From Acidimicrobiales bacterium (GTDB taxonomy: Bacteria; Actinomycetota; Acidimicrobiia; Acidimicrobiales; Aldehydirespiratoraceae), in NCBI GenBank assembly GCA_965200005.1, contig OZ241331.1, positions 543,770 through 607,769 of the forward strand: a DNA stretch of 64,000 nucleotides. Reading direction: 5' to 3'. Below, piece by piece: positions 1 to 64,000 of this stretch. The notes beneath the pieces are model-generated. The model ran no database searches. It worked only from the letters and a program-made list of their open reading frames with translations, and was not told the origin of the DNA. The position numbers and the translations under genes are program-made. The first letter of the stretch is position 1. Every line of letters begins with the position of its first letter.

Positions 1-667
1 CAAGGAAAGCAGCCTCACCGATGGAGTGCGTAACGAACACCCCGGTTACGCCCCGATCACGCTGCAGCCGGATCAGGTCGTTGTTCAAACGATTGCGGGT
101 GATCTCGTCGAGAGCGGCGAAGGGCTCGTCGAACAGCATCAACTGAGGGTCGGTGGCGAGGGTTCGGGCCAGGCTAACCCGCATCTTCATGCCGCCGCTG
201 AGTTGTGCCGGGTAGCTGTCCTCAAAGTCGGCTAGTCCGACGAGTTCAATGGCCGCTCGGGCCCGCGTCCGGCGCTGAGGTTTGCGGACACGATCAACCT
301 CGAGAAACAGTTCGACATTTCGTATGGCGGTGCGCCAGGGCAACAAATGTGCGTCCTGGAAGACGTACCCGGTCTCGGGACGACTCCCGCCAAAGTCCAC
401 GGCGCCTTCGGTTGGGGACAGTAGCCCGGCAACGATCTTGAGGAGCGTGGACTTGCCGCAGCCGGATGGGCCGACGACGGCGACCATCTCCCCAGCTTCG
501 ATCTTGAGATTGACCTTGCTCAGCGCGAGGAACCCGTTTCGGAAGCGACGGCTCACATTGTCGATGCCGACCGCAACGCCCGCTCGAGGCGTACCTCTTA
601 ACGTGGCGGTCTCACCGGGCGCGAAGTGCTCACTGGCCGCGGGCTCCGGGGCGCTCGGCTGGTTCAC
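1..667 (-). CDS. ABC transporter ATP-binding protein, NitT/TauT (nitrate/sulfonate/bicarbonate)-like; C-terminus runs off the window
   Basis: Own minus-strand translation; the frame is absent from the ORF track because it never closes inside the window. Walker A GPSGCGKST, signature LSGGMKMR, Walker B LMLFDEPF. Candidate GTG start at 667-665. Confidence 0.85.
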   Translation of the reverse strand, partial: MNQPSAPEPAASEHFAPGETATLRGTPRAGVAVGIDNVSRRFRNGFLALSKVNLKIEAGEMVAVVGPSGCGKSTLLKIVAGLLSPTEGAVDFGGSRPETGYVFQDAHLLPWRTAIRNVELFLEVDRVRKPQRRTRARAAIELVGLADFEDSYPAQLSGGMKMRVSLARTLATDPQLMLFDEPFAALDEITRNRLNNDLIRLQRDRGVTGVFVTHSIGEAAFL

Positions 668-1705
668 TACGCGCCCCAGCGGCCTCCCGCCCAGGTGACA
701 GGGCCTCACCGGACCGGCTTCGGCGGCCAGTTCGGCCAGGATGCGGCGATATTGCAAGGTCATGCGGTCGCTTCTGGTGTGAACTTCCGTGGTTATCTCG
801 GAAGGAAAGTCCGAAGGCATCCGCTCGAGCAGAGCCCGGTCTTCGCATTGCACGGTGCGATCCACAGCGATGATGCCTTTGGCCTTGTCGTCATCGGGAT
901 TGTCGTTGCGGGCGACGAACTGGCAGAACAACGTGCGGCGATCGTCCACAGGAGCGCACGTCTTGTAGAGCACGTGGCGCAGATCGTTCGGATACTCCAG
1001 CACACCCCGAAACACCATGGGCTGGACTAGTTCGGCGTGGGTGGTGCGGGTGATGAAATCATCGGTGATGCCGGTGTTGCGCTTTTGCTGCTCGGTAACG
1101 CGGGACTGGTAGGAGATGGTGAAGTTGAGGTTCCAGCCGTCGCGTTGCAAGGTGTAGTCCGACATTTGCGGCGCGTCGGCGTCACCGATACTGCCTCGAT
1201 GCACGAACGACAGGTGACTCACATCAAGGGCGTTATCCACGACTCGGGGAGCTGAGGCGTCCCAGACCTCCATCATCTCGTGGATCAGCACATAGTCGGG
1301 GTCGTTGAGTTCTGGCAGATCCGGGATCGGAGCCCGTGGCTCGTCTGCGATGCAGATCCACACCATCTCGTAGCGCTCGTCGGCATGTACCGCCCGCAGG
1401 CGGGCCCGCCGGGGGATCGGGGTGGACGGATCGTTTTGAGGTATGCGAACGCAGCGACCGGAGGCGTCGTATTGCCAGCCGTGATAGCCACACACCAGAC
1501 GGTCGCCGCTCAACCAACCCTGCGACAGACGAGCACCGCGGTGCGGGCACAAGTCGAAGGCACCGTGAACCTCACCGTCAGCGGTGCGCCACACCACGTA
1601 CTCTTCGCCGAAGAGCCGAGCAGCGTGAGGCTTGCTGGTCAGTTCCGAGGAGTACACGACCGGGTACCAGAACTCTCGCAGCGCCGGAATCTCACTAACG
1701 AGCAC
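668..1705 (-). CDS. Rieske [2Fe-2S] non-heme iron oxygenase (VanA/phthalate-family-like alpha subunit)
   Basis: Own minus-strand translation. Rieske motif CPHRGARLS...CGYHGWQY and mononuclear iron motif DNALDVSHLSFVH. GTG start at 1705 preceded by GGAGGG, with an upstream in-frame TGA at 1726-1724. No in-frame stop before the ABC ATPase region. Confidence 0.8.
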
Positions 1706-1840
1706 TGCTAAGCCCTCCCCGCCTCAGATCGCTTATTCCTGAGACAGTCAGATCTTTACAGGCTCCTCCAGCGCATTGCTAGTTGTCGTACTCGGGGACG
1801 ATGTGGACAGTGTTCGTGATACCTCGCGTTGAAGGCTCTC

Positions 1841-2962
1841 CTAACGGGCGACATTCGCAAATGGGGCCTCAGAGGGTTCGAGCCTTTGCTTCAACCCATT
1901 GCCTCGGTCGTAGGGCCATCTGCCATCATGTTGCAGGCGGCCAACCACAATGCCCGGCCCAACACCGATTCGCCGTGCGAACTCGCCAACGTCGTGAAGA
2001 GTCCGGAGCATTGCTAGTTCCGGTTCGTGCTGCCGCCCGATTAGGAGTTGGGAGGCGAATGCGTCAGCCTCTTGTTCAACTCCGCTATGTCGACCTACAT
2101 CGTTGATAAACGTCTCCTTCTTCGAGTGCTTCAGGATGTGTCCGATCTCGTGGAAGAAGGTGAACCACATGACATCGCTCCACTTGTAGCGCAAGCTCAA
2201 CTGCACGATTGCCTTTGTGGAAGTCAACCAACGAGCTGCACCATTGATTTGCCCCCCCTTGATTTCTGGCTCCGCCACCACTGCAACGCCAACAGAAGCA
2301 CACTTGCGTTTCATACGAGGAAACCATGTCTTCGGATCTCGTTCCCGAGTCATTGCGCGCAACTCAGGCAGTAACGCAAGCAGGCCGCTCCGGTCATAGG
2401 GCTGGCATTCAATCTTCTCAGCACTGATCTCGCCGATTCTCAGCCAGGCCGCAACCGCGCCAGGGTCACTGGTGAATGCCTTGGAAGTTCGATAAGCGGT
2501 CGGCTTGTGCCACACAGTCATCCACGCACTCCTGTCGGCGACACCGAAGAAGGCATAAATCTCACGGAGCTGTTCAACCGGCGCTGAGCGCTCTTTGATC
2601 CAGCCACGCGTGACCAACTCACCGACGGGCAGTTCCTTCAACCAGCCAACCTCCTTCTCCAACCGTTTCGCCTCAGCGGCACGTGACAGATACGCGTCAT
2701 AGGCGACTTGCAGGTTGTTCCACACCCGAGCTGGCGTGCCAGTTACGTGTTCTAGCCTTAGCGCCGTTCCCGGCGTGACCGCCGACGCTCCTTGGATGAT
2801 CTGATTGACATGTTTGGCGGAGAGCCCTGTACGCCTTGCGAGATCAACCTGAGTCATGCCGATCTCCTCCAAGCGTTCACAAAGCGTGTCGCCCGGCGGG
2901 AATACGATCTCCGGCTCGTACCGGTACGACTTCTTCGTTTCGGTCTTCAACCCAGCCGCCAC
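1841..2962 (-). CDS. HigA-like XRE-family HTH fused to an ImmA/IrrE (DUF955/M78) metallopeptidase domain
   Basis: N-terminal HTH MTQVDLARRTGLSAKHVNQIIQG. C-terminal zinc motif FFHEIGHILKH plus EQEADAFA. Lies directly downstream of the HigB-like gene. Confidence 0.8.
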   Translation of the reverse strand: MAAGLKTETKKSYRYEPEIVFPPGDTLCERLEEIGMTQVDLARRTGLSAKHVNQIIQGASAVTPGTALRLEHVTGTPARVWNNLQVAYDAYLSRAAEAKRLEKEVGWLKELPVGELVTRGWIKERSAPVEQLREIYAFFGVADRSAWMTVWHKPTAYRTSKAFTSDPGAVAAWLRIGEISAEKIECQPYDRSGLLALLPELRAMTRERDPKTWFPRMKRKCASVGVAVVAEPEIKGGQINGAARWLTSTKAIVQLSLRYKWSDVMWFTFFHEIGHILKHSKKETFINDVGRHSGVEQEADAFASQLLIGRQHEPELAMLRTLHDVGEFARRIGVGPGIVVGRLQHDGRWPYDRGNGLKQRLEPSEAPFANVAR

Positions 2963-2965
2963 CTT

Positions 2966-3298
2966 TCAGTGGTAATCCACGATCTCAATCACTGTGACGC
3001 TCTCCACCCGACTCCAGTCAAGCCCTCCGTCGGAGTTAACCGGCGCTGGACTCTCCGTGGGACGAAATACCAAACGGTAAGGGTGCTCAACATCTACTGC
3101 GAGAGTCCCCTTGCGATTTTGCATTAGTTCATGGCATCGGCCGGGAAGGTTCCTCATGTCCTTAAGCGACGGAGCAGCCTGCATCTGCTGGAGTCTGAGA
3201 GAGACCTTCTTCGCCCCTGTCACTCCAAAGATGCGCCGGAGCTTTGACGCATCAGAGAGCTGCCGTTGAAGTTTCTTCGTCGCAAACAAGACTTCCAC
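2966..3298 (-). CDS. HigB-like toxin (plasmid maintenance system killer protein, RelE superfamily)
   Basis: 110 aa. Pattern ...LRLQQMQAAPSLKDMRNLPGRCHELMQNRKGTLAVDV..PYRLVF....VIEIVDYH is typical of the HigB/killer family. A 3-nt gap separates it from the downstream HTH gene. Confidence 0.7.
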   Translation of the reverse strand: MEVLFATKKLQRQLSDASKLRRIFGVTGAKKVSLRLQQMQAAPSLKDMRNLPGRCHELMQNRKGTLAVDVEHPYRLVFRPTESPAPVNSDGGLDWSRVESVTVIEIVDYH

Positions 3299-3468
3299 GA
3301 CTTCTCAACCCATTGGCGGCTCCCCGACGAGGACATGTTAGTCCAGCACGTGAAGCCCCTCCCAGCAAGCCATCAGTTAAGGAAGTTCTTATATACTGGA
3401 TACGTATATGTTAATCATGTAGACTAATCCATCCCTAAGGTAGGGGCTATGTGCGAGAGGAGAGCGGG
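3299..3468. promoter_or_regulatory. AT-rich divergent intergenic region with short palindromes (candidate operator/promoters)
   Basis: Visibly AT-rich compared with its flanks. Palindrome ATACGTAT at 3400-3407; inverted arms ATATAC (3391-3396) and GTATAT (3404-3409). Sits between divergent genes, one of which encodes an HTH. Confidence 0.35.
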
Positions 3469-4935
3469 ATGAGTGCCCTCACCCAACTAGAACAGATTCG
3501 ACAATCCACCACCGCCAAACCCCACGCACTTAGCGTTGCAAGAACTCGTCTGACCCAGACCCTGAGGGCTGCGGCAACCTTTCCCGGTGCTCTCCGAACG
3601 TTTCGTTCCGGCTCGCTTGCCACAGGGTTTGTCAACGACCCAGTACAGGATGGCGATGGTGGCTTAGTAATAGACCGCCGAAAGTGCCCGAACCTCGGAC
3701 CCGACGGTCAAGGTGACTTACCTCAAGAAGTCGTGGCGACACTCCGCGGTCACCTTCGCCCGATCCTTACGCTCCGCTACCCAAGGCTTCGACTGGATAC
3801 GAGTAAGCGTGGACTCCTAATTCGATTCAACGAACCACTTGCTTCCGGAGAGGACCCGACAGTCGACCTTGTGGTTGCGCTGAACCGAGTGCGGGACAAC
3901 GCACTGTGGATCCCGAATCTCGACGAGAACCGGTGGGATCCGAGCGACCCCGAGAAGCACAAGGTACTCTTTACCTCTGGTTGGGAGACGCTGCGGCGAA
4001 CCCGGCGGCACGTTGTGCGGGTTGCGAAGGCTCAAATCAAGCAGTTTTCCGCGCCGACTGTGTGCTCGTTCCACATAGCCACCTTGGCATGGGAGAGCAC
4101 CGTGACGGCCGAGCCTCTCGACAGAGCCCTCTACCGCTTCTACGACTACGCAGCAACGGAACTCTCCCATCGTTTCACGGAGGACCCAGCCGGTGTCAGC
4201 GAACCAATACGAGTCTCAAACGGGGATCGCGCTGCCAGGCACTTCCGACGCATAGCCGACGCGATCGGCCGTGCAATTGATGCTGGCGAAGACGACAGGA
4301 GGGTGAGCGAGGCCCTCGGGGCCTTTGGCGTCTTCTGGAAGTTGATGCCTCAACTATCTGGTTCCAGCCCTAGCGCCATTCACCAAGCCTTCACCGCCGG
4401 AACGCCGTTAGGCGTCACAGCTTCGGGGCGACTCACGACCGAAGCGGAGAACGGGAATCCTGTTGTCAAGCCCACACGCGCCTACGGAGGTCTGAGAGTG
4501 CGGCAAGCAACCGGGCCCTGGTACGGAAGATTTAGTGACCGTCTGACGTTCGAAAGAGGCGCAAAGTCGCGTTACCCGTCACTAGTCTCGCTAACTCGTC
4601 GACGAGGCCGAGGCTGGGAGTATCGGCTTGTGGTCAATCCACCAGGCTCGGACTCCCGGCGATTGACCATCGAATTTCCACTGCAGCACCCTCGGCTACC
4701 GATCGTTCGCGCTGACGGCCCGGCATCCTCTCCGCACAGATATGAAGATGGAAGCCTTTGCATGTGGTACCCGTCAGACCCACGTGACCGTCGTTGGGTC
4801 TTCAGCGACGGTCTTGTCGCGCTGATTGGATGCGCCCAGGCACACCTCTCAAAGGAGGCCCTATGGCGAGAGTGGTGCGAATGGCCAGGTAGCGAAGTTC
4901 CACACACCACAAGCGGCGCACACTCGGCCGTGTAA
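3469..4935 (+). CDS. Pol-beta-fold nucleotidyltransferase (CD-NTase/SMODS-like) with a C-terminal E2/UBC-like domain
   Basis: The ORF track opens at GTG 3451; ATG 3469 has AGGAG 7 nt upstream. NTase motifs: GS at 3610-3615, DGD at 3649-3657, TVDLVVAL with Asp at 3865-3867, then a helical SFHIATLAWE region. The C-terminus RRLTIEFPLQHPRLPIVRADGP..SPHRYEDGSLCMWYP..RW resembles the UBC core, with Cys at 4759-4761. Confidence 0.6.
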   Translation: MSALTQLEQIRQSTTAKPHALSVARTRLTQTLRAAATFPGALRTFRSGSLATGFVNDPVQDGDGGLVIDRRKCPNLGPDGQGDLPQEVVATLRGHLRPILTLRYPRLRLDTSKRGLLIRFNEPLASGEDPTVDLVVALNRVRDNALWIPNLDENRWDPSDPEKHKVLFTSGWETLRRTRRHVVRVAKAQIKQFSAPTVCSFHIATLAWESTVTAEPLDRALYRFYDYAATELSHRFTEDPAGVSEPIRVSNGDRAARHFRRIADAIGRAIDAGEDDRRVSEALGAFGVFWKLMPQLSGSSPSAIHQAFTAGTPLGVTASGRLTTEAENGNPVVKPTRAYGGLRVRQATGPWYGRFSDRLTFERGAKSRYPSLVSLTRRRGRGWEYRLVVNPPGSDSRRLTIEFPLQHPRLPIVRADGPASSPHRYEDGSLCMWYPSDPRDRRWVFSDGLVALIGCAQAHLSKEALWREWCEWPGSEVPHTTSGAHSAV

Positions 4936-5222
4936 TGCACCCATTAGTTGCTCAAATTGCCGAGCAGTCCTCCAATCCCGACTCGGCACTGATCATTGCG
5001 ACGATCGCGATGTTCGTTTCGTTGATTGGAATTTGGAACACAAACCGCGTAGCCCGCCGGGACCGTCAATTGAAACTCTTCGCTGAAGCCTACGCAGCAG
5101 TCCGCTCATATCGCGAGTTCCCGTTCGCGATACGCCGCGACGTCAGACACCGAGGCCGACCTCACCACCAGGCTCTCAAGTTGCCAACGATGGACAGCAC
5201 ACCGAGGCCGACCTCATATTGA
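4935..5222 (+). CDS. Small single-pass membrane protein, function unknown (possibly truncated or frameshifted)
   Basis: The ATG overlaps the upstream stop (TAATG, 4933-4937). Hydrophobic helix ALIIATIAMFVSLIGIW. The C-terminal 25 aa look non-protein-like. Confidence 0.4.
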   Translation: MHPLVAQIAEQSSNPDSALIIATIAMFVSLIGIWNTNRVARRDRQLKLFAEAYAAVRSYREFPFAIRRDVRHRGRPHHQALKLPTMDSTPRPTSY

Positions 5223-5428
5223 TTGAGGAGACGCGCAGGGTCGCTGGTGCCGAGATTTCAGCTGCTTGGGATGCGCCACCTAGAGCGCTTGGCGAGCCAC
5301 CCCACGTGCGTAACGTCGATCTCCTCGAGTTGGCGTTGCCAGATTCAGCATTCTTGTTGGCCGTGCGTGATCATCTCAGCTTGTTTCCCACCAGACTCCG
5401 CAGAGCCTTTCGCCACTACAGAAGTTGA
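5219..5428 (+). CDS. Short ORF in another frame, possibly the displaced C-terminal part of the preceding gene
   Basis: TTG-initiated 69-aa ORF. Its composition looks protein-like (IEETRRVAGAEISAAWD...LLELALPDSAFLLAVRDHL). No independent ribosome-binding site seen. Confidence 0.2.
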   Translation: MIEETRRVAGAEISAAWDAPPRALGEPPHVRNVDLLELALPDSAFLLAVRDHLSLFPTRLRRAFRHYRS

Positions 5429-5934
5429 CCGCGGTACCACTCTTCGCTACACCGTCTGCTCGATGAGAAGCCATCGACGATGCAGCACCGGCCTCAACAG
5501 CGTTAGTACATCGGGCAGGTCGGTTTGTTGGATACGAGGTCGCCTGTTATCTCAGCGAGATGGCGGTTTCGGAGGCTGCCGTTTACGGCCTGTAGTATTG
5601 CTGCGGGCGACCGCCGAGGATCTCTTGGCATACCCCGACTTAGTTACCCGGTTAACGTTGAGACGAGGGTTCAGACTCTGCCTTCGAGGGTGTCTGGACC
5701 GACTAAACGGAAGCACGCGCACGGCTCCACCTATTTGTTTGCTTGGGGTGGTCGAGGCAATAGGTGCTCAGCTTCATCAAGGTGCTGCTTGCAGGTGCGG
5801 TGTCGTGAGGGCGCACTTCGTGTGAAACTACCGCGTTCATCCTTGAGTGCATGGTTGTTTGTGTGCTCATTTCTCTATTCAAGAGTGTCGCAACTCAGGC
5901 ACGTGAGCGGATTTCGACGGGGTAGCGTCGTTTT

Positions 5935-7053
5935 GTGGTCGCTAGCAGTGTGAGGCGTCGGCTCCGTGGGGGCTATGAGATTTCCGATGACGCCCAGCGT
6001 TTTGATGCTGAAGCCATGCATGACTTCCTTGAGGCCGAGGGCTATTGGGCGAAGGGGCGCAGTCGCGAGGCAACTCTGATAGGGGCTGCCCATAGTGTTG
6101 TGCTGGGCGTGTATGCACCTGATGGTGCGATGGTGGGCGGTGCTCGCCTCGTCACTGATTGGGCGACGTTTGGCTGGCTGACCGATGTGTACGTGGTTGA
6201 GGCACACCGCGGCCGTGGGCTCGGAAAGGCTCTCGTCGCGGCAGCGCGTGAGCACCCGTCGGTCGCAACAGTCAAGCGTCTGCTGCTGATCACTTCTGAT
6301 GCACACGAGCTGTACCACCAGTTCGGATTCGCCCCTGTGACTCATCCAGACAGGTGGTTGGAGTTGCGAGGCTCCCAAGGCGTGGGCACGGAGGCTTCAG
6401 GGGCAGATCCTGCAGGAGCCTCTGCTGCCGCTACCGCTGACGCTGGTCAACACGATGACAGCAGCACGATGGTCGCTCGATTTGAGTCGGCTGGAAGCGT
6501 CACAACCTTGGCACCGGATCCCCGGACAGCCTCGGCCTCGCTGATCGCCGATCACCTATTGCCGATCATTGAGCGCGAAGGGCCGATCACGGTCGACCGA
6601 GCGTTCAGGCTCTATATCAAGGCGTCTGGTTCATCGAAGGTCACCAAGAAGGCCCGTGTGCCGTTGGAACAAGCGTTGTGGCGCTTGGATCTGAGGGGTC
6701 AACTGGATCGTGACGAGATTGCTCGTGGTGACGACAAGGACAAGCAGGCGGTGATTCGGTTGTCGGGCACCCCGGCGGTGATCGTGCGTGAGCTTGGGGA
6801 TCGCTCGCTTTATGACGTACCGCTCAACGAGGTCGTCGAGTTGATGCGGCGAGTCCGGCGCGGGCTGCAAGGCCCTGGTGGCGGTCAACCTTTACCTCCA
6901 CACGTGGCGGCGGCGGTAAGCCGTTCGGGCAGTGGAGGTTTAGGGTCTGAACAACTCAAGCGCGCCGTCCTCGCTACCTACGGCCTCACTCGCATGACCC
7001 AAGCCGCCAACCGCTATCTCTCCGAAGCTCTGCAACTCCTCGAAGACGACTAG
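5935..7053 (+). CDS. GNAT N-acetyltransferase fused to a DUF3320-like C-terminal domain
   Basis: N-terminal YEISDD...FL..EGYWAKGR...DVYVVEAHRGRGLGKALV...LYHQFGF matches the GNAT pattern. C-terminal LLPIIEREGPITVDRAFRLYIKASG resembles the DUF3320 tail of SF1 helicase-like proteins. Confidence 0.65.
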   Translation: MVASSVRRRLRGGYEISDDAQRFDAEAMHDFLEAEGYWAKGRSREATLIGAAHSVVLGVYAPDGAMVGGARLVTDWATFGWLTDVYVVEAHRGRGLGKALVAAAREHPSVATVKRLLLITSDAHELYHQFGFAPVTHPDRWLELRGSQGVGTEASGADPAGASAAATADAGQHDDSSTMVARFESAGSVTTLAPDPRTASASLIADHLLPIIEREGPITVDRAFRLYIKASGSSKVTKKARVPLEQALWRLDLRGQLDRDEIARGDDKDKQAVIRLSGTPAVIVRELGDRSLYDVPLNEVVELMRRVRRGLQGPGGGQPLPPHVAAAVSRSGSGGLGSEQLKRAVLATYGLTRMTQAANRYLSEALQLLEDD

Positions 7054-7179
7054 TCCCGCGCTTGCTCTGTCGGCGACACCTGAGGTCGCCCGTGATGAAG
7101 GCGGAATAGCGGTTGCCCCAACTCAACTGCTTGCTGACATCGCTCGAGCATTACGGCATGTGTCGGCTACCTGCGTCCG

Positions 7180-8436
7180 TCAATTAGCTGTCCAGAGGGA
7201 ATCGATTGGTTGGAGCCGCAACCGATCGCCAGCTGGCAGGTTTTGTTGGCCGGTGTGAAGTAGCAGCCCCTGTTTGAAGGTTCCGGGTGCGACGGTGTCA
7301 AGACGATCCCTGAACCAGCGCAGGCTTCGTAGCTGCTTGAGCGTAGGAGTGCTCGTGGCTTTGATCTCAATTGCGATTACGGCACCGCCAGGCTCCTCGA
7401 TGACCAGATCGACTTCATAGCCCTGCCGATCTCGATAGTGATAGAGGCGCTGGTGTCCCCCGGCTGAAGTGATCTGCCGGTGGATCTCGTTGACGGTGAA
7501 CGTCTCAATGAGCGAGCCCGCAGCGACAGAGGTGGGGGCTGTTAGCGATTTGGCGCTGAGTCCTAGTAGTCCTGCAGCCAGTCCGGTGTCGCAGATGTGG
7601 TTCTTGGGTCTACGGATTGTGCGAGAACTTAGGCTTCTCGACCAGACGGGCAGTCTTAGCACCAGGAACACGGTCTCCATCCACTCCATGTAGGACTGGA
7701 TGGTGTGGCTGGACACTTCAAACGTTGATGCGAGCGATGAGAGATTGAGTTCGGTGCCGGTGCGCGCGCTCAAGAGTCGCAACAAGCGGGGAAGTACGTC
7801 GTGGCGGCGCAAGCTAGACAGCGCGATGATGTCTCGCTGTATCACTGTCTCTGCGTAGCTCTCGAACCATCCCGTTCGCATCCGGGGGGCAAACCTGACC
7901 GGCTCGGGATAGCCACCGCGGCAGACGAGTTCCATGTATTCGTGTCTCTGTAAGTGCGTCGATTGTGGCGCGATTGCACTTGGCTGCAACCAAGGTGGCG
8001 GCGTTGTTGCGGGTCGTCCAGCTAGTTCAGCTTGCGACAACGGTGATAGGCGCAAGATTCGGGCACGCCCTGCAAGCGATTCGCTTAGCCGGGGAACCGT
8101 GAGGAAGTTCGTAGAGCCGGTCAGCAGGAACTTTCCGGGTTTGGGATCTTCGTCAACAATCTGCTTGACAGCGCGCACCTGGCTGTCGCCACCGAGTTGT
8201 ATTTCGTCGATAACGAGAGGGTGGCTTTGGTATTTGAGAAAGCTGGCTGGATCGGTCTGAGCTAACTGCCGGATTGCCGGGTCTTCAAACGTTGTGTAAC
8301 TGCCGCCCAATTCACGTGCGACAAGCCGCGCAAGGGTGGACTTTCCAACTTGTCGAGCGCCGTGCAAAACGACCACCCGAAACGCGCCGAGAGCGTCCGC
8401 TATCGGGCGGTGGAGGTGCCGGCTCACCAACTCCAT
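7180..8436 (-). CDS. AAA-family ATPase with DUF4143 (AAA_14/DUF4143 type)
   Basis: Walker A HGARQVGKSTL and Walker B LVIDEIQ, with the C-terminal region typical of DUF4143 proteins. Start set at internal ATG 8436 (MELVSRH) rather than 8541, which lies inside the tandem repeat. Confidence 0.8.
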   Translation of the reverse strand: MELVSRHLHRPIADALGAFRVVVLHGARQVGKSTLARLVARELGGSYTTFEDPAIRQLAQTDPASFLKYQSHPLVIDEIQLGGDSQVRAVKQIVDEDPKPGKFLLTGSTNFLTVPRLSESLAGRARILRLSPLSQAELAGRPATTPPPWLQPSAIAPQSTHLQRHEYMELVCRGGYPEPVRFAPRMRTGWFESYAETVIQRDIIALSSLRRHDVLPRLLRLLSARTGTELNLSSLASTFEVSSHTIQSYMEWMETVFLVLRLPVWSRSLSSRTIRRPKNHICDTGLAAGLLGLSAKSLTAPTSVAAGSLIETFTVNEIHRQITSAGGHQRLYHYRDRQGYEVDLVIEEPGGAVIAIEIKATSTPTLKQLRSLRWFRDRLDTVAPGTFKQGLLLHTGQQNLPAGDRLRLQPIDSLWTAN

Positions 8437-8457
8437 GACCTCGATGTTAGACGGAGT

Positions 8458-8560
8458 TGCAAATCCGCATGGGGTCGAACTACAAATCCGCATGGGGTCG
8501 AACTGCAAATCCGCATGGGGTCGAACTGCAAATCCGCACATCGACGAACTGCAAATCCGC
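8458..8560. repeat. Tandem direct repeat, 23-bp period, about 4.4 copies
   Basis: Copies start at 8461, 8484, 8507 and 8530, with a partial copy at 8553. Unit AAATCCGCATGGGGTCGAACTGC. Copies 1-3 are near-identical; copy 4 diverges centrally (CACATCGACG). Confidence 0.95.
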
Positions 8561-8610
8561 TTAGCTAGGTATTGCAGACTCCGTCTGCACTACTTGCTGG
8601 GCTTCTCAGA

Positions 8611-10878
8611 TCAAGGCTGGAGCTTGTTTCGTGTCGCGGTCAGCAGTGCCCACACTCGTTGCGGGGTAAGGGGCAGCTCCGTTGGCCAGACCCCGACTGC
8701 ATGCCCGACGGCTGAAGCAACAGCAGCGGGAACTGGGTTCAGTGTTCCTTCGCCTCCACCTTTGGCGCCGTACGGGCCAACCCCGTCGCGGCGCTCAGCG
8801 ACCACAGAAGTGATACGGCGAGGCTTGTCACGCAGTCGGGGCACCCTGTATTCGACCATGTTGGGATTGGTTAACTGCTCGCCGTCATAGATCAACTCTT
8901 CCCAGAGGGCGATGCCCAATCCTTGGGTCGCAGCACCAATGTCTTGACCCTTGAGCAACGCCGGGCTGATGGCATGACCGACATCACCAACGGTGACGAG
9001 ATATTCGATCGTTACCTCGCCGGTGGATGCGTTGACTGCAACCTCGACGCCGACCACGCCGATCTCCCAGAACGGTGGCAGCTCCCGGGTGGTGCCGTCA
9101 CGGCGCATGATGCCCACACCAACCAACTCTCCGGCATCAGCACCGAACCAATCACAGATCACTTGCGCTGGCGTGCGGGGTTGACCGCACACGTTGATCT
9201 GACCGTCTCGGATCGTCACCTGCGCCAGTTCGACCCCGGCACGCTCGGCTGCGGCGGCCCGCAACTTCTCCCAAAGATCCGCACAAGCTGCCTGCACCGA
9301 GAGCCCAACGATTGTTGTGGTGCGGCTTGCACCGGTAGTCCATTCAAAGGGCGTGAAGCGGGTGTCGCTCTGGCCAACCGCAACCGCCTCGGGAGGCATG
9401 CACATCTCTCGTGCGGCTATGGCCGCCAGGGTCGAGCGGCTGCCCTGGCCCATCTCAGTGCTGCTCACTAGCAGAGTGAGCGACCCATCTGAGTGCAGCC
9501 TCACTTGTGCGGTGGAGATCGGCGAAGCTCCGGCATCGCTGGCGGTCAGCGCCACGGCATGTCCTCGCAACACGCCAGGCTCTGGGGCTCGGGGCGGTGC
9601 CTCACTCAAGGCTTTGGCTACGGCTTGCAGATCTGCAGCTAGGTCTGCATCAAGTGGACGCTTGCCTTCGATGAGTGATTCGCCGGGGGCGACAAGGTTG
9701 CGGCGGCGCAACTCAACCGGGTCGATCCCGAGTCGGGCCGCCGCCATGTTCATGTTCAACTCTCCGGCGAGCGCTGCTTGAGGTGCGCCGAAGCCCCGGT
9801 ATGAGGATGCTGGCGAGGTGTTGGTGTAGACGGCCACGCCACGCACAGCCAGGTTGGGCACCCGGTAGGGGCCGAAGCTGCGGTTGATGCTCTTGGTGAG
9901 AACTAGCGGGCTGTTGTCGGCGTACGCACCGGTGTCGAAGCAGATGTCGATGTCACGAGCGACGATTCGGGCGTTGCTGTCAAATCCTGTTCGCACGCTG
10001 ACGATCGCACTGTCGGCTCGGGTGGTGTACATGGCGGCTTCGACGTCAGTGGTGACTTTCACTGGACGCCCCGTCGCCCAGGAGGCCACGGCGGCAAGAG
10101 GCTCAAGCTTGGTGTAGGACTTCGAGCCGTAGCCCCCGCCGATGTAGGGCACCTCGACTCGCACTTTGGCAAGCGGCAGCGAGAAGATCCGGGCAAGTTC
10201 TTTGCGCACCATGAGCGGATGCTGTGCCGTCGAGACAACGTGAAGACCGTCTGGCCGCCAGTCAGCTACCGAGTTGTAGGTCTCCATGGCGTAGCCGTAA
10301 ACGAGCGGGAATCTGGCTGTCGTCTCCACAACAGTTGCTGCGCTTGCGAGGGCTGCAGTCGCGTCCCCACGACGCAGTTCACCTCGATGGGCCACATTGT
10401 CTGCAGATGCTGAGGGTGCGACGTCGAGGAAGCCTTTGCCTGACTTAACGTAGAATTGATCGTGAATCAAAACGTCTGACTCAAGCGCTGCAGTTGCATC
10501 TGTGAGAGTTGGAAGTTCGTCGTAGTCGATCCAGATCAGAGCGGCTGCGTCTTCGGCCTGATGTGGTGTCTCGGCGACGACCACCGCTACAGGCTCGCCG
10601 AAGTAACGCACTTTGTCGATTGCGAGGATCGGATGGTCGGGGACGATGTGACCGAACCGGCGACGCAGTCCGCCCAAATCGTCGCTTGTAAGTATCGCGA
10701 TCACTCCTGGTGCGTTGCTGGCTTCGTCAGTGTCGATACCGGTGATGAGTGCGTGTGCTCGTTCGGAGCGCACGACGGCACTGTGAGCCATGTTTGGCAT
10801 CGTCGTGTCAATTGCGAACCGGGCGCGACCTGTGACCTTGTCCCATGCGTCCAGCCGGGGGCGCTGTGCCTTAGTCAC
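8611..10878 (-). CDS. Xanthine dehydrogenase/aldehyde oxidase family molybdopterin-binding large subunit (CoxL-like)
   Basis: 755 aa. N-terminal DKVTGRARFAIDT motif, consistent length, and an operon with 2Fe-2S and FAD subunits. Confidence 0.9.
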   Translation of the reverse strand: MTKAQRPRLDAWDKVTGRARFAIDTTMPNMAHSAVVRSERAHALITGIDTDEASNAPGVIAILTSDDLGGLRRRFGHIVPDHPILAIDKVRYFGEPVAVVVAETPHQAEDAAALIWIDYDELPTLTDATAALESDVLIHDQFYVKSGKGFLDVAPSASADNVAHRGELRRGDATAALASAATVVETTARFPLVYGYAMETYNSVADWRPDGLHVVSTAQHPLMVRKELARIFSLPLAKVRVEVPYIGGGYGSKSYTKLEPLAAVASWATGRPVKVTTDVEAAMYTTRADSAIVSVRTGFDSNARIVARDIDICFDTGAYADNSPLVLTKSINRSFGPYRVPNLAVRGVAVYTNTSPASSYRGFGAPQAALAGELNMNMAAARLGIDPVELRRRNLVAPGESLIEGKRPLDADLAADLQAVAKALSEAPPRAPEPGVLRGHAVALTASDAGASPISTAQVRLHSDGSLTLLVSSTEMGQGSRSTLAAIAAREMCMPPEAVAVGQSDTRFTPFEWTTGASRTTTIVGLSVQAACADLWEKLRAAAAERAGVELAQVTIRDGQINVCGQPRTPAQVICDWFGADAGELVGVGIMRRDGTTRELPPFWEIGVVGVEVAVNASTGEVTIEYLVTVGDVGHAISPALLKGQDIGAATQGLGIALWEELIYDGEQLTNPNMVEYRVPRLRDKPRRITSVVAERRDGVGPYGAKGGGEGTLNPVPAAVASAVGHAVGVWPTELPLTPQRVWALLTATRNKLQP

Positions 10879-10914
10879 GAAACTCTCGCATCCAACCTTC
10901 GTGCGGTGCTCGCT

Positions 10915-11403
10915 TCATGTTGCGGACACGTTGCGTGCCACGAGCATGACGGCCTGCTCAATTGGTTCATAACCCGTGCAACGACACAAGTTGCCGTCCA
11001 TCCACTCGGTCACCTGTTCGAGTTCTGGGCTGGGGTTTGCTTGCAGCAGTGCAACGGCCATCATGATGAAACCCGGGGTGCAATAGCCGCATTGCAAGGC
11101 GTTAGTGGCCATAAAGGCGTCTTGCACTGGATGCAGTTCGCGGCTTTTGGCAAGTCCCTCAATGGTTAGGACATCAGTGCCATCGAGATCACAGGCAAGC
11201 GTCGCACAAGAGCTAATGGGCTTGCCGTCGACGAGAACGGTGCAGGCACCGCAGACCTGCATTTCACAACTGACTTTGGTGCCGGTCAGGTTCAGGTGAC
11301 TACGAATGAATTCGGCAACTGTGAGCCGAATAGGCACGAGTGTTTCAATGTGGTGACCGTTGACCCTGAGTCGCAGCCACATCGAACGCTGAGGCTCTGT
11401 CAT
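10915..11403 (-). CDS. (2Fe-2S)-binding small subunit of a molybdenum hydroxylase (CoxS-like)
   Basis: Motifs CEMQVCGACTVLVDG, QCGYCTPGF and CRCTGY. Start moved to ATG 11403 (MTEPQRS). Confidence 0.9.
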   Translation of the reverse strand: MTEPQRSMWLRLRVNGHHIETLVPIRLTVAEFIRSHLNLTGTKVSCEMQVCGACTVLVDGKPISSCATLACDLDGTDVLTIEGLAKSRELHPVQDAFMATNALQCGYCTPGFIMMAVALLQANPSPELEQVTEWMDGNLCRCTGYEPIEQAVMLVARNVSAT

Positions 11404-11514
11404 AGCGTCATCATGTTGAAGAGGGTGCAAGAACGTCCGAAAATCAGCTTTTGGTGTGTGCTAGTGTGACTTATCGGTGTATTCGATTGATTTTGTTGTC
11501 TCACCTCGACGTTG

Positions 11515-12303
11515 TCACAGTTCGATTTGCAGCTTGTTACTGAGATAGTTGCGGAGCACCCAGCGCTTGTAATCAGGAGAGCCGCAGATGTCGTCACTCA
11601 GTTCGAGTTGTTCGACAAATGCGCTCAAGCTCGCCGTATCTGACGCTTCAAAGATCTGGCGGACGGGACGCTCGGTTGCCGCTCCAACTGTGACTTCCCT
11701 GGTTGTTGTCGTCACCCGCAGGGCAACTCCCAGGGTTGGACGCTCGTAACTTTGCAGTTTCCAGTAGGAGAACCCATGCGGTTCGAATCCGACCTGAATC
11801 TCGGTCAGTATTTCATCTTCGGCGAGAGTCGTCTCGAAGGCTCCCAGAATGAAGTCATCCACGGTGACAGTTCGAGCACCGCTTGACGAGGCAAGGTTCA
11901 CTGTCGCATTCAAAGCCACGAGCACACAGCCCAGATCAGAACGCGGCTCAGCGAAACAGAGGTTCCCGCCGATAGTCCCCGAGGCTCGAACACGAGCGTT
12001 GCCTACCCGAGAAGCCACCTTTGCCAGGGTCGGCACATGTTCCCGGACACGTTCATCATCAGCGATCCGCTGATGCGTTACGGCCGCTCCAATCGACAGA
12101 GTTCTTGCTGTGTAGTCGATATCAATTTGGTTGAGCGAGTCAACGCGTTTGAGATCAACGATGGCGGCCGGAGCACGTAACCCCAGCGCCATCGCAGGCA
12201 CTAACTCAGTACCACCCGCGTAGGGAACATGGTCGAAGTCGACAGCCGAGAAGACCACGTCGAGATCATCACTACGGATCAGTCCGACCTCGGGCAACAC
12301 CAC
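11515..12303 (-). CDS. FAD-binding subunit of a molybdenum hydroxylase (CoxM-like)
   Basis: 262 aa. AGGTELV and GTIGGNLC motifs of the FAD_binding_5/CO dehydrogenase flavoprotein family. Confidence 0.85.
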   Translation of the reverse strand: MVLPEVGLIRSDDLDVVFSAVDFDHVPYAGGTELVPAMALGLRAPAAIVDLKRVDSLNQIDIDYTARTLSIGAAVTHQRIADDERVREHVPTLAKVASRVGNARVRASGTIGGNLCFAEPRSDLGCVLVALNATVNLASSSGARTVTVDDFILGAFETTLAEDEILTEIQVGFEPHGFSYWKLQSYERPTLGVALRVTTTTREVTVGAATERPVRQIFEASDTASLSAFVEQLELSDDICGSPDYKRWVLRNYLSNKLQIEL

Positions 12304-12371
12304 AGCAACAGTGTCTCAGCGCCCAACCCAAACCTCACAATCGCGACGGTGATCACGATCTTGGCTCGCGT

Positions 12372-13364
12372 CTAGTAGTAGTCAAGCTCGCGGATCAGTT
12401 CGACTGTCTCCTCGAAGTCTGGGAGTTTCGAGTTGGTAGGGACGAGACCCTCCAGTCTGTGGACATAAGCGTCGCGGAGTGCCTCGTACGCCAGAGTGCC
12501 AGGTTCAAACGCAGGAGAGTGACCGTAACCGTTCTCTGGACGCGGAGCTTTGTGTCCAAACCCAACAGTCATTGCGCCGACGAGATCAGGTACTCGCCGA
12601 CGAGTCTCCTTTGCGTGGTGACTTCTGGCAATACAGGCAAGATCCAAGACATCACGAATCCGAGCCCTAAGCGCCCTCAAGTTGCCGCCCTCGGCTCGCC
12701 GGTGAAGCGCATCAAGCTTGTTCACTGCAGTGAAAGGCACGACAACGACGGGCAACTCAAAGCCTCCAATCTCGGGGTATTCGGACTCTAAGTCAGGCAA
12801 AGCGCGGCCGATGATTGAGTGGATCACTCGCCGATCCGTAAGTGTCTCCGCGGGGTCGGGCGAGTGAATGGCTGAGTCCACGTTAAGAGTGGACCCATCC
12901 GGTGCCGTGAGGGCAGTGATCTGAATAGAACCTGCTCCGCCACTCCTCCGGGTTGCGCCGATCTCTTCAGACGCCCAGCTTGTGACCAGTCGACGAACGA
13001 CTCTCAGCGCGTTCTTAGAGACTGTGTTGTGGGCACGAAACAAGTTGCTATCTAAGTCTTCGCTGAACCGCTCCACGACCTGCCATGCAGCAGAGAGCGA
13101 GGTTCCTCCAGCGAACGCCCATCGGGCAACCTTTGGCATCTCCCGTCGTGTCAGGCCCTTGGCGACGGCTTTGCGATCAGGTGTTTGCCCCAGCCAGCCG
13201 TCCGAGGGCAAGTGCTTAGAGACTCCGTATAAACAACACGAGATCCAGTGGTCATGCATGATCTGATCAGGTGCATAGCCCGAGACTCGGACTGCTTCGT
13301 CAAGCACATCCCTAAGGTCGTGCGACTCCCGGAGAGGTGAGGAGTCTGGTCGGGATACTCGCAT
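12372..13364 (-). CDS. AbiEii/AbiGii-family nucleotidyltransferase toxin (type IV TA)
   Basis: FAGGTSLSAAWQVVERFSEDLDSNLF matches the AbiEii GG[TS]...R.SEDLD signature. The start overlaps the upstream gene stop by 1 nt (TGATG). Confidence 0.8.
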   Translation of the reverse strand: MRVSRPDSSPLRESHDLRDVLDEAVRVSGYAPDQIMHDHWISCCLYGVSKHLPSDGWLGQTPDRKAVAKGLTRREMPKVARWAFAGGTSLSAAWQVVERFSEDLDSNLFRAHNTVSKNALRVVRRLVTSWASEEIGATRRSGGAGSIQITALTAPDGSTLNVDSAIHSPDPAETLTDRRVIHSIIGRALPDLESEYPEIGGFELPVVVVPFTAVNKLDALHRRAEGGNLRALRARIRDVLDLACIARSHHAKETRRRVPDLVGAMTVGFGHKAPRPENGYGHSPAFEPGTLAYEALRDAYVHRLEGLVPTNSKLPDFEETVELIRELDYY

Positions 13365-14101
13365 CAGAAGCCAGCCGCGCGTAACGCGCCTGCCATCTCC
13401 CGTAGCCGGACGGCAAATGGCGGGTCATCAGGATCTCTCGGCCAACCCATGCTCTCGAGTCGCCCTTCAAAGGCCGTGGGTTGTTCAAATGGGATGGCGG
13501 CTTCGAACGCATCCGCTCGCAGCGTAAGGGTGCGAGGTAGACGGAACCACGCCTCATGCGAGTAAACCGACCACAAGACGTACTCCCAAGGATAGTCGTC
13601 GTTCGGTTCCCACCACCGCACTGCCTCCAGAAGACTCACTTCTCCCCATGTCAAACCTCGGCGGTGCCGATTCGCCGCTGAGAACTCCCACTCAATATTC
13701 ATGATTGAGATCTTCGGAGGTTTTGGCTTAAGGGTTGCGACCTGGCGAATGCACGGCGATTGGGTAGTCCAACCGAACTTGTTGAGGGCGATCCAGCCCG
13801 CTAACCCACCGCCATCACCAGCGGCCCAACACAAAGCTCGCAACCACTGCTTCGTGGGTGACGACTCGATGATGCCACTAGGTTTAGGGACAACTCGCTT
13901 CCAGTAGAGCCCGCGCGAGATGTGCTCAAGCATCGGCTCGTAGCCCTTGGAGAGTCGGTACAGGACCTGGTTGCGGAGGGCAGGCTCTCCGGGAGCGTCT
14001 TTCGACCAGAACAGGGTGTCGGGCGGCAACTCGTACACCCACTGTCGTGTTTCTCTAATAGCCGTCATAGCACGGACTATAGCTATTTTCGACTGAACCA
14101 C
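13364..14101 (-). CDS. AbiEi-like antitoxin/transcriptional regulator
   Basis: LYRLSKGYEPMLEHISRGLYWK (wHTH-like) and GWIALNKFGWTTQSP patterns. Positioned immediately upstream of AbiEii. Confidence 0.6.
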   Translation of the reverse strand: MVQSKIAIVRAMTAIRETRQWVYELPPDTLFWSKDAPGEPALRNQVLYRLSKGYEPMLEHISRGLYWKRVVPKPSGIIESSPTKQWLRALCWAAGDGGGLAGWIALNKFGWTTQSPCIRQVATLKPKPPKISIMNIEWEFSAANRHRRGLTWGEVSLLEAVRWWEPNDDYPWEYVLWSVYSHEAWFRLPRTLTLRADAFEAAIPFEQPTAFEGRLESMGWPRDPDDPPFAVRLREMAGALRAAGF

Positions 14102-14189
14102 AACGGCGCGCTAGGCGGCCGATGTGCATTCCCGTTCGCCTAGAGCCTCGGCACTATTGTCTTACGTTTAGAGCGACTGGGGATTGGGA

Positions 14190-15251
14190 ATGCCGTTACT
14201 TGACACGCTGAAGAACATCCGCTCAGCGCCGGTACCCACCAACGAAGAGAACGCCAAGTTCAAGATCATCTCGCCGATACTTCACCAACTCGGGTGGGAT
14301 CCTTACGGACCCGACGTCATCTTCGAACACAATGTCGGCACGAAGAGAGATGGTGGACGCGTTGACATTGCCCTGAAGGGGTCAAAGCAGCTAGTTGCCT
14401 TGATTGAAGCAAAGGCCCCCAGCGCGGATTTGGACGCGCATGTCGGGCAAGTACTCGGTTACGCCTTCCATGAAGGTGTCCATCTGTGCGTCCTCACCAC
14501 CGGCGTGGAATGGTGGCTATATCTGCCGCGTGAGGGCGGCCAGCCCGAAGACAGGCGGTTCACAGTTCTTCACGTCCTGAGTGATCCGATTGAACAACTC
14601 GCAGAAGACCTGCAAACGTTCCTGAGCAATCAGACTCTAGAGGACGGCACTGCGTTGGACCAGGCCAAGCGGGTGCTCAAGGCTCAGCAAGACGCTACCC
14701 TGCTGAGCGAGAAAATCCCGCACATTTGGCGCCGGATGCTAGATGAAGCCGACGACGAACTCGTTGAAGTAGTTGGTCACAGGATCTATCGGGAAGTCAA
14801 TTTGCGGCCTTCCAAAGAACAAGTCATCGCAGCACTAAGAGGTCAACCCGTCGCGCCGGAGCCACCGGAACCCGAGCCCGGCAGCAACAGTGGGGAGACT
14901 CCGGCACCAAACGGAGAATCTCCGACGCCGAACCCACCAGTCGGCACTAAGCCCACAGCAATGGTGCTGTTTGGGACGCGCTACCCCATCAACACCCATA
15001 GGGAAGGCCTGATCAGGCTCAGCAAGGTACTATACGAGCGAGATCCCGTGGCATTTGGCCGGCTGTCAGCGATAAGAGGGAAGAAGATCGCTTACGTTGC
15101 ATCCAATAGCAAAGGTATGCGCGCGCCTCGTCAAATAGGTACGTACTACATTGAGGCTCATGCCTCTGCTAAGCAAATTTGGAGTCGGGCACGGCGTTTC
15201 CTCAAACACTTGGGATACAGCGATTCCGTACTTGAGGTTAAGTACGACTAG
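14190..15251 (+). CDS. HsdR_N-like (type I restriction enzyme R N-terminal, PD-(D/E)xK fold) domain protein with a Pro-rich linker and unknown C-terminal domain
   Basis: NEENAKFKIISPILHQLGWD...GRVDIAL...LIEAKAP...VLTTGVEWWLY fits the HsdR_N pattern. ATG 14190 preferred over TTG 14184. Confidence 0.6.
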   Translation: MPLLDTLKNIRSAPVPTNEENAKFKIISPILHQLGWDPYGPDVIFEHNVGTKRDGGRVDIALKGSKQLVALIEAKAPSADLDAHVGQVLGYAFHEGVHLCVLTTGVEWWLYLPREGGQPEDRRFTVLHVLSDPIEQLAEDLQTFLSNQTLEDGTALDQAKRVLKAQQDATLLSEKIPHIWRRMLDEADDELVEVVGHRIYREVNLRPSKEQVIAALRGQPVAPEPPEPEPGSNSGETPAPNGESPTPNPPVGTKPTAMVLFGTRYPINTHREGLIRLSKVLYERDPVAFGRLSAIRGKKIAYVASNSKGMRAPRQIGTYYIEAHASAKQIWSRARRFLKHLGYSDSVLEVKYD

Positions 15252-15331
15252 ACTGTAATGCTTTATGACTGGGTGCGGGAGGCCACATCGCGTCTCTCAC
15301 ACTAAGTGCTACCTCGGGCCTGTTGGAGGAG

Positions 15332-15817
15332 TTATATCACTGCACTGAGGGCGGATTGGGCGTTGGTGCAGAATTCGTTTATGACCTTTGTGGCTTTTGA
15401 GCGGATTACTCCGGCGCCGAGGGTTGCTACTCGACCCGTTATCTCGAAGGTTCCACTTAGACGAACTCGGGTTTGATCCGGCCCTACATCGCTCAATTGC
15501 GCTACCGCATCGATCTTGATGCGCGATCGCATACGGCGATCTTCTCCACGGGCTCGGATCGATACTTCTTCGAGTTCGGCAACACTCGCCACGTCGATTC
15601 TTAAGTCGGCACGCATCACAAACGGTCCGACGCGATCCTCAAAGACACCAACAAAGCTCGCTCCCGCAATACCAGTTCCCCGGGTCGCCGGGGATGACTG
15701 TTGCACCGAACGAAGCAACGGAAGCCAAGACACCACTGTTTCGACATTCATTAGCTGTAGCCACACCTGCAAGCGTTGTGAAGGTACGACGAATTGACGT
15801 TCTATTGATTCACGCAT
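15332..15817 (-). CDS. SRPBCC/CoxG-family protein
   Basis: 161 aa. C-terminal GRVATLGAGVIRSKATKVINEFCTN resembles carbon monoxide dehydrogenase subunit G family proteins. Confidence 0.65.
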   Translation of the reverse strand: MRESIERQFVVPSQRLQVWLQLMNVETVVSWLPLLRSVQQSSPATRGTGIAGASFVGVFEDRVGPFVMRADLRIDVASVAELEEVSIRARGEDRRMRSRIKIDAVAQLSDVGPDQTRVRLSGTFEITGRVATLGAGVIRSKATKVINEFCTNAQSALSAVI

Positions 15818-15907
15818 TGAACTACCTGTCCTTCACTCACGCAACATCCGCTCGGCACCTGACACGCATTTCGAAGACACATCCGAAACTCAAGGGCGGC
15901 TAACGGA

Positions 15908-16966
15908 TCACTTGCTGCGGAGGGCTGGGAGGACTTCACGGCCGAGTAACTCGATTGATGCGAACCAGCGATCGAAGTTCATTCGCAAGTCGAATACCAG
16001 ATGCTCGACACCCACCTCTGCAAAGCGATGCACCTGGTTGACAACCTCTTCTGGCGTACCGGCAATGAGCGAACCCTCGATGTCTTCCGCGGTTGCGAAA
16101 CGACCAGACGGAGGCTTCGCCCACCACTTGCCGCGCTTGTTGGCCCAGGCAAGCAGACCATCCAGATTGACACCCTCTAACGCAAGATCATGAGTAGCAG
16201 CAATCGAGGTGGGAGGGATCACTGCGATCGTTGGCATTGGTCGACCATTTGCAGCAGTCAGCTTCTGCATCGTGGCAACCCGCTCGGCAATCGTCAACAA
16301 GGTTGTGCGCCCCGGCATCCAACCATCCGCGTAAGCCGCAGCGAGGCGAGCCGAGCGTGGTGTGGCTCCGCAATACCAGAACGGCACAGGTGCAGAAGCC
16401 TTGGGTTCAATCGAGATGTTCTCGAAGGAGTAAATGTCGTCACGGTAGGTGACGCCATCGCTGCCAAGCAACCGTCGCAAAATCTCGGCATTTGATCGAA
16501 CCAAGCTCACCCGGTCAATGCCAGACATATCCACCACATCAAACTCATGATCGAACGTGCCGGCCCCGAAGCCAAGAATCACACGATCACCGACCAGGTT
16601 GCACAAAGTCCCGATGCTGATTGCTAGATGCACCGGATGGCGGTATGGAATCAGAGACCCTGTCCCGAGCGTGATCCGTTCGGTAACGGTTCCAATCGCT
16701 GTGAGTGTCGTGAGAGCCTCGTAGAAGGTGATGTTGGCGGCTTCCATCTCGGCGTGAGGCTCGAACACGAGATGGTCTCGCACCCACAACGAATCGAATC
16801 CAAAGCTCTCGGCAAGCACAGCCCCATCAAGCAGAGCCCGCCGGCTCGCATGGGCACCGAAGTGCGGCATCAACAGACCGAACTTCATTTGGGAAGTATC
16901 AGCTGCTCCCCGGCCTGAGCGGGCCGCGTTTGATGCTGCGCCACCACCGCCGTTGGCATCAGTCAT
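15908..16966 (-). CDS. LLM-class flavin/F420-dependent oxidoreductase
   Basis: MKFGLLMPHFG...FDSLWVRDH luciferase-like pattern. The true start may be the internal ATG at 16888. Confidence 0.85.
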   Translation of the reverse strand: MTDANGGGGAASNAARSGRGAADTSQMKFGLLMPHFGAHASRRALLDGAVLAESFGFDSLWVRDHLVFEPHAEMEAANITFYEALTTLTAIGTVTERITLGTGSLIPYRHPVHLAISIGTLCNLVGDRVILGFGAGTFDHEFDVVDMSGIDRVSLVRSNAEILRRLLGSDGVTYRDDIYSFENISIEPKASAPVPFWYCGATPRSARLAAAYADGWMPGRTTLLTIAERVATMQKLTAANGRPMPTIAVIPPTSIAATHDLALEGVNLDGLLAWANKRGKWWAKPPSGRFATAEDIEGSLIAGTPEEVVNQVHRFAEVGVEHLVFDLRMNFDRWFASIELLGREVLPALRSK

Positions 16967-17099
16967 CAGTCATCACTCTTCCTCCTCGTTGATCGCTGGC
17001 TGAGGGGCGCTCGACTAGGAGGCACGTTGAACAGGATCACAACTGAGCGAGCCGGCCCCATACAGACTCACACACCACTAACTGCCCATCGGTCGTGCG

Positions 17100-18500
17100 T
17101 CACAAAGTCGGCCGTGCGAGGCGTCCCCACCCGGGCTCGCCCACCACTTTGCGATCGACATACACGTCACGGCCACGCACCAACGTGCGATGGATGCGTC
17201 CCTTCGTGACCCGACCGTCATAGGGAGTCCAGCCGCACTTCGACAGCACCGTGTCTGCGGAGTGTCGAGTTTGATCCGCAGGATCGAAGATCACTACGTC
17301 AGCGTCATAGCCGGGCCGCAGGAAGCCCTTAGAAGCCAACTTGAACTCCTCGGCAGGCTCCTCAGCGACCACCTCAGCGACACGGGTGAGCGAGATCATG
17401 CCGTCAATTGAGCAGTCCAGCAGCATCGGATACTGCTCCTGGATCCCAGGTGTGCCCGTGTGGCAGGCCCAGCAGTCCTCCCAGCCGATCTCCTTTTCGG
17501 CCCGGGTGTGGGGTGCATGATCGGAGGACAGCATGTCGATCGTGCCATCGTTGAGCGCCTCCCAGACGGCTTCGCGGTGATGGTCGGGCACCCAATATGA
17601 CAGTGCATATGGACCTAGGCGTTCAATGTCGATCCAGCGTGACAGGAACAGTGCCCAGTGATTGACCTCGCAACTCACATTGACACCACGCTCTTTGGCT
17701 CGACGCACCAACTCCACAGAACCAGTCGTTTGCATATGAACAATGTGCAGTTTGGTGCCGGTCGCCTCGGCCATCTGCAAGATCACTGCGATGGCCGCAT
17801 CCCAAATCAACCCGTTGTGGGTAGCAAGCGTCTGCGCGTAAGCAGCGGGGCTGCGATCACCCCTGTCCCAATGGGTCTTCTCGGTGACATCCATGATCGC
17901 CTGATCGTGAGGGTGGATCATGAACGGCAAACCGGTCGGGCCGATCGCTTCGAACATGCGCAGCAAGTGGCCATGATCGTGAATGCCAGTGCCGCTCGGA
18001 TGGGGATAGTCGCGGCCCGTGTCAACCACCATGTAAATCTTGAAGGCAGCCACACCAGCGTCAGCCATGGGCTCCACTTCATGAAGCACGCTAGGAACCG
18101 GGTTGTGGTTCCAGTCGACGAGGCTCTTGGAGTCGTACAGATCAAATAGTTCCTCAAGCAACTGACGAGTCTTCGTTACCGGGTTCAGGTTGGGCATACC
18201 GAACACGGTCGTCACGCCGCCAGCAGCCGCAGCCTGTGTGCAAGTACTTATGTCTTCTTTGTGGACATAACCCGGTTCGCATGCACGAAGATGCACATGA
18301 ACGTCCACCATTCCGGGCAATACCCACTTGCCGGTGGCATCTATGCGTTCCACCGTTTCGTCCAGCGGGATTGCATCTGGTGCAGAGATAGCTGCGATCT
18401 TCTCGCCAGCTATCAACAGATCGCCGTGAAGGGTGCCCGAACCAGAGACGATCGTGCCACCGGAAATGACCCGATCAATCTTCGCCAAGCCAGAACCCAT
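17100..18500 (-). CDS. Cyclic amidohydrolase (dihydropyrimidinase/allantoinase/dihydroorotase family)
   Basis: 466 aa. PGMVDVHVHLR metal motif, and a later SDHAPH motif. Confidence 0.85.
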   Translation of the reverse strand: MGSGLAKIDRVISGGTIVSGSGTLHGDLLIAGEKIAAISAPDAIPLDETVERIDATGKWVLPGMVDVHVHLRACEPGYVHKEDISTCTQAAAAGGVTTVFGMPNLNPVTKTRQLLEELFDLYDSKSLVDWNHNPVPSVLHEVEPMADAGVAAFKIYMVVDTGRDYPHPSGTGIHDHGHLLRMFEAIGPTGLPFMIHPHDQAIMDVTEKTHWDRGDRSPAAYAQTLATHNGLIWDAAIAVILQMAEATGTKLHIVHMQTTGSVELVRRAKERGVNVSCEVNHWALFLSRWIDIERLGPYALSYWVPDHHREAVWEALNDGTIDMLSSDHAPHTRAEKEIGWEDCWACHTGTPGIQEQYPMLLDCSIDGMISLTRVAEVVAEEPAEEFKLASKGFLRPGYDADVVIFDPADQTRHSADTVLSKCGWTPYDGRVTKGRIHRTLVRGRDVYVDRKVVGEPGWGRLARPTL

Positions 18501-18621
18501 CAGCCTCCCTGTCTCCCCCAGCCGCCACCACTGTCAGATAACGGATCAAACTGTATGCAATCTTCTCTCGGCCTCAAGGTCGCCAATAGGGTGCCCGTGA
18601 CCGTTGAGCTCTGCGACAGGA

Positions 18622-19032
18622 TCATGGCACGATCTTGAAGTGACCACCAAAGAGCGGACGCATGACCCGAAAGTGCTTGTGATCAAGTGTCAAGATCGTG
18701 CGTGTCCTATAGCGATGCGCCAACACCACCAGTGAGGCGTCAGTAATCCCGATGTTCATCTTCTCGTAGCGCTTCACGACTCGCCGAGCGGCCTTGACAT
18801 CAGCAGCCTTCATGTGAGGCAGTTCATAGGCGCCTGCCGACAACTCGGCCAGAACCCCCAACTCAGCGGCCACTCCTACTCGGGTTGAAATTAGGTAGTC
18901 AAGCTCAGCAACCACGTAGGGCGAGACAACCATCATGGGTTCAGTTGAGAGCAACCACTTCACAACCGCATCGTGTTCAACCCCAGACTCGCTATAGAGC
19001 GCTACCAAGGCGCTCGTGTCAGCAATAATCAC
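18622..19032 (-). CDS. vapC: PIN-domain toxin VapC
   Basis: VIIADTSALVAL N-terminal acidic motif and ITDASLVVLA. The GTG start overlaps the VapB stop (GTGA). Confidence 0.8.
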   Translation of the reverse strand: MIIADTSALVALYSESGVEHDAVVKWLLSTEPMMVVSPYVVAELDYLISTRVGVAAELGVLAELSAGAYELPHMKAADVKAARRVVKRYEKMNIGITDASLVVLAHRYRTRTILTLDHKHFRVMRPLFGGHFKIVP

Positions 19033-19238
19033 TGCTCGCCGAAACCGTCCAAGTAACGATCGACGTTGTTCGCCCATGCGCTGTCGCCGGGAATGAACCC
19101 ATACCGGGGCTTGGGGCGTGATAACGAGTCACGAAGTGCTTGGCGAATCACCTCGGCTTCTGAACACCCACGCTGCCGTGCCATCTCGGTGACAGCCCGC
19201 TTGAGACTCTCCGGCAAGTACACGGTCGTTTTCTTCAT
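19029..19238 (-). CDS. vapB: Ribbon-helix-helix (CopG-type) antitoxin VapB
   Basis: 69 aa. MKKTTVYLPESLKRAVTEMARQRGCSEAEVIRQALR is a typical RHH. Confidence 0.8.
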   Translation of the reverse strand: MKKTTVYLPESLKRAVTEMARQRGCSEAEVIRQALRDSLSRPKPRYGFIPGDSAWANNVDRYLDGFGEQ

Positions 19239-19288
19239 GCCATATACGGTACCACCGCTAGCGCTCCAAGTGCCGGTTGATGAGGGCG

Positions 19289-20275
19289 TTAGGCATCGTC
19301 GGGGGCGCGGACTAGGAGGGTTGGGGGTTCAGGGAGCGAGCTCTCGTGGACTTGTACGGCTCCGCCGTTGAAGTGCTGGCGGTACCAGTCGACCATCTCT
19401 GGGATCACAGCGGGGCCGTACTGTCGGTAGGCTGCGTAGTGGGTGGTGTGACGTTGCATCACCAGTTTCTTGGGGGCATTAGCTCGCTCGTAGAGCTGCA
19501 CCGCATGGTCGGTTGGGGTGACCGCGTCATCATCGACGGCGATGATCATCAGCGCTGCGGGTGCCACCCGGTCAACTACATCAATGGGTCGGTAGTCAAG
19601 GATCGCTTCAGCGCAGCGCAGCGGCACTGACGACGGGATCCGGTCGTCCACATCGGCCTTCACCTTGGAGGCTCGCCGCTCCGGTGTAGGCACCATGATC
19701 TCCTCGCGAGGATGCACCATCTCGCCCGATCCCGTGAGCACACGCTGACGCCGGTCAGCCTCTAGTCGATCAAGGAACTCATACCACTCATGCTCACGAC
19801 GCATCCGCCGCAGCCAATCCTCACCATCGGCAACCGGCACTTGCGACACAGATACCCGCACCCGACGATCGGCCGCTGCTAGCAGCACCGCGTTACCACC
19901 GCCGGTGCCACCGCTACCAAACACACCGATGTTGTCGGCATCCACATCATCGCGAGTGCGTAGGTACGTAACGGCGTTGATCAAGTCCTCAAGTTGATGC
20001 TGCGGCAACAGAATGCCCCTGTCTCCGCCAGAGTCTCCAAAGCCCCGGTAGTCAAAGATCAGCACCATGAACCCGGACGCAGTGAGCGCTTCGTGGTAGG
20101 GCACGTAAAGTTTGGCGTCCTTGAGTCCCAGCCATCCGGGGCCTTGCACGATCGCAGGCATCCGCCCGTCAGGGTCATCGGTAGTGCGAAGCAGTCCGCT
20201 GAGACGAACACCCTCACTAAAGAACGTAACCCGACTTTCACGCATTTTGCGTTCCCTTCCATCTCTGTTATTCAC
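19289..20275 (-). CDS. Alpha/beta hydrolase
   Basis: 328 aa. DYRGFGDSGG and a nucleophile-elbow-like IGVFGSGGTGG; C-terminal HTTHY. Confidence 0.7.
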   Translation of the reverse strand: MNNRDGRERKMRESRVTFFSEGVRLSGLLRTTDDPDGRMPAIVQGPGWLGLKDAKLYVPYHEALTASGFMVLIFDYRGFGDSGGDRGILLPQHQLEDLINAVTYLRTRDDVDADNIGVFGSGGTGGGNAVLLAAADRRVRVSVSQVPVADGEDWLRRMRREHEWYEFLDRLEADRRQRVLTGSGEMVHPREEIMVPTPERRASKVKADVDDRIPSSVPLRCAEAILDYRPIDVVDRVAPAALMIIAVDDDAVTPTDHAVQLYERANAPKKLVMQRHTTHYAAYRQYGPAVIPEMVDWYRQHFNGGAVQVHESSLPEPPTLLVRAPDDA

Positions 20276-20584
20276 TCAAGGACACGTGTGTTATCGCATC
20301 TCGGAGCGGATTGGTCAGCGACTTGGGTCACAACCGGGCCACTCCGGAACGTCATTCTGAGTTGATCGTCCCCGAACTCGGTTTCCGATATCTCTACAGC
20401 AACCACTCCGGGCATACAATTCGACCTTGCCGAGGATCTAGACGGCTCGCGAGCACAAACCGTGCGCAAGCTGAAGGCCCAGATCCGCGGTTGGGGGGTA
20501 CACCCAGGATCGTGCTAGCAAAGTCTGCGCGCTGGCACCATCCAGACAGCCAAGAAGTCGGACAAATGAACAGGAGCAACCCAG

Positions 20585-21334
20585 ATGGCCGAGCTGATAG
20601 CACCAGGCGAGTTCAGAGTCGCTTTGGAAGAGGCGTTCTCGGGCACGATGGCCAAAGACGCTTCCTTTAGCCGCGCTTGGGCCAAGGGAAAACTTCTCAA
20701 GCAGCACTTTGTGAATTGGGCGACTAATCACTATCACTACATCGGCCCGTTCGGTGACTACCTGGGCCTCATGTATGCCAACACTCCCGACTATGCACGT
20801 GATGCCAAAGACTTCCTGTTGCAGAACATGTACGAAGAGGAGTTGAGCGACGACCGTCACACTGATCTGCTGATCCGCTTCGCTGAAGCATGTGGCGGCA
20901 CCCGTGCATACATGCAAGATCGCAACAACGCCATGCCCTTCACCAAGGGTCTGCAGGGCTGGATGTACTACGTGTCCGGTCGTGAAAACTTTGTGGTCTC
21001 TTCAGCAGCATTGATCGTGGGTCTTGAGTCGCAAGTGCCGTCGATTTACCGGACGCAGTACCCGACCCTCATCAATAAGTACGGCTTCTCTGAGTGGGAA
21101 GCCGAGTTCTTTGACCTGCACATTACGTCTGATGAGATTCACGGTGAGCGTGGCTATCAGATCGTGCTCAAGTACGCGGATACTCCCGAATTGCAGCAGC
21201 GCTGCTTGCACTTTGTGCGTGAGGCAGCGGACATGCGTTTCGCTTATACCAAGGCTCTGTATGAGCACTATGTCGAGCCCGACCTTGGGCCGTGGGTCGA
21301 ACTGGAGCATCGCGAGCCTGCGCTCGTCGCCTGA
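20585..21334 (+). CDS. PqqC/TenA-like heme-oxygenase-fold iron-containing redox enzyme
   Basis: 249 aa. FVNWATNHYHYIGPF...LLQNMYEEE...HTDLLIRFAEACG pattern of the Haem_oxygenase_2/PqqC family. Confidence 0.7.
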   Translation: MAELIAPGEFRVALEEAFSGTMAKDASFSRAWAKGKLLKQHFVNWATNHYHYIGPFGDYLGLMYANTPDYARDAKDFLLQNMYEEELSDDRHTDLLIRFAEACGGTRAYMQDRNNAMPFTKGLQGWMYYVSGRENFVVSSAALIVGLESQVPSIYRTQYPTLINKYGFSEWEAEFFDLHITSDEIHGERGYQIVLKYADTPELQQRCLHFVREAADMRFAYTKALYEHYVEPDLGPWVELEHREPALVA

Positions 21335-21346
21335 TTGGGTTGGCCC

Positions 21347-21454
21347 GTCATGCCATAGCTCATAGTCATGCCCCATAGCTCATAGTCATGCCCCATAGCT
21401 CATAGTCATGCCCCATAGCTCATAGTCATGCCCCATAGCTCATAGTCATGCCCC
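21347..21454. repeat. Tandem direct repeat, 20-bp period, 5 full copies plus a partial one; each copy carries an ATG
   Basis: Unit CCATAGCTCATAGTCATGCC, with copies at 21353, 21373, 21393, 21413 and 21433. ATGs at 21350, 21368, 21388, 21408, 21428 and 21448. Confidence 0.95.
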
Positions 21455-21810
21455 GAATTCACTTCAAGACCACAGACAACTATGTGGAGTTCGCTGATGG
21501 CGATGAGGTGAACATTCTGCGGATGTCGATCAGAGCCGATTGTGGTGTGCCCTGGAAGTGTGCGAGCGGTAACTGCGGCACCGATCGATTGCTGGTGGAA
21601 GAGGGGGCAGAGAATCTTGATCCTCCCCGGCGTCGCGAGCGGCTGCGTCTCGGTGAACTGCTTAACCAGGGGTATCGACTCGGTTGTCAGACGTATACCA
21701 GCGGTGACGTGACCGTGAGCTGGGATCCTGATCAGAAGGGCCTGGACGAGGACTCTGCTGCGGGTAAGCGCCTCAAGGCGAAGTGGCTTGGTGCTGCAGA
21801 TACCGACTGA
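21448..21810 (+). CDS. 2Fe-2S ferredoxin-like protein with an atypical ligand motif
   Basis: 120 aa. CASGNCGTD...GCQTY gives C-x4-C-x2-D where the third Cys is expected (Asp codon 21583-21585). The start codon is the last ATG of the tandem repeat. Confidence 0.55.
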   Translation: MPRIHFKTTDNYVEFADGDEVNILRMSIRADCGVPWKCASGNCGTDRLLVEEGAENLDPPRRRERLRLGELLNQGYRLGCQTYTSGDVTVSWDPDQKGLDEDSAAGKRLKAKWLGAADTD

Positions 21811-21846
21811 GCGATAGCGCCGATAGAGCGAGGAGCAGCAGCGGCA

Positions 21847-22191
21847 ATGCCAGCACCAAAGGGATGGTTTGAGGTGGACGCCACCACCGATCAACTCGCC
21901 GCCCGCAAGAAACTGGTGGTGCAACTATTCCGCCACGAGATCTTGTTGCTGTGGAACGATGGCGAACCTGTGGCTCTGTCCAACATTTGCATTCACCGTG
22001 GCCGCAAGCTCAATGAGGGCGTCATGCTTGGCACCCGGCTAGTTTGCGCCGGCCACCAGTGGGCCTATGAGCTCTCAACCGGCTACTGCAAGACCCGAGA
22101 TCGCTACCAGCCCCACTACTCCCTAGACATCCGAGAAGGCCAGATCTTCATCAAGCTCCCCGCCCAAAGAGGTCCCTCCCCAACCCCTTAG
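21847..22191 (+). CDS. Rieske [2Fe-2S] ferredoxin-type small protein (NirD-like)
   Basis: 114 aa. CIHRG...CAGHQW Rieske motif. Confidence 0.8.
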   Translation: MPAPKGWFEVDATTDQLAARKKLVVQLFRHEILLLWNDGEPVALSNICIHRGRKLNEGVMLGTRLVCAGHQWAYELSTGYCKTRDRYQPHYSLDIREGQIFIKLPAQRGPSPTP

Positions 22192-22356
22192 GGCCCCGCT
22201 CAACTAACTCGAAACGAATTCGGGTTCGCAACGGTTGCGGCGAAGATCGCAACGGCAATCGAATCGTCGGTTTCGTACCTTGCGTCTCGGCTACGGCCCT
22301 GCGACCAAGCGCTAACGTTTGCGCGGCAGCCAGAAAGGTTGGGTTGGAGGTTGGAG

Positions 22357-23145
22357 ATGGTTGAACCGAGGCTTCGGCGGTATCGGGCTTATGCCGGGTT
22401 TGTAACTACGCCGCAGTACTTTGACGACTCGCCGCAGCAGTTTTTGCAGGTGGCTCCTAAGGGGACTGGCATCCTTCAGAGGGTCAACCACATTGAGGAA
22501 TACCGCTACGAACTGGATCAACGGGCCACGCATTTTGGCGTACTAGAAGAGTCGGCAATCTGTCTTGGACGTTCCTTTTGTGAAGTGATCGGTCAGGTCG
22601 GTTCCAACTGGGTGCATTGCACCGGCACGTCCCCTACAGAGATCGAGGCGATCTGTGCTGACATCTCCGCCAAGGCCGGGGCTCCGTTCTTTATGGCCGG
22701 TCACTGTCTAGTTGAGGGTTTGCGTGAGATCGGTGCGGAGACGATCACAGTCGCCAACGGGTACTTCCGGTCGGACTGGCGTGACGGCATCAACGGATAC
22801 CTAGAAGCAGCTGGGTTCCGTATCCTGTGGGCCGGCAACCTCGTCGATCAGGGGATACTGGCAGATCTCGACGAGATGCTTGAGGTTGAGGCTGCCACCT
22901 TGTGGGATTACCCGAATAACCTGATGATCTCAGCCGCTGTTGATGCTCACAGCCGGGCGCCTAAGGCAGACGCCATCGTCCAAACTGGCGCAGGGTTTCG
23001 CATGTTGCAGGTTGTCGACACGATTGAAGGCCACACCTTGACACCAGTAGTGGCATCAGATTTTGCTCTCTACTGGGCCATGCTCAAAGAGCTCGGGCTT
23101 CCAGCCGCTCCCGGCCATGGCCACCTACTCAGCACGGTCTCCTAA
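22357..23145 (+). CDS. Asp/Glu racemase superfamily protein (maleate cis-trans isomerase/arylmalonate decarboxylase-like)
   Basis: HCTGTS...ITVANGY...DAIVQTGAGF...PVVASDFALYWAMLKELG pattern. ATG 22357 has GGAGG upstream. Confidence 0.6.
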   Translation: MVEPRLRRYRAYAGFVTTPQYFDDSPQQFLQVAPKGTGILQRVNHIEEYRYELDQRATHFGVLEESAICLGRSFCEVIGQVGSNWVHCTGTSPTEIEAICADISAKAGAPFFMAGHCLVEGLREIGAETITVANGYFRSDWRDGINGYLEAAGFRILWAGNLVDQGILADLDEMLEVEAATLWDYPNNLMISAAVDAHSRAPKADAIVQTGAGFRMLQVVDTIEGHTLTPVVASDFALYWAMLKELGLPAAPGHGHLLSTVS

Positions 23146-23297
23146 CTAACACCACTGACGCCCGACCGACATCCGACCGAGATGATCGATCCAGGTGGTC
23201 ACGCTCTTGTGTGTGGGCTGGATCACGCCACGCCTTGAGAGCGTGCGTCAGGAGGATCCACGAAACCAACAGACGTATTGGACTTAGGCGTATTCGA

Positions 23298-24413
23298 CTA
23301 GCGGAAACGGGCGGGGTCTAGGGCGGCTTCGGTCTCAGGAGATAGAGATTGCAGGCCACCTGTATTGAGAATCTGATCAGCGGTGAGTTGGCCAAGAGCG
23401 GGTGATGTCTTGATGCCGTAACCGCCTTGGCCGGCTAGCCAAAAGAAACCCTGATGGTCGGGGTCGAACCCGACTGCTGGGATGCCATCGGGACTAGAGG
23501 TGCGCAACCCGGCCCAGGTTTGGCGCACACCACGCACTTGCAGTTCGGTGGCGTCTTGGATCTCCTGCACGCCTAGAGCGATGTCTTCGGTGAGTGGTCG
23601 AGCGTCGCAAGGCTCGCTGAGGATCTCATCGGCAGGAGACGCCAGCAGCATCGGCCCCTCGGGTTCGAAGTAGAAGCGATTCGTCACATCCCAAACCATC
23701 GGCCAATCCGTGGTGTCGATCCCCGGTGGCGGGGGGAATACGAATACTGATCGGCGCAACGGACGCAAACCCAGCGGTTCAATTCCTGCGAGTTCAGCCA
23801 CAGCGTCACACCAAGCACCAGCCGCGTTGACGACAACGTCGCAATCCCAGTGCCTGTCATCTGAATGAACCCGCCAATCTGATCGGCGGCGCTTGAGCGA
23901 CCTCACCCCCGAGCCCACAAACAACTTCACACCACGACGGCGCGCGCAGCGCAAGAACCCTTGCAACAAAGCATCCACATCAATGCCCATAGCGTCGGGT
24001 TCAAACAGGCCTCTCACCGCAGCATCGGGGCGCAACACGCCAACTGTCGAGCGGCATCCCTCGTAATCGAGAACGTGAGTCTCGGTGCCAAGAGCCTGCG
24101 CCTCTTCTCGCTTCTCCTCAAGAACATCCAGATCTGTGGCTCGCGCAATCCACAGCAGACCACGAGGCGATAGCAGCCCATGATCGGTGAAGCCGTCAGG
24201 GGGGTCAGCCAGAAACGGCCGGCTCACGGCGGCTAACGAGCAGATCACCGGTGCGCCTGAGGTCTCGGTGAGCAGGGCGGCAGAACGTCCGGTGGCGTGC
24301 ATCCCGGGTTGCGACTCTCGCTCAACCAGCGCAACCGAGACATCCCCAGCGAGGTGATAGGCAGCCGCTGCACCTGCGATACCTGCACCAATCACGACCA
24401 CATCGACATTCAT
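23298..24413 (-). CDS. FAD-dependent oxidoreductase (DAO/glycine oxidase family)
   Basis: N-terminal VVVIGAGIAGAAAAYHLAG Rossmann motif; 371 aa. Confidence 0.85.
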   Translation of the reverse strand: MNVDVVVIGAGIAGAAAAYHLAGDVSVALVERESQPGMHATGRSAALLTETSGAPVICSLAAVSRPFLADPPDGFTDHGLLSPRGLLWIARATDLDVLEEKREEAQALGTETHVLDYEGCRSTVGVLRPDAAVRGLFEPDAMGIDVDALLQGFLRCARRRGVKLFVGSGVRSLKRRRSDWRVHSDDRHWDCDVVVNAAGAWCDAVAELAGIEPLGLRPLRRSVFVFPPPPGIDTTDWPMVWDVTNRFYFEPEGPMLLASPADEILSEPCDARPLTEDIALGVQEIQDATELQVRGVRQTWAGLRTSSPDGIPAVGFDPDHQGFFWLAGQGGYGIKTSPALGQLTADQILNTGGLQSLSPETEAALDPARFR

Positions 24414-24564
24414 CTGATCAGCTTGCCAGGAGTTACCTCAACCCCCTCCAGCAGCACCTTTGACCCAGTGAATCTCCGATTAGCCCAGAAGAACTGACGG
24501 TATACCATTTGCGCGACTAGTCGAAGGATTGGCCCTGTGCATCAAAGGGCCCGGGAGAAGCAGC

Positions 24565-25761
24565 GTGCGCGACGGATTGCGAGTTATTGATACCGACACC
24601 CATGTTTGGCCCTCGGTTGAGGTGTTGAAACGCTATGCCGACAGCGAACTGCTAGCCGTTTGGGACGATGAACTTGGTCGCTTCGAGCGCAAGGTCGAGT
24701 TGCCTCTTACTTATGGCGATCCCGAGGGCCCCTGGACGAATCTCAGCATCGAACCTCGCGGTTACCTCCGTGAGATCGGTGAGAAGTCACAACTAGCTGA
24801 GGAACTAGGCGCCGGTGGCCGTGCAGCCCTCGAAGGCAAGATCCGTGGCCTGGTCGTCACAGAAGACTCGCCCCGTTACGGGGTCGGCCACGACAACGCT
24901 GTGGGGCGCATCGCGGATATGGATCGCGAGGGAGTCGACGTTCACCTGCTCATCCCGGGGACGTGGCCACAGTCGGTCACCGTGTGCTCAACAGCGGTGG
25001 CGACGGGCCTGTATGAGTCCTACGCCCGATACATGAGCGATTTTTGCTCCATTGACAACGACCGCCTCAAGAGCCTGCTGCTGATCGGTGGCGACGATGT
25101 GGAGTGGTCGGTTAGCCACATCGAACGTCACGCCGATGAGCCGTCGGTGTCGGGGGCGATGCTGGCACTGGCTGAAGGCTTCCCGATTGATGATCCCGAT
25201 CTGGAACCGATATGGGCTGCGATGGCAGCAGCTGACCTGCCCCTGCTGCACCACTCTTTCTTCTATGAGCCCCCGTACTTTCCCGGTTACCGGGATGTCT
25301 GGGACAACATCGTCGTGGCTCGCACGGCGGCACATCCCTGGGGTGCGCAGCTACGGCTGGCTTACCTATTACTCTCAGGTGTTTTTGACCGCCATCCGAA
25401 CTTGCGGGTCGGGTTCTCTGAGACTGGCTGTGGCTGGCTTCCCGAGTGGTTGTTGCGCCTTGATGGCCAATCCCGGCATCTCAAGAGCAAGGGACCCGCA
25501 CTCAAGATGTTGCCTTCGGAGTACGCCCAGGCGGGTCACGTTTACTGCGGCATTGAGCTATACGAGGGCCGCAAGATCTATGACTACGTCGACAGTGTGC
25601 TCGGCGACGGTGTGCTGATGTACCAGTCGGACTTCCCTCATGCTCAATGCCGGTTCCCTGACTCGCCGGGTGCGGCCCTGGCCTGGGGCATAACTGATGA
25701 GTCCAAGAGAGAGAAGCTGTTTGCAGGCAACGCCACTCGTTTCTTGCGACTTCAGACGTGA
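24565..25761 (+). CDS. Amidohydrolase_2 (ACMSD-like metal-dependent hydrolase/decarboxylase)
   Basis: VIDTDTHVWP N-terminal metal motif and C-terminal YQSDFPH. GTG 24565 has GGGAGAAG upstream. Confidence 0.75.
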   Translation: MRDGLRVIDTDTHVWPSVEVLKRYADSELLAVWDDELGRFERKVELPLTYGDPEGPWTNLSIEPRGYLREIGEKSQLAEELGAGGRAALEGKIRGLVVTEDSPRYGVGHDNAVGRIADMDREGVDVHLLIPGTWPQSVTVCSTAVATGLYESYARYMSDFCSIDNDRLKSLLLIGGDDVEWSVSHIERHADEPSVSGAMLALAEGFPIDDPDLEPIWAAMAAADLPLLHHSFFYEPPYFPGYRDVWDNIVVARTAAHPWGAQLRLAYLLLSGVFDRHPNLRVGFSETGCGWLPEWLLRLDGQSRHLKSKGPALKMLPSEYAQAGHVYCGIELYEGRKIYDYVDSVLGDGVLMYQSDFPHAQCRFPDSPGAALAWGITDESKREKLFAGNATRFLRLQT

Positions 25762-25855
25762 GCCTCAGCTGAAGATGACCCTGATCACCCGAGCTTGCTG
25801 CTCGGCCAACACCGGCACCGCACAAATGTCAGACCTCAACCAAGGACACTCCTAG

Positions 25856-26479
25856 ATGGTCGAAAGAATCCAAACGCGCCTTCGTGAGCGGGATCGCAAC
25901 ACCGAAGACCGCCACCCGTATGAGGTGTTCTTCTCAACGTTCAAGGAGCGGCGCAACCTGGCCAACAACGGTCAGGTTGTGATCAAGGGCAAGGATCTGC
26001 CGTGGCAGCAATCCCGCCAGGGACGCAGCAAGTACTACCTGCACATGCAAGCCGAGAACCGATCCGTGCAGGACTGGATGGTGTTCCGCAAGGACATCCA
26101 GACCGAGTCGGGGGCCCACACCCATCAGGGAGGGCTGGTCATTTACGTCACGAGGGGTGCGGGCTACAGCGTCTTCGATGGCGTCGAATATCACTGGAAG
26201 CCGGGTGATCTGTTGATACTTCCTGTCAAGCCCGGCGGTGTGGAGCATCAACATTTCAACTACGACGACTCGCAGAGTTCGCAGTGGATCGCCTTCATCT
26301 ACATCCCGTTCCTGTTCCAGACCGGATCGATGCTCGCTCAAGTGAAAGAACAGTCCAACTGGCGGGAGATGGCAGCCAAAGACAGCGATGACGATCGTGG
26401 GAGTAGTAGCGAGGAACTAGATGACGATCCGATCGTGGCCGTAACACGCATTATCGGTGAGCGAGCCGGTGATGTCTGA
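25856..26479 (+). CDS. Cupin-domain protein, gentisate 1,2-dioxygenase-like, with an intact His triad
   Basis: GAHTHQGG...GDLLILP...EHQHFN. Confidence 0.7.
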   Translation: MVERIQTRLRERDRNTEDRHPYEVFFSTFKERRNLANNGQVVIKGKDLPWQQSRQGRSKYYLHMQAENRSVQDWMVFRKDIQTESGAHTHQGGLVIYVTRGAGYSVFDGVEYHWKPGDLLILPVKPGGVEHQHFNYDDSQSSQWIAFIYIPFLFQTGSMLAQVKEQSNWREMAAKDSDDDRGSSSEELDDDPIVAVTRIIGERAGDV

Positions 26480-27041
26480 GGGATCTGCTGGCCAACCTAG
26501 CTCGGAGACCCAAGGGATGGCTGACGATCCCGAAGTTGCCGCGGCCGCTGAGATGGCGGCGACGTTATATGACCTGACATTTGCAGAATCTCGTGTTGAG
26601 CGTGAACGTCGGGCAAATGCCAGGAACCTGATCGGGCGCTCCGACTGTAAGCCGGAACTGAACCGTATGGGCACGATGCGCTGGTATTTGCACCCGCATC
26701 TGGAGACCCCGAGCACCCGGGCGTTGTACTTTCACGAACTTGAGATCCCACAGGGATCCTGTAGTGGCAAGCTGTACTGCCAGGGCGGGATCATCCACTT
26801 CGTGCTCTCTGGCAGCGGTCATACCGTGCTTGACGGGAGGGCTCATGAGTGGGAAGAGGGTGATGTGATCGCCATTCCCATCCGAGAAGCCGGAGTGGCC
26901 TACCAGCACTTCAACACGGGGGTTGCGGCGACTCGCATGCTGGTGTGCTGGGCGAACCTCGACTCGGCGATCAGCCCCGAGGGTGGCGTGGCAATGGAAG
27001 TGCTTGAGGCGTGTCCCGAGTGGCAGGCCCAGCACACCTGA
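26472..27041 (+). CDS. Cupin-domain protein, second half of a split bicupin, metal site degenerate
   Basis: Cupin core GKLYCQGG...GDVIAIP...AYQHFN lacks the HxH. Overlaps the upstream cupin gene. Confidence 0.65.
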   Translation: MSEGSAGQPSSETQGMADDPEVAAAAEMAATLYDLTFAESRVERERRANARNLIGRSDCKPELNRMGTMRWYLHPHLETPSTRALYFHELEIPQGSCSGKLYCQGGIIHFVLSGSGHTVLDGRAHEWEEGDVIAIPIREAGVAYQHFNTGVAATRMLVCWANLDSAISPEGGVAMEVLEACPEWQAQHT

Positions 27042-27150
27042 GCAGCCGTTCATCGCCCCCGAGCGCCCGGCAGACCCCGACATCGCGGAACCTTGTACGT
27101 GACAGCCGGGTCAACACTCAAGTGACTGCAGTGGGCACCGGGCGATAACG

Positions 27151-29313
27151 ATGGCCGGCAAGCGACACGGCACCGCGACATGCCGGGCGGCACGGCCTTC
27201 TCCGCAGGTGCCCTTGGGAGCATCACAGGTCAGCATCAACCAAGGCCATATGCAGCGTCTGGGCCTCAAGCAAGGTGAGGCCGTGGCGCTGCATAACGGT
27301 GAACACACAGCGTGGGCAACCGCTCGCATCCACAGCGGCGATCCGACACTGGTGCGTCTAGGCCGGATGTTGTGGTCACAAGTTTCTGTTCGACCCGGCG
27401 AACCCGTATCGATTGAGCCGGTAGGCAAGCTTCCGGAAGCCACCAAGGCTCGCATCACACCGCCGTACAACCTGACTTTCAGCTTGCATCAGCGGCTCTT
27501 GAGGTGTCTGCGTGATGACGCCGTGCCGCTGTATGCCGGCAACCGGGTGCTCGCTGAGGTGTATCCGGGCGGAGCGGGGATCCTGGTGCGGGTCGATCTG
27601 GCCTCACCGTCACCATCCCTTATGGGAGACGCAACTGAAGTCGAGTTGCACCGAGCCGATGTCAGCGTGTCTGAGCGGGTCATCACGCTGGCTGATGTTG
27701 GTGGATGTGATCGCATCATCAGGAGATTGCGCGAGCTAGTCGAGTTACCGCTGCTGCGCCCCGCGTTCTTTCGCCGTCTCGGGGTCAGACCACCTAAGGG
27801 TGTGCTTTTGCACGGGCCGCCGGGCACTGGCAAGACACTGATTTGTAAGGCAATTGCCTCTGAGCTCGGGGTGACGGCCTACCGGATGTCGGCAACCGAG
27901 TTGGTGGGCAGCGTCCAGGGCGAGACTGAAGCCAACCTGCGGCTGCTGTTCTCTCGAGCCCTAGCCCACGCGCCCTCGCTCGTGATGATCGACGAGTTTG
28001 ACGTGATCGCCACCAACCGGGAGCGTCTGGCATCACAAAGCGATGTCCGTGCAGCCAGCCAACTACTGACCCTGATGGATGGGCTCGAAGAAGTAGACGG
28101 GCTGATCTTGATGGGAACCACCAACCGCATCCAAGCCATTGACCCTGCATTTCGCCGGCCAGGACGCTTCGAGGAAGAACTGTTTGTTGGGCCCCCAGAC
28201 GAAGCCGCCCGCGCCGAGATCCTCGCAATTCACACCCGCGAGATGCCACTCACGATCGAGGCACACAACATCATTTCAAGCGTGGCCCGTGATGCGGGTG
28301 GCTTCGTAGGTGCCGACCTGATGCATCTGGCTCGCTCGGCTGGTCTCGCGGCCGCTGACCGTCTCGCCCGAGGGCGGCAGGGATTCGAGCTTGCCGACAG
28401 CCTTGATGACATCAATATCTCGGTCGAACCAGACGACCTGCGAGTTGCCCTCGCCACGGTGCGACCAAGCGTGCTGCGAGATGTTGTGACCCGCACCGAA
28501 CGCATCACCTGGGATCACATCGTGGGCCTCGACGAACTAAAGGCACGGCTTCGGCGCCTGGGCCGGCGTGCCGTTGGAGCCGAACCAAAAGGGCACACGC
28601 TCAAGATTGGCGGCAAAATTGGCGGCGGTCCTGGAGACCTCAGCGACCCCGCGATGACCAGTAGGTCTGACGGATCGGCTGTCGCTCAAGGCGTGCTGCT
28701 CTATGGCCCACCCGGCTCTGGCAAGAGTGCGATCACCCATGCGCTTGCAACCGAACTCAACGTCAACTTCGTGGCGATCGAGGGCAGCAAGGTGTTCAAC
28801 CAGTGGCTCGGCGAGTCCGAAGAGGCGGTACGAGCGCTGTTCCGCCGGGCCATCGAGGCCCGACCCTCGCTGATTATGCTCGACCATCTCGATGCACTGG
28901 CACCGGTTCGTGCCGGCGAAGGTGGCGAGCGCACCGACGAGCGGGTCGTGTCGGCATTGCTTGCTTCGCTCGATGATGCTCTGGCTGCTGGAGACGTGTT
29001 CGTGGTTGGTGCTTCGAACCGGCCCGAGTTAATCGACCGAGCAGTACTTAGAAGTGGACGTCTCGGGGTACACCTGGAGGTGGCCACACCGGCAGCCGAC
29101 CGTCGAGCCAAGTTGATCTCTTCGCTGGCCTCCGCCCACGGCCTAGAGCTTGAGGCTGACCTTGCAGCCGAACTTGCGAGCAGCACTGAAGGCTGGAGCG
29201 CAGCAGACATCGTGATGCTCATAGGCGAAGCCGCCAGCCGGGCCGCTCTCGAAGATCGACCTGTGGTCTTCGATGACCTCGTCCGTTCACTGCCGTCGCT
29301 GACTCACCACTAG
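27151..29313 (+). CDS. Cdc48/VCP-like double-AAA ATPase (Cpa-like)
   Basis: N-domain-like start. D1 has GPPGTGKT and VMIDEFD; D2 has GPPGSGKS and IMLDHLD (Walker B Glu replaced by His, codons 28882-28887). Confidence 0.85.
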   Translation: MAGKRHGTATCRAARPSPQVPLGASQVSINQGHMQRLGLKQGEAVALHNGEHTAWATARIHSGDPTLVRLGRMLWSQVSVRPGEPVSIEPVGKLPEATKARITPPYNLTFSLHQRLLRCLRDDAVPLYAGNRVLAEVYPGGAGILVRVDLASPSPSLMGDATEVELHRADVSVSERVITLADVGGCDRIIRRLRELVELPLLRPAFFRRLGVRPPKGVLLHGPPGTGKTLICKAIASELGVTAYRMSATELVGSVQGETEANLRLLFSRALAHAPSLVMIDEFDVIATNRERLASQSDVRAASQLLTLMDGLEEVDGLILMGTTNRIQAIDPAFRRPGRFEEELFVGPPDEAARAEILAIHTREMPLTIEAHNIISSVARDAGGFVGADLMHLARSAGLAAADRLARGRQGFELADSLDDINISVEPDDLRVALATVRPSVLRDVVTRTERITWDHIVGLDELKARLRRLGRRAVGAEPKGHTLKIGGKIGGGPGDLSDPAMTSRSDGSAVAQGVLLYGPPGSGKSAITHALATELNVNFVAIEGSKVFNQWLGESEEAVRALFRRAIEARPSLIMLDHLDALAPVRAGEGGERTDERVVSALLASLDDALAAGDVFVVGASNRPELIDRAVLRSGRLGVHLEVATPAADRRAKLISSLASAHGLELEADLAAELASSTEGWSAADIVMLIGEAASRAALEDRPVVFDDLVRSLPSLTHH

Positions 29314-29322
29314 GCGTCTTCG

Positions 29323-30903
29323 GTGCTCCAGACCACGACGACTTCTCCTTCGTATAGCGCTGTCGTGCAACACAACCCGTGCCGCCAGCCCCCTCGGATC
29401 GCAACCGGATCGGCTGGTGTCGCCAGCGGTCACCCCCTCGCTGCACAAGCCGGAGTCGATGCTCTCCGTGCTGGCGGAACTGCCGTAGATGCGGGTCTAG
29501 CGGCCGCCTTCACGCAGTGGATTGTCAACGCTCCCCAGTCCGGCCCTGGTGGCGAGATGTTGGTGCTTGTCGCTGCCCCAGACGAGGTGTCTGTAGATGT
29601 CTTCGCCGGCTGGTCGCGCGTGCCACTGCACCTCGACGAAGTGGCCCCCGAGTGGGCACCGTCTGCGGTTAACGGCTGGCCGCCCACTAATGGCCCTCAC
29701 AATGCCGTAGTTCCGGGTTCATTGCGTGGCGCCGAAGCAGCCTGGCGAGCACGCGGACGACTTGGTTGGAGCGAACTGTTCAGCCACGCCATTGCGGCTT
29801 CTCAAGGACACGAGGTCACCGCTTCAATGGCACGGTTCTACCGCCGGGTGCGTCAGCGGGGTCACGTCGAAGCCATGCGGCGTGTGATCGGATCCACAAA
29901 TCCACCCAAGCCAGGCTCAACGATCCGGCTACCCGCACTCGGTGCAACCCTCAAGCGGATTTCAACCAATGGCCCCGACGATTTCTACCGGGGTGAAATT
30001 GCCCGACGCTTAGTCGCCGCTGCCAAACGCGAAGGCGCAGCACTACGACACGACGACCTTGAGTCCGTAGAAGCGGTCACCGAGAAGGCTGCACATCGCA
30101 GCCTGGGTGACATCAAGATGTGGGTGCCAGCTGATCCAAGCCAAGCACCGATCACCATGGATCTGCTTGCTGAGGTGCCCTCGCACATTGATCCCGCGTC
30201 TCGGGCGTTCGCCCGAATAGTTGCCCGCATCACCGATCAACAATTGACGAACTTCTGCAAAGATGGCCCGCGTCGGCCCGAAGGTACGGCCGTGTCCACC
30301 GCAGTGGATGCGAGCGGGGTGTCGGCGACGGTGGTTCACAGCCTTGCAGGAGTGCAGTTCGGCACTGGCTGGGTTGCGGGGGACACTGGTGTGGCGCTGT
30401 CGAACCGGGTCGGTACCGCTCTATCGGAACGAGATGACCTGCCCGGCTCCAATCCGAGTCCAGGTGCTGTCTTGCCTCACACGCTCAGCGCGGCTCACGT
30501 GCGGGGAGGTGGGCGTTGGATGACTGCGGCAACTCCCGGCGGGGACAGGCAGGTGCAGTGGCTTGCCCAGGCAGTACAGCGCTTCCGGTGCGGAGCTGAT
30601 GCTGCGGAAATCGTTGCTGAGCCTCGCTGGTTTGTGTGCCCCTCAGGGGATCGCTTCGGTGTTCCCTCGGGCATCGGTGAGCCGTGGATCGCGTTTGGCG
30701 AACCTGGTGTCGAGTGGTATGACGACCCCGACATCGGCGGTTACGCGACAAGCCACATCGACAACGTGGGCGGTGGCTTGCAGATTGCGACAGGTGCGAC
30801 CGGAGCGGGCGACACTCCCCAGAGAGCGCCGGTCGAACGCTTCACTCTTGCGAGCGACCCTCGATCCGGTGGGACAGCGATAGCCGTCGAGCAGAAACCA
30901 TAG
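29323..30903 (+). CDS. Gamma-glutamyltransferase family protein
   Basis: GVASGHPLAAQAGVDALRAGGTAVDA N-terminal pattern and the ...GTAVSTAVDASG...FGTG... autoprocessing region. Confidence 0.8.
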   Translation: MLQTTTTSPSYSAVVQHNPCRQPPRIATGSAGVASGHPLAAQAGVDALRAGGTAVDAGLAAAFTQWIVNAPQSGPGGEMLVLVAAPDEVSVDVFAGWSRVPLHLDEVAPEWAPSAVNGWPPTNGPHNAVVPGSLRGAEAAWRARGRLGWSELFSHAIAASQGHEVTASMARFYRRVRQRGHVEAMRRVIGSTNPPKPGSTIRLPALGATLKRISTNGPDDFYRGEIARRLVAAAKREGAALRHDDLESVEAVTEKAAHRSLGDIKMWVPADPSQAPITMDLLAEVPSHIDPASRAFARIVARITDQQLTNFCKDGPRRPEGTAVSTAVDASGVSATVVHSLAGVQFGTGWVAGDTGVALSNRVGTALSERDDLPGSNPSPGAVLPHTLSAAHVRGGGRWMTAATPGGDRQVQWLAQAVQRFRCGADAAEIVAEPRWFVCPSGDRFGVPSGIGEPWIAFGEPGVEWYDDPDIGGYATSHIDNVGGGLQIATGATGAGDTPQRAPVERFTLASDPRSGGTAIAVEQKP

Positions 30904-30928
30904 CGATGGCCGTCGAGCAGAAACCATA
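30883..30928. repeat. 20-nt direct duplication (26-bp period) spanning the GGT stop codon
   Basis: GCCGTCGAGCAGAAACCATA occurs at 30883-30902 and 30909-30928. Confidence 0.9.
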
Positions 30929-30939
30929 AGGAGTTTGTC

Positions 30940-32082
30940 GTGTATGTGAGCCTGGTGTTCAAGGACTCTGCTTGGCCTGCCGAAACGATCGCGGCGATGA
31001 CAGCTTTCGCGACCGAACACCGCCAAGAGTTGCGCCAACACCAGCAGGCGTGTGAGTTCCCCGCAGAGATCTACGCCGAGATGGGCAGCCGGGGATGGGT
31101 CGGACCTTTCACGCCCACAGATGAAGGCGGCAGCGGTCTAGGTGTAGCCGAGTACTGCCTGATCGAAGAAGAGGTCGGTCGGTCGGGTCTGGTGTCGCCC
31201 CAGATTTCCATCCAAGGCCAACGTTGGCTGATCGATTGGGCAACCCCTGAACAGCGCCAGCGTTACCTTCCCGGGATCGCTCGGGGGACCATGATCTTTT
31301 CGGAGTCGATCTCGGAACCCGGTGTGGGTTCCTCAATGAAGTTGATGCGCACAACCGCTGAGCGAGACGGCAGCGACTGGATCATCAACGGCACCAAGAC
31401 TCACGTCAACCTCGGTTGCGAGAGCCATATAACGCTCGTCTATGCGATAGCTCCCGAGGGGATTACCGCCTTTCTGGTTGACACCGACCTGGAGGGTGTC
31501 TCGATGCAACACACCGACCCGATCGGGTTGCGGTTGATCCCCACCGCCGATGTGATGCTCGATCACGTCCGGGTGCCGGGGTCTGCGCTGCTTGGTGAAG
31601 CCGGGCGGGGCATGGACACGTTCTTTTCGACCTTCAACATGAGCCGTCTCGGGAATGCATCTGAGTTGATCGGCTTCGGGCGGCGGGCACTAGCCGATGC
31701 CATCGCTTATGGCTCAACCCGTGAGGTGGGCAACTCGATGGTGACCGACTTTCAGGGGATCCAGTGGACGGTGGCCGATTGCTATAGCGACCTTTATGGG
31801 GCATCGCTGGCACGCGACCAGGCTGCAAACCTTCATGACGCTGGGGCAGATGTCGCTCTGGCGACGTCGCTGGCCAAGAAGATGGCGATCAGGGCGTCTG
31901 AGCACGCTGTGAACGAGTCGTTCGCGCTCACGGGAGGTCATGGCCTCTACACCAACACCGACTACGGACAGATACTTCACGACATGAAGGTGCTGCGAGT
32001 AGCGGGTGGCTCACTTGAGGTGCTGCGCAACTACGTGGCCCGCCGGATCTTGCGTGACGAGAATTACGAAGGTCTGGGTTAG
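30940..32082 (+). CDS. Acyl-CoA dehydrogenase
   Basis: 380 aa. Typical ACAD layout including the C-terminal ...ALTGGHGLY... region. AAGGAG lies 6 nt upstream of the GTG. Confidence 0.85.
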   Translation: MYVSLVFKDSAWPAETIAAMTAFATEHRQELRQHQQACEFPAEIYAEMGSRGWVGPFTPTDEGGSGLGVAEYCLIEEEVGRSGLVSPQISIQGQRWLIDWATPEQRQRYLPGIARGTMIFSESISEPGVGSSMKLMRTTAERDGSDWIINGTKTHVNLGCESHITLVYAIAPEGITAFLVDTDLEGVSMQHTDPIGLRLIPTADVMLDHVRVPGSALLGEAGRGMDTFFSTFNMSRLGNASELIGFGRRALADAIAYGSTREVGNSMVTDFQGIQWTVADCYSDLYGASLARDQAANLHDAGADVALATSLAKKMAIRASEHAVNESFALTGGHGLYTNTDYGQILHDMKVLRVAGGSLEVLRNYVARRILRDENYEGLG

Positions 32083-32154
32083 CGGAAGTGCCGGCGAGAC
32101 GTTGCCACGAGACTTCAAGACATTGACTGACCGAGCGCGGAACCGACTAGCAGC

Positions 32155-33696
32155 ATGAGGAACCTCTCCGAACTGTTGTGTGACCGGGTTCAGCGACGGC
32201 CTGAAGCGCGCTTTGGGATGGCTGACACTGATACGCCAACGCTGTCGGCGGCTGTTGCGGCTGCTGGGGCTCTGGTGGATCCGATCACTGATACGGGTGC
32301 AGGGTTGGGTAAGCGGGTTGCCCTGATTGGCAACACTTCGGATGCCTACCTTGTGAGTTGGCTATCGCTCGTGCTAGCCGGGAGCGAGATTGCTCTGGTT
32401 AACCCGACTTACCCAGCGGGACTCCTCGCAGAGATGCTCAAGCAACTCTCCCCTGATGCGGTGTTGTGGGTGGGCGCTGAAGCGGAACCGGCCGTAGCCC
32501 CCCGAGCTACCCATCTTGACGCCAGCGAGGCGGATCGAGGGGCGTTAGAGATCATCGGCACGGGTGATCGAGTTGAGGTGATCCCGAAAGACAGCCTTGA
32601 GCTTGCCGGGATGCCCGGACTGAGTCGCAGACCTCTCGACGTGGCCGGGTGGATGCACACCTCGGGCACGACTGGACTCCCCAAGTTCTGCGAGCAGACC
32701 CACGAATACTTTCTGCGGCTCGGACGCTTCATTGCTGACTCGATGTGTCTGTCCGCCGCCGACGCTGTGCTCGCACCGCTGCCCATGTTCCACATCAACC
32801 CGCTTGGTTATGGGGTAGTCGGGGGGCTCACCGGTGGCAGCAACGTGCTCGGGGCAACTCGATTCTCGGCAAGTGGCTTCTGGCCGGTCGTCAAGCAAGC
32901 CGGGGTCACCGTCTTGATCTTGCATGCACCTCCTGTTGAGATTCTCAAAAAAGCAGCTACTCCAGCCGATGCTGCCGGGCACCGTGTGAGCCGGGTGTTC
33001 TTTGCCGATGCCGACTTCCTGGAGACATTTGAGATACCGCTGGGCTTCTCTGCCTACGGCTCCACAGAGGCCGGAGGGCTGTCTCACATCTGGGCGTGGC
33101 GTTGCGGGGATCGACCCGATGTGGCTGAAGGGATGTCCCGTTACGGAGGGCGCTCTCGCCACGAAGTGCAATGGATGGTTGACGCTCACTCCAGCGAGAT
33201 CCTGGTGCGCGCCGAGCGTCCCGGGGTGCTGTTCTCGGGATACCGGCGAGCGAGCGGCCTGTCGCAGCCGTTTGACTCCGAAGGCTGGTTCGCCACCGGC
33301 GACCTCGGCAGGGTCGATGCCAACGGGAACCTCGTGTTCATTGAACGTCAGAGTGAGTCGATCCGGGTGAAGGGTGAGTATGTGCCGATCAGCTTTGTGG
33401 AACAACGTTTCGGTGCGATTGATGAACTCGATGATGTTGCCGTGTGGCGCCGTGCTTCGGATCTCGTGGATGATGAAGTGATCCTGTTCGTGACGTGCGC
33501 TGAGATCCCGACCATGGCGATCCGCTCGGTAAGGACACAGCTGCCGACGTTTATGCGTCCAGCCGAGGTGGCACGGGTGGCCGAGCTGCCCCGCGATGCA
33601 GGGGTCGGCAAGGTGCGTCGCCGCCTGCTTGAGGAGATCGAAGTCTTGGAGCGTGTCGATCTGCGTTCTGTTGCTGCAGGGCGTGAGCGAGCGTAA
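32155..33696 (+). CDS. AMP-dependent synthetase/ligase (acyl-CoA synthetase family)
   Basis: MHTSGTTGLPK AMP-binding motif, plus YGSTE and GDLG motifs. Confidence 0.85.
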   Translation: MRNLSELLCDRVQRRPEARFGMADTDTPTLSAAVAAAGALVDPITDTGAGLGKRVALIGNTSDAYLVSWLSLVLAGSEIALVNPTYPAGLLAEMLKQLSPDAVLWVGAEAEPAVAPRATHLDASEADRGALEIIGTGDRVEVIPKDSLELAGMPGLSRRPLDVAGWMHTSGTTGLPKFCEQTHEYFLRLGRFIADSMCLSAADAVLAPLPMFHINPLGYGVVGGLTGGSNVLGATRFSASGFWPVVKQAGVTVLILHAPPVEILKKAATPADAAGHRVSRVFFADADFLETFEIPLGFSAYGSTEAGGLSHIWAWRCGDRPDVAEGMSRYGGRSRHEVQWMVDAHSSEILVRAERPGVLFSGYRRASGLSQPFDSEGWFATGDLGRVDANGNLVFIERQSESIRVKGEYVPISFVEQRFGAIDELDDVAVWRRASDLVDDEVILFVTCAEIPTMAIRSVRTQLPTFMRPAEVARVAELPRDAGVGKVRRRLLEEIEVLERVDLRSVAAGRERA

Positions 33697-33698
33697 CG

Positions 33699-34559
33699 AT
33701 GGCTGTTGACGCTGATGTGGGTGACTCAGACGTGAGGGTGCTTGAGGGGATCATCGACTTTCACGTCCACTCCGCACCGAGTCTTGCTCCCCGTCACAGC
33801 CATGATCCCGAGACCCTGATTGAGGCTCGTGCCGCCGGGATCTCGCAGTTCGTTCTAAAGGCGCACGAGGGATCAACTGCGGAGCGAGCTGCGCTGCTCG
33901 GCGAGGATGCGATAGGTGGCGTGGTCTTGAACTCTCCTGTCGGTGGCGCAAATCCCGATGCGGTGGCGGTTGCGGCTGCGCTTGGCGCCCGGGTTGTGTG
34001 GCTCCCGACCATCTCTTCTCCGACCCACATCGCCGCAAACAGCAATCCTGAATTGAGCGCCCATCGGGGGATCTCTTTCCGGGAGGTTCCCGTAGTCGAC
34101 GCCGCCACTCATGAGGTGCGACCCGAATGGATCGAGGTGTTTGACGAGGTCGCCCGGCACGAGATGGTGCTGGCATCAGGTCACTTGAACATGGACGAGG
34201 CGGTGATCGCGTTGCAAACGGCACGACAGCGAGGTGTTCAGCGCCTCATCGTTAACCATCCAGGTCTGCTGTTTCTGGGATGGCGTGACGATCATGCCCG
34301 CAAGTTCCAGGCTCTTGACGTCAATCTCGAGATCGGTGTCCTTGCCGACTTGCTTGCAAGCAACAGCGGCCCACGCACAGAGGATCTGCTGGAGTCGTAC
34401 CCCCACGAGCTGCTCGTCTTTGGGAGCGATCTCGGCCATCGTGACTACCCGCCGATAGCGCAAGGAATACGCGACTGGGTGGAGCGACTCGATCCCATAC
34501 TCGGTGACTCGGGGCTTGAACGTGCCGCCCGGCTGACAGCCTCGGAACTCCTGTCATGA
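33699..34559 (+). CDS. Amidohydrolase-fold TIM-barrel protein (DUF6282-like)
   Basis: IIDFHVHSAP metal-binding start and FGSDLGH near the C-terminus. Confidence 0.5.
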   Translation: MAVDADVGDSDVRVLEGIIDFHVHSAPSLAPRHSHDPETLIEARAAGISQFVLKAHEGSTAERAALLGEDAIGGVVLNSPVGGANPDAVAVAAALGARVVWLPTISSPTHIAANSNPELSAHRGISFREVPVVDAATHEVRPEWIEVFDEVARHEMVLASGHLNMDEAVIALQTARQRGVQRLIVNHPGLLFLGWRDDHARKFQALDVNLEIGVLADLLASNSGPRTEDLLESYPHELLVFGSDLGHRDYPPIAQGIRDWVERLDPILGDSGLERAARLTASELLS

Positions 34560-35740
34560 GCACATCGACAACTGCATCAAGTCCGACGAGACGGCGCATC
34601 GCGTTGCTGCCTGGAGATGGCGTTGGCGCTGAGGTGCTAGAGGGCCCGACAGAGTTGCTCTCCTACATCGCGCACCGGGGTGTGATTGAGATCACCGGAC
34701 CTTGGCCGGTCGGTGCATCGGCCTTCGGTCAACTCGGCACCGGCCTTCCTGAGCCAACATTGGCTGCATGTGATGAATCCGATGCCATGTTCTTTGGCGC
34801 TGCAGGCGAGCACCCAGGGGTGCCAATCGCCGACTACCGGCCCGAGCACTCGATAATCGGCCTACGTCAGCGTTACGACCTGCGAGTAAGCATCCGCAAC
34901 ATCGTCCGTGTTGGTGCTCTCGCCTCAGGAGCGGCATCCGCACAGCGCCACCAATCTGACAGCGACAGTCCAGACCATTCGACCGATCGCGACAATCCGC
35001 CTGCGCAGCGGCCATTGATCGTGCTGCGGAACCTGCTCGGCGGCGCTTACGGAGCAGCTTCAACCCGCACCGAGAGTGACGGTGCTCGAGACGCCCGCGA
35101 TCACATCATTCTCACTCCTGCGCAGATCTCAGAGCTCGCAGTTATGGCTTGTGACATGGTTCAGGCTGGGCTCGCATCCGAGGTCATCTCGGTCGATAAA
35201 GCGAACCTCTTCGCCACGAGCCGGTTGTGGCGCCAGGTCACCTCCGAGATCGCTCATAGCCGGGGCGTGGCGCTTCGTCACAACTATGTCGATCGGATGG
35301 CCTTCGAGTTGGCTCACGACATGGTTGTGAGTGACACGGTCGTGCTTACCGAGGGCATATTCGGCGACATCCTCAGCGACCTCGCCGCAGGGCGTGCCGG
35401 CTCAATCGCTTTGTGCGGCTCGGCAAGCGTCAACCCAAGACCCGTGGCGGGCCAGCGTTGCGTCGGACTGTTCGAACCGGTTCATGGCTCGGCTCCCCGC
35501 CACTTCGGGTTGCGGCGAGTCAACCCGTCGGGTTCCTACCTCGCCCTCGTAGCACTATTGGAGTGGTTCCCCGAAACCGCCGCTCTGGCAGCACCAATCA
35601 ACACTGCTCTGGCACAGGCTCTAGCAAAGGGACCGCTCACCTACGACCTTGCTCCCCAAGGCACCAAGCCCGCAAGTACGGATGAGTTTGCTGCTGCTGT
35701 CAACCGGCGCGCCCTACCCGCGCTCAGGGCACTGCTGTGA
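34556..35740 (+). CDS. Isocitrate/isopropylmalate dehydrogenase family protein
   Basis: RIALLPGDGVGAEV N-terminal motif and GIFGDILSDLAAG. Carries an unusual internal Ser/Asp-rich insertion. Confidence 0.8.
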   Translation: MSTSTTASSPTRRRIALLPGDGVGAEVLEGPTELLSYIAHRGVIEITGPWPVGASAFGQLGTGLPEPTLAACDESDAMFFGAAGEHPGVPIADYRPEHSIIGLRQRYDLRVSIRNIVRVGALASGAASAQRHQSDSDSPDHSTDRDNPPAQRPLIVLRNLLGGAYGAASTRTESDGARDARDHIILTPAQISELAVMACDMVQAGLASEVISVDKANLFATSRLWRQVTSEIAHSRGVALRHNYVDRMAFELAHDMVVSDTVVLTEGIFGDILSDLAAGRAGSIALCGSASVNPRPVAGQRCVGLFEPVHGSAPRHFGLRRVNPSGSYLALVALLEWFPETAALAAPINTALAQALAKGPLTYDLAPQGTKPASTDEFAAAVNRRALPALRALL

Positions 35741-35792
35741 TGGCTGTCCGAACGGGGGCACACAACGCACACTGCGCCCGAGGAGTAGCAAA

Positions 35793-36722
35793 ATGAGCGC
35801 CGTCCCACATTTCAGCGAGGAACAGATTGCACGATTGTGTGACCTTGAGACAGTGACCGACTGGCTTGAGCGAGCCTGGCGAGATCTGGGCAATGGAGAT
35901 GCAGCGACCACGTTGCGGGTTCGGGCCTCGGCTGATGGCTTGATGGGCAGTGCGATGGCTGCCTCGTGGCCTCGACATCAAGTCGTTGGCGGCAAGTTGT
36001 ACATCACACACAAGGGTGGTTTCGCATTCCTCGTCGGTCTGTTCAGTCCCGACGCAGGGTTGGTTGCGACCTTCGATGGTGCTGGTCTCACGGCGATCCG
36101 CACCGCTGCGGCTACTGCTCTGGCGGTGCGTCACATGACTCCACCCGATGCGCAGATCGCAGCCGTGCTCGGCACGGGTCTACAAAGCCGCCCTCATGTC
36201 GCGGCCCTAGCTCAAGAACTGCCGTTGCGTGACCTTCGAGTTTGGGGGCGTGACCTGAGCAGGGCACAAGACGTAGCTGCTTGGGGGCGCGCCCGGGGAA
36301 TACCAGCCCGAGCCGTAGTTGATGCCAATGACGCCATCAACGGGGCCCGCGTAGTCGCAACGGTCACATCTAGCTATGAGCCGCTCTTCGAGGGAGAACT
36401 GCTGCACCCAGCCGCGCTGGTGTGTGCCGTCGGTTCAACTAAAGCCGAACGCCGTGAGATCGATGCAGCAACTGTGCGCCGTGCCTGTTTTGTAGTCAGC
36501 GACAGTGCCGAGGGTGCCCGCGGCGAAGCAGGTGACCTGATCCAGGCTGCCGCTGAAGGAATCTTCGATTGGGAGAACCTCGCCGACCTCGCAGATGTGG
36601 TTGCTGGCACCGTTGAGCCACCACCACCGGGCAGCGGGATCGTGCTATTCGAATCCCAAGGTGTCGCCCTACAAGACGTGGTAATCGCGACGCTCGCGCA
36701 CCAGCGCTCTCAGGAAACCTGA
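35793..36722 (+). CDS. Ornithine cyclodeaminase/mu-crystallin family protein
   Basis: Start set at ATG 35793 (AGGAG at 35781-35785). LTAIRTAAATALA and GTGLQSR Rossmann pattern. Confidence 0.8.
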   Translation: MSAVPHFSEEQIARLCDLETVTDWLERAWRDLGNGDAATTLRVRASADGLMGSAMAASWPRHQVVGGKLYITHKGGFAFLVGLFSPDAGLVATFDGAGLTAIRTAAATALAVRHMTPPDAQIAAVLGTGLQSRPHVAALAQELPLRDLRVWGRDLSRAQDVAAWGRARGIPARAVVDANDAINGARVVATVTSSYEPLFEGELLHPAALVCAVGSTKAERREIDAATVRRACFVVSDSAEGARGEAGDLIQAAAEGIFDWENLADLADVVAGTVEPPPPGSGIVLFESQGVALQDVVIATLAHQRSQET

Positions 36723-36728
36723 CTTGGA

Positions 36729-37178
36729 CTAGCTGCGGCCGTCGGGCGGCCCGAAGGACTGTTGGGGCACTCCGCGCATCAGTGAGAAGTGTCCCTGGAC
36801 ACCGCGCCACGAGTCGGCGGTCGTATCGCGAGTTAGCACGAACGAGCACCGGCCAGGGCGGTTAAAGGGCTCACCCTCTTGGGTGTATCCGGTTGATTCC
36901 CAGGTGACCATCACGGCTGCCATCAGCCGGTCACCCGAAACCCGGCAGCGCATCGCTTCGGTTAGCAGCCGAAAGCCAGTCATCGTCGGCCAGACATTGC
37001 GCCATTGCGAGTTAACGAAGTGGTTGACGCCAACAACGATGTCTGTCCAGGTGCTGAAGCTGTTCACCTCCGGGTCCATCATCGCCGCCGCTTCCTCGTA
37101 GCGAAGGTTGGCGACATGACCCGAGAACCGGTCTACCCAGGCACGCAGTGAAGCAACGTCCTCCGCTGTAGCACCCAC
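36729..37178 (-). CDS. SnoaL-like/NTF2-fold protein
   Basis: About 150 aa with a DUF4440-like pattern. Start set at GTG 37178 to avoid a 47-nt overlap with tpx; ATG 37235 is the alternative. Confidence 0.45.
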   Translation of the reverse strand: MGATAEDVASLRAWVDRFSGHVANLRYEEAAAMMDPEVNSFSTWTDIVVGVNHFVNSQWRNVWPTMTGFRLLTEAMRCRVSGDRLMAAVMVTWESTGYTQEGEPFNRPGRCSFVLTRDTTADSWRGVQGHFSLMRGVPQQSFGPPDGRS

Positions 37179-37188
37179 TTTGGCGGGG

Positions 37189-37689
37189 TTACCCGAGGGC
37201 GGAGATGGCCGCCTCGTAGTCGGGTTCATTGGCAATCTCCCCGACCAACTCCGTGTGCAGCACGGTGCCGTCAGCGTCGATCACAACCACGGCCCTGGCG
37301 CAGAGTCCGGTGAGCGGACCCTCGGCCATGCCTACGCCGTAGTCGTCGAAGAACTCAGGATTGCGGAATGTGGAGCCCGTCACCACATTCTTGAGGCCCT
37401 CGGCGCCGCAGAAACGGCCGGCCGCGAAGGGCAGGTCGGCGGATACGCACACTACGGCTGTGTCGCCGATCTCGGAGGCGCGCTGGTTGAAAGTTCTCAC
37501 GCTGGTAGCGCATGTTGGCGTGTCGACCGAGGGGAAGATGTTGAGTATCACCTTGCGTCCCGCCAGCGACTGTGACGACACGGCTCCGAGATCGCCTCCC
37601 GTGAGGTTGAACTCCGGAGCCTGGGCGCCTACCTCGGGCAGGTCGCCGGTGGTGTTGATCGGGTTACCTAGAAATGCTGTCTGACCCAC
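37189..37689 (-). CDS. tpx: Thiol peroxidase
   Basis: PSVDTPTCATSVRTFN peroxidatic Cys motif; 166 aa. AGGAGG lies 6 nt upstream of GTG 37689. Confidence 0.9.
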   Translation of the reverse strand: MGQTAFLGNPINTTGDLPEVGAQAPEFNLTGGDLGAVSSQSLAGRKVILNIFPSVDTPTCATSVRTFNQRASEIGDTAVVCVSADLPFAAGRFCGAEGLKNVVTGSTFRNPEFFDDYGVGMAEGPLTGLCARAVVVIDADGTVLHTELVGEIANEPDYEAAISALG

Positions 37690-37905
37690 TTCCGGCCTCC
37701 TACGTCTGCTCAAAGTGCCTTGCATCCGGTTCCGCAAGCACGGCCCGGGAGCGTCGGCGATGCAGGTTACTCACACGATCACACCACCATGCCACAGCCC
37801 GATATCTGACATGTTCCACGCACGAGCACGCACCAGCGTCACGCAAGCAACTGCCGACACAAACCCATCCGTCACCATCGCAGATAACGGCGGCATCATG
37901 TAAAA

Positions 37906-38592
37906 GTGTCCGTGACCATGCTCAACCGCCGCATCTACACCGTCGCCAACGCGGCCCGGATACTGCGAGTCACTCCAAGCACGCTTATGTGGTGGCTAGA
38001 TGGACGAACGAACGGTGCCAGGGTGTACCCGCCCGTCATCCGACGCGAGCCAACCGGCGAACGAACTTTGACGTGGGCAGAGTTCGTTGAAGCTGGGCTG
38101 TTAAGGCAGTATCGCAAGAAGCTTGGTGTGCGTCTTCACGAGATCCGCGAGTTTGTGACTGTGCTCCGGCAGGAACTTGAGTTAGAGCACCCACTCGTGC
38201 ACTCCAGACCATGGGTTGGCGAAGGCCGCAGGTTGGTCGTGGATCTTCAGCAAACGTGTGGTCTGAAGCCTGAACTCTGCCTGATCACTCCTGTGAGTGG
38301 CCAGTTTCTGCTGCTGCCTCCCGCGGAATCCTTTCTGCAACGTGTCGATTGGGAAGCCGACGTAGCCGCGGCTTGGAGGCCCCACGACGATGAACTCTCA
38401 CCTGTGAGGTGCCGGCCTGGCCGCCGGTTCGGACGACCGATGATCAAGGGAATTAGCACCACAGCGATCGTCGAGCATGTCGATGGCGGAGAGTCCGAGA
38501 ACGAAGTGGCTGACCAGTTCAACCTCTCACCCCAGGAAGTTCGTTGGGCAATGGCCTACGAGACATCCCGCACGACGCTGCGCGCCGCGTGA
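37906..38592 (+). CDS. DUF433-domain protein with an N-terminal MerR-like HTH (putative antitoxin)
   Basis: YTVANAARILRVTPSTLMWW HTH-like segment. C-terminal GRPMIKGISTTAIVEHVDGGESENEVADQFNLSPQEVRWAMAYE matches the DUF433 pattern. Confidence 0.65.
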   Translation: MSVTMLNRRIYTVANAARILRVTPSTLMWWLDGRTNGARVYPPVIRREPTGERTLTWAEFVEAGLLRQYRKKLGVRLHEIREFVTVLRQELELEHPLVHSRPWVGEGRRLVVDLQQTCGLKPELCLITPVSGQFLLLPPAESFLQRVDWEADVAAAWRPHDDELSPVRCRPGRRFGRPMIKGISTTAIVEHVDGGESENEVADQFNLSPQEVRWAMAYETSRTTLRAA

Positions 38593-39023
38593 AGCGCGCG
38601 ACGGTCCGCTTCTACTTCGACGCCGATGTTTTGGGGCTCGGCAAGCTCATCGCAAGCATCCGGCCCGATGCCACTTACCCAGGCGACCCAGGAGCTACTG
38701 TCCACAAGCGTCTAAGGCCACCGTGCATTGTCGCGTCACCAGATGTCGACGACATCGAGTGGATCCCACGTGTGTCCGCAGACCGGCTGATTGCCATCTC
38801 CCGCGATGCTCGTATAGCGACGCGAATGTCCGAGTTGGAGACGGTGGTTGAACACCGTGCGAGGCTCGTAATTCTGAGCAGTCGGGACGCCAGGACGCTG
38901 TGGACGCAACCCGAAGTCGTGATGCGCCAGTGGAGGCAAATCGAGCGACTCGTGGACAGAGAGGGCCCGTTCATCTATCGGGTGAGCCGTTTTGGGTTTG
39001 AGCGTGTTCCGCTATTGGACTAG
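38589..39023 (+). CDS. PIN-like/DUF5615-type putative toxin partner of DUF433
   Basis: The GTG start overlaps the upstream stop (GTGA). VRFYFDADV N-terminal acidic motif. Usual gene order for DUF433-associated modules. Confidence 0.55.
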   Translation: MKRATVRFYFDADVLGLGKLIASIRPDATYPGDPGATVHKRLRPPCIVASPDVDDIEWIPRVSADRLIAISRDARIATRMSELETVVEHRARLVILSSRDARTLWTQPEVVMRQWRQIERLVDREGPFIYRVSRFGFERVPLLD

Positions 39024-39084
39024 CAGCTGGTGCTATGGCGGTGATCGGTTTGCGAGGTGAGCTGAGGCGGTATACAACGCGGTC

Positions 39085-40056
39085 ATGACTGTTACTCGGT
39101 TTGGGTTTAATATCCCTAGCTTCACTTACCGCGGTGTTGCGGATGACCAGCTCTTTGAGACGGTTTGTGCTGCTGCGAATGCTGCCGAGAGCAGCGGCTT
39201 TGACTCGCTGTGGCTGATGGACCACTTCCATCAGATCCCACCGATGGGATCAGCCGACGAACCGATGCTTGAGCCTTACACCATGCTGGCCGCGCTAGCG
39301 CCGCGAACACGAAGCTTGCGTCTCGGCACTCTCGTTACCGGTGTGACGTACCGCAACCCGGCGCTGCTTGCTAAGACCGTGACCACACTCGATGTGATCT
39401 CGGGTGGTCGAGCCATGCTCGGGATCGGCGCCGCCTGGTTTGAAGCCGAACATGTCGCCTACGGCTACGAGTTCTTGCCGGTCGGCGAGCGCATGAAACG
39501 TCTCGAAGACACTGTGCAGATCTGTCGCGCCATGTTCGCAGGTGGCCCGGACAACTTCTCTGGGAGTCGCCACGAAATCGCCGGTGCCCTCAACCGACCA
39601 CTGCCGATTACACCCGGCGGCCCGCCGATCCTCGTGGGTGGTGGCGGCGAGCAACGCACGCTCCAGATCGCCGCTCGACATGCTGATGCTTGCAACATCT
39701 TCGGTGATCCAGCCACGATCCGGCACAAACTCAATGTGCTCGAAGAACACTGCGAGCGCGCTGGCCGCGACCCTGCCGAAGTTTGCAAGACACGCTTGGG
39801 TGCTCTGGTTATGTCTGACAACTCTGCGGATGCCGCCCGTCTAGGTGCTGAGTTGCGTACCACCCGCAACATGGGCATGGAGAAGTACCGGGGCTACGCG
39901 ATCGAGGGCGATCCCGATGGTGTGTGTGAGCAGGTGGCGGCTCTATTCGAAGCAGGCTTGGATGGCCTGATCTTCAACATGCACGACGCCACAGATCTCG
40001 GAGCAATCCACGAAGCTGGAGCAGTCCTAAACAGCAACTTCGCAACAGCTACCTAG
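39085..40056 (+). CDS. LLM-class F420-dependent oxidoreductase
   Basis: FDSLWLMDHF, GGRAMLGIGAAW and PPILVGGGGE patterns. Confidence 0.85.
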   Translation: MTVTRFGFNIPSFTYRGVADDQLFETVCAAANAAESSGFDSLWLMDHFHQIPPMGSADEPMLEPYTMLAALAPRTRSLRLGTLVTGVTYRNPALLAKTVTTLDVISGGRAMLGIGAAWFEAEHVAYGYEFLPVGERMKRLEDTVQICRAMFAGGPDNFSGSRHEIAGALNRPLPITPGGPPILVGGGGEQRTLQIAARHADACNIFGDPATIRHKLNVLEEHCERAGRDPAEVCKTRLGALVMSDNSADAARLGAELRTTRNMGMEKYRGYAIEGDPDGVCEQVAALFEAGLDGLIFNMHDATDLGAIHEAGAVLNSNFATAT

Positions 40057-40180
40057 TTCACAGTGCCTTGTGGCGCAAGCCTTGAGCCTTCCACGCATCA
40101 AAGAGACATCCTCAACTGCTCAGTGTTGTAGCTGTTTGGCTCTCGGATGCGGCCAGCATGCGGTTGGCTACACGCCGCAG

Positions 40181-42688
40181 CTAGGCACTGGCGGGGAGGA
40201 CGACGGCTTCTACTACTCGGCCCGAGACTCCTGCGATTTCGGGTAACGACGGCAGCGTCTTGAGTTCGCCGCTGCGGCGCAACTCGAGAACAGCAGCGTG
40301 ATACTCCTCAAGCGCTTCATATGCACCTGAGGCGTAGTAACCACGGCCATCAAGGAACGGCCCTACGGTGCGATCAACGATCGCGCTTACGTCTGAGCCC
40401 GTGATTGTCTTGTGCGTCTCAAGAGCATGAGCGACCGCTAGCACCTCTAGCCGGTTGGCCTCCAGTAGCGCCCTCACGGCCCCGTAACGATCAGCTAGGC
40501 GCTGTTCGATCTGATCACCGAGGCCCATCCGCAACAGTTCACGCTCAGGGTCTTCGTCATCGCCTCGCCGCTGGCCACCACCGATACCGAACTGTCGCTG
40601 CACAGCGTGACTCGCCAACGTGTCACCCATGCCCCAGTAGCCCGACATCATCGCCGCCAAATGCGTGGCGTTGCGCAAATCGCCGCCAACACCCGAAGAG
40701 TTGTCGTCACCGAAGAAAAGCCGCTCCCCGGCCAGCGACGCCAGCGACACCTCCAAGTCGGCCTCGTACTCAGATCGCCAGTGCGTGAAGCGGTCTTCGG
40801 GCGGGATGTGTGACACGAAACCACCGACATTTCCCCGCCGCTCAATCGTCGCTAGGTCAATCATGCGGTGACGGCTCACCCGGTGCAAGGCAACAGCGTG
40901 ACAAGCCTCATGGATCGCTAGGGCATGTCGTTCGTGTTCGACATAGTCAAAGTCGTCAGCTAGCCCGTGCTCTTTGAGTTGCTTCGCTTTGATGACATCT
41001 GCCCAGTTGATGACACGGCGATCGTCACGGATGGCGTTGATCAAAGCCTCGTTCACCATGTCTTTGATGGTTGCGCCTGTGGCGTATGGCGTGATCGTGG
41101 CGAGCTTGTTGATGTCCTTGTCGGTGAGTTCGTGATCGACCTTGGCGAGGTATCCCTCGAAGGTGCGTTTACGGCCTTCCTGGGTGGGGTAACCGACCTT
41201 GTAGATGCGATCGATCCGACCCGGCCGCAACATGGCAGGGTCGAGCGCCTCAGGCAGGTTCGACGCCATCATCACCAGGATGCGGTACTTCGGTGGCGGC
41301 TTTGGTCGCATCCCGAGCATCTTGCGGATGATGCGATTGAAGAAACCTCTGGGCTTCTTTAGGCCCGACAATTCGGCGAGCAGCGCCTGCAGGGTGCCCA
41401 TTCCGCCGCCACCGCCACCGCCACCCATGATGATCGACTCACGGCGAGGCCCCGCCCAGCGGCCCTCTAGTGGATGGCCGGTTTCAGGGCCTCCGTAAGC
41501 ACCTAGCCGGCCCGCTGCATCAGGGCCGTCGAGGGCAATGTCATATAGGGCACGACGAGCACCTGCTGACATGTACGGGTAACTCGATCCGGCTTCTGAA
41601 GCGTCCCGCAGGAACTGCCCGAACCGAGCCGATCCAAATCCGCCGTCTCCACCAACGGCGGCACCCCGGTTTCCGAGCGCGTCGGCTTCATCAAAGAAGA
41701 CGACTACTCCTCCGTAGTGCAGAGCCAACTTGCGAAGCTTGCGAAAGAGTCCCTTGACTTTGAGGATCCCCACGCCGAAGAACATGTTCATGAACGCACC
41801 TGGTTCCACAAACACGAACGGCTTGCCAGTCTCACCCGCAGCGGCCTCAGCGAGCAGCGTCTTGCCAGTTCCGGGAGGGCCGTATAGCAAGATGCCACCG
41901 GGTGCATAACCGCCTACGGCTTCGATCGATTCAGGATTCTCAAGGAAGATCAAGTTCTCGCGCACCCGCTCTTTGACAGGGTCTTGTCCCCAGACATCAT
42001 CAAAACGGGTGTCAATGTCATCGGGAAAGTAAGTCTCAACGCCACCTCTTGACAGGAACCAGAACAGCAGCACGAACTGGCTGATCAGCAGCAGCGGGTA
42101 GATGATCAACCGAGCCGCCCACGGCAGCGCACTGTTGAGAAGTCCGGGGAGCCCTATTAGCGCACTGACGGGATTCTGATCGGTGAACTGCCCGATGATT
42201 ACACCAAACAGCAGCAACCAGAACAAGATCCGCAGCACCCGACCGATGCGGAAACGCACCCAGGGATCGACTCTTGAGCGCCGATTCTCGAAACGGCCAA
42301 AGACCTTGAACTTCCAGAATCGGTAGTAGCCCGACCAGCGTTCGGCGATGAGGAAGTGCGTCTGGCGTAGCACCTCGAATCCCATGAGAACACCGATCCA
42401 GGCCTGGCTGGAGACCGTTTCCCAGAAGCCGTCCGCTACCGATTTGATCGGGTTGTGATTGAGCTTCTGCCACCAGAAGAAACCGAATAAAACAGTGCCG
42501 AGGATCAGATATTTGGATCGATCCCAAAAGTCGAGTGGACGGCGGGTGAGCCGCTCAGCGTCACGTGGGCGTGATGCGTTAGAACGAAGATTCAAACCCA
42601 GTGTGGGCGTCGATTCTGACTTTGCTTTGCTCTTTCGGCTCTTTCTCCGACTTCGACTCTTGAGCCGACTAAACCGGGGGCGCCACAT
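40181..42688 (-). CDS. FtsH-like AAA+ zinc metalloprotease paralogue with a multi-TM N-terminus and an enlarged AAA domain
   Basis: Walker A GPPGTGKT, Walker B VFFDEADA, SRH ASNLPEALDPAMLRPGRIDR and M41-type HEACHAV. About 100 extra residues, including a G8 run, sit between Walker B and sensor-1. Confidence 0.85.
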   Translation of the reverse strand: MWRPRFSRLKSRSRRKSRKSKAKSESTPTLGLNLRSNASRPRDAERLTRRPLDFWDRSKYLILGTVLFGFFWWQKLNHNPIKSVADGFWETVSSQAWIGVLMGFEVLRQTHFLIAERWSGYYRFWKFKVFGRFENRRSRVDPWVRFRIGRVLRILFWLLLFGVIIGQFTDQNPVSALIGLPGLLNSALPWAARLIIYPLLLISQFVLLFWFLSRGGVETYFPDDIDTRFDDVWGQDPVKERVRENLIFLENPESIEAVGGYAPGGILLYGPPGTGKTLLAEAAAGETGKPFVFVEPGAFMNMFFGVGILKVKGLFRKLRKLALHYGGVVVFFDEADALGNRGAAVGGDGGFGSARFGQFLRDASEAGSSYPYMSAGARRALYDIALDGPDAAGRLGAYGGPETGHPLEGRWAGPRRESIIMGGGGGGGGMGTLQALLAELSGLKKPRGFFNRIIRKMLGMRPKPPPKYRILVMMASNLPEALDPAMLRPGRIDRIYKVGYPTQEGRKRTFEGYLAKVDHELTDKDINKLATITPYATGATIKDMVNEALINAIRDDRRVINWADVIKAKQLKEHGLADDFDYVEHERHALAIHEACHAVALHRVSRHRMIDLATIERRGNVGGFVSHIPPEDRFTHWRSEYEADLEVSLASLAGERLFFGDDNSSGVGGDLRNATHLAAMMSGYWGMGDTLASHAVQRQFGIGGGQRRGDDEDPERELLRMGLGDQIEQRLADRYGAVRALLEANRLEVLAVAHALETHKTITGSDVSAIVDRTVGPFLDGRGYYASGAYEALEEYHAAVLELRRSGELKTLPSLPEIAGVSGRVVEAVVLPASA

Positions 42689-42709
42689 TGTCTCTCGCTC
42701 GCCTTACAC

Positions 42710-43351
42710 CTAGTCGCGCACTGTCACTGTGCGCATGATCTCATCAATAGAAGCTGAGTTAGCCATATAACAGCCCACACTGCAACCTAAACCCACGGTG
42801 TAGACAACGCTGTTGAGATCATCTGCCATGACGAGTTGATCTGCGATTAACTCCTGCCCAGGCCCGACTGTGTGCCGCCAAGAAATGCGATGCCCGGATA
42901 CATCGCCCCTCGAGACGACGTCGTGACTCACAACCTCAATCCCCTCATTGGCTTCGCTGAAGTCATACGGGAACAGCATCAACAGGTTCAACGAGGCGCG
43001 CATCCTGCGATCCACTGGCTGCATCTCAACGAAACCAGCAACATGTTCGGTTGATTGTGTGAGCTTGGGGGCGGCGTTAAACACTGCTCGCCAGGGAACC
43101 AGGAACTCACCGGGCAACAGTTGCGGGTTTCCTTCGGGCACGATCGAGTAGTTGACACTGCCCTCGGCCACCACAGACCAGTCCTCTGGGATCTTCAAAA
43201 AGACAGTCTCATTGTCACTTTCGACGTACTGGTAACCCGAACGTCCACATGCCCCAACAAGTGTCACAACGAGCACCAGCGCGCCGATAACCATGAGAGC
43301 GCAGGCGCGGCACCGTTGTGCCGGTTCGGAAACGCCCATAGCTCTATTCAA
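42710..43351 (-). CDS. Putative lipoprotein, function unknown
   Basis: Signal peptide ending in a lipobox-like LVGAC. Lies 21 nt upstream of the FtsH-like gene. Confidence 0.5.
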   Translation of the reverse strand: MNRAMGVSEPAQRCRACALMVIGALVLVVTLVGACGRSGYQYVESDNETVFLKIPEDWSVVAEGSVNYSIVPEGNPQLLPGEFLVPWRAVFNAAPKLTQSTEHVAGFVEMQPVDRRMRASLNLLMLFPYDFSEANEGIEVVSHDVVSRGDVSGHRISWRHTVGPGQELIADQLVMADDLNSVVYTVGLGCSVGCYMANSASIDEIMRTVTVRD

Positions 43352-43437
43352 GCAAATCTTTGCCAGCGGCTAAAGAAGAACCGCGTTCTAGCTGCTCGAC
43401 CGTGAGCCGCATCTCATGATGCTTGGGGGACGATGGA

Positions 43438-45270
43438 TTATGGAGCTAGTCGCTCAGAGACACCGCGAGCATTCAATTCGGCGGTGAGACTTGGCAGCGT
43501 GTCCTGCCACGAGCCAACTATGCCGACATCGACCTGATCGAAGATCTCGGCATCCGGATTGGAGTTAATTGCCAGGATCACACCCGCATTACGAATTCCC
43601 ACGGTGTGATTGAAACGGCCACTCGAGCCAACCGCTACGAACAACTGTGGTGCTACTGCATGACCCGTAACACCGATCTGGCGGCTGCGGGGTACCCATC
43701 CTGGGTCGGTGACACGTCGTGTTGCGCCAAGAGCCGCTCCCCCGAGCGCCTCTCGCAGCTCATCAACTTGGCTGTACCCGTCCGGGTCGACACCAACACC
43801 AACCGCGACAATCGTTCGTGCCCTGCGCAGCTCACCTGAGTCATCGTCATTCTGGACAACCTCGGTGACCTGCAAACCCGACCGCTCCGGTGCCGGTAGC
43901 ACCTCAGCCTCAAGCTCCGAGATCTCATCTCGAGGGGGCCGTGACGCCAGCACACCAGGGCGGATCGTTGCCATCTGAACGGGTGAACTCGTCAGAATGG
44001 GCGCCTGCATCCTGCCGCCGAATGCTGGCTTCCAGGCGACTAGTCGGCCGTCGGAGTCAACTTCGAGACCAACTGCGTCACCGGTCAAACCCCAACCACA
44101 GCGCGCTGCCACGATCGAAGCGATCGTTCTTCCCGAACGGGTGCCTTCGACCAGTAAACCCCATGGCAGCCGCTGCCCAGCCGCGGAAGCAAGAGCGCTG
44201 GCGTACTCGGACTCGGTGTTGGCGTCGGGGATCACCAGCACCCGATCGGCTCCCGCTGCCGCGAGAGCTTGTGTTCGTTCAGCACATGCCTGATTGGTGA
44301 CAGCGGTGACCGATCCCGAGATCTGGGAGGCAAGTTCGGAGGCTTCACTAAGTAACTCCGTGCCGACACCGGTTGCGGTGAAGAAGCACCAGATTTCCTG
44401 CTTCGTGGCAAGCGCTTCGTCGGCTGTCCCAGCAGCTACCTGCTCAGCCACGCCGTCTCGAGCGCCCGGCGACGTATCGCTTGCGGCGAGCTGAGCGTCA
44501 CCGCTGGTGTCATCGAAAGCACCCATCCGTTCGAGCAAGTCCACAGCTTCGGTAACCGAGGAAGCTCTCAATGCCCGGCGCGCAGAGCTAAACGCCCGAA
44601 CCGGCCCAACCGAGGTGGGCGACCCCGCCTCGCCACGTTGTTCTGCAGGTATCTCTAGGTCATCAGCACTCACTCTAGTGATCAGCTCGGGCGCAACCTC
44701 GGCTCGCATCTCAGGCCAAGCCTTTGACGGCCGGCACAAGCGTTCAGCCGCCGATAGCACTACGGGCAGCTTGCCCTTGACGGTGCAATAGCCGTCCTCG
44801 GTCTCGAGCCGAGCCGTAAAGGCACCCTCGTCTATCTCCAGTTCTCGCACACCGGCAGCGAACGGCAAACCCAGCAAATCCGCTAGCTCTGGCGGTACCT
44901 GCCCGGTGTCCGAGTCAAGTGAATTGAGGCCCGCGAACACCAGATCGAACGGTCCGTGCTTTCGCACTGCCGCCGCAAGAGCCACGGCCGTTGCAAGCGT
45001 GTCGCTACCGGCAAGCGAAGGGTCACAAATGTGAATGCCACGATGTGCACCTGCGGCGATCATCTCCCGCAACGCATCGTCGGCCGCTGGTGGGCCCATG
45101 GTGAACACGACAACCTCGCCGCTATCACCGGCCAACTCAACTGCTTTGGAGTTAGCTCGCCGGCAGTAGGCGTTCACTTCAAGGGAGACGCCCTCACGAA
45201 CGATCCTGCCACCCTCCATCCGGAACTCAGCCGGGGCGGGAATCTGTTTGACTAGTACCGCAATTCTCAC
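43438..45270 (-). CDS. Fused electron transfer flavoprotein, beta (FixA-like) then alpha (FixB-like)
   Basis: N-terminal MRIAVLVKQIP...EVNAY (ETF-beta). C-terminal ...PQLFVAVGSSGRFNHTVGIRNAGVILAINSNPDAEIF (ETF-alpha FAD region). A single 610-aa ORF. Confidence 0.85.
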   Translation of the reverse strand: MRIAVLVKQIPAPAEFRMEGGRIVREGVSLEVNAYCRRANSKAVELAGDSGEVVVFTMGPPAADDALREMIAAGAHRGIHICDPSLAGSDTLATAVALAAAVRKHGPFDLVFAGLNSLDSDTGQVPPELADLLGLPFAAGVRELEIDEGAFTARLETEDGYCTVKGKLPVVLSAAERLCRPSKAWPEMRAEVAPELITRVSADDLEIPAEQRGEAGSPTSVGPVRAFSSARRALRASSVTEAVDLLERMGAFDDTSGDAQLAASDTSPGARDGVAEQVAAGTADEALATKQEIWCFFTATGVGTELLSEASELASQISGSVTAVTNQACAERTQALAAAGADRVLVIPDANTESEYASALASAAGQRLPWGLLVEGTRSGRTIASIVAARCGWGLTGDAVGLEVDSDGRLVAWKPAFGGRMQAPILTSSPVQMATIRPGVLASRPPRDEISELEAEVLPAPERSGLQVTEVVQNDDDSGELRRARTIVAVGVGVDPDGYSQVDELREALGGAALGATRRVTDPGWVPRSRQIGVTGHAVAPQLFVAVGSSGRFNHTVGIRNAGVILAINSNPDAEIFDQVDVGIVGSWQDTLPSLTAELNARGVSERLAP

Positions 45271-45332
45271 AACCGCTAGGTATACCCGCGCTTAGCCCCC
45301 AGCCCGAACCCGGCAACAATCGCCCACTTGGA

Positions 45333-45518
45333 TCACCAAGGTTCTGCCTCAATCATTGCGATCGTCGACTCGTCTGACCATCCAATCTCGCCTTCGGTTT
45401 GAGGTTGACACTTGTAACCCTCGACGATCGCTACCGCTTGTAGTTGGCGCTCATTGTCTTCGTCCTGGCGGTCGACTTGGGCGAACCTTTCATCTATTGA
45501 TGTGATTCGTTGTTCCAT
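45333..45518 (-). CDS. Small acidic hypothetical protein
   Basis: 61-aa ORF in a locally lower-GC patch. No recognisable motif. Confidence 0.3.
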   Translation of the reverse strand: MEQRITSIDERFAQVDRQDEDNERQLQAVAIVEGYKCQPQTEGEIGWSDESTIAMIEAEPW

Positions 45519-45555
45519 TCACTGAGATTAACGCGCCATGCATTTAATTGTGACG

Positions 45556-45596
45556 TTCGTGTGTCACCTGTAGGTCATTCGTGTGTCACCTGCAGG
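45556..45596. promoter_or_regulatory. Two 19-nt direct repeats (22-bp period) upstream of the small ORF; candidate operator
   Basis: TTCGTGTGTCACCTGTAGG at 45556-45574 and TTCGTGTGTCACCTGCAGG at 45578-45596. GTGAC (45550-45554) and GTCAC (45563-45567) form inverted arms. Confidence 0.35.
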
Positions 45597-45613
45597 AGCC
45601 TCAGATGTTGTGG

Positions 45614-46384
45614 CTAGTAGCCGATTACGGCGCCGCCGTCGACTCGTACTACCGAGCCGGTCATGAAGCTGGCTCGGGCACTGCACAGAAACGTCACTAC
45701 ATCGGCTAGTTCGGTTGCTTTGCCGAATCGTCCAACCGGGATCGTGGAGCGGTGTCGCTGGCGGACTGCTTCAAGCGTCGTGTCGTCCATGCGGGCACGG
45801 GCCGCCTGCGCTCTTCCGAGAGCCGCAGTATCGAACTGGCCGGGGACGACCACGTTGACAAGCACCTCGGGTGCCAGCTCAATCGCCAGCGATCGTGCCG
45901 CCGCCGCGACACCACTGCGATACACCCCCGACAGCGCTAACTCCGGCGAAGCCTCCAGCACCGAACGTGCGGTTATGTACACCAGGCGACCATTGCCACA
46001 GGCCCGCAGGTGTGGGATCGCGGCACGCGATATCTCGAGCGCAGGTCGCAGCATCAACTCGTATGCGAGGACTTCTTGCTCTGCAGAAACTTCGGTCAAC
46101 CCGCCGGGATAGCCACCACCCGTGTTGACCACACAGACATCAAGACCACCAAGCGCCTCTGCTGCCTCGTTGACAATACGCCCAGGCTCGCCGCTCCTAC
46201 TCAGATCACCCGTGACCGCAACTGCTCCGTCAAGTCCGGCTGCAATCTCGGCAGCAAGTTCGCTGCGGCGGCCCGAGATCGCGACACAAGCACCCTCAGC
46301 CGCCATCGTCTCAGCGATGGCACGCCCCAGGCCTGATGTCGACCCAAAGACGATCGCTCTACGGCCACGCAGTCCCAGATCCAT
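45614..46384 (-). CDS. SDR-family oxidoreductase
   Basis: [11 protein letters not shown] cofactor motif and a YRSGV (YxxxK-like) region; 256 aa. Confidence 0.85.
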
Positions 46385-46497
46385 GAGTGCCGAAGCTAGC
46401 TAGACGGGCAGCGTTGATCCGAGTCGGCTGTGATGGGCAGCGATCTGGCGGCGCCCGGTAGGGTCGGGCAGCACCACCTACAGCCGGAGGGTTTGAC

Positions 46498-46965
46498 ATG
46501 TCTTTTGAGCAGGCGGCACGTGACGCTGGGGTCAACCTGGACATGACGCTGTTCCGAGCTGGCAACTTCGATCTTGTGGCCGAGGTGCATAGCGTGTTGT
46601 TTGTCTCGGGCTCTATCGCGTTGGCGCCCGACGGTGGCGGCATCGCACATGCAGGCCGTCTCGGTGCCGACATGAACATCGAAGCTGGTCGAGCCAGTGC
46701 CCGTGGTGCCGCCGAAGCAATCCTCGCTTCGGTGCATCAGCATCTCGGCAGCCTCGACAAAGTCGCTCGCGTAATTCGCCTCACCGGTTATGTAGCAAGT
46801 GCGCCCGGGTTCGATGCTCAACCCGCAGTGATTAACGGTGCTAGCGACCTGATGATCGAAGTCTTCGGCGACGCGGGCCGTCACGCCCGATCCGCCATCG
46901 GGGTCGCAGAACTGCCACTTGGAGCTTCGGTTGAGGTGGAAGCAATCATCCAGATCGAGGACTGA
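46498..46965 (+). CDS. RidA/YjgF-family protein
   Basis: 155 aa. C-terminal ARSAIGVAELPLGASVEVEAI pattern. GGAGGG upstream. Confidence 0.8.
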   Translation: MSFEQAARDAGVNLDMTLFRAGNFDLVAEVHSVLFVSGSIALAPDGGGIAHAGRLGADMNIEAGRASARGAAEAILASVHQHLGSLDKVARVIRLTGYVASAPGFDAQPAVINGASDLMIEVFGDAGRHARSAIGVAELPLGASVEVEAIIQIED

Positions 46966-47104
46966 ATTCCTTCCACGAAGTCCGCTCGACCAAACAAATC
47001 GGCAACCCAGCCAAATTACAACTCAACGTCTTGAGCCAATAGCGTCAATGGCGTTCAGTCACGCTTGCCAATAAGAGAAACACGCACGACACGAAAGGGA
47101 GGTC

Positions 47105-47539
47105 ATGGCAGATAACACCATGCAGATTGAGACGCTCACGCTTGCGGGCGCGAAGCTGGCGGCGGACGCAGCCCTCGCGACTGCCGAAGATGAGGGCCTA
47201 GGAGTATGCGTGGCGGTTGTGAACGCCACCGGCAACCTTGTGCTCGTAAACCGCATGGACAATGTGGTGGAGATCGCTCTTGAGAATGCCATTGCCAAGG
47301 CTGTCGCCGCCGTGACCTTCCGCCGTGACACGGGTGAACTGTCCGACTATTTCCAGAAGGACAACTCGCTGGGTCCACCGATGACTGCCCGACATCACAT
47401 CCTTGCGGTGGAAGGTGGCGATCCGCTTGTTACTTCGTCTGGAACCATCGTTGGAGCTGTCGGACTCTCCGGTGCTAAGCACGCAGAAGATGTTGTGTGC
47501 TCTAAGGCGGCAGCCGCTGCCTTCTTGGCCGCCACCTGA
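47105..47539 (+). CDS. GlcG/HbpS-like (DUF336) heme-binding protein
   Basis: VCVAVVNATGNLV...GAVGLSGA pattern; 144 aa. Confidence 0.8.
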   Translation: MADNTMQIETLTLAGAKLAADAALATAEDEGLGVCVAVVNATGNLVLVNRMDNVVEIALENAIAKAVAAVTFRRDTGELSDYFQKDNSLGPPMTARHHILAVEGGDPLVTSSGTIVGAVGLSGAKHAEDVVCSKAAAAAFLAAT

Positions 47540-47617
47540 GGCGCACCAACCAACGGCCATGTACCCCCGCTGATCGGACACCCGACGCACAAACACGTAA
47601 GCACAAGAATCGATGCC

Positions 47618-47986
47618 ATGACAGCAGCCAGCCATCACGAAGACGAACACGATCACTCCAACCCGATCCTGAGGGACTTACCCGAGGGTTCGTTCGCGTT
47701 CCATTACACACTGCAAACGAAACCCGGGCGTGGACAAGAGTTCATTGATTCGTTCGAAGCATGGGATCACAGCGACGACAACATCGTGCATACCACGCCG
47801 GGCATTGTGCATGAGGGCTTGCTTTATCGCAGCGAAGACGACCCGGATCGCTTCTATCTGATCGGTACCTGGAACAACCGCGAGAATCACATGAATGTGG
47901 TTGCACGCCTGATTGAGATGCGGCCTGCTTGGATGGATCTGCTCACCGCTGACATCGTGCCCGAATACTGCGAGATCATCGGTTAG
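47618..47986 (+). CDS. ABM (antibiotic biosynthesis monooxygenase-like) domain protein
   Basis: DPDRFYLIGTWNNRENHMN is typical of the ABM ferredoxin-like fold. Confidence 0.6.
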   Translation: MTAASHHEDEHDHSNPILRDLPEGSFAFHYTLQTKPGRGQEFIDSFEAWDHSDDNIVHTTPGIVHEGLLYRSEDDPDRFYLIGTWNNRENHMNVVARLIEMRPAWMDLLTADIVPEYCEIIG

Positions 47987-47993
47987 CCGGACG

Positions 47994-50900
47994 GTGACGA
48001 CGGTGACGACGGTGTTGCAGGACTTCGATCTCGACCAGAGGTTCAGCCTCACCAGTGGTCGTGTGTTGCTTACGGGCGTTCAGGCACTCGTTCGCATCCC
48101 TATCGATCAGCACCGAGCCGACGCTGCCCGGGGCCTGCGCACCGCCACATTCATTTCTGGCTACCAGGGCTCGCCGCTCGGCACCGTTGACCTGACGATT
48201 GAGCGCAACCTTGAGTTGCTCACCGCCCACGACGTGGTGTGGATTCCAGGTGTCAACGAGGAACTGGCTGCAACTGCGGTCTGGGGAACTCAGGAGCCAC
48301 TGCTTGGGCCATTGGCGCACCACGACGGGGTTGTCGGCATGTGGTACGGCAAAGGCCCGGGGGTCGACCGCTGCGGCGACGCCTTCAAGCACGCCAACTT
48401 CAAGGGCACCGCCCCCAACGGCGGGGTGCTCGTGCTTGCCGGCGACGATCCACTTGCCAAGTCGTCCACGCTGCCAACCCAGGTCGAACCGGCGTTCTAT
48501 GACGCTCAGATGCCGATCCTTTACCCGGGCGACACACAGGATGTTCTTGACCTGGGGCTGCACGGGATCGCACTGTCTCGTTACAGCGGATTGTGGGTGG
48601 CGTTCAAGGTTGTGACCACGGTGGCCGACGGTTTCGGCACAGTTGTAGTAGCGCCCGACCGGGTGACCCCCACTATTCCCCGGCTCGAGATAGATGGCCG
48701 TCTCTGGCAACACAGCCAGCGACCTGGCCTGGTCACACCACTAAGCCTCGAACAAGAAAAAGAAATCGCCTACGAGCGGCTCGAAGCAGCCAAGGCATAT
48801 GCCGCAGCTAATGGCCTAAACGAGATCAGCGGAGCCACTGCTGCGGCACGCCTCGGCATCATCGCTGCCGGACGCACCTTCACCGAGTTGCGCCAAGCCA
48901 TCACAGACCTGGGTCTAGATGATGAAGCCTTACGGCGACACGGAATCCGCCTGCTGCGCCTCGGCATGGTCTGGCCCCTCGAGCCCGAGATAGTGCGCCG
49001 TTTTGCGGGCGGACTCAACGAGATCCTGGTGCTTGACGAGAAGCGTGCCTTCATTGAGTTGTTCGTGCGTGATGTTCTTTATGGGCGTGCCAGCGCTCCC
49101 CGGGTGGTGGGCAAGACCGACGACCGGGGACGCCGTCTAGTGCCCGCAGATGGCGAACTTAATGCTGATCGCATCGCCGGGATCCTTGCCGATCGGCTGC
49201 GTTCGGGTGTGCTTGGCGGCGACGTTGGAGCGCTGCCGGTAGCTGTTGAAGCGCGCCTTGCCATCATCGAAGCCGCAAACCGGGCCGACGAAGCCGAGGT
49301 CGCTCGGCTGCCCTACTGGTGTAGTGGGTGCCCGCACAGTCGCTCAACTGCTCTGCCGGAGGGCTCGATTGCGGGTGCTGGGGTGGGTTGCCATGCCATG
49401 GCACTGTGGATCGATGATCGTGCCCAGACCATCCATCAGATGGGCGGCGAGGGAGCGACCTGGATAGGGCGAGCGCCGTTCACCGATCGCTCTCACATCT
49501 TCCAAAACATCGGTGACGGCACCTTCTTTCACTCCGGCAGTCTGGCGCTCCGGGCTGCGGTAGCGGCCGGTGTAGACATCACCTACAAGATTCTTTACAA
49601 CGGCGCTGTTGCCATGACTGGTGGCCAGGATGTGGCTGGCAGCATGCCGATTGGAGAGCTAACTCAGGCGCTTGCAGCCGAGGGAGCTTCCCGGATCATC
49701 GTCTGCAGCGACAACCCGGGACGGTTCGGAGACGAACTCGCCGAGGGCACCGACCTGTGGGAGCGCGATCGCCTAAAGGAAGCCCAGGTGGCCCTGCGAG
49801 ACACGCGAGGGGTGACTGTCCTCGTGTACGACCAGCAGTGCGCGGCCGAGAAGCGACGTGATCGCAAACGTGGCTTGCAGCCCACGCCGACCAAACGCAT
49901 CTTCATCAACGAAGCCGTTTGTGAGGGCTGCGGTGATTGTGGAGCGAAGAGCCACTGCCTGTCGGTGCAGCCGATCGAGACCGAACTCGGTACCAAAACC
50001 CGGATTCATCAATCGTCCTGCAATTTCGATTACACCTGCATAGAGGGTGATTGTCCGTCGTTTATTGAGGTAACCACGCCGCCGCGTAGTGCCAAACGGC
50101 GCAAGTCAAGGGCGTCGTCCGCCAAAACATCGGGAACCACGGCCGGATCTGAAGCTGCACTTGAACCGCCGGTGATGCCTGAGCCGGCTAGACCAACGCC
50201 AGGGGCTGCGGGCTATTCGCTGTTCATGGCCGGAGTCGGCGGGACGGGTGTCGTGACGGTGTCGCAGTTACTGGCAACGGCCGCTCTGCTTGACGACATA
50301 GCCGTAATGGGCCTTGACCAGACAGGGCTGAGCCAGAAGGGTGGCCCGGTTGTTTCGCATCTCAAGTTCTTCGATGCGACAGCCTCGGGGGCGAACCTGA
50401 TCGGTGCGGGTACTGCCGATTGTTACTTGGGGTTTGACCTGCTGGTTGCCGCAGATCCCCACAACCTCGCCAAAGCTGACGCCGCTCACACCGTGGCGGT
50501 GGTGTCAACGAGCAAGCTGCCCACCGGCGACATGGTCGCTCACGTGGACGAGACGTATCCCGATGCAGACGCCTTGCTGGCAACCATTACCGCAGCGACC
50601 AGCAAAGATGTCCGCCTCGACGCTGATCGCATGGCTGATGCGCTGCTCGGTACTGCCATGCCCGCCAATGTTTTGGTGCTTGGAGCTGCCTACCAGTCAG
50701 GCGGCATCCCGGTAAGCGCCGCCGCCATTGAGCGTGCCATCGAAGTCAACGGTGTTGCGGTGGCGGCCAATATCGAAGCCTTCCGCTGGGGACGGGTCTA
50801 CGCGCATGAGGGCGTCGACGGGCTGGTCGGCCTCGGCGAGAGTGTTACTCGAGCAGCCCGCGATGATGCACCAAGCGCTGCAGCAGGGCTCGGTCTTGAC

Positions 50901-51638
50901 GCTGCATCCGAGGGTGCTCAAGCCCTGGCGAAGGCACTCGTGGAGCGGTCAGACCTAACGAGCGATGATTCATCCGAAGCGCGACAGGCACTCTCTGAGT
51001 TCACGCAACGCCGAGCGGCTGACCTGATCGACTACCAAGACGAAGCGCTGGCTTCTAGCTACATCGACTTCGTCGAGAAGGTCGCAGCCCGTGAACGACA
51101 GGTCATGGGGGGCTCAAGCGAACTCGCCACGGCGGTGGCCCGCCACCTCTACACGCTCACCGCATACAAGGACGAATACGAGGTTGCACGCCTACATCTA
51201 CGACCGGGTTTGCGTGAGGCCATGGCTGAGTCAATCGGCAAGGTCACCAAGCACCGCATCCTGCTGCACCCGCCACTGCTGCGAGCACTCGGTTTGAAAC
51301 GCAAGATCAGCCTCGGGCCGCTGCAAACACCAGCGCTCAAGCTCCTAAGAGCGATGCGCGGCCTGCGAGGTACCCGCCTTGACGTGTTTGGCTATTCGGC
51401 AATGCGTCGGCTCGAGCGCAAGCTCATCACCGAGTACCGCGATGTCATGGATCAAGAGCTCGACTCGCTCACCCGTGCCAGCTACTCACGAGCACTGCAG
51501 CTAGCCGCCCTGCCCGAGATGATCCGGGGATATGAGGACATCAAGCTGGCCAACATCGAGCGCTACCACGAAAAGATGAACACTTTGAGGAACGCCAGCA
51601 AGCAACGGGTCACCATCACGGCTAGACCAACCCCCTAA
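47994..51638 (+). CDS. Indolepyruvate:ferredoxin oxidoreductase family protein (fused alpha/beta)
   Basis: DLDQRFSLTSGRVLLTGVQALVR start, TPP/ferredoxin region CSGCPH, CEGCGDCG cluster, length about 1210 aa. Start set at the first in-frame GTG after the upstream stop. Confidence 0.85.
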   Translation: MTTVTTVLQDFDLDQRFSLTSGRVLLTGVQALVRIPIDQHRADAARGLRTATFISGYQGSPLGTVDLTIERNLELLTAHDVVWIPGVNEELAATAVWGTQEPLLGPLAHHDGVVGMWYGKGPGVDRCGDAFKHANFKGTAPNGGVLVLAGDDPLAKSSTLPTQVEPAFYDAQMPILYPGDTQDVLDLGLHGIALSRYSGLWVAFKVVTTVADGFGTVVVAPDRVTPTIPRLEIDGRLWQHSQRPGLVTPLSLEQEKEIAYERLEAAKAYAAANGLNEISGATAAARLGIIAAGRTFTELRQAITDLGLDDEALRRHGIRLLRLGMVWPLEPEIVRRFAGGLNEILVLDEKRAFIELFVRDVLYGRASAPRVVGKTDDRGRRLVPADGELNADRIAGILADRLRSGVLGGDVGALPVAVEARLAIIEAANRADEAEVARLPYWCSGCPHSRSTALPEGSIAGAGVGCHAMALWIDDRAQTIHQMGGEGATWIGRAPFTDRSHIFQNIGDGTFFHSGSLALRAAVAAGVDITYKILYNGAVAMTGGQDVAGSMPIGELTQALAAEGASRIIVCSDNPGRFGDELAEGTDLWERDRLKEAQVALRDTRGVTVLVYDQQCAAEKRRDRKRGLQPTPTKRIFINEAVCEGCGDCGAKSHCLSVQPIETELGTKTRIHQSSCNFDYTCIEGDCPSFIEVTTPPRSAKRRKSRASSAKTSGTTAGSEAALEPPVMPEPARPTPGAAGYSLFMAGVGGTGVVTVSQLLATAALLDDIAVMGLDQTGLSQKGGPVVSHLKFFDATASGANLIGAGTADCYLGFDLLVAADPHNLAKADAAHTVAVVSTSKLPTGDMVAHVDETYPDADALLATITAATSKDVRLDADRMADALLGTAMPANVLVLGAAYQSGGIPVSAAAIERAIEVNGVAVAANIEAFRWGRVYAHEGVDGLVGLGESVTRAARDDAPSAAAGLGLDAASEGAQALAKALVERSDLTSDDSSEARQALSEFTQRRAADLIDYQDEALASSYIDFVEKVAARERQVMGGSSELATAVARHLYTLTAYKDEYEVARLHLRPGLREAMAESIGKVTKHRILLHPPLLRALGLKRKISLGPLQTPALKLLRAMRGLRGTRLDVFGYSAMRRLERKLITEYRDVMDQELDSLTRASYSRALQLAALPEMIRGYEDIKLANIERYHEKMNTLRNASKQRVTITARPTP

Positions 51639-51659
51639 CGGCGCGCCACAGTCTTAGCA

Positions 51660-52850
51660 ATGGCAGCGGACTCAATGCAGGGGGCTGCTCCCATCCAAGC
51701 CCTAGCGGCTTCGATCTTCTGCCTGACTTCGGCCATCCTGCCCGGCTTCCTCACCGGCGCCCTCGGCAACGACATCAAGGCCCAGTTCGACATCGGCGAC
51801 ACCGGTCTTGGAGTAACGCTGGCAGTCACATATGCACTCAGCGCTGTAGCGACCGTGCATGCCGGAGAGTTCGCTGACCGCATCGGCCCGCGCCGCAGCC
51901 TCCAGATCGCCATGTCGCTAGCGCTGCTTGGGTATGCCGGCGTTGCGATAGCACCAACCTTTGTCACATTTCTCGCAGCACTGGCCCTAACGGGTGCTGG
52001 TCTGACAGTTGCAGGGCCTGCCGCCAAGGTGCTAGTCGCCCAACACATCACACCGGATCGCCAAGGCATTGCTTTCGGCATCCACATGTCTGCGATTCCC
52101 CTGGCACCGTTGCTCGCCGGGCTAACCGTGCCTCTGGTGGGTGGCACCTCGGGATGGCGCTGGGCTTTTGTGGGCGCGGCATCACTGGCCATAGTTGCGC
52201 TGGTGATGCTGCCCCCCGACCGGCTGCCGCCTGTAATGCCGATCGCAAAGTCGTCCGGGGGATCTGGGCGCTTCGGTCACGTTCAACTAGGCCCATTGTT
52301 CGTGTTCGCGGTGGCGGCGACGCTGGCCGCATCAGCCGTGATCGGAGCTGCCAGTTTCTTTGTGATCAACGGCGACGAAGCGGGCATCTCCGAGGATCTT
52401 GCAGGTTTGTTGCTGTCGGTCGCTAGCGCCGGGGTGATCATCACACGCATCACCCTCGGGGCACGAGCCGACCGGGGACGTAGCGGATCGATCGGCACCG
52501 TTGCCACGCTGCTTGCCGCTAGCGCCGCGGGTTATGCGTTGATGGCTGCCGACGAACCCTGGATGTACGCCATCGGCGGGCAATTGGCCATCATCCTCGG
52601 CTGGTCTTGGCCCGGACTCATGGTCGTGGCGCTCGTTCGGATGAACCCGCACGCCCCTGGACTGGCATCGGCGTTCACGGTGAGCGGCCTCAATGCCGGG
52701 TCGGTGATAGGCCCTGCCGCCTACGGCTTGATCAGCGACGCCGCATCGTCCTCGCTAGCCCTTGCAGTGTCGAGTGCATCAGCGTTGGGAGCGGCGAGCT
52801 TGAGCCTGCTAGCCCGGTGGATGCTGAAGGAATCCGCGACGCGGTCCTGA
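51660..52850 (+). CDS. MFS transporter
   Basis: 396 aa with about 12 hydrophobic segments and a DRIGPRR loop motif. Confidence 0.8.
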   Translation: MAADSMQGAAPIQALAASIFCLTSAILPGFLTGALGNDIKAQFDIGDTGLGVTLAVTYALSAVATVHAGEFADRIGPRRSLQIAMSLALLGYAGVAIAPTFVTFLAALALTGAGLTVAGPAAKVLVAQHITPDRQGIAFGIHMSAIPLAPLLAGLTVPLVGGTSGWRWAFVGAASLAIVALVMLPPDRLPPVMPIAKSSGGSGRFGHVQLGPLFVFAVAATLAASAVIGAASFFVINGDEAGISEDLAGLLLSVASAGVIITRITLGARADRGRSGSIGTVATLLAASAAGYALMAADEPWMYAIGGQLAIILGWSWPGLMVVALVRMNPHAPGLASAFTVSGLNAGSVIGPAAYGLISDAASSSLALAVSSASALGAASLSLLARWMLKESATRS

Positions 52851-52945
52851 TCAGATGCCGGATACCTACCCACGAAGAGCAAACGATTACGGTATTTGGA
52901 GCCGGGCCATCACGGGGCCCGCCGGCCCAACCGGGAGGATGCTCG

Positions 52946-53866
52946 GTGCTTAGATGGCTCGCGAGACGCATTGTCGCGGCAGCGCTAGTCGTCTTCGTCG
53001 TCTCATCGCTGGTTTTCGTGGTCACCCATGTGTTTACCGATCCGGCGACGGTGTCACTGCCACTTGAAGCCACACCTGAGCATCGCGCCCAACGCCGTAC
53101 GGCTCTTGGTCTGGACCGACCCCTAGCAGCTCAGTACTGGGAGTTCGTTTCGGGGCTCGTCACGGGTGACCTCGGCGAGTCGTTCTGGCAGAGTCGACCC
53201 GCATCAGAGCTAGTTCTGGAACGTTTGCCGGCAACCCTCAAGCTGGTTGCGGGTGCAACAGTCGTCACCGTCCTGCTAGCGGCTCCAATGGGGATCATCG
53301 CCGCATGGTGGGAACGCCGCTTTGCTGATCACGCCGTGTTGAGCGTGTCGATGCTGTCGATCAGCGCCCCGCCCTTCTGGATCGGGTACCTGCTGATAAT
53401 CGTGTTTGCAGTGCAGCTGGGATGGGTGCCAACGTTTGGATCCCGCGGATTCACGTCGCTGATACTGCCGTCGTTCGCTATAGGTCTCGCTAGTGCGGGA
53501 CGGCTAGCTCAGATGACACGGCGCGGCATTGTCGAGGAGTTGCGCAAGCCTTATGCCCTCACCGCCCTGTCACGGGGCTTCTCGCGCTCGTACACGATCG
53601 TGCATCACACCTTCCGAAACGTCGGTGCTGGTTTCGTGACAATGACGGGCTGGGAACTAACGCGCATGTTCACGGGCTACACGGTCGTGATTGAGGTGGT
53701 CTTTGCCTGGCCCGGTGTGGGCCGCTTGGCCATTCATGCGATCGAGAATCGTGACCTTGTGTTAGTGCAAGCTGCTGTGGTGGTGCTCGCTGCCCTCGTC
53801 GTTGTTACGAATTTGCTGGTTGACGTTGCCCGCAGGCTCATCGACCCGAGAGTGGATCTCACATGA
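52946..53866 (+). CDS. ABC transporter permease (DppB/OppB-like)
   Basis: VLRWLARRIV start with GGGAGG upstream. EELRKPYALTALSRG EAA-loop region. Confidence 0.85.
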   Translation: MLRWLARRIVAAALVVFVVSSLVFVVTHVFTDPATVSLPLEATPEHRAQRRTALGLDRPLAAQYWEFVSGLVTGDLGESFWQSRPASELVLERLPATLKLVAGATVVTVLLAAPMGIIAAWWERRFADHAVLSVSMLSISAPPFWIGYLLIIVFAVQLGWVPTFGSRGFTSLILPSFAIGLASAGRLAQMTRRGIVEELRKPYALTALSRGFSRSYTIVHHTFRNVGAGFVTMTGWELTRMFTGYTVVIEVVFAWPGVGRLAIHAIENRDLVLVQAAVVVLAALVVVTNLLVDVARRLIDPRVDLT

Positions 53867-54861
53867 GTAGCCCTGCCACATCTGGGGACATGGACATGGA
53901 CATGGACGTGGACGTGGCCTCCGCCGGCGACGCTGTGAGCAGCATGAGCGATGCCGGCGCCAACGGTGGCGAGCAAGACAGCCTGATGCGAGACCTGCGC
54001 CGGCATCTGCGCAAGTCCAAAGCTGGTATTGCCGGGCTCGTCATCACAACGTGCTTTGCACTGGTTGCGATCGTGGGCCCGTGGATACCTGGTCTACCGG
54101 ATCCTGCCCAGCAGAGCCTGCGTGACAAGCTCACGCCGCCGGTGGGTTGGGGCGGCACCTGGTCTCATCCCCTTGGCACCGACGCCCTGGGTCGCGACAT
54201 CTTGGCTCGCCTGATCGATGGTGCCCGGATCTCGCTTCTGGTTGCTCTCGCGGCGGTGGTGATTGCTGCGATCATCGGCACGACGCTGGGGCTAATCGCC
54301 GGTTACATAGGCGGCAAGATCGACACTCTCATCGTCTCGGCAGCCGATGTGCAGATGGCTTTCCCCGGCGTTCTAGCGGGCTTGATCCTTGTTGCTGCAT
54401 TCGGGCCAAGCGTGTGGTTGGTGATCATCGTAATTGCGATGTCGAGTTGGATGGTGTTCACCCGTGTTGGACGGGGTCTTGTGATGACACTCAAGACATC
54501 GCTGTTTGTGGAGGCATCGGAGTTAGCAGGTGCGCCAGGCCGGCGGGTAATGATCAGACACTTGCTCCCCAACCTGGTGAGTTCGCTAATCACGTTGTGC
54601 GTGCTTGAGTTGGCTGCAGCGATCCTGTCGGAGTCGGCTTTCGCGTTCCTGGGATTTGGTGTGCAGCCACCCCGGTCGTCTTGGGGGCTGATGATCCAGC
54701 AAGGACGCAACTACATCACCGATGGATGGTGGATCGTCACATTCGCGGGTCTAGCGATCGCCATCGTGGTGCTTGGCGTGAACCTGCTGTCGTTGTGGCT
54801 CCAATCATTTAACGATGTGGCTGAGCGAGAGCAAATCATCTTGGAGAGGCCCGGCGGATGA
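53863..54861 (+). CDS. ABC transporter permease (DppC/OppC-like)
   Basis: HPLGTDALGRDILARL motif. Overlaps the neighbouring genes by 4 nt. Confidence 0.85.
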   Translation: MSSPATSGDMDMDMDVDVASAGDAVSSMSDAGANGGEQDSLMRDLRRHLRKSKAGIAGLVITTCFALVAIVGPWIPGLPDPAQQSLRDKLTPPVGWGGTWSHPLGTDALGRDILARLIDGARISLLVALAAVVIAAIIGTTLGLIAGYIGGKIDTLIVSAADVQMAFPGVLAGLILVAAFGPSVWLVIIVIAMSSWMVFTRVGRGLVMTLKTSLFVEASELAGAPGRRVMIRHLLPNLVSSLITLCVLELAAAILSESAFAFLGFGVQPPRSSWGLMIQQGRNYITDGWWIVTFAGLAIAIVVLGVNLLSLWLQSFNDVAEREQIILERPGG

Positions 54862-55916
54862 ACTCAACGGTGAGCACGCCTCCACAAGAGCCCGCGGCAA
54901 ACGTCGACACAGCCGGTGAGTTGGACGAGTTTCGTGAGGGGCGACTGCTTGAGGTCAAGGATCTCACCGTCGGGTTCCCGACCCGGGACGGAACGGTGCT
55001 TGGCGTGGATCATCTGACCCTCAACGTCGGCTCGCATGAGCGTCTCGGTGTGGTTGGCGAGTCGGGATCCGGCAAGAGCGTCATGGGCCTGGCGATTCTG
55101 GGGATGGTGCAAGCTCCTGGGCGCATCATGGGTGGCTCGGTGCGGTGGCGCGGTGAGGATGTGCTTGATCCGGCTGTAGCGAACCGGGTGCGAGGCCGGG
55201 AGATCGCCATGATCTTCCAAGACCCCATGGTGTCACTGAACCCGCTCAAGACCGTGGGCGCGCAACTGCGTGAGTTGCTACGACGGCGTGTCGGCATGGA
55301 ACGCGCAGGCATAAAGAAGCGCTCGTTGGAACTGCTTGACATGGTCGGGATCGCTCACCCCGCCGAGCGACTGAAGTCCTACGCCTACGAGCTCTCTGGC
55401 GGATTGCGCCAGCGGGTGATGATCGCCACAGCGCTCGCATGTGAACCAACGCTTCTAATCGCCGACGAACCCACCACCGGGCTTGATGTGACGATCCAGG
55501 ATCAGATCCTCACGCTGCTCCATGACCTGTCCACACAACTGGGCGTGTCGGTGCTGATGATCACCCATGACCTCGGTGTTGTCGCACAGTTCTGTGACCG
55601 GGTGCAGGTGATGTATGCGGGACGCATAGTCGAGCGGGCTCCCATCAACGAAATGTTCGCAGATCCGCTGCATCCGTATTCCGGCGGTCTGCTGAACTCA
55701 GTTCCACGGGTCGACCAGAGCGATGTTGACATGGTCGGGATTCCCGGAGAGCCACTTGATCGTGCCCAGTTCCCGCCGGGATGTGCATTTGAGCCACGCT
55801 GCCCGGAGGCGCACGACTCGTGTCAGCAGGCTCCACCACCGCTGCTCAAGGTCGCTCACCGTCGCTGGGTTGCATGCTTCAACCGTTCACCCGGAGCGCC
55901 GGAGACATCTCGATGA
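54858..55916 (+). CDS. ABC transporter ATP-binding protein (DppD/OppD-like)
   Basis: [16 protein letters not shown] and LIADEPTT motifs, with an oligopeptide-type C-terminal Cys region. Confidence 0.9.
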
Positions 55917-56941
55917 TCGCCCCAAGCACTCCGGCCTCGGCGACACAGGACACATGGGCGGCCGGGGACACCTCGACCAAACACTCTGAGGTGCCACTGA
56001 TTGAGAGCCGCGGACTCAGCGTCCATTACACCCGCTGGGTGGGTAGCCGTCGTCGCACCGTGTACGCACTAGATGATCTAGACCTGACCGTCGCCAAAGG
56101 CGAGACGGTAGGGCTGGTCGGCGAGTCGGGTTGCGGCAAGTCAACTGCTGGGCGTGCCCTGCTTGGTGCAGTGAAGCCAGTAAAGGGGCAGGTGCTTTAC
56201 CGGGGTGAGGATGTCACCGACCTGAGCAAGCGCCGCTGGCGTGCCATGCGCAAACAGGTGCAGATGATCTTCCAGGACCCCTACTCAGCGCTGAACCCCA
56301 AGCTGAAGGTGGGCGAGAGCATCGCCGAGCCGTTCCTGGTTCATACGCGGATGCGTCGCGCTGAGCTATCCGACGCGGTGGCTGAGCTTCTTGAGATGGT
56401 CGGGATGACGCCAAGCGCAGCCGACAAGTACCCGCATGCGTTTTCGGGTGGACAGCGCCAGCGGATCGTAATCGCCCGGGCTCTGGCGTTGCGACCCGGG
56501 TTTGTTGTGGCAGATGAGGCGACGGCTGCTCTCGATGTGTCGATTCAGGCGCAGATCGTCAACCTGCTGGTTGAACTCAAAGCCACTGTCGGGCTGTCGT
56601 ATCTATTCATCTCGCATAATCTGGCTGTTGTACGACATATCTCTGACCGAGTTGCGATCATGTACCTCGGACATTTGATGGAGATCGGCAGCCGCCAGAA
56701 CATCTACGACAACCCCACTCATCCATATTCCCAGGCGCTGCTGTCGGCTGTGCCCGTTCCGGATCCGACAGCTCGCCGCAAGCACATACCTCTCGCTGGT
56801 GATCTGCCGAGTCCTATGGATCCGCCCACCGGCTGCCGTTTCAACACTCGCTGCCCGCACGCGGTGCAACAGTGCTTTGAGGAGCGGCCGCCCTTGAAGG
56901 AGCGCTCGCCCGGTCATCTCGTTGCCTGCTGGGTGAATTGA
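55913..56941 (+). CDS. ABC transporter ATP-binding protein (DppF/OppF-like)
   Basis: GESGCGKST, FSGGQRQR and VVADEATA motifs. The ATG at 55913 overlaps the upstream stop (ATGA). Confidence 0.9.
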   Translation: MIAPSTPASATQDTWAAGDTSTKHSEVPLIESRGLSVHYTRWVGSRRRTVYALDDLDLTVAKGETVGLVGESGCGKSTAGRALLGAVKPVKGQVLYRGEDVTDLSKRRWRAMRKQVQMIFQDPYSALNPKLKVGESIAEPFLVHTRMRRAELSDAVAELLEMVGMTPSAADKYPHAFSGGQRQRIVIARALALRPGFVVADEATAALDVSIQAQIVNLLVELKATVGLSYLFISHNLAVVRHISDRVAIMYLGHLMEIGSRQNIYDNPTHPYSQALLSAVPVPDPTARRKHIPLAGDLPSPMDPPTGCRFNTRCPHAVQQCFEERPPLKERSPGHLVACWVN

Positions 56942-58101
56942 TCGATCGCTCCCTGACGCCGCGCCCCGTCACCTTCGGGTACTTATTCGCGCTGTACTTC
57001 ATTCTTGGTGGCGCCGAGACAATGATCTCGCCGCTGTTCCCGCTGGTTCGCCAGGATCTCGACCTCGTCGAGTCGCATCAAGCGGCGATCCTCGCGGCCG
57101 TCGCTGGTGGGATCGCATCGTTCAACGTGATCGGCGGCGCCTCGAGCCGCTGGCTGACCAACCGTGCTCTGGTGCGTGCCACCGCAGTCAGCCTCGCTGT
57201 CGGAATGGCGCTCTCGGCTCTAGCACAAGAGTTCTGGGTGTTGCTGGTCGGCCAAGCAATGCTCGGTGTTGCGTTCGGGATCTTCTTTCCACCGGCACTA
57301 GCAAGCGTGGCCCGGCTCTATCCCGATGCGCCGGGTAAGGCCATCGCCATCTGGGGTCAGGCCTACTCGTTCGGGCTCGCCTCGGCTGCTCTTAGCGGGT
57401 TTGCGGGAAGTGCATGGCGCTGCGTGTTTGCGGCATGCACTGTGCCCTCGGTGCTGGCGATTGCCTATGTGCCACGCTGGATTGAACCAGCCGCAGATCC
57501 ATCACCTGCGGGTTTGGTTGCCCAGCTTTGGGAGTACGCCCGGCGCCAGACCTACCGTCTCGCTGGCTATGCGAGCTTCGGAGGAGTGTCGATGCACTTT
57601 GTGGTGATCGGCTTCTCACCAGTGTTCTTTGTTGATCGCGGCATTGAATTGCGTCTGGTTGCAGCTCTGCTAGCTGCGGGCCGGGCACTGTCAGCGGCTG
57701 TGAAACTCGTCGGTGGTGCTCTGTATGACCGCAAGGGTGGGCCCTGGACTGCCCGCCTGATGCTGCTGATCACATCGGTTCTGGGGGTGCCCCTGCTGCT
57801 GCTGCCGGCGTCGGTGGGGGTGTGGATGCTCGTGCCGTTCGTGGGTATGGCGGTGTCGGTACTGCCAGTTGCGAACGCGATGCTGGTGGCCGCGCTGCCA
57901 GCCCAATCGGGTTGGGGAATTGGCACGTTCCGGGCTGCGCTGCTCGGTTCAGCGGCGCTACTTTCGGCGATCGTGAGCATGCTCTTGCGCTGGGGAGTGC
58001 CGTTGTCGCTGTTGATGGTGCTGGCTCTGGGGCTGCCGGCACTTGCAGCGGCCGCCACCCATCGCAGCATCTCAACCGGCAGCACTTCAACCGGTCGCTA
58101 A
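56938..58101 (+). CDS. MFS transporter
   Basis: 387 aa with about 12 hydrophobic segments. Confidence 0.75.
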   Translation: MIDRSLTPRPVTFGYLFALYFILGGAETMISPLFPLVRQDLDLVESHQAAILAAVAGGIASFNVIGGASSRWLTNRALVRATAVSLAVGMALSALAQEFWVLLVGQAMLGVAFGIFFPPALASVARLYPDAPGKAIAIWGQAYSFGLASAALSGFAGSAWRCVFAACTVPSVLAIAYVPRWIEPAADPSPAGLVAQLWEYARRQTYRLAGYASFGGVSMHFVVIGFSPVFFVDRGIELRLVAALLAAGRALSAAVKLVGGALYDRKGGPWTARLMLLITSVLGVPLLLLPASVGVWMLVPFVGMAVSVLPVANAMLVAALPAQSGWGIGTFRAALLGSAALLSAIVSMLLRWGVPLSLLMVLALGLPALAAAATHRSISTGSTSTGR

Positions 58102-58251
58102 GCCACAGCGGCCCTGCAAGCCGCCTGTGATCAGTGTCAAGATACAGAAAGATCAACCGAGAGCATTATCTGTGCTGTTACAGCATGGAAGCTCATAGAG
58201 CTTGCGCCTGATGAATCTGCTTGACATTAAAAGGCTGAGCTCACAGATCCG

Positions 58252-59280
58252 TTGGAACTGAGTTTCAAGTCGTTCATCCTCCGCGAGAGGGCGCGGCTTG
58301 CGCCTTCTGAGCGTCCACCAACGATCGCCGATGCCAAAGTCGCTGCAGAGGCCCTCCTAGACGCTGGCGTGAATCAGGTGTGGCTCTATGGATCGGTGGC
58401 TCGCGGTGAAGCTCACCACAACAGCGACATTGACCTCGTGGCGGTGGTTGATGACCTCAACTACCGGCGGCGACCGCATCGCTGCATGAAGTTGGTTCGG
58501 GTTGCCGAGGACGCCTGCCACTACCGCGTCGAGATAAACCTCACAGACCATCCCGAGTGGAGAATTCAGCGTCACCGGGTCAGTTGTTCGTTCATGACTG
58601 CTATATCATGTGATCTTAAGTTATTGGCTTATTCTACAGCCCGATGTGTGTCAGTGAACTGGAACAAGCAGCAAGTGGCCCCGACATCCAACGCCGAACT
58701 CGCGATCGATCGACTCGGGAACGTGTGGACATCTCTCGCCAAGATCGACGCAAGCCTCTACCCCTCACCTTCGGCGGTGAGGTACCAAGAACTCGAAGAC
58801 CCCAGCGACTACATCGTGACTCGGGGTGGTCGCCTGATAGTGATTTGCGAAGCGGCCAACATGGCCATCGAGAACACTCTCAAGGCACTGAACATTGACC
58901 ATGGAGTAGATGCCAAGGAGCTCTGGACCCATGCGGTCAGCAAACTCGTCGACAATCTCACTACCGAACACATCGTGCGGGAGGTCCGGCGGATTCTGGG
59001 GTCGGAGCCAGAGTTTGTGAAGTCTGACAAATACATTGAGATGTGGCGCACGATCGGTGTCTACGGCACACGAGGAGAGGGATTGACGGTCTATGATGTC
59101 GCCACACCGGGCTTCGCTAGAGCCATCTCCAAGATCGCGTGCCGGTTGGCGACTTGCGCGCTTGAAGAGTTACCTGTGTGGATCAGCAACTCCCGTGAGG
59201 GCATCAAGCTCGGTGATCGGGCCAGCGAGATGCTCGACTACCTCAGAGTCCACAATCTGGAGACTGGCAAACCCTTCTAG
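58252..59280 (+). CDS. Minimal nucleotidyltransferase (MNT) domain fused to a HEPN-like helical domain
   Basis: LYGSVARGEAHHNSDIDLVAVVDD is the pol-beta NTase signature. C-terminal AIENTLKALNIDHGVDAKELWTHAVSKLV resembles the HEPN (PF05168-type) helix pair. Locally lower GC; the TTG start is uncertain. Confidence 0.55.
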   Translation: MELSFKSFILRERARLAPSERPPTIADAKVAAEALLDAGVNQVWLYGSVARGEAHHNSDIDLVAVVDDLNYRRRPHRCMKLVRVAEDACHYRVEINLTDHPEWRIQRHRVSCSFMTAISCDLKLLAYSTARCVSVNWNKQQVAPTSNAELAIDRLGNVWTSLAKIDASLYPSPSAVRYQELEDPSDYIVTRGGRLIVICEAANMAIENTLKALNIDHGVDAKELWTHAVSKLVDNLTTEHIVREVRRILGSEPEFVKSDKYIEMWRTIGVYGTRGEGLTVYDVATPGFARAISKIACRLATCALEELPVWISNSREGIKLGDRASEMLDYLRVHNLETGKPF

Positions 59281-59356
59281 CTGCGTGTGCTGAAGCGGAC
59301 GTTTGCTGTTCGCTCCAGTCGCACTGTGGCGGTAGCGGACAGGCGGCAAGCAACCG

Positions 59357-59830
59357 CTAGGTGGGCAGCGGGCATGCAGCAAGCTTGTAGGTGTTGAGAC
59401 GCTTGCGCAGCGTGTACAGCAGCAGGGCGACGGCTAGCAGCCCGATGAGTGGTTGCACCGGAGCCCACCAAGACAGCGCCCCGGACACACCAAGCAACGC
59501 CACAACTGCCTGGTTGCAGACCGGGCAGCCAACAGCGAGGAACGAAACAAATCCTCCCCAGATCGTGCTGGTCTCCTGGCGTTCGGCTGCCACAGACGTC
59601 TCAGGTGCGTTGTTTGCCTGCGGTCGGATTGCCAAGATCAACCCGATCAACCCCGAGGTAACCGTCAAGATCAAATAGTCGACCCAGGTGGCCTCCACCG
59701 GACGCCCAAAGATCGGAGTGTCAATCAAGTCGGAAGGCACGGAAATCAGCACAGCCGCTACACAGCCGAATCCAACCGCACGCGCCCAGGTGTTGCGCGG
59801 CAGCGTTAGCAGTTCTTGCAGCATCCTCAA
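59357..59830 (-). CDS. Integral membrane protein with an intramembrane CPVC motif
   Basis: Four hydrophobic segments; FLAVGCPVCNQAVVALLG. Confidence 0.5.
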   Translation of the reverse strand: MRMLQELLTLPRNTWARAVGFGCVAAVLISVPSDLIDTPIFGRPVEATWVDYLILTVTSGLIGLILAIRPQANNAPETSVAAERQETSTIWGGFVSFLAVGCPVCNQAVVALLGVSGALSWWAPVQPLIGLLAVALLLYTLRKRLNTYKLAACPLPT

Positions 59831-59854
59831 GCCAGCAGTTGCGGGCTACTTGCG

Positions 59855-60271
59855 CTACTTGCGCCGGTCGATTACGCGGAACGAGTAGTCGCGCTGTTCG
59901 TCTCCCAGGGTGGCCCGCACCCGGTACCCGCCGGCCTTAGGGAAATGAACCAAGCCCGTCACCACTAACGGCGAGCGACTGTCGCTGCCAGGAACCTTGC
60001 CGGGCGGGCGGCCGACCTCCAGGTTGGCGGTGGCTTGCATCAGCTTGTGAAGGCCGTCCTCATCCTCAACACGGATAACAACCCGGTGGCGTTTGTTGGT
60101 CTCAACCCAAGGAACCAACACAGACAGGGCGATCGAGAAGTGCTGTGGCCGGGGCTTTTTGCCCTCCTGGTAGGCGCGTGTAACCGTGTCCCAGCCGGCA
60201 CCGCTGAGATACAGCAGTCCATTCTGGACTTCCGCGTGATTGGCAAGGGTTAGCAGCTCAATCTCAGCCAC
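59855..60271 (-). CDS. Hypothetical protein (no family recognised)
   Basis: 138-aa ORF with protein-like composition and compact spacing to the neighbouring genes. Confidence 0.45.
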   Translation of the reverse strand: MAEIELLTLANHAEVQNGLLYLSGAGWDTVTRAYQEGKKPRPQHFSIALSVLVPWVETNKRHRVVIRVEDEDGLHKLMQATANLEVGRPPGKVPGSDSRSPLVVTGLVHFPKAGGYRVRATLGDEQRDYSFRVIDRRK

Positions 60272-60295
60272 AAGACAGCATTCTAAGACAAGCCC

Positions 60296-61924
60296 TTAGG
60301 CGCTGAGACCGAGACGCTTGGCTAGCCCGATGCGCTGGAGCTTGCCAGTGGCTCCTTTGGGAAGTTCATCGAGCACCAAAACACGGCGTGGAACCTTGAA
60401 CGCTGCAAGCGACTGTGAAACGAAACGACGGAGATCTCGCTGGTCAATTGTGGCGCCGCCAGCGGCAACGACTGCAGCTGCGACATCCTCGCCAAGCTTG
60501 GGATGCGGCAATGCAAACGTCACAGCCTGAGCAACGTCGGGGTGACGCAGCAACGCCTCGTCAACCTCGAGCGGGGAGATCTTCTCGCCACCACGGTTGA
60601 TCTGTTCCTTGAGCCTGCCCGTAAGGAACAGATAGCCCTCTGCATCCAGATAGCCCTCGTCTCCGGTACGGAACCAGCCAGCGGCTGTGAAGGCTTCCTT
60701 GTTGGCCTGAGGGTTGCTCTCATAGCCGTCGATCACGGTTGGGCCCTTGATCGAGACCTCACCACGTTCACCTGCGTCGAGTTGTGCGCCGTCGGGATCG
60801 AGCACAGCCACCTCGATACCTGCTGCTACGCCCACCGAGCGGACTTTGGCGACCCGGGGTGGCAGCGGGTTGGAGCACATCTGATGTGTGGCTTCGGTCA
60901 TGCCGTAGGCCTCGATCACCGGGGCTTCAAACAGTTGGGTAAGTGACTGAAACACCGGAGCGGGAAGCGATGCGGACGATGACCGGACGAAGCGCAACCT
61001 TGCCTGCCGTGCCACGTCACGGTTCCGAGCCGAGCGGGCAATGACCATTTGATGCATCGTCGGGACTGCCGTGTAGTAGCTGGGTCGGAACTCTTGTAAC
61101 TGCTTGAAGAAGGCAAATGCATCAAAGCCGTTGGTGCATACCACTGATCCGCCGACGGACAGCGGAGCAAGCAACCCTGCCAGCAAACCATGAATATGAA
61201 ATAGGGGCATCACGTTGAGTGACCGGTCGGCTGCGGTGAGAGCGAGCGAGTGGGCGATGGCTCGGGCTGACAGTGCCAGGTTGCGTTGGCGCAGTGGAAC
61301 GATCTTGGGTCGAGATGTTGTGCCCGAGGTGTGCAACACCAGAGCGAAGTCATCGGCCCTCGGTGTGAAGTCGTTATCGGCTGCTGGCTGGGCGGCATTG
61401 ATTGGTTGGGCCTGCAACTCGACGCTGCCAGGGCCTTCACTCACCGAGCCAGCCAAGGTGACGGTAGGGATTCCCAACGCTGCCGCAGCTTCGCGTGCCG
61501 CTGTTCCAGTCCTGTCAGCACGAGCGATCATGGCTTGCGCGCCGAGGTCGTCCATATAGAACTGCAGTTCGGCGGCCCGATATTTGGGGTTCAGCGGTGC
61601 AGCGCATCCTGCGACGCTTGCCGCCAGAAACACCAGCGCCATCTCCGGCCCGTTGCCCGTCACGATGGCAATCCGGTCACGGTGGCCCAGCCCCATCTGG
61701 CGCAAGTCGGTAGCCAGCCGATCCACTTCACTTCGAAGCTGTGCGAAGGTCAGGGCAGTGCCATCAGGGGTCACCACAGCAGCATCTGTGTTCGCCCCAG
61801 CATCAAGCAAGCTACGGGCGGTGTCGGCTTGAGCTGAGGCGTCTAGGCGGGTACCACGGTCTTGGGTGCCCTTGGTGGTTTCGGTGGTTTCGACTGACAA
61901 ATTTCCTCCCGTGCGGTCGCTCAT
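60296..61924 (-). CDS. AMP-dependent acyl-CoA synthetase/ligase
   Basis: LHTSGTTSRPK, YGMTE, TGDEGY and GEKISP motifs. ATGA overlap with the upstream gene. Confidence 0.85.
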   Translation of the reverse strand: MSDRTGGNLSVETTETTKGTQDRGTRLDASAQADTARSLLDAGANTDAAVVTPDGTALTFAQLRSEVDRLATDLRQMGLGHRDRIAIVTGNGPEMALVFLAASVAGCAAPLNPKYRAAELQFYMDDLGAQAMIARADRTGTAAREAAAALGIPTVTLAGSVSEGPGSVELQAQPINAAQPAADNDFTPRADDFALVLHTSGTTSRPKIVPLRQRNLALSARAIAHSLALTAADRSLNVMPLFHIHGLLAGLLAPLSVGGSVVCTNGFDAFAFFKQLQEFRPSYYTAVPTMHQMVIARSARNRDVARQARLRFVRSSSASLPAPVFQSLTQLFEAPVIEAYGMTEATHQMCSNPLPPRVAKVRSVGVAAGIEVAVLDPDGAQLDAGERGEVSIKGPTVIDGYESNPQANKEAFTAAGWFRTGDEGYLDAEGYLFLTGRLKEQINRGGEKISPLEVDEALLRHPDVAQAVTFALPHPKLGEDVAAAVVAAGGATIDQRDLRRFVSQSLAAFKVPRRVLVLDELPKGATGKLQRIGLAKRLGLSA

Positions 61925-62904
61925 GCGGTTGCCGCGATACGGCGATTGAGCATGGAGGCCAGCGCATAAACCGCGGAGATAGTGGGAGTCGGCACGCCCA
62001 CCAGTTCCCCGAGTTCGACGAACACACCCACGAGCGGGTCGAGTTCCAGTTCCCGGCCCGCTTCAACATCTTGGAGCATTGACGTCTTGTGCTCACCGAC
62101 TCTCTCGGCTCCCGCTATACGACGTTCAACGCTGATGCGGATGTTCACACCAAGGTGTGCTGCGATCTCGCGGGCCTCGGTCATCATGTCGGCCGCTAGT
62201 TGGCGGGTTACCGGTAGCCGGCACATCTGCGCCAGAGTCGCACCCGTGAGAGCACTCATCGGGTTGAAGGCCAGGTTGCCCCACGCCTTGACCCACAACT
62301 GCGAGCGGATGTCTCGCAGCACCCGCGACTTGAACCCACCCGAGCTAAGCGCAGCGGACAGTTCACGCACCCGGGCCGTGCGGGCACCGTCGAGTTCGCC
62401 TACAGGGAACTTGTCACCCTCGTGGTGGGTGATGACCCCAGGCGCTGTCTTCTCAGAGGCCGGGTAGGCGATACATGCAATGATCTGATCCGCGGGAATA
62501 GCGGCGGCGATTGCACCATCGGGGTCAAGCGCCTTGAGACGGTGCCCATCATGGCGGCCTCCGTGATGCTGGAAGTACCACCAGCCAATGCCGTTTTGCA
62601 CCGGCACGATGACGGTTTGCTCGTCACAAAGCCGCATGACTTCGCTCGCCACGGCTGCGATCTGATGAGCCTTGAGCGCCAGAATCACCGTCTCGTGTGT
62701 GCCCAGGGATCCAAAGTCATCGGATGCTTCGAGGTTGGAAGCGACAGTACGAGATCTGTCGATCTCGATGAGTTGCAGCCCTTTGCGAAGGATCGCTTCG
62801 AGGTGGGCCCCACGAGCAATGACACTCACTTCGTGACCTGCCACAGCGAGGCGCGCAGCCATCATCCCGCCAATCGCGCCAGCGCCCACCACGCAGATTC
62901 TCAT
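61921..62904 (-). CDS. 2-dehydropantoate 2-reductase family (PanE/ApbA)
   Basis: MRICVVGAGAIGG start (internal ATG 62904 preferred over 62964) and a C-terminal KTSMLQD motif. Confidence 0.8.
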   Translation of the reverse strand: MRICVVGAGAIGGMMAARLAVAGHEVSVIARGAHLEAILRKGLQLIEIDRSRTVASNLEASDDFGSLGTHETVILALKAHQIAAVASEVMRLCDEQTVIVPVQNGIGWWYFQHHGGRHDGHRLKALDPDGAIAAAIPADQIIACIAYPASEKTAPGVITHHEGDKFPVGELDGARTARVRELSAALSSGGFKSRVLRDIRSQLWVKAWGNLAFNPMSALTGATLAQMCRLPVTRQLAADMMTEAREIAAHLGVNIRISVERRIAGAERVGEHKTSMLQDVEAGRELELDPLVGVFVELGELVGVPTPTISAVYALASMLNRRIAATA

Positions 62905-62981
62905 GGCCGCAAGTGTGGCAGCCAGACATGCCGAATCCGTATTTCGGGCACGGCAACCGTGCATGTGCCGTGACGCGACAA

Positions 62982-63014
62982 GGCGCCGGGCCCCTGGGGG
63001 TAGGGCCCGGCGCC
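62982..63014 (-). terminator. Perfect 12-bp GC-rich hairpin downstream of the His-rich secreted protein gene
   Basis: GGCGCCGGGCCC (62982-62993), loop CTGGGGGTA, GGGCCCGGCGCC (63003-63014). Lies 18 nt after the stop at 63033. No clear U-tract. Confidence 0.55.
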
Positions 63015-63032
63015 CTGGTGGGGGCGAACTAG

Positions 63033-63668
63033 CTAGGCGGCGTCAGCCCTCTTGAACTTGAGGTGGCGGCCATCCTCGAGGTGACGGCGGCCATCCTTGT
63101 GGTGACGCCAGTTGCCTCTCCCGACACACTCATAGTCCGAGGTGTTGTCAGGATCTGCAGTGTCGTTAGCGACGTGCTCCGGGATGGTTTTGTCGACTAA
63201 CGCCTGAGCACGTTCCGCGACCTTGGCTCGGATGTCATCCGCTGTCTCAGTGTCGATCCGACCGTTCTCGACGAAGGCGTCAAGGCGAGCTTCAAAAGCT
63301 TCGGTGATCGACTGCACGAGTGTCTCCGCGTTAACACCATTGCTTTCGGCAACTTCAGCGAGACTCTGACCGGATTCAAGGGCCTCACGCAGCGTCTCGA
63401 CATCGACGCCGATGAGTTCAGCTATCTGGTCGGCTCCCTTGAAGTGACCGTGAGCATGATGATGACCCCGCAGTTTCTTGCCGTGGTACACACAGTTGCC
63501 TTCGCTGGTGGTCTCGCTCTCCGTGCTTGGCGTCGCTGCAGAGTCTGATTGAGCATTGGCGTTAGTTGCCAGCACTGCGAGCATCAAGACTCCGGTCGTC
63601 GCTACTGCGGCAGCGACCAGCCACAGTGAACTGCGTCTCAGCGTGATCGCTCTGGCTGATGTTTGCAT
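63033..63668 (-). CDS. Secreted His-rich protein, function unknown
   Basis: Signal peptide LMLAVLATNANAQ. His-rich patches GHHHAHGH and RHHKDGRRHLEDGRH. Confidence 0.55.
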   Translation of the reverse strand: MQTSARAITLRRSSLWLVAAAVATTGVLMLAVLATNANAQSDSAATPSTESETTSEGNCVYHGKKLRGHHHAHGHFKGADQIAELIGVDVETLREALESGQSLAEVAESNGVNAETLVQSITEAFEARLDAFVENGRIDTETADDIRAKVAERAQALVDKTIPEHVANDTADPDNTSDYECVGRGNWRHHKDGRRHLEDGRHLKFKRADAA

Positions 63669-63787
63669 TGAGTGTCTCCTTTGGGTGTTGTCCGGGGGGA
63701 GGTTCCTCTGTTGGCACCAAAAGCGTTACACCCACAAGTAAGAGCACCCGCAAGACCGAGTAAGACTCCCTAAAGCAACATGATCGG

Positions 63788-64000
63788 TTAGGTAATGGGC
63801 CAGCGCGGTTTAGCGAATTTGGTTAGGCTTGTGCGTTTGGCGGCGTCTTTGGCAGATTGACGGCCTTGGGCGAGGATTGCTCGGGCGTCTAGGTTTACGA
63901 ACTCTCCACTCTCGACAATCACTTTGCCGTCGATTATGACCGTGTCTACTGAGTCTCCGCTCGCTCCATGGCACAGATTGGATAGCGGGTTGTGCAGCGG
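63788..64000 (-). CDS. Amidohydrolase-family C-terminal fragment (N-terminus outside the window)
   Basis: Own translation: ...HGASGDSVDTVIIDGKVIVESGEFVNLD... is typical of the C-terminal beta-sandwich of chlorohydrolase/deaminase-type amidohydrolases. Stop at 63790-63788. Confidence 0.55.
   Translation of the reverse strand, partial: PLHNPLSNLCHGASGDSVDTVIIDGKVIVESGEFVNLDARAILAQGRQSAKDAAKRTSLTKFAKPRWPIT

Follow-up and report, generated by a model that had tools for sequence, protein, structure and literature searches.

A probable type II (short) CBASS locus with fused cyclase and E2, divergent from a HigB/HigA-M78 peptidase pair and apparently in decay

Results

The window, a stretch of 64,000 nucleotides from an Acidimicrobiales bacterium (contig OZ241331.1), carries a locus that we read, at a probability of about 0.8, as a type II (short), E2-only CBASS operon divergent from a HigB / HigA-HTH-M78-peptidase pair, together a mobile five-function cassette. 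It is a catalogued system with variant features rather than a new system, and its sequence indicates that the copy in the window is decaying and probably cannot execute defence. An earlier note on this DNA had reported four elements; all of them lie where it placed them, each of its domain calls was correct, and the CBASS module is confirmed. The features are as follows.

1841-2962, minus strand: HigA-type XRE HTH (aa ~20-105) fused to an M78 (ImmA/IrrE) zinc peptidase, 373 aa (Pfam, PADLOC, NCBIfam)
2966-3298, minus strand: HigB-like (RelE superfamily 'killer protein') gene, first of the leftward operon (Pfam, PDB profile)
3299-3468, no strand: shared intergenic region (composition, candidate operator)
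3451/3469-4935, plus strand: cyclase-E2 ORF, 488 aa from ATG 3469
3469-4488, plus strand: CD-NTase domain, a CBASS oligonucleotide cyclase (PADLOC Cyclase PDLC00777, 9.8e-97)
4489-4935, plus strand: disordered linker (G341-T348, pLDDT <50), then CBASS E2 (UBC-fold) domain (PADLOC E2)
4935-5428, plus strand: CBASS 1TM effector pseudogene (PADLOC 1TM effector, 1.5e-11; tblastn; DNA alignment)

All three core proteins (cyclase, E2 and 1TM effector) match PADLOC CBASS models. No ORF within 1-8541 gave an E1 or JAB match in Pfam, PADLOC or NCBIfam, and the PADLOC E1-E2 models returned weak matches to the E2 region alone (2.4e-5 and 8.6e-3). A full type II CBASS, with Cap2 (E1-E2) and Cap3 (JAB), was ruled out, as the locus has neither an E1 adenylation domain nor a JAB. 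The type II (short) class is reportedly owed to the CBASS classification of Millman et al. 2020. It is defined as a CD-NTase with an E2, without E1 and without JAB, is also called 'E2-CBASS' (Ledvina preprint, 10.1101/2022.03.31.486616), and comprises 593-616 known systems (Ledvina, 10.1101/2022.03.31.486616; Yan et al., 10.1101/2022.05.25.493364). The earlier note was right that no E1 or JAB gene is detectable in or beside the cassette, but the 'different regulatory wiring' that it read into this falls away, since the absence of both is the definition of the class. Its claim of an undescribed system fails likewise: a match to an already catalogued defence subtype, which it had itself named as counting against the claim, is what the PADLOC CBASS matches and the E2-only class amount to.

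A GGAGAG Shine-Dalgarno sequence precedes the start of the cyclase-E2 ORF at ATG 3469, which agrees with the N-termini of homologues. An AF2 model of the protein (pLDDT 86.7) gave CdnD, CdnG, CdnC and cGAS as top PDB matches in Foldseek; this supports a CD-NTase fold and, with the PADLOC Cyclase match, bears out the cGAS/DncV-like nucleotidyltransferase proposed earlier. Homologues share the active-site residues G48-S49, D61xD63 and D133 without exception, and the GS...[DE]x[DE]...[DE] signature is intact. The domain ends at a conserved T-R-A-Y-G340, a putative processing and conjugation site. This [Y/F/W]-G motif is kept in nearly all of ~80 loci, followed either by a tail of 1-7 aa or by the E2 domain; the exceptions are one fused homologue with S for G (L034) and one in which the position is ambiguous (L089). 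The tail is present beyond the motif in 70/70 unfused cyclases, none of which (0/70) ends at the G.

The C-terminal ~145 aa match PADLOC 'E2' PDLC00867 (1.7e-36), and Pfam PF26395 (E2-CBASS) is present in homologues of the protein. Modelled alone (AF2, pLDDT 84), this domain found exclusively UBC-fold E2 enzymes as its top matches, with a best TM-score of 0.62 to 8hsb_B of the Serratia marcescens CdnG-E2 complex, and the earlier call of an E2/UBC domain fused in cis to the nucleotidyltransferase stands. Residues of note are H423, C431, H459 and H479, the first two of them 100% conserved among 84 E2 sequences; the fused E2 part is free of stops and frameshifts and retains every conserved residue. 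Inside the fusion lies the ancestral start codon of E2, an in-frame GTG (4498) placed 7 nt after GGAGG (4486-4490), from which free E2 could still be made.

The E2 start overlaps the cyclase stop in unfused relatives, and the window junction differs from that of the relative L010 by one nucleotide in length. The cyclases nearest to that of the window, at 65-74% identity, are unfused; among the related loci examined, ~14% have fused forms. These occupy at least six separate branches of the cyclase tree, and by this tree the fusion has six or more independent origins. In the unfused S. marcescens E2-CBASS, the E2 trims the cyclase beyond its conserved Gly, a reaction that depends on the catalytic Cys and on a His close to it; the E2 even cuts MBP off the cyclase C-terminus, and poly-cGASylation activates the cyclase (Yan et al., 10.1101/2022.05.25.493364). 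Given this published cleavage and the tail on all unfused cyclases, the fused protein probably serves as a precursor that processes itself. The 1-nt change that fused the frames in the window lineage would have been tolerated because processing removes anything after the Gly. The fusion in the window could also be a neutral lesion, because its closest relatives are unfused and its effector is dead.

The N-terminal TM part of the effector is in frame (ORF 4935-5222, 95 aa, starting at a TAATG overlap), and its PADLOC 1TM match spans just profile positions 21-76 of 174. The C-terminal part aligns in a different frame at 5204-5392, within ORF 5219-5428 (tblastn, two frames). DNA alignment to the nearest relatives, L016 and L010, revealed deletions of 5, 4 and 34 nt in the window's gene. 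Intact effectors in relatives have 168-174 aa, and the full-length protein of L003 matches at 5.6e-25 over profile positions 17-168 of 174. To judge from these alignments, the TM ORF is a broken remnant of the front end of a 1TM effector. Of the translationally coupled small membrane ORF described earlier, the TAATG overlap and the 1TM homology stand; the intact small gene does not, given the three deletions. As the effector is broken by them, this copy, which belongs to the E2-CBASS family by descent, is probably non-functional. The pseudogene also holds an 18-nt perfect direct repeat, at 5147 and 5199.

On the opposite strand, the 373-aa protein matched Pfam HTH_3 (1.8e-8) and Peptidase_M78 (7.1e-8), NCBIfam HigA TIGR02607 (58.8 bits, cutoff 47.7; 3.5e-16) and HigA/VapI entries in the PDB (1e-9 to 6e-5). 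In PADLOC it matched PD-Lambda-2_B at 3.1e-32 (aa 23-346 to profile positions 60-376 of 402) and capP at 4.3e-8 with partial coverage; capH gave no match at or below 0.1. The zinc ligands are HEIGH at aa 271-275 and, as third ligand, E296, and HExxH...E is invariant across 9 orthologues. No Cys lies between HEIGH and E296 in the M78 domain. Because the Cys-switch residue used by CapP and VapB52 is absent, the trigger of this peptidase may differ from theirs. We regard the protein as a candidate repressor, antitoxin or sensor, probably CapH/CapP-like in its working and of PD-lambda-2_B lineage.

The protein encoded by the preceding gene ends in ...IVDYH; its Pfam HigB-like_toxin match (1.4e-4) is under the gathering score, and no PADLOC model matched at or below 0.1. 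A profile of 9 HigB orthologues reached GraT (6f8s_B, 6.7e-4) and Proteus HigB (4mct_B, 8e-3) in the PDB. The HigB-like protein keeps D-Y-H at its C-terminus and an invariant His56, putative catalytic residues of the HigB RNase. The gene adjoins the HTH-M78 gene in every clade member and in 63/80 metagenomic relatives, and the order higB then higA is that of a HigBA pair, here with a HigA extended by a ~270-aa peptidase domain. The Pfam, NCBIfam HigA and PDB profile matches agree with the earlier description of an HTH-ImmA/IrrE protein preceded by a HigB-like gene.

The 170-bp spacer between the two operons has 50.6% GC and its core (3360-3450) 40%, compared with 60% in the window as a whole. 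The candidate operator is ATATAC-N7-GTATAT (3391-3409), a perfect inverted repeat; relatives have a palindrome TACCT-N1-3-AGGTA in a comparable place, ~65 nt ahead of the cyclase start codon. The region 3299-3468 yielded no match to a strict sigma-70 consensus.

The trio of cyclase, E2 and 1TM effector was found in essentially all 80 genome loci examined, from Acidimicrobiia, Dehalococcoidia, Streptomyces, Micromonospora, mycobacteria and others, most of them unfused with gene order unchanged. The whole five-function cassette recurs between differing flanking genes, and the head-to-head arrangement with a spacer of ~150-250 bp is kept in 15/15 non-redundant clade loci despite these differences. 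The co-occurrence across genomes envisaged earlier holds for trio and cassette; the fusion is confined to a minority of loci. One sister locus, L023, has canonical CapH+CapP in the same divergent position (capP 6.8e-15 and 8.7e-31 in sister loci), as expected from the earlier placing of the HTH-ImmA protein in the CapH/CapP position, and L001 and L029 have other HTH-M78 fusions there. In L001, where the cyclase is fused, the HTH-M78 fusion is accompanied by a 213-aa protein with a faint precomputed DUF3368 match and no Pfam family on scan.

Metagenomic HigB + HigA-M78 pairs, mostly at loci without this CBASS family, face other SMODS cyclases, AAA+NTase operons, KAP NTPases and a TIR protein. 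The divergent partners were defence operons in at least 10 of the 20 such loci examined, and some neighbours were not obviously defence genes (Dyp peroxidase, transposase, Ig-like proteins). In the window, a Rieske-oxygenase ORF ends at 1723, 118 bp beyond the HTH-M78 stop (1841), with nothing between. The left-flank ORF reads through two normally separate domains.

Discussion

The rightward operon resembles the E2-CBASS of S. marcescens (CdnG-E2, PDB 8hsb) in its CD-NTase, whose C-terminal Gly is conserved, in its E2 of stand-alone type, which has a catalytic Cys and a His close by, and in the effector that follows downstream; both lack E1 and JAB. The window operon differs in that cyclase and E2 are one polypeptide, in that the effector is 1TM rather than 2TM-SAVED, and in the lack of an exonuclease gene; its effector is also pseudogenised. 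The His-Cys spacing is 8 residues in the window, as in canonical HPN...C, and 14 in the Serratia E2.

The leftward pair shares with CapH/CapP an XRE HTH and an M78 Zn-peptidase, whose genes lie upstream on the other strand and have the promoter region in common with the defence operon. Fifteen CapH-CapP fusions are published, and such fusion proteins are known in front of the type II short CBASS of Actinobacteria (Lau et al., Table S1). Unlike CapH/CapP, its HTH is of HigA type, with a PD-Lambda-2_B match (3e-32) far better than the partial capP match (4e-8), an extra HigB-like gene comes first, and there is no Cys-switch residue. CapH/CapP associate with various defence operons (Lau et al.), a behaviour mirrored by window-type pairs that face varied defence operons in metagenomes. 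PD-lambda-2 has the same order of a HigB-like gene and a HigA-Xre/peptidase gene, the second homologous to that of the window over its full length, together with a P4-antitoxin-like third component required for defence; its Xre-peptidase protein is toxic and the HigB-like protein neutralises it (Vassallo et al., PMC9519451). The window is without this component C, and its pair is head-to-head with a CBASS operon. The roles of toxin and antitoxin within the pair are uncertain, because the toxic partner in PD-lambda-2 was the Xre-peptidase. VapBC52 of M. tuberculosis also joins a toxin gene to an antitoxin with an IrrE/M78 peptidase, whose self-cleavage occurs on ssDNA (PMC13273310), whereas the window toxin is HigB (RelE fold), not PIN, and the Cys switch is missing. 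Loci with a vapC-like gene, a CapH-CapP fusion and DISARM are known (Lau et al.).

By analogy with these systems, and from genomic position, the HigA-type HTH of the 373-aa protein would bind the palindrome in the 170-bp region and repress both operons, and the protein would neutralise its HigB-like partner or be neutralised by it. A phage or DNA-damage cue would activate the M78 peptidase, the repressor would be cut in cis or in trans, and the CBASS operon would be derepressed; CapP cleaves CapH (Lau et al. 2022), and VapB52, a self-cleaving antitoxin with an IrrE-peptidase, is a further precedent (PMC13273310). Following the S. marcescens example, the Cys431/His423 protease-transferase of the E2 would cut the cyclase-E2 polypeptide after ...TRAY-G340, and transfer of the cyclase C-terminal Gly to Cys and then to Lys would conjugate cyclase to cyclase and turn on cyclic-nucleotide synthesis. 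The nucleotide would activate the ~170-aa single-TM effector and lead to cell death; in CBASS as a class, a nucleotide-activated effector kills the cell.

The fusion may be without functional meaning, the product of a 1-nt frameshift in an already dying operon or of faulty assembly. The nearest relatives (L016, L010 and P0008-P0011) are unfused, one nucleotide of length separates the junction from that of L010, the ancestral E2 Shine-Dalgarno sequence and GTG persist inside the fusion, the effector is a pseudogene, and the left-flank ORF likewise runs through two normally separate domains. We consider this possible but doubtful, as the E2 part is undamaged, with all its conserved residues, the effector lesions are deletions of 4-34 nt and not homopolymer errors, and independent fusions with intact effectors occur in at least five other lineages and in many independent assemblies (19 members in the P0003 cluster). 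The earlier note went the other way and saw an undescribed CBASS-like/ubiquitin-like system, with a new regulatory logic arising from the tethered E2 and the lack of E1 and JAB. We found no text describing a natural cyclase-E2 fusion in the searchable literature, Pfam misses the protein and its plasmid homologues are labelled 'hypothetical protein'. However, the missing E1 and JAB mark the known type II short class, all parts match CBASS HMMs, relatives are mostly unfused with identical gene order, resolution of a fusion is accounted for by the protease activity already known for the E2, and CapH-CapP fusions with type II short CBASS have already been published. Comparison at the family level largely refutes that view, which we hold to be very improbable, and favours an E2-CBASS with variant features.

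The leftward pair, for its part, might be a stand-alone TA or abortive-infection module, PD-lambda-2-like or VapBC52-like, that travels with CBASS while the two operons are unwired. PD-lambda-2 defends by itself, the pair occurs at most of its metagenomic loci without this CBASS family and beside some non-defence genes, and the kept D-Y-H and His56, putative catalytic residues, suggest a working RNase. Yet PD-lambda-2 does so as a three-gene system, and the third gene, needed for defence, is absent here, with the Rieske gene beginning 118 bp downstream. The constant head-to-head adjacency in the clade, the presence of canonical CapH+CapP in the same position in sister loci and the enrichment of divergent partners elsewhere for defence operons also make unwired operons unlikely, and we prefer the single cassette of a CBASS operon and its divergent pair.

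A broader reading, in which the fusions are 'polyprotein' precursors with a self-excising E2 and the HigB/HigA-M78 pair is a portable dual-output sensor, is offered tentatively, at somewhat below even odds. If it were true, the self-excising E2 would be a bacterial counterpart of ubiquitin fusion precursors, and the 1-7 aa tail on every unfused cyclase would point to obligatory E2-mediated C-terminal processing throughout this particular CBASS family. One proteolytic event would free the HigB mRNase and derepress the operon that the pair faces (CBASS, KAP NTPase or TIR), and such pairs would make up, alongside CapH/CapP, a second family of defence regulators of this kind, derived from TA systems. 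The HigB/HigA-peptidase pairs of TA surveys and PD-lambda-2 may be general, swappable defence regulators, beside CapH/CapP, CapW and CapK/CapS; a HigB/HigA-M78 module as divergent CBASS partner was not found described in the searchable literature. If the proposed processing holds, the family would put the E2 'super-enzyme' model (E2 as protease, E2 and E3) to a natural test, and the self-cutting cyclase-E2 chain would be a convenient substrate for dissecting the reaction.

In practical terms, the window holds a decayed copy of the system. For annotation, the comparison concerns a large actinobacterial and Chloroflexota CBASS clade that now goes under 'hypothetical protein', the label of the annotated plasmid homologues, and that Pfam misses, with 0 families on the window's 488-aa protein. 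One PADLOC cyclase model, PDLC00816, has 542 positions, and its C-terminal end matches the E2 region of the window protein (E 7.7e-4); this suggests, without proving it, that fused cyclase-E2 forms are already in the PADLOC catalogue.

Identity and layout of the locus

This locus carries an E2-only, type II (short) CBASS operon, whose 1TM effector has decayed in this copy; a HigB / HigA-peptidase module of the PD-lambda-2 A/B type occupies the regulator position. The elements observed in the earlier note were confirmed, and its interpretation is partly right, in that the locus is CBASS with a CapH/CapP-like partner; its central proposal of an undescribed architecture fails. Two divergent transcription units flank a 170-bp spacer (3299-3468) with a GC content of 50.6% (40% in its core), compared to 60% for the window. 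The units contain the following ORFs:

2966-3298, minus strand: 110-aa ORF (HigB-like), first in the leftward unit
1841-2962, minus strand: 373-aa ORF (HigA-type HTH/M78 fusion), 3 nt downstream of the 110-aa ORF
3469 (ATG) to 4935, plus strand: 488-aa ORF (cyclase-E2 fusion) with a GGAGAG Shine-Dalgarno sequence; the start agrees with homologue N-termini
4935-5222, plus strand: 95-aa ORF (front end of the 1TM effector), following the 488-aa ORF and starting at a TAATG overlap

The mechanical start of the 488-aa ORF is GTG 3451, upstream of ATG 3469. Approximately 65 nt upstream of the cyclase ATG lies a palindrome whose position is conserved across relatives; it reads ATATAC-N7-GTATAT in the window (3391-3409) and TACCT-N1-3-AGGTA in most relatives. 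A sigma-70 scan of the intergenic region yielded no match.

The cyclase-E2 protein

A Pfam scan of the 494-aa protein (the same ORF read from GTG 3451) returned zero families, so PADLOC HMMs, homologue annotation, and structure were used to identify it. The PADLOC profiles Cyclase PDLC00777 (9.8e-97, aa 12-346) and E2 PDLC00867 (1.7e-36, aa 352-487) both matched the 488-aa protein. PDB sequence searches gave marginal matches only with the fusion and nothing with a 64-sequence E2 profile, so that a predicted structure and Foldseek were needed to assign the fold. An AF2 model of the 488-aa protein, built from 20 homologues, was confident (pLDDT 86.7, pTM 0.86), with a disordered linker at 346-356. 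Its best PDB matches were the CBASS cyclases CdnD, CdnG, CdnB, and CdnC, plus cGAS, and the cyclase active site (G-S, DxD, D) is invariant. When the E2 domain was modelled alone (pLDDT 84), the top matches were all UBC-fold enzymes, the best (TM-score 0.62) being 8hsb_B, the E2 chain in the cryo-EM structure of the Serratia marcescens CdnG-E2 complex. Among 84 E2 sequences of the family, H423 and C431 were conserved in 100%, and H459 and H479 in at least 95%.

Distribution and origin of the fusion

A search of 5.8 billion proteins recovered hundreds of homologues, mainly cyclases of 340-347 aa and a minority of fusions of about 490 aa. In a scan with one genome per species (80 loci), the cyclase, E2, and 1TM effector followed in that order in nearly all loci. 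The hosts were Acidimicrobiia, Dehalococcoidia, Streptomyces, Micromonospora, mycobacteria, Solirubrobacterales, and others, and homologues annotated as "hypothetical protein" were also present on actinobacterial plasmids. In six Dehalococcoidia loci (L041, L043, L044, L045, L048, and L050) the divergent upstream gene (approximately 4800-5820, minus strand) encodes another SMODS/DncV-like cyclase (for L041, Pfam SMODS 3.7e-24), placing two cyclase genes head-to-head beside the E2-CBASS trio.

In the cyclase tree, fused cyclase-E2 proteins occupy at least six separate branches, and the nearest relatives of the window's protein are unfused. In unfused loci the cyclase stop and the E2 start codon (GTG, TTG, or ATG) overlap; in fused loci, 6-15 residues separate the invariant Y-G-G from the conserved E2 motif GPWYG. 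The ancestral E2 start, GTG 4498 with GGAGG 7 nt upstream, is still in frame inside the window's fusion, and a 1-nt difference at the junction lies near 4490. Programmed frameshifting from cyclase into E2 was rejected, since the unfused loci use ordinary overlapping GTG/TTG/ATG starts in either alternative frame.

In all 70 unfused cyclases the conserved [Y/F/W]-G is followed by a variable 1-7-residue tail, and none of the 70 ended at the Gly. In Serratia E2-CBASS, the E2 strips residues C-terminal to the cyclase's conserved Gly, including an MBP fused at the cyclase C-terminus, in a reaction that requires the catalytic Cys and a nearby His; it next makes thioester and isopeptide bonds, and the resulting poly-cyclase chains activate synthesis (Yan et al., 10.1101/2022.05.25.493364). 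E2 trimming of this kind would be one simple explanation for both the family-wide tail and the repeated fusions. If the E2 trims anything beyond the conserved Gly, joining the cyclase and E2 frames would be cheap, and we infer that the natural fusion would process itself. The searchable literature yielded no description of a natural cyclase-E2 fusion, recurrent or otherwise; the sole match was the covalent complex reported by Yan et al.

Decay of the 1TM effector

The PADLOC CBASS "1TM" effector profile matched the 95-aa ORF (1.5e-11) over the first third of the profile only. The effectors of relatives are 168-174 aa long and match the whole profile (5.6e-25). DNA alignment against the two nearest relatives revealed deletions of 5, 4, and 34 nt in the window's effector, at about 5148, 5188, and 5205, and its C-terminal third lies in a different frame. 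Judged from the partial profile coverage, the frame change, and these deletions, the window's effector is a pseudogene. A sequencing artefact was rejected, because deletions of 5, 4, and 34 nt are unlike homopolymer errors. Within the decayed gene a perfect 18-nt direct repeat, ACACCGAGGCCGACCTCA, occurs at 5147-5164 and 5199-5216. The 34-nt deletion site falls within the second copy, and the first copy abuts the 5-nt deletion, which suggests slippage or recombination as a candidate cause of the lesion.

The HigB / HigA-M78 module and its partners

The 373-aa protein combines a HigA-type XRE HTH (NCBIfam HigA above cutoff; PDB HigA/VapI matches of 1e-9 to 6e-5) with an M78 (ImmA/IrrE) peptidase in which HEIGH...E is invariant. 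Its best defence-database match was PD-Lambda-2_B, over the full length (3.1e-32), and the capP match was partial (4.3e-8). By Pfam (1.4e-4), the 110-aa protein is a member of the HigB "killer protein" family, and it has profile matches to the GraT and Proteus HigB structures. It ends in ...DYH, which corresponds to the catalytic C-terminus of HigB. The window's 373-aa protein is without the Cys-switch residue used by CapP and by VapB52, an IrrE-peptidase antitoxin that cleaves itself on ssDNA (PMC13273310). The pair corresponds in architecture to the first two genes of PD-lambda-2, a system that also requires a third gene (PMC9519451); that gene is absent at this locus.

The HigB + HigA-M78 pair is found beside the CBASS trio within one monophyletic Acidimicrobiia clade, with fused and with unfused cyclase-E2 and in varied genomic contexts. 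Sister loci carry a canonical CapH-like HTH + CapP in the same head-to-head position (L023; also L032, L037, and L091). In two further sister loci, L001 and L029, this position is occupied by HTH-M78 fusions of another, "RmrA"-like lineage; these more divergent proteins were missed by the first jackhmmer pass and recovered via upstream ORFs and Pfam/PADLOC scans.

When metagenomes were scanned with the HTH-M78 alignment, 80 loci were recovered, 63 of them with a HigB-like ORF immediately upstream of the HTH-M78 gene. Twenty large divergent neighbours were examined: four were other SMODS cyclases, three KAP NTPases, one a TIR protein, and two AAA ATPases with an NTase-like match about 1 kb further on the same strand; the remainder were unknowns or apparently unrelated genes. 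The two loci with the AAA ATPase arrangement facing HigB + HigA-M78 (L095 and L152) may be CBASS loci of a different type that share this kind of regulator.

CapH/CapP were described by Lau et al. as facing varied defence operons, and the window-type HigB/HigA-M78 module behaves likewise. In their Table S1, the label "Type II short" occurs 141 times among CapH/CapP-associated systems. The same table contains CapH-CapP fusions in Micromonospora, Frankia, and Mycobacterium, and a vapC-like gene with a CapH-CapP fusion adjoining DISARM. The searchable literature likewise yielded no description of a TA-derived HigB/HigA-M78 pair that serves defence operons as a portable partner. Both the recurrent fusion and the TA-derived partner module are incremental features, and known mechanisms can account for them.

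Genomic setting

The cassette's left neighbour is an Fe-S (Rieske-type) oxygenase ORF, whose end is 118 bp away. It is a single unbroken frame (2-1723, minus strand, >574 aa) with a Rieske-type oxygenase-like N-terminus (CPHRG...CGYHGW) followed by an ABC-transporter ATPase domain (GPSGCGKST), both domains being called by reading the sequence only. Normally two separate genes, these would here be read through, whether by a genuine fusion or by the loss of a further stop from this genome. Right of the cassette are:

5935-7053, plus strand: 372-aa ORF with an N-terminal GNAT acetyltransferase domain
7180-8541, minus strand: 453-aa AAA_14 + DUF4143 ATPase, PADLOC candidate defence family PDC-S01 (5.2e-140)

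The C-terminal part of the 372-aa ORF weakly matches DUF3320 and the C-terminal end of large helicase-type anti-phage proteins (PDC-S37, ProA); this odd combination may have arisen by fusion of a gene remnant to a GNAT. The PDC-S01 match together with the adjoining CBASS cassette suggests a small defence island. A tRNA scan found none, and no integrase was seen in the profiled ORFs, which extend to 8541. Relatives of the cassette adjoin an SNF2 helicase and an MmeI-type methyltransferase/restriction enzyme in L003 (8211-13473), and defence genes in L007 and L008 (1-2954), those of L007 being a DNA methylase, HATPase, and a Type ISP fragment. The neighbours in L003 and L007 are consistent with a cassette that moves between defence islands.

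Follow-up and report, generated by a model that had tools for sequence, protein, structure and literature searches.

Gene organization around the array

We studied a tandem repeat array in a 64-kb stretch of bacterial DNA, called here the window (the whole stretch that was analysed). The array sits between the co-oriented PqqC-like and ferredoxin (fdx) genes of a conserved trio whose third member is a Rieske gene (Table 1). The gene order PqqC-like, Fer2, Rieske was kept in 136 loci, which had been collected by the adjacency of the PqqC-like and ferredoxin genes. The upstream protein scored 37 bits with TIGR02111 (PqqC; cut-off 240), as against 107 bits with PF14518, and its scores with the PqqC and CADD NCBIfam models were well under the cut-offs. 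Since it is a member of PF14518 that falls far under the cut-off of the PqqC model, "PqqC-like", the identity given in an earlier note on this DNA, is only a loose label, and the protein is not a true PqqC. The ferredoxin homologues were nearly all 120 aa long and aligned from residue 1; the ATG at 21448 is therefore the true fdx start, which agrees with the proposal that the sixth ATG of the series opens the 120-aa ferredoxin ORF.

The trio resembles an uncharacterised three-component oxygenase system, i.e., a PF14518 enzyme that has a ferredoxin and a Rieske protein dedicated to it. The system occurs widely in Acidimicrobiia and was found also in Streptomyces, Rhodococcus and Nocardioides. 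Elsewhere in the window, a VapBC-type toxin-antitoxin pair of overlapping genes (PIN domain, 151 aa, and RHH_1, 69 aa) was inserted between the genes of a dihydroorotase-like amidohydrolase and an S15/S9-type hydrolase; the pair was present in locus L001 and missing from the same position in some sister loci.

Table 1 Coordinates of the features described in the text, numbered from the first nucleotide of the window
Feature	Coordinates	Strand	Sequence or evidence
Upstream gene, 249-aa haem-oxygenase-like / CADD-type iron enzyme ("PqqC-like")	20585-21334	+	PF14518, 1.1e-30, 107 bits
Stop codon of the upstream gene	21332-21334	+	TGA
Non-repeat left flank of the spacer, 15 nt	21335-21349	+	TTGGGTTGGCCCGTC
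Array	21350-21454	+	18-nt unit, four 20-nt units, 7-nt partial unit
First unit, shortened (18 nt, minus CC)	21350-21367	+	ATGCCATAGCTCATAGTC
First mini-ORF, 2 codons	21350-21358	+	ATG CCA TAG
Four identical 20-nt units	21368-21447	+	ATGCCCCATAGCTCATAGTC; Tandem Repeats Finder and exact match
Mini-ORFs of the full units	21368-85, 21388-405, 21408-25, 21428-45	+	MPHSS*
Partial sixth unit (ferredoxin start codon and next 4 nt)	21448-21454	+	ATGCCCC; end given by Tandem Repeats Finder
120-aa 2Fe-2S ferredoxin (fdx) gene, start region duplicated	21448-21810	+	PF00111
114-aa Rieske [2Fe-2S] gene, third of the trio	21847-22191	+	Own SD GAGGAG, -7.9 kcal/mol
VapBC-type toxin-antitoxin pair	18622-19238	-	PIN domain and RHH_1
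Second array of the window, 23-bp unit	8458-8560	- (context)	TGCAAATCCGCATGGGGTCGAAC; 4.5 copies, 91% identity
Molybdopterin-binding dehydrogenase gene	8611-10878	-	

Anatomy of the array

Tandem Repeats Finder reported the array at 21353-21454, with period 20, 5.1 copies, 100% matches and a score of 204, the highest among the tandem arrays of the window. Its core consists of four exact head-to-tail copies of the 20-mer ATGCCCCATAGCTCATAGTC, and no other copy with up to three mismatches was found in the 64-kb window, the count in shuffled sequence also being 0. Each full unit reads ATG CCC CAT AGC TCA TAG, five sense codons and a TAG, and in all four cases the next ATG follows after 2 nt (TAG TC ATG), while the first mini-ORF is separated from the next ATG by 9 nt. 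From the stop of the upstream gene to the fdx ATG, the stop-to-start gaps are 15, 9, 2, 2, 2 and 2 nt. The train of tandem mini-ORFs described in the earlier note was borne out by Tandem Repeats Finder and by the sequence itself, with the first unit being only 18 nt, and the truncation of the first mini-ORF was found as claimed; the distance to the upstream stop had been given as 13 nt and required correction, the first ATG lying 15 nt past the TGA.

None of the three plus-strand frames stays open through the array, and since every decoy ORF is closed, the ferredoxin frame is unaffected by array copy number. The GC content of the array was 49%, compared with 60% for the window, and the unit is poor in G (3 in 20 nt). 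It contains an internal 7-nt sub-repeat (CATAGCT CATAGTC), and no inverted repeats or palindromes were found in the array. The units abut directly, i.e., they are not separated by unique spacers as in a CRISPR, and their 20 nt lie outside the 1-9 nt range of the units that shift frame or promoter spacing in SSR contingency loci.

A second tandem array of the window lies between the molybdopterin-binding dehydrogenase gene and an AAA_14/DUF4143 ATPase gene. Its unit has a length of 2 mod 3, like the 20-bp unit, and a minus-strand ATG in each copy; this array stops ~20 nt upstream of the likely start at 8438, an ATG that lies outside it.

Translation signals and RNA structure

For neither the fdx ATG nor any of the unit ATGs was an upstream duplex with the anti-Shine-Dalgarno (anti-SD) sequence predicted. 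The energy was +1.3 kcal/mol in each case, compared with a median of -3.8 kcal/mol for 44 long ORFs of the window, and lay outside their 10-90% range; the statement that the unit has no evident Shine-Dalgarno (SD) sequence was confirmed. Folding of the spacer RNA was weaker than that of shuffled sequences (z=+2.05), 196 of 200 of which folded at least equally well, and because the spacer RNA is less structured than its shuffles, a riboswitch or attenuator reading was rejected. A leader-peptide attenuator was rejected as well, there being no terminator in the spacer, no Rfam match and no structure in the RNA; at gathering thresholds, Rfam gave no match in the whole window. The predicted accessibility of the true fdx start showed a weak trend with copy number in the 20-bp series and none in a series of 50-bp arrays (see below); it varied little overall, which weighs against the relay proposed below. 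Two features of a reinitiation relay were found, namely stops close to the next start (5 nt away in the 50-bp arrays) and an fdx start without anti-SD pairing.

Allelic variation in the lineage of the window

Exact look-ups of the two flanking proteins led to Logan short-read contigs from at least 14 sequencing runs. The proteins were identical to those of the window and the flanks ~99.9% identical, with 1-2 mismatches in 3,386 nt downstream. Only one Logan contig (L003) crossed the array, and it had 2.3 copies, against 5.1 in the window; note that every copy number, here and below, derives from metagenome assemblies, some at 4-14x coverage. The spacer of this contig reads ...GGCCCGTAGCCAGCCGG GTGCCCCATAGCTCATAGTC ATGCCCCATAACTCATAGTC ATGCCCCGAATT, i.e., two units, of which the first starts with GTG and the second shows a G>A change, preceded by a left edge absent from the window. 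The first 12 nt of the spacer are common to the window and to this alternative allele (L001-L010), and the sequences diverge beyond that point; the window allele is without AGCCAGCCGGGTGCC, which includes the ancestral-type GTG of the alternative allele. The remaining 13 of the 14 short-read contigs ended within the array, nine at ...TCATGCCCCATA and four beginning with GTCATGCCCCATAAC..., and such breaks are the expected behaviour of a de Bruijn graph for a repeat or a mixture of alleles.

Array copy number, unit sequence and boundary differ while ~7 kb of flank is near-identical. Copy number, unit sequence and left edge evolve much faster than the flanking DNA, and the array is a hypervariable minisatellite (VNTR), one of the possibilities that had been raised for it. 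It has the head-to-tail units of ~10-100 bp and the difference in copy number between close strains by which VNTRs are recognised. In SSR contingency loci a hypermutable copy number generates heterogeneous expression within a population; the comparison here covered strains, and hypermutability was seen at that level. A 25-nt degenerate pattern (one unit and the next start) had 0 matches in 596 Gb of genome contigs and in JGI metagenome contigs. A search for the repeat in genomes and metagenomes had been suggested beforehand, and it returned nothing elsewhere; with no match to the pattern in either collection, a dispersed or mobile repeat family was rejected.

Arrays at the same start codon in sister lineages

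In the genus Candidatus Aldehydirespirator (Acidimicrobiales), whose family includes sponge-associated and free-living lineages (PMC11706023), the usual spacer between the PqqC-like and ferredoxin genes is 34-60 nt long. About 28 of 34 genus lineages had this plain spacer, so the array is dispensable for the operon. The array-bearing lineages had spacers of 93-393 nt, and in distant relatives the spacer was mostly <100 nt with frequent SD sequences, e.g. GAGAGG or AGGA; the overall range at the junction was 6-393 nt. In many species of the genus (L033-L035, L040, L053, L058, L117, L118 and L121) the spacer was exactly 36 nt and is hence in frame. It is stop-free in L033 and L035, where read-through of the upstream stop would fuse the enzyme to the ferredoxin, and in L040 a second in-frame stop immediately follows the first. 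Long non-repetitive spacers, mutually unrelated, were also found at this junction (L038, 179 nt; L055, 336 nt; L028/L061, 187 nt; L059, 114 nt) in several other species, and may be insertions or arrays that have decayed completely.

A clade of three species of the genus carried a separate array at the fdx start, with the 50-bp unit CCGGGGCTCTGATCGGCATGCCGCGCATCTACTTCAAGACGGCGGCAGGA. Four contigs with one identical PqqC-like protein and flanks 99.3-99.8% identical had spacers of 93, 193, 193 and 393 nt because they contained 1.8 (L031), 3.8 and 3.8 (L029/L030) and 7.8 copies of the unit (L032, whose units are irregular and to which assembly errors may contribute). Two species-representative complete chromosomes had 3.9 copies at 99% identity (L041, OZ252146.1) and 2.9 copies at 97% identity (L042, OZ244866.1). 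The 50-bp arrays cover positions -167 to +22 of the fdx start and therefore take in the start as well as the first eight codons of the gene; every unit forms a decoy ORF of 14 codons (MPRIYFKTAAGPGL*) with its stop 5 nt before the next start. Apart from the start-codon region they have no sequence in common with the 20-bp unit, and their units retain a modest GGGG element (-4 to -5 kcal/mol) similar to that of single-copy relatives. A further lineage (L015) presented a decayed 71-bp duplicate of the fdx start region, with 33 nt at 85% and 18 of 24 positions matching in a systematic test, and no comparable start-region duplicate was found outside the genus among 88 more distant loci. The 336-nt spacer of L055, taken by eye for a fourth decayed duplicate, was unsupported in the systematic test (12 of 24 positions) and was discarded.

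A neighbour-joining tree of 1,077 aligned nt of flanking coding sequence, without bootstrap, grouped the three species with 50-bp arrays in one clade whose sister was the single-copy L051, and placed the lineage of the window and L015 on separate long branches. The shared unit phase and boundaries of the 50-bp arrays agreed with the tree. These comparisons point to three independent duplication events (window, 50-bp clade and L015) among the 34 sampled lineages, and indicate that, besides the lineage of the window, at least two others in the genus duplicated this start codon independently. Within the 50-bp clade the flanks were 94-96% identical, whereas the units differed at 0-1 positions within an array and at 3-7 of 50 positions between species; the 50-bp arrays undergo concerted evolution and have been kept through speciation. 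In two lineages the leftmost unit of the 50-bp array retains the ancestral GTG, whereas the homogenised units and the gene have ATG, and homogenisation therefore extends into the start codon of the gene.

Two other arrays were found in the same operon. The chromosome L041 (OZ252146.1) had, at 3153-3236, a 32-bp unit in 2.6 copies (96% identity) that runs across the Rieske stop and has a CTGA in each unit, and a distant Acidimicrobiales MAG (L090, OY730477.1) had, at 1203-1436, a perfect 66-bp unit in 3.5 copies that ends ~65 nt upstream of the PqqC-like gene, likely in the promoter region of the operon.

Origin of the units

The array of the window extends 7 nt (+6) into the fdx gene, and its units share ATGCCCC with it. 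This indicates that the minisatellite arose by tandem duplication of the fdx translation start region, i.e., 13 nt of upstream sequence plus ATGCCCC. The leftmost unit of L003 starts with GTG, which is the ferredoxin start in most relatives, and the sequence before it resembles the upstream region of those relatives. The simplest history would be a duplication between two TGCCCC motifs 20 nt apart (GTGCCCCATAG... and ATGCCCCGAAT...), followed by expansion; in the window allele, later deletions at the left edge would have removed the ancestral GTG together with its upstream context.

Another duplication at the 5' end of a ferredoxin gene was seen in a distant lineage: P0226, a 155-aa homologue (64% identical) on a 701-nt ENA contig, carries its first ~35 residues twice, in frame and diverged, as MPKITFLTTGRTIDFPEGDEVNLLRVALRHE... 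and then MPTIEFRTSGCKVEFAEGDEVNMLRVAIRND.... With this exception, the longer ferredoxin calls (125-157 aa), considered as possible arrays, were mostly C-terminal extensions or spurious upstream starts and were rejected.

Proposed mechanism

The best explanation, to which we would give about an even chance, is that the array is a self-derived VNTR that acts as a copy-number-dependent ribosome relay to the ferredoxin start. A gene without an SD can receive its ribosomes from a short ORF that ends beside its start codon, and translational coupling weakens as distance grows (PMC12548453); in addition, the copy number of intergenic repeats tunes expression in Mycobacterium tuberculosis (PMC12817950) and Haemophilus influenzae (PMC12721329). 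In the proposed relay, slippage in replication or unequal recombination between identical units would alter the copy number. On the polycistronic mRNA, each unit would present a decoy ATG and then a stop, with 2 nt left to the next ATG. A ribosome arriving from the stop of the upstream gene 15 nt away, or binding the unstructured, G-poor RNA directly, would translate a mini-cistron of 2-5 codons, terminate and re-initiate at the next ATG, and would be relayed in this way to the real, SD-less ferredoxin ATG. Copy number would fix the count of entry points and of relay steps and would thereby set the output of ferredoxin, and possibly of the Rieske protein, relative to the upstream enzyme; as it varies, it would yield heterogeneity from cell to cell and from strain to strain.

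The termination-reinitiation coupling that was suggested earlier is plausible, given that the anatomy (2-nt gaps, no SD, unstructured RNA) fits it, and the array may tune the amount of ferredoxin. Note that the term "throttle", also suggested, takes for granted which way the effect goes; with extra ATGs, ribosomes could equally gain entry points.

Alternative explanations and the background of arrays

A tolerated neutral VNTR is the strongest competitor of the relay, with a sizeable chance of being correct that nevertheless stays below even. Copy number would then have no meaningful effect on ferredoxin expression and nothing would be selected; slippage-prone duplications, arising genome-wide, would survive at this place since the spacer is unconstrained and a pre-existing upstream stop closes the decoys. 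We counted the arrays with a period of at least 15, at least 2.5 copies and at least 90% identity in 147 kb of close-clade loci. Eight qualified, four of them on the ferredoxin start, and the other four were an in-frame coding repeat, one across the Rieske stop codon and intergenic ones. The background formed by these other four, ~1 array per 35 kb in these genomes, with 2 in the 64-kb window, is high and speaks for neutrality, as do the free variation of spacer length and sequence at the junction, the absence of any array from most species and the failure to find a conserved structure or motif: RNAalifold on 20 single-copy relatives gave no covarying structure around the fdx start. DNA hairpins were not significant as a cause of a slippage hot spot. 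When duplications spanning the start were simulated at random, 29-63% gave a closed decoy ORF, so that the mini-ORF design argues only weakly for selection.

The enrichment of arrays at the fdx junction depended on the null chosen. Under a naive one (array density times target size), the probability was 0.009 for at least two events and 0.0004 for at least three; under a generous one, in which all arrays are restricted to intergenic spacers, it was 0.25 and 0.08, respectively, and not significant. The recurrence at the fdx start codon is suggestive. Neutrality is harder to reconcile with half of the qualifying arrays in related loci lying exactly on that codon, and with three independent events that each included the start codon itself. 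The 50-bp array is found in all three descendant species, although its copies range from 1.8 to 7.8 among strains 99.3-99.8% identical, and a neutral random walk that ends in loss once a single copy is left would tend to remove it. The array of the window, moreover, replaced the entire ancestral initiation region, which makes an effect on translation hard to avoid.

This persistence of the 50-bp array in spite of fast change in copy number would be the strongest argument for maintenance. A more demanding version of the ribosome relay is a selected, phase-variable translational rheostat, of a kind so far undescribed, in which the duplicated initiation region would serve as a train of decoy mini-cistrons that relay ribosomes to the SD-less start codon and slippage would set the ratio of ferredoxin to oxygenase; it would have arisen two or more times, and Candidatus Aldehydirespirator would have maintained it as its species diverged. 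On the comparisons made here we regard it as possible but rather doubtful.

A tandem repeat of the promoter type, whose units would carry or create an internal promoter so that copy number would alter fdx-Rieske transcription independently of the upstream gene, seems improbable. Phase-variable promoter tandem repeats are known in another actinobacterium (PMC12817950), the senX3-regX3 MIRU spacer is reported to have promoter activity (PMC4213456), and CATAGT in the unit matches TATAAT at 4 of 6 positions, including A2 and T6. A consensus scan for promoters and terminators over 20200-22400, however, found nothing in the spacer (21335-21447) and no promoter-like site in the array, where neither strand has a TANNNT hexamer and the unit has no -10 and -35 elements. 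Beyond the start-codon region the 50-bp and 20-bp units share no sequence, and hence no promoter logic common to both is evident.

Less probable still is an iteron-like array of binding sites for a DNA- or RNA-binding regulator that would recognise the CATAG-containing unit. The 7-nt sub-repeat and a period of 20 bp, near two helical turns, would suit such a role, but the motif was absent elsewhere in the window and in the public collections, the sister arrays at the same position are unrelated in sequence, and there are no palindromes. An assembly artefact, i.e., five copies mis-assembled or mis-polished, is hardly credible: the source is apparently a metagenome assembly and the copy number of a perfect array needs reads to verify, but a pure artefact is unlikely because the Logan contigs, assembled independently from at least 14 runs, contain the unit and the unit-unit and unit-gene junctions, the array of ~100 bp is far under the length of long reads, and the arrays of sister lineages come from several samples and also from complete chromosomes.

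Were translation tuned by copy number, as the ribosome relay would have it, the locus would offer a natural allelic series of 1 to ~8 identical mini-cistrons, some with an SD-like element and some without. With these alleles one could test the way in which bacterial ribosomes start again once they have terminated, which a recent review calls unresolved (PMC12548453). Phase-variable control by tandem repeats would then be found outside pathogens as well, in an uncultured genus of a family with sponge symbionts, and would extend from promoters to translation starts. Such loci are systematically under-reported because short-read assemblies break at the arrays, as in M. tuberculosis (PMC12817950). 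Should the array be neutral, it would still be a clean example of microsatellite-like turnover and of concerted evolution that reaches into a start codon.

Comparison with known repeat systems

Of the known systems, a MIRU-VNTR placed in an operon spacer comes nearest to the way the array would work, but the array departs from the MIRUs in two of the properties that define them. MIRU units are 40-100 bp long, dispersed and apparently mobile, and occupy many loci, whereas the 20-bp unit is found at a single locus; in addition, the ORFs of MIRUs overlap the next start (-4 spacing, ATGA type), whereas here the gap is +2 nt. The unit described here is also derived from the gene's own start region. 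The likeness lies in tandem units placed between co-transcribed actinobacterial genes (e.g. the senX3-regX3 spacer), with a copy number that is polymorphic between strains, and in a small ORF per unit that is placed to hand ribosomes to the downstream gene; the ORF of a MIRU is coupled to the gene that follows it and is thought to exploit ribosome delivery (PMC12548453).

The promoter tandem repeats of M. tuberculosis, such as VNTR3690 upstream of lpdA, are repeats of multiple tens of bp directly upstream of genes. They differ in copy number among lineages and inside isogenic populations, are masked in short-read assembly, and have been proposed as expression tuners (PMC12817950). They act through promoter strength, whereas the present array is intra-operonic, has no promoter-like hexamers and duplicates a start codon. 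The ATCTTTC repeats in the 5'-UTR of H. influenzae hmw1A likewise lead, by slippage upstream of a start codon, to graded expression (PMC12721329). Their unit is 7 nt, without start or stop codons, and a long RNA hairpin processed by RNase III is needed; the array described here, in contrast, is unstructured and made of start-stop mini-cistrons.

The TAACTGA heptamer arrays of marine Beggiatoaceae, Cyanobacteria and Bacteroidetes are intergenic direct repeats that end a few nt before starts and have stops in all frames; the genes downstream are mostly SD-less, and assemblies break there (PMC4679880). They are spread genome-wide, with 169 sets in one genome, and are built from one heptamer without ATG (PMC4679880), whereas the array of the window is at a single locus and has a 20-nt unit that includes the start codon. 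Translational coupling by short upstream ORFs is similar in that an ORF ending beside a start delivers the ribosome to an SD-less gene (PMC12548453), but the known cases have one upstream ORF, and here there is a train of five (up to ~8 in a sister lineage) whose number is variable. Three things are new with respect to these systems: the units derive from the initiation region of the gene itself, of which they are copies, their train of start-stop mini-cistrons varies in length, and such arrays occur repeatedly at one gene in one genus.
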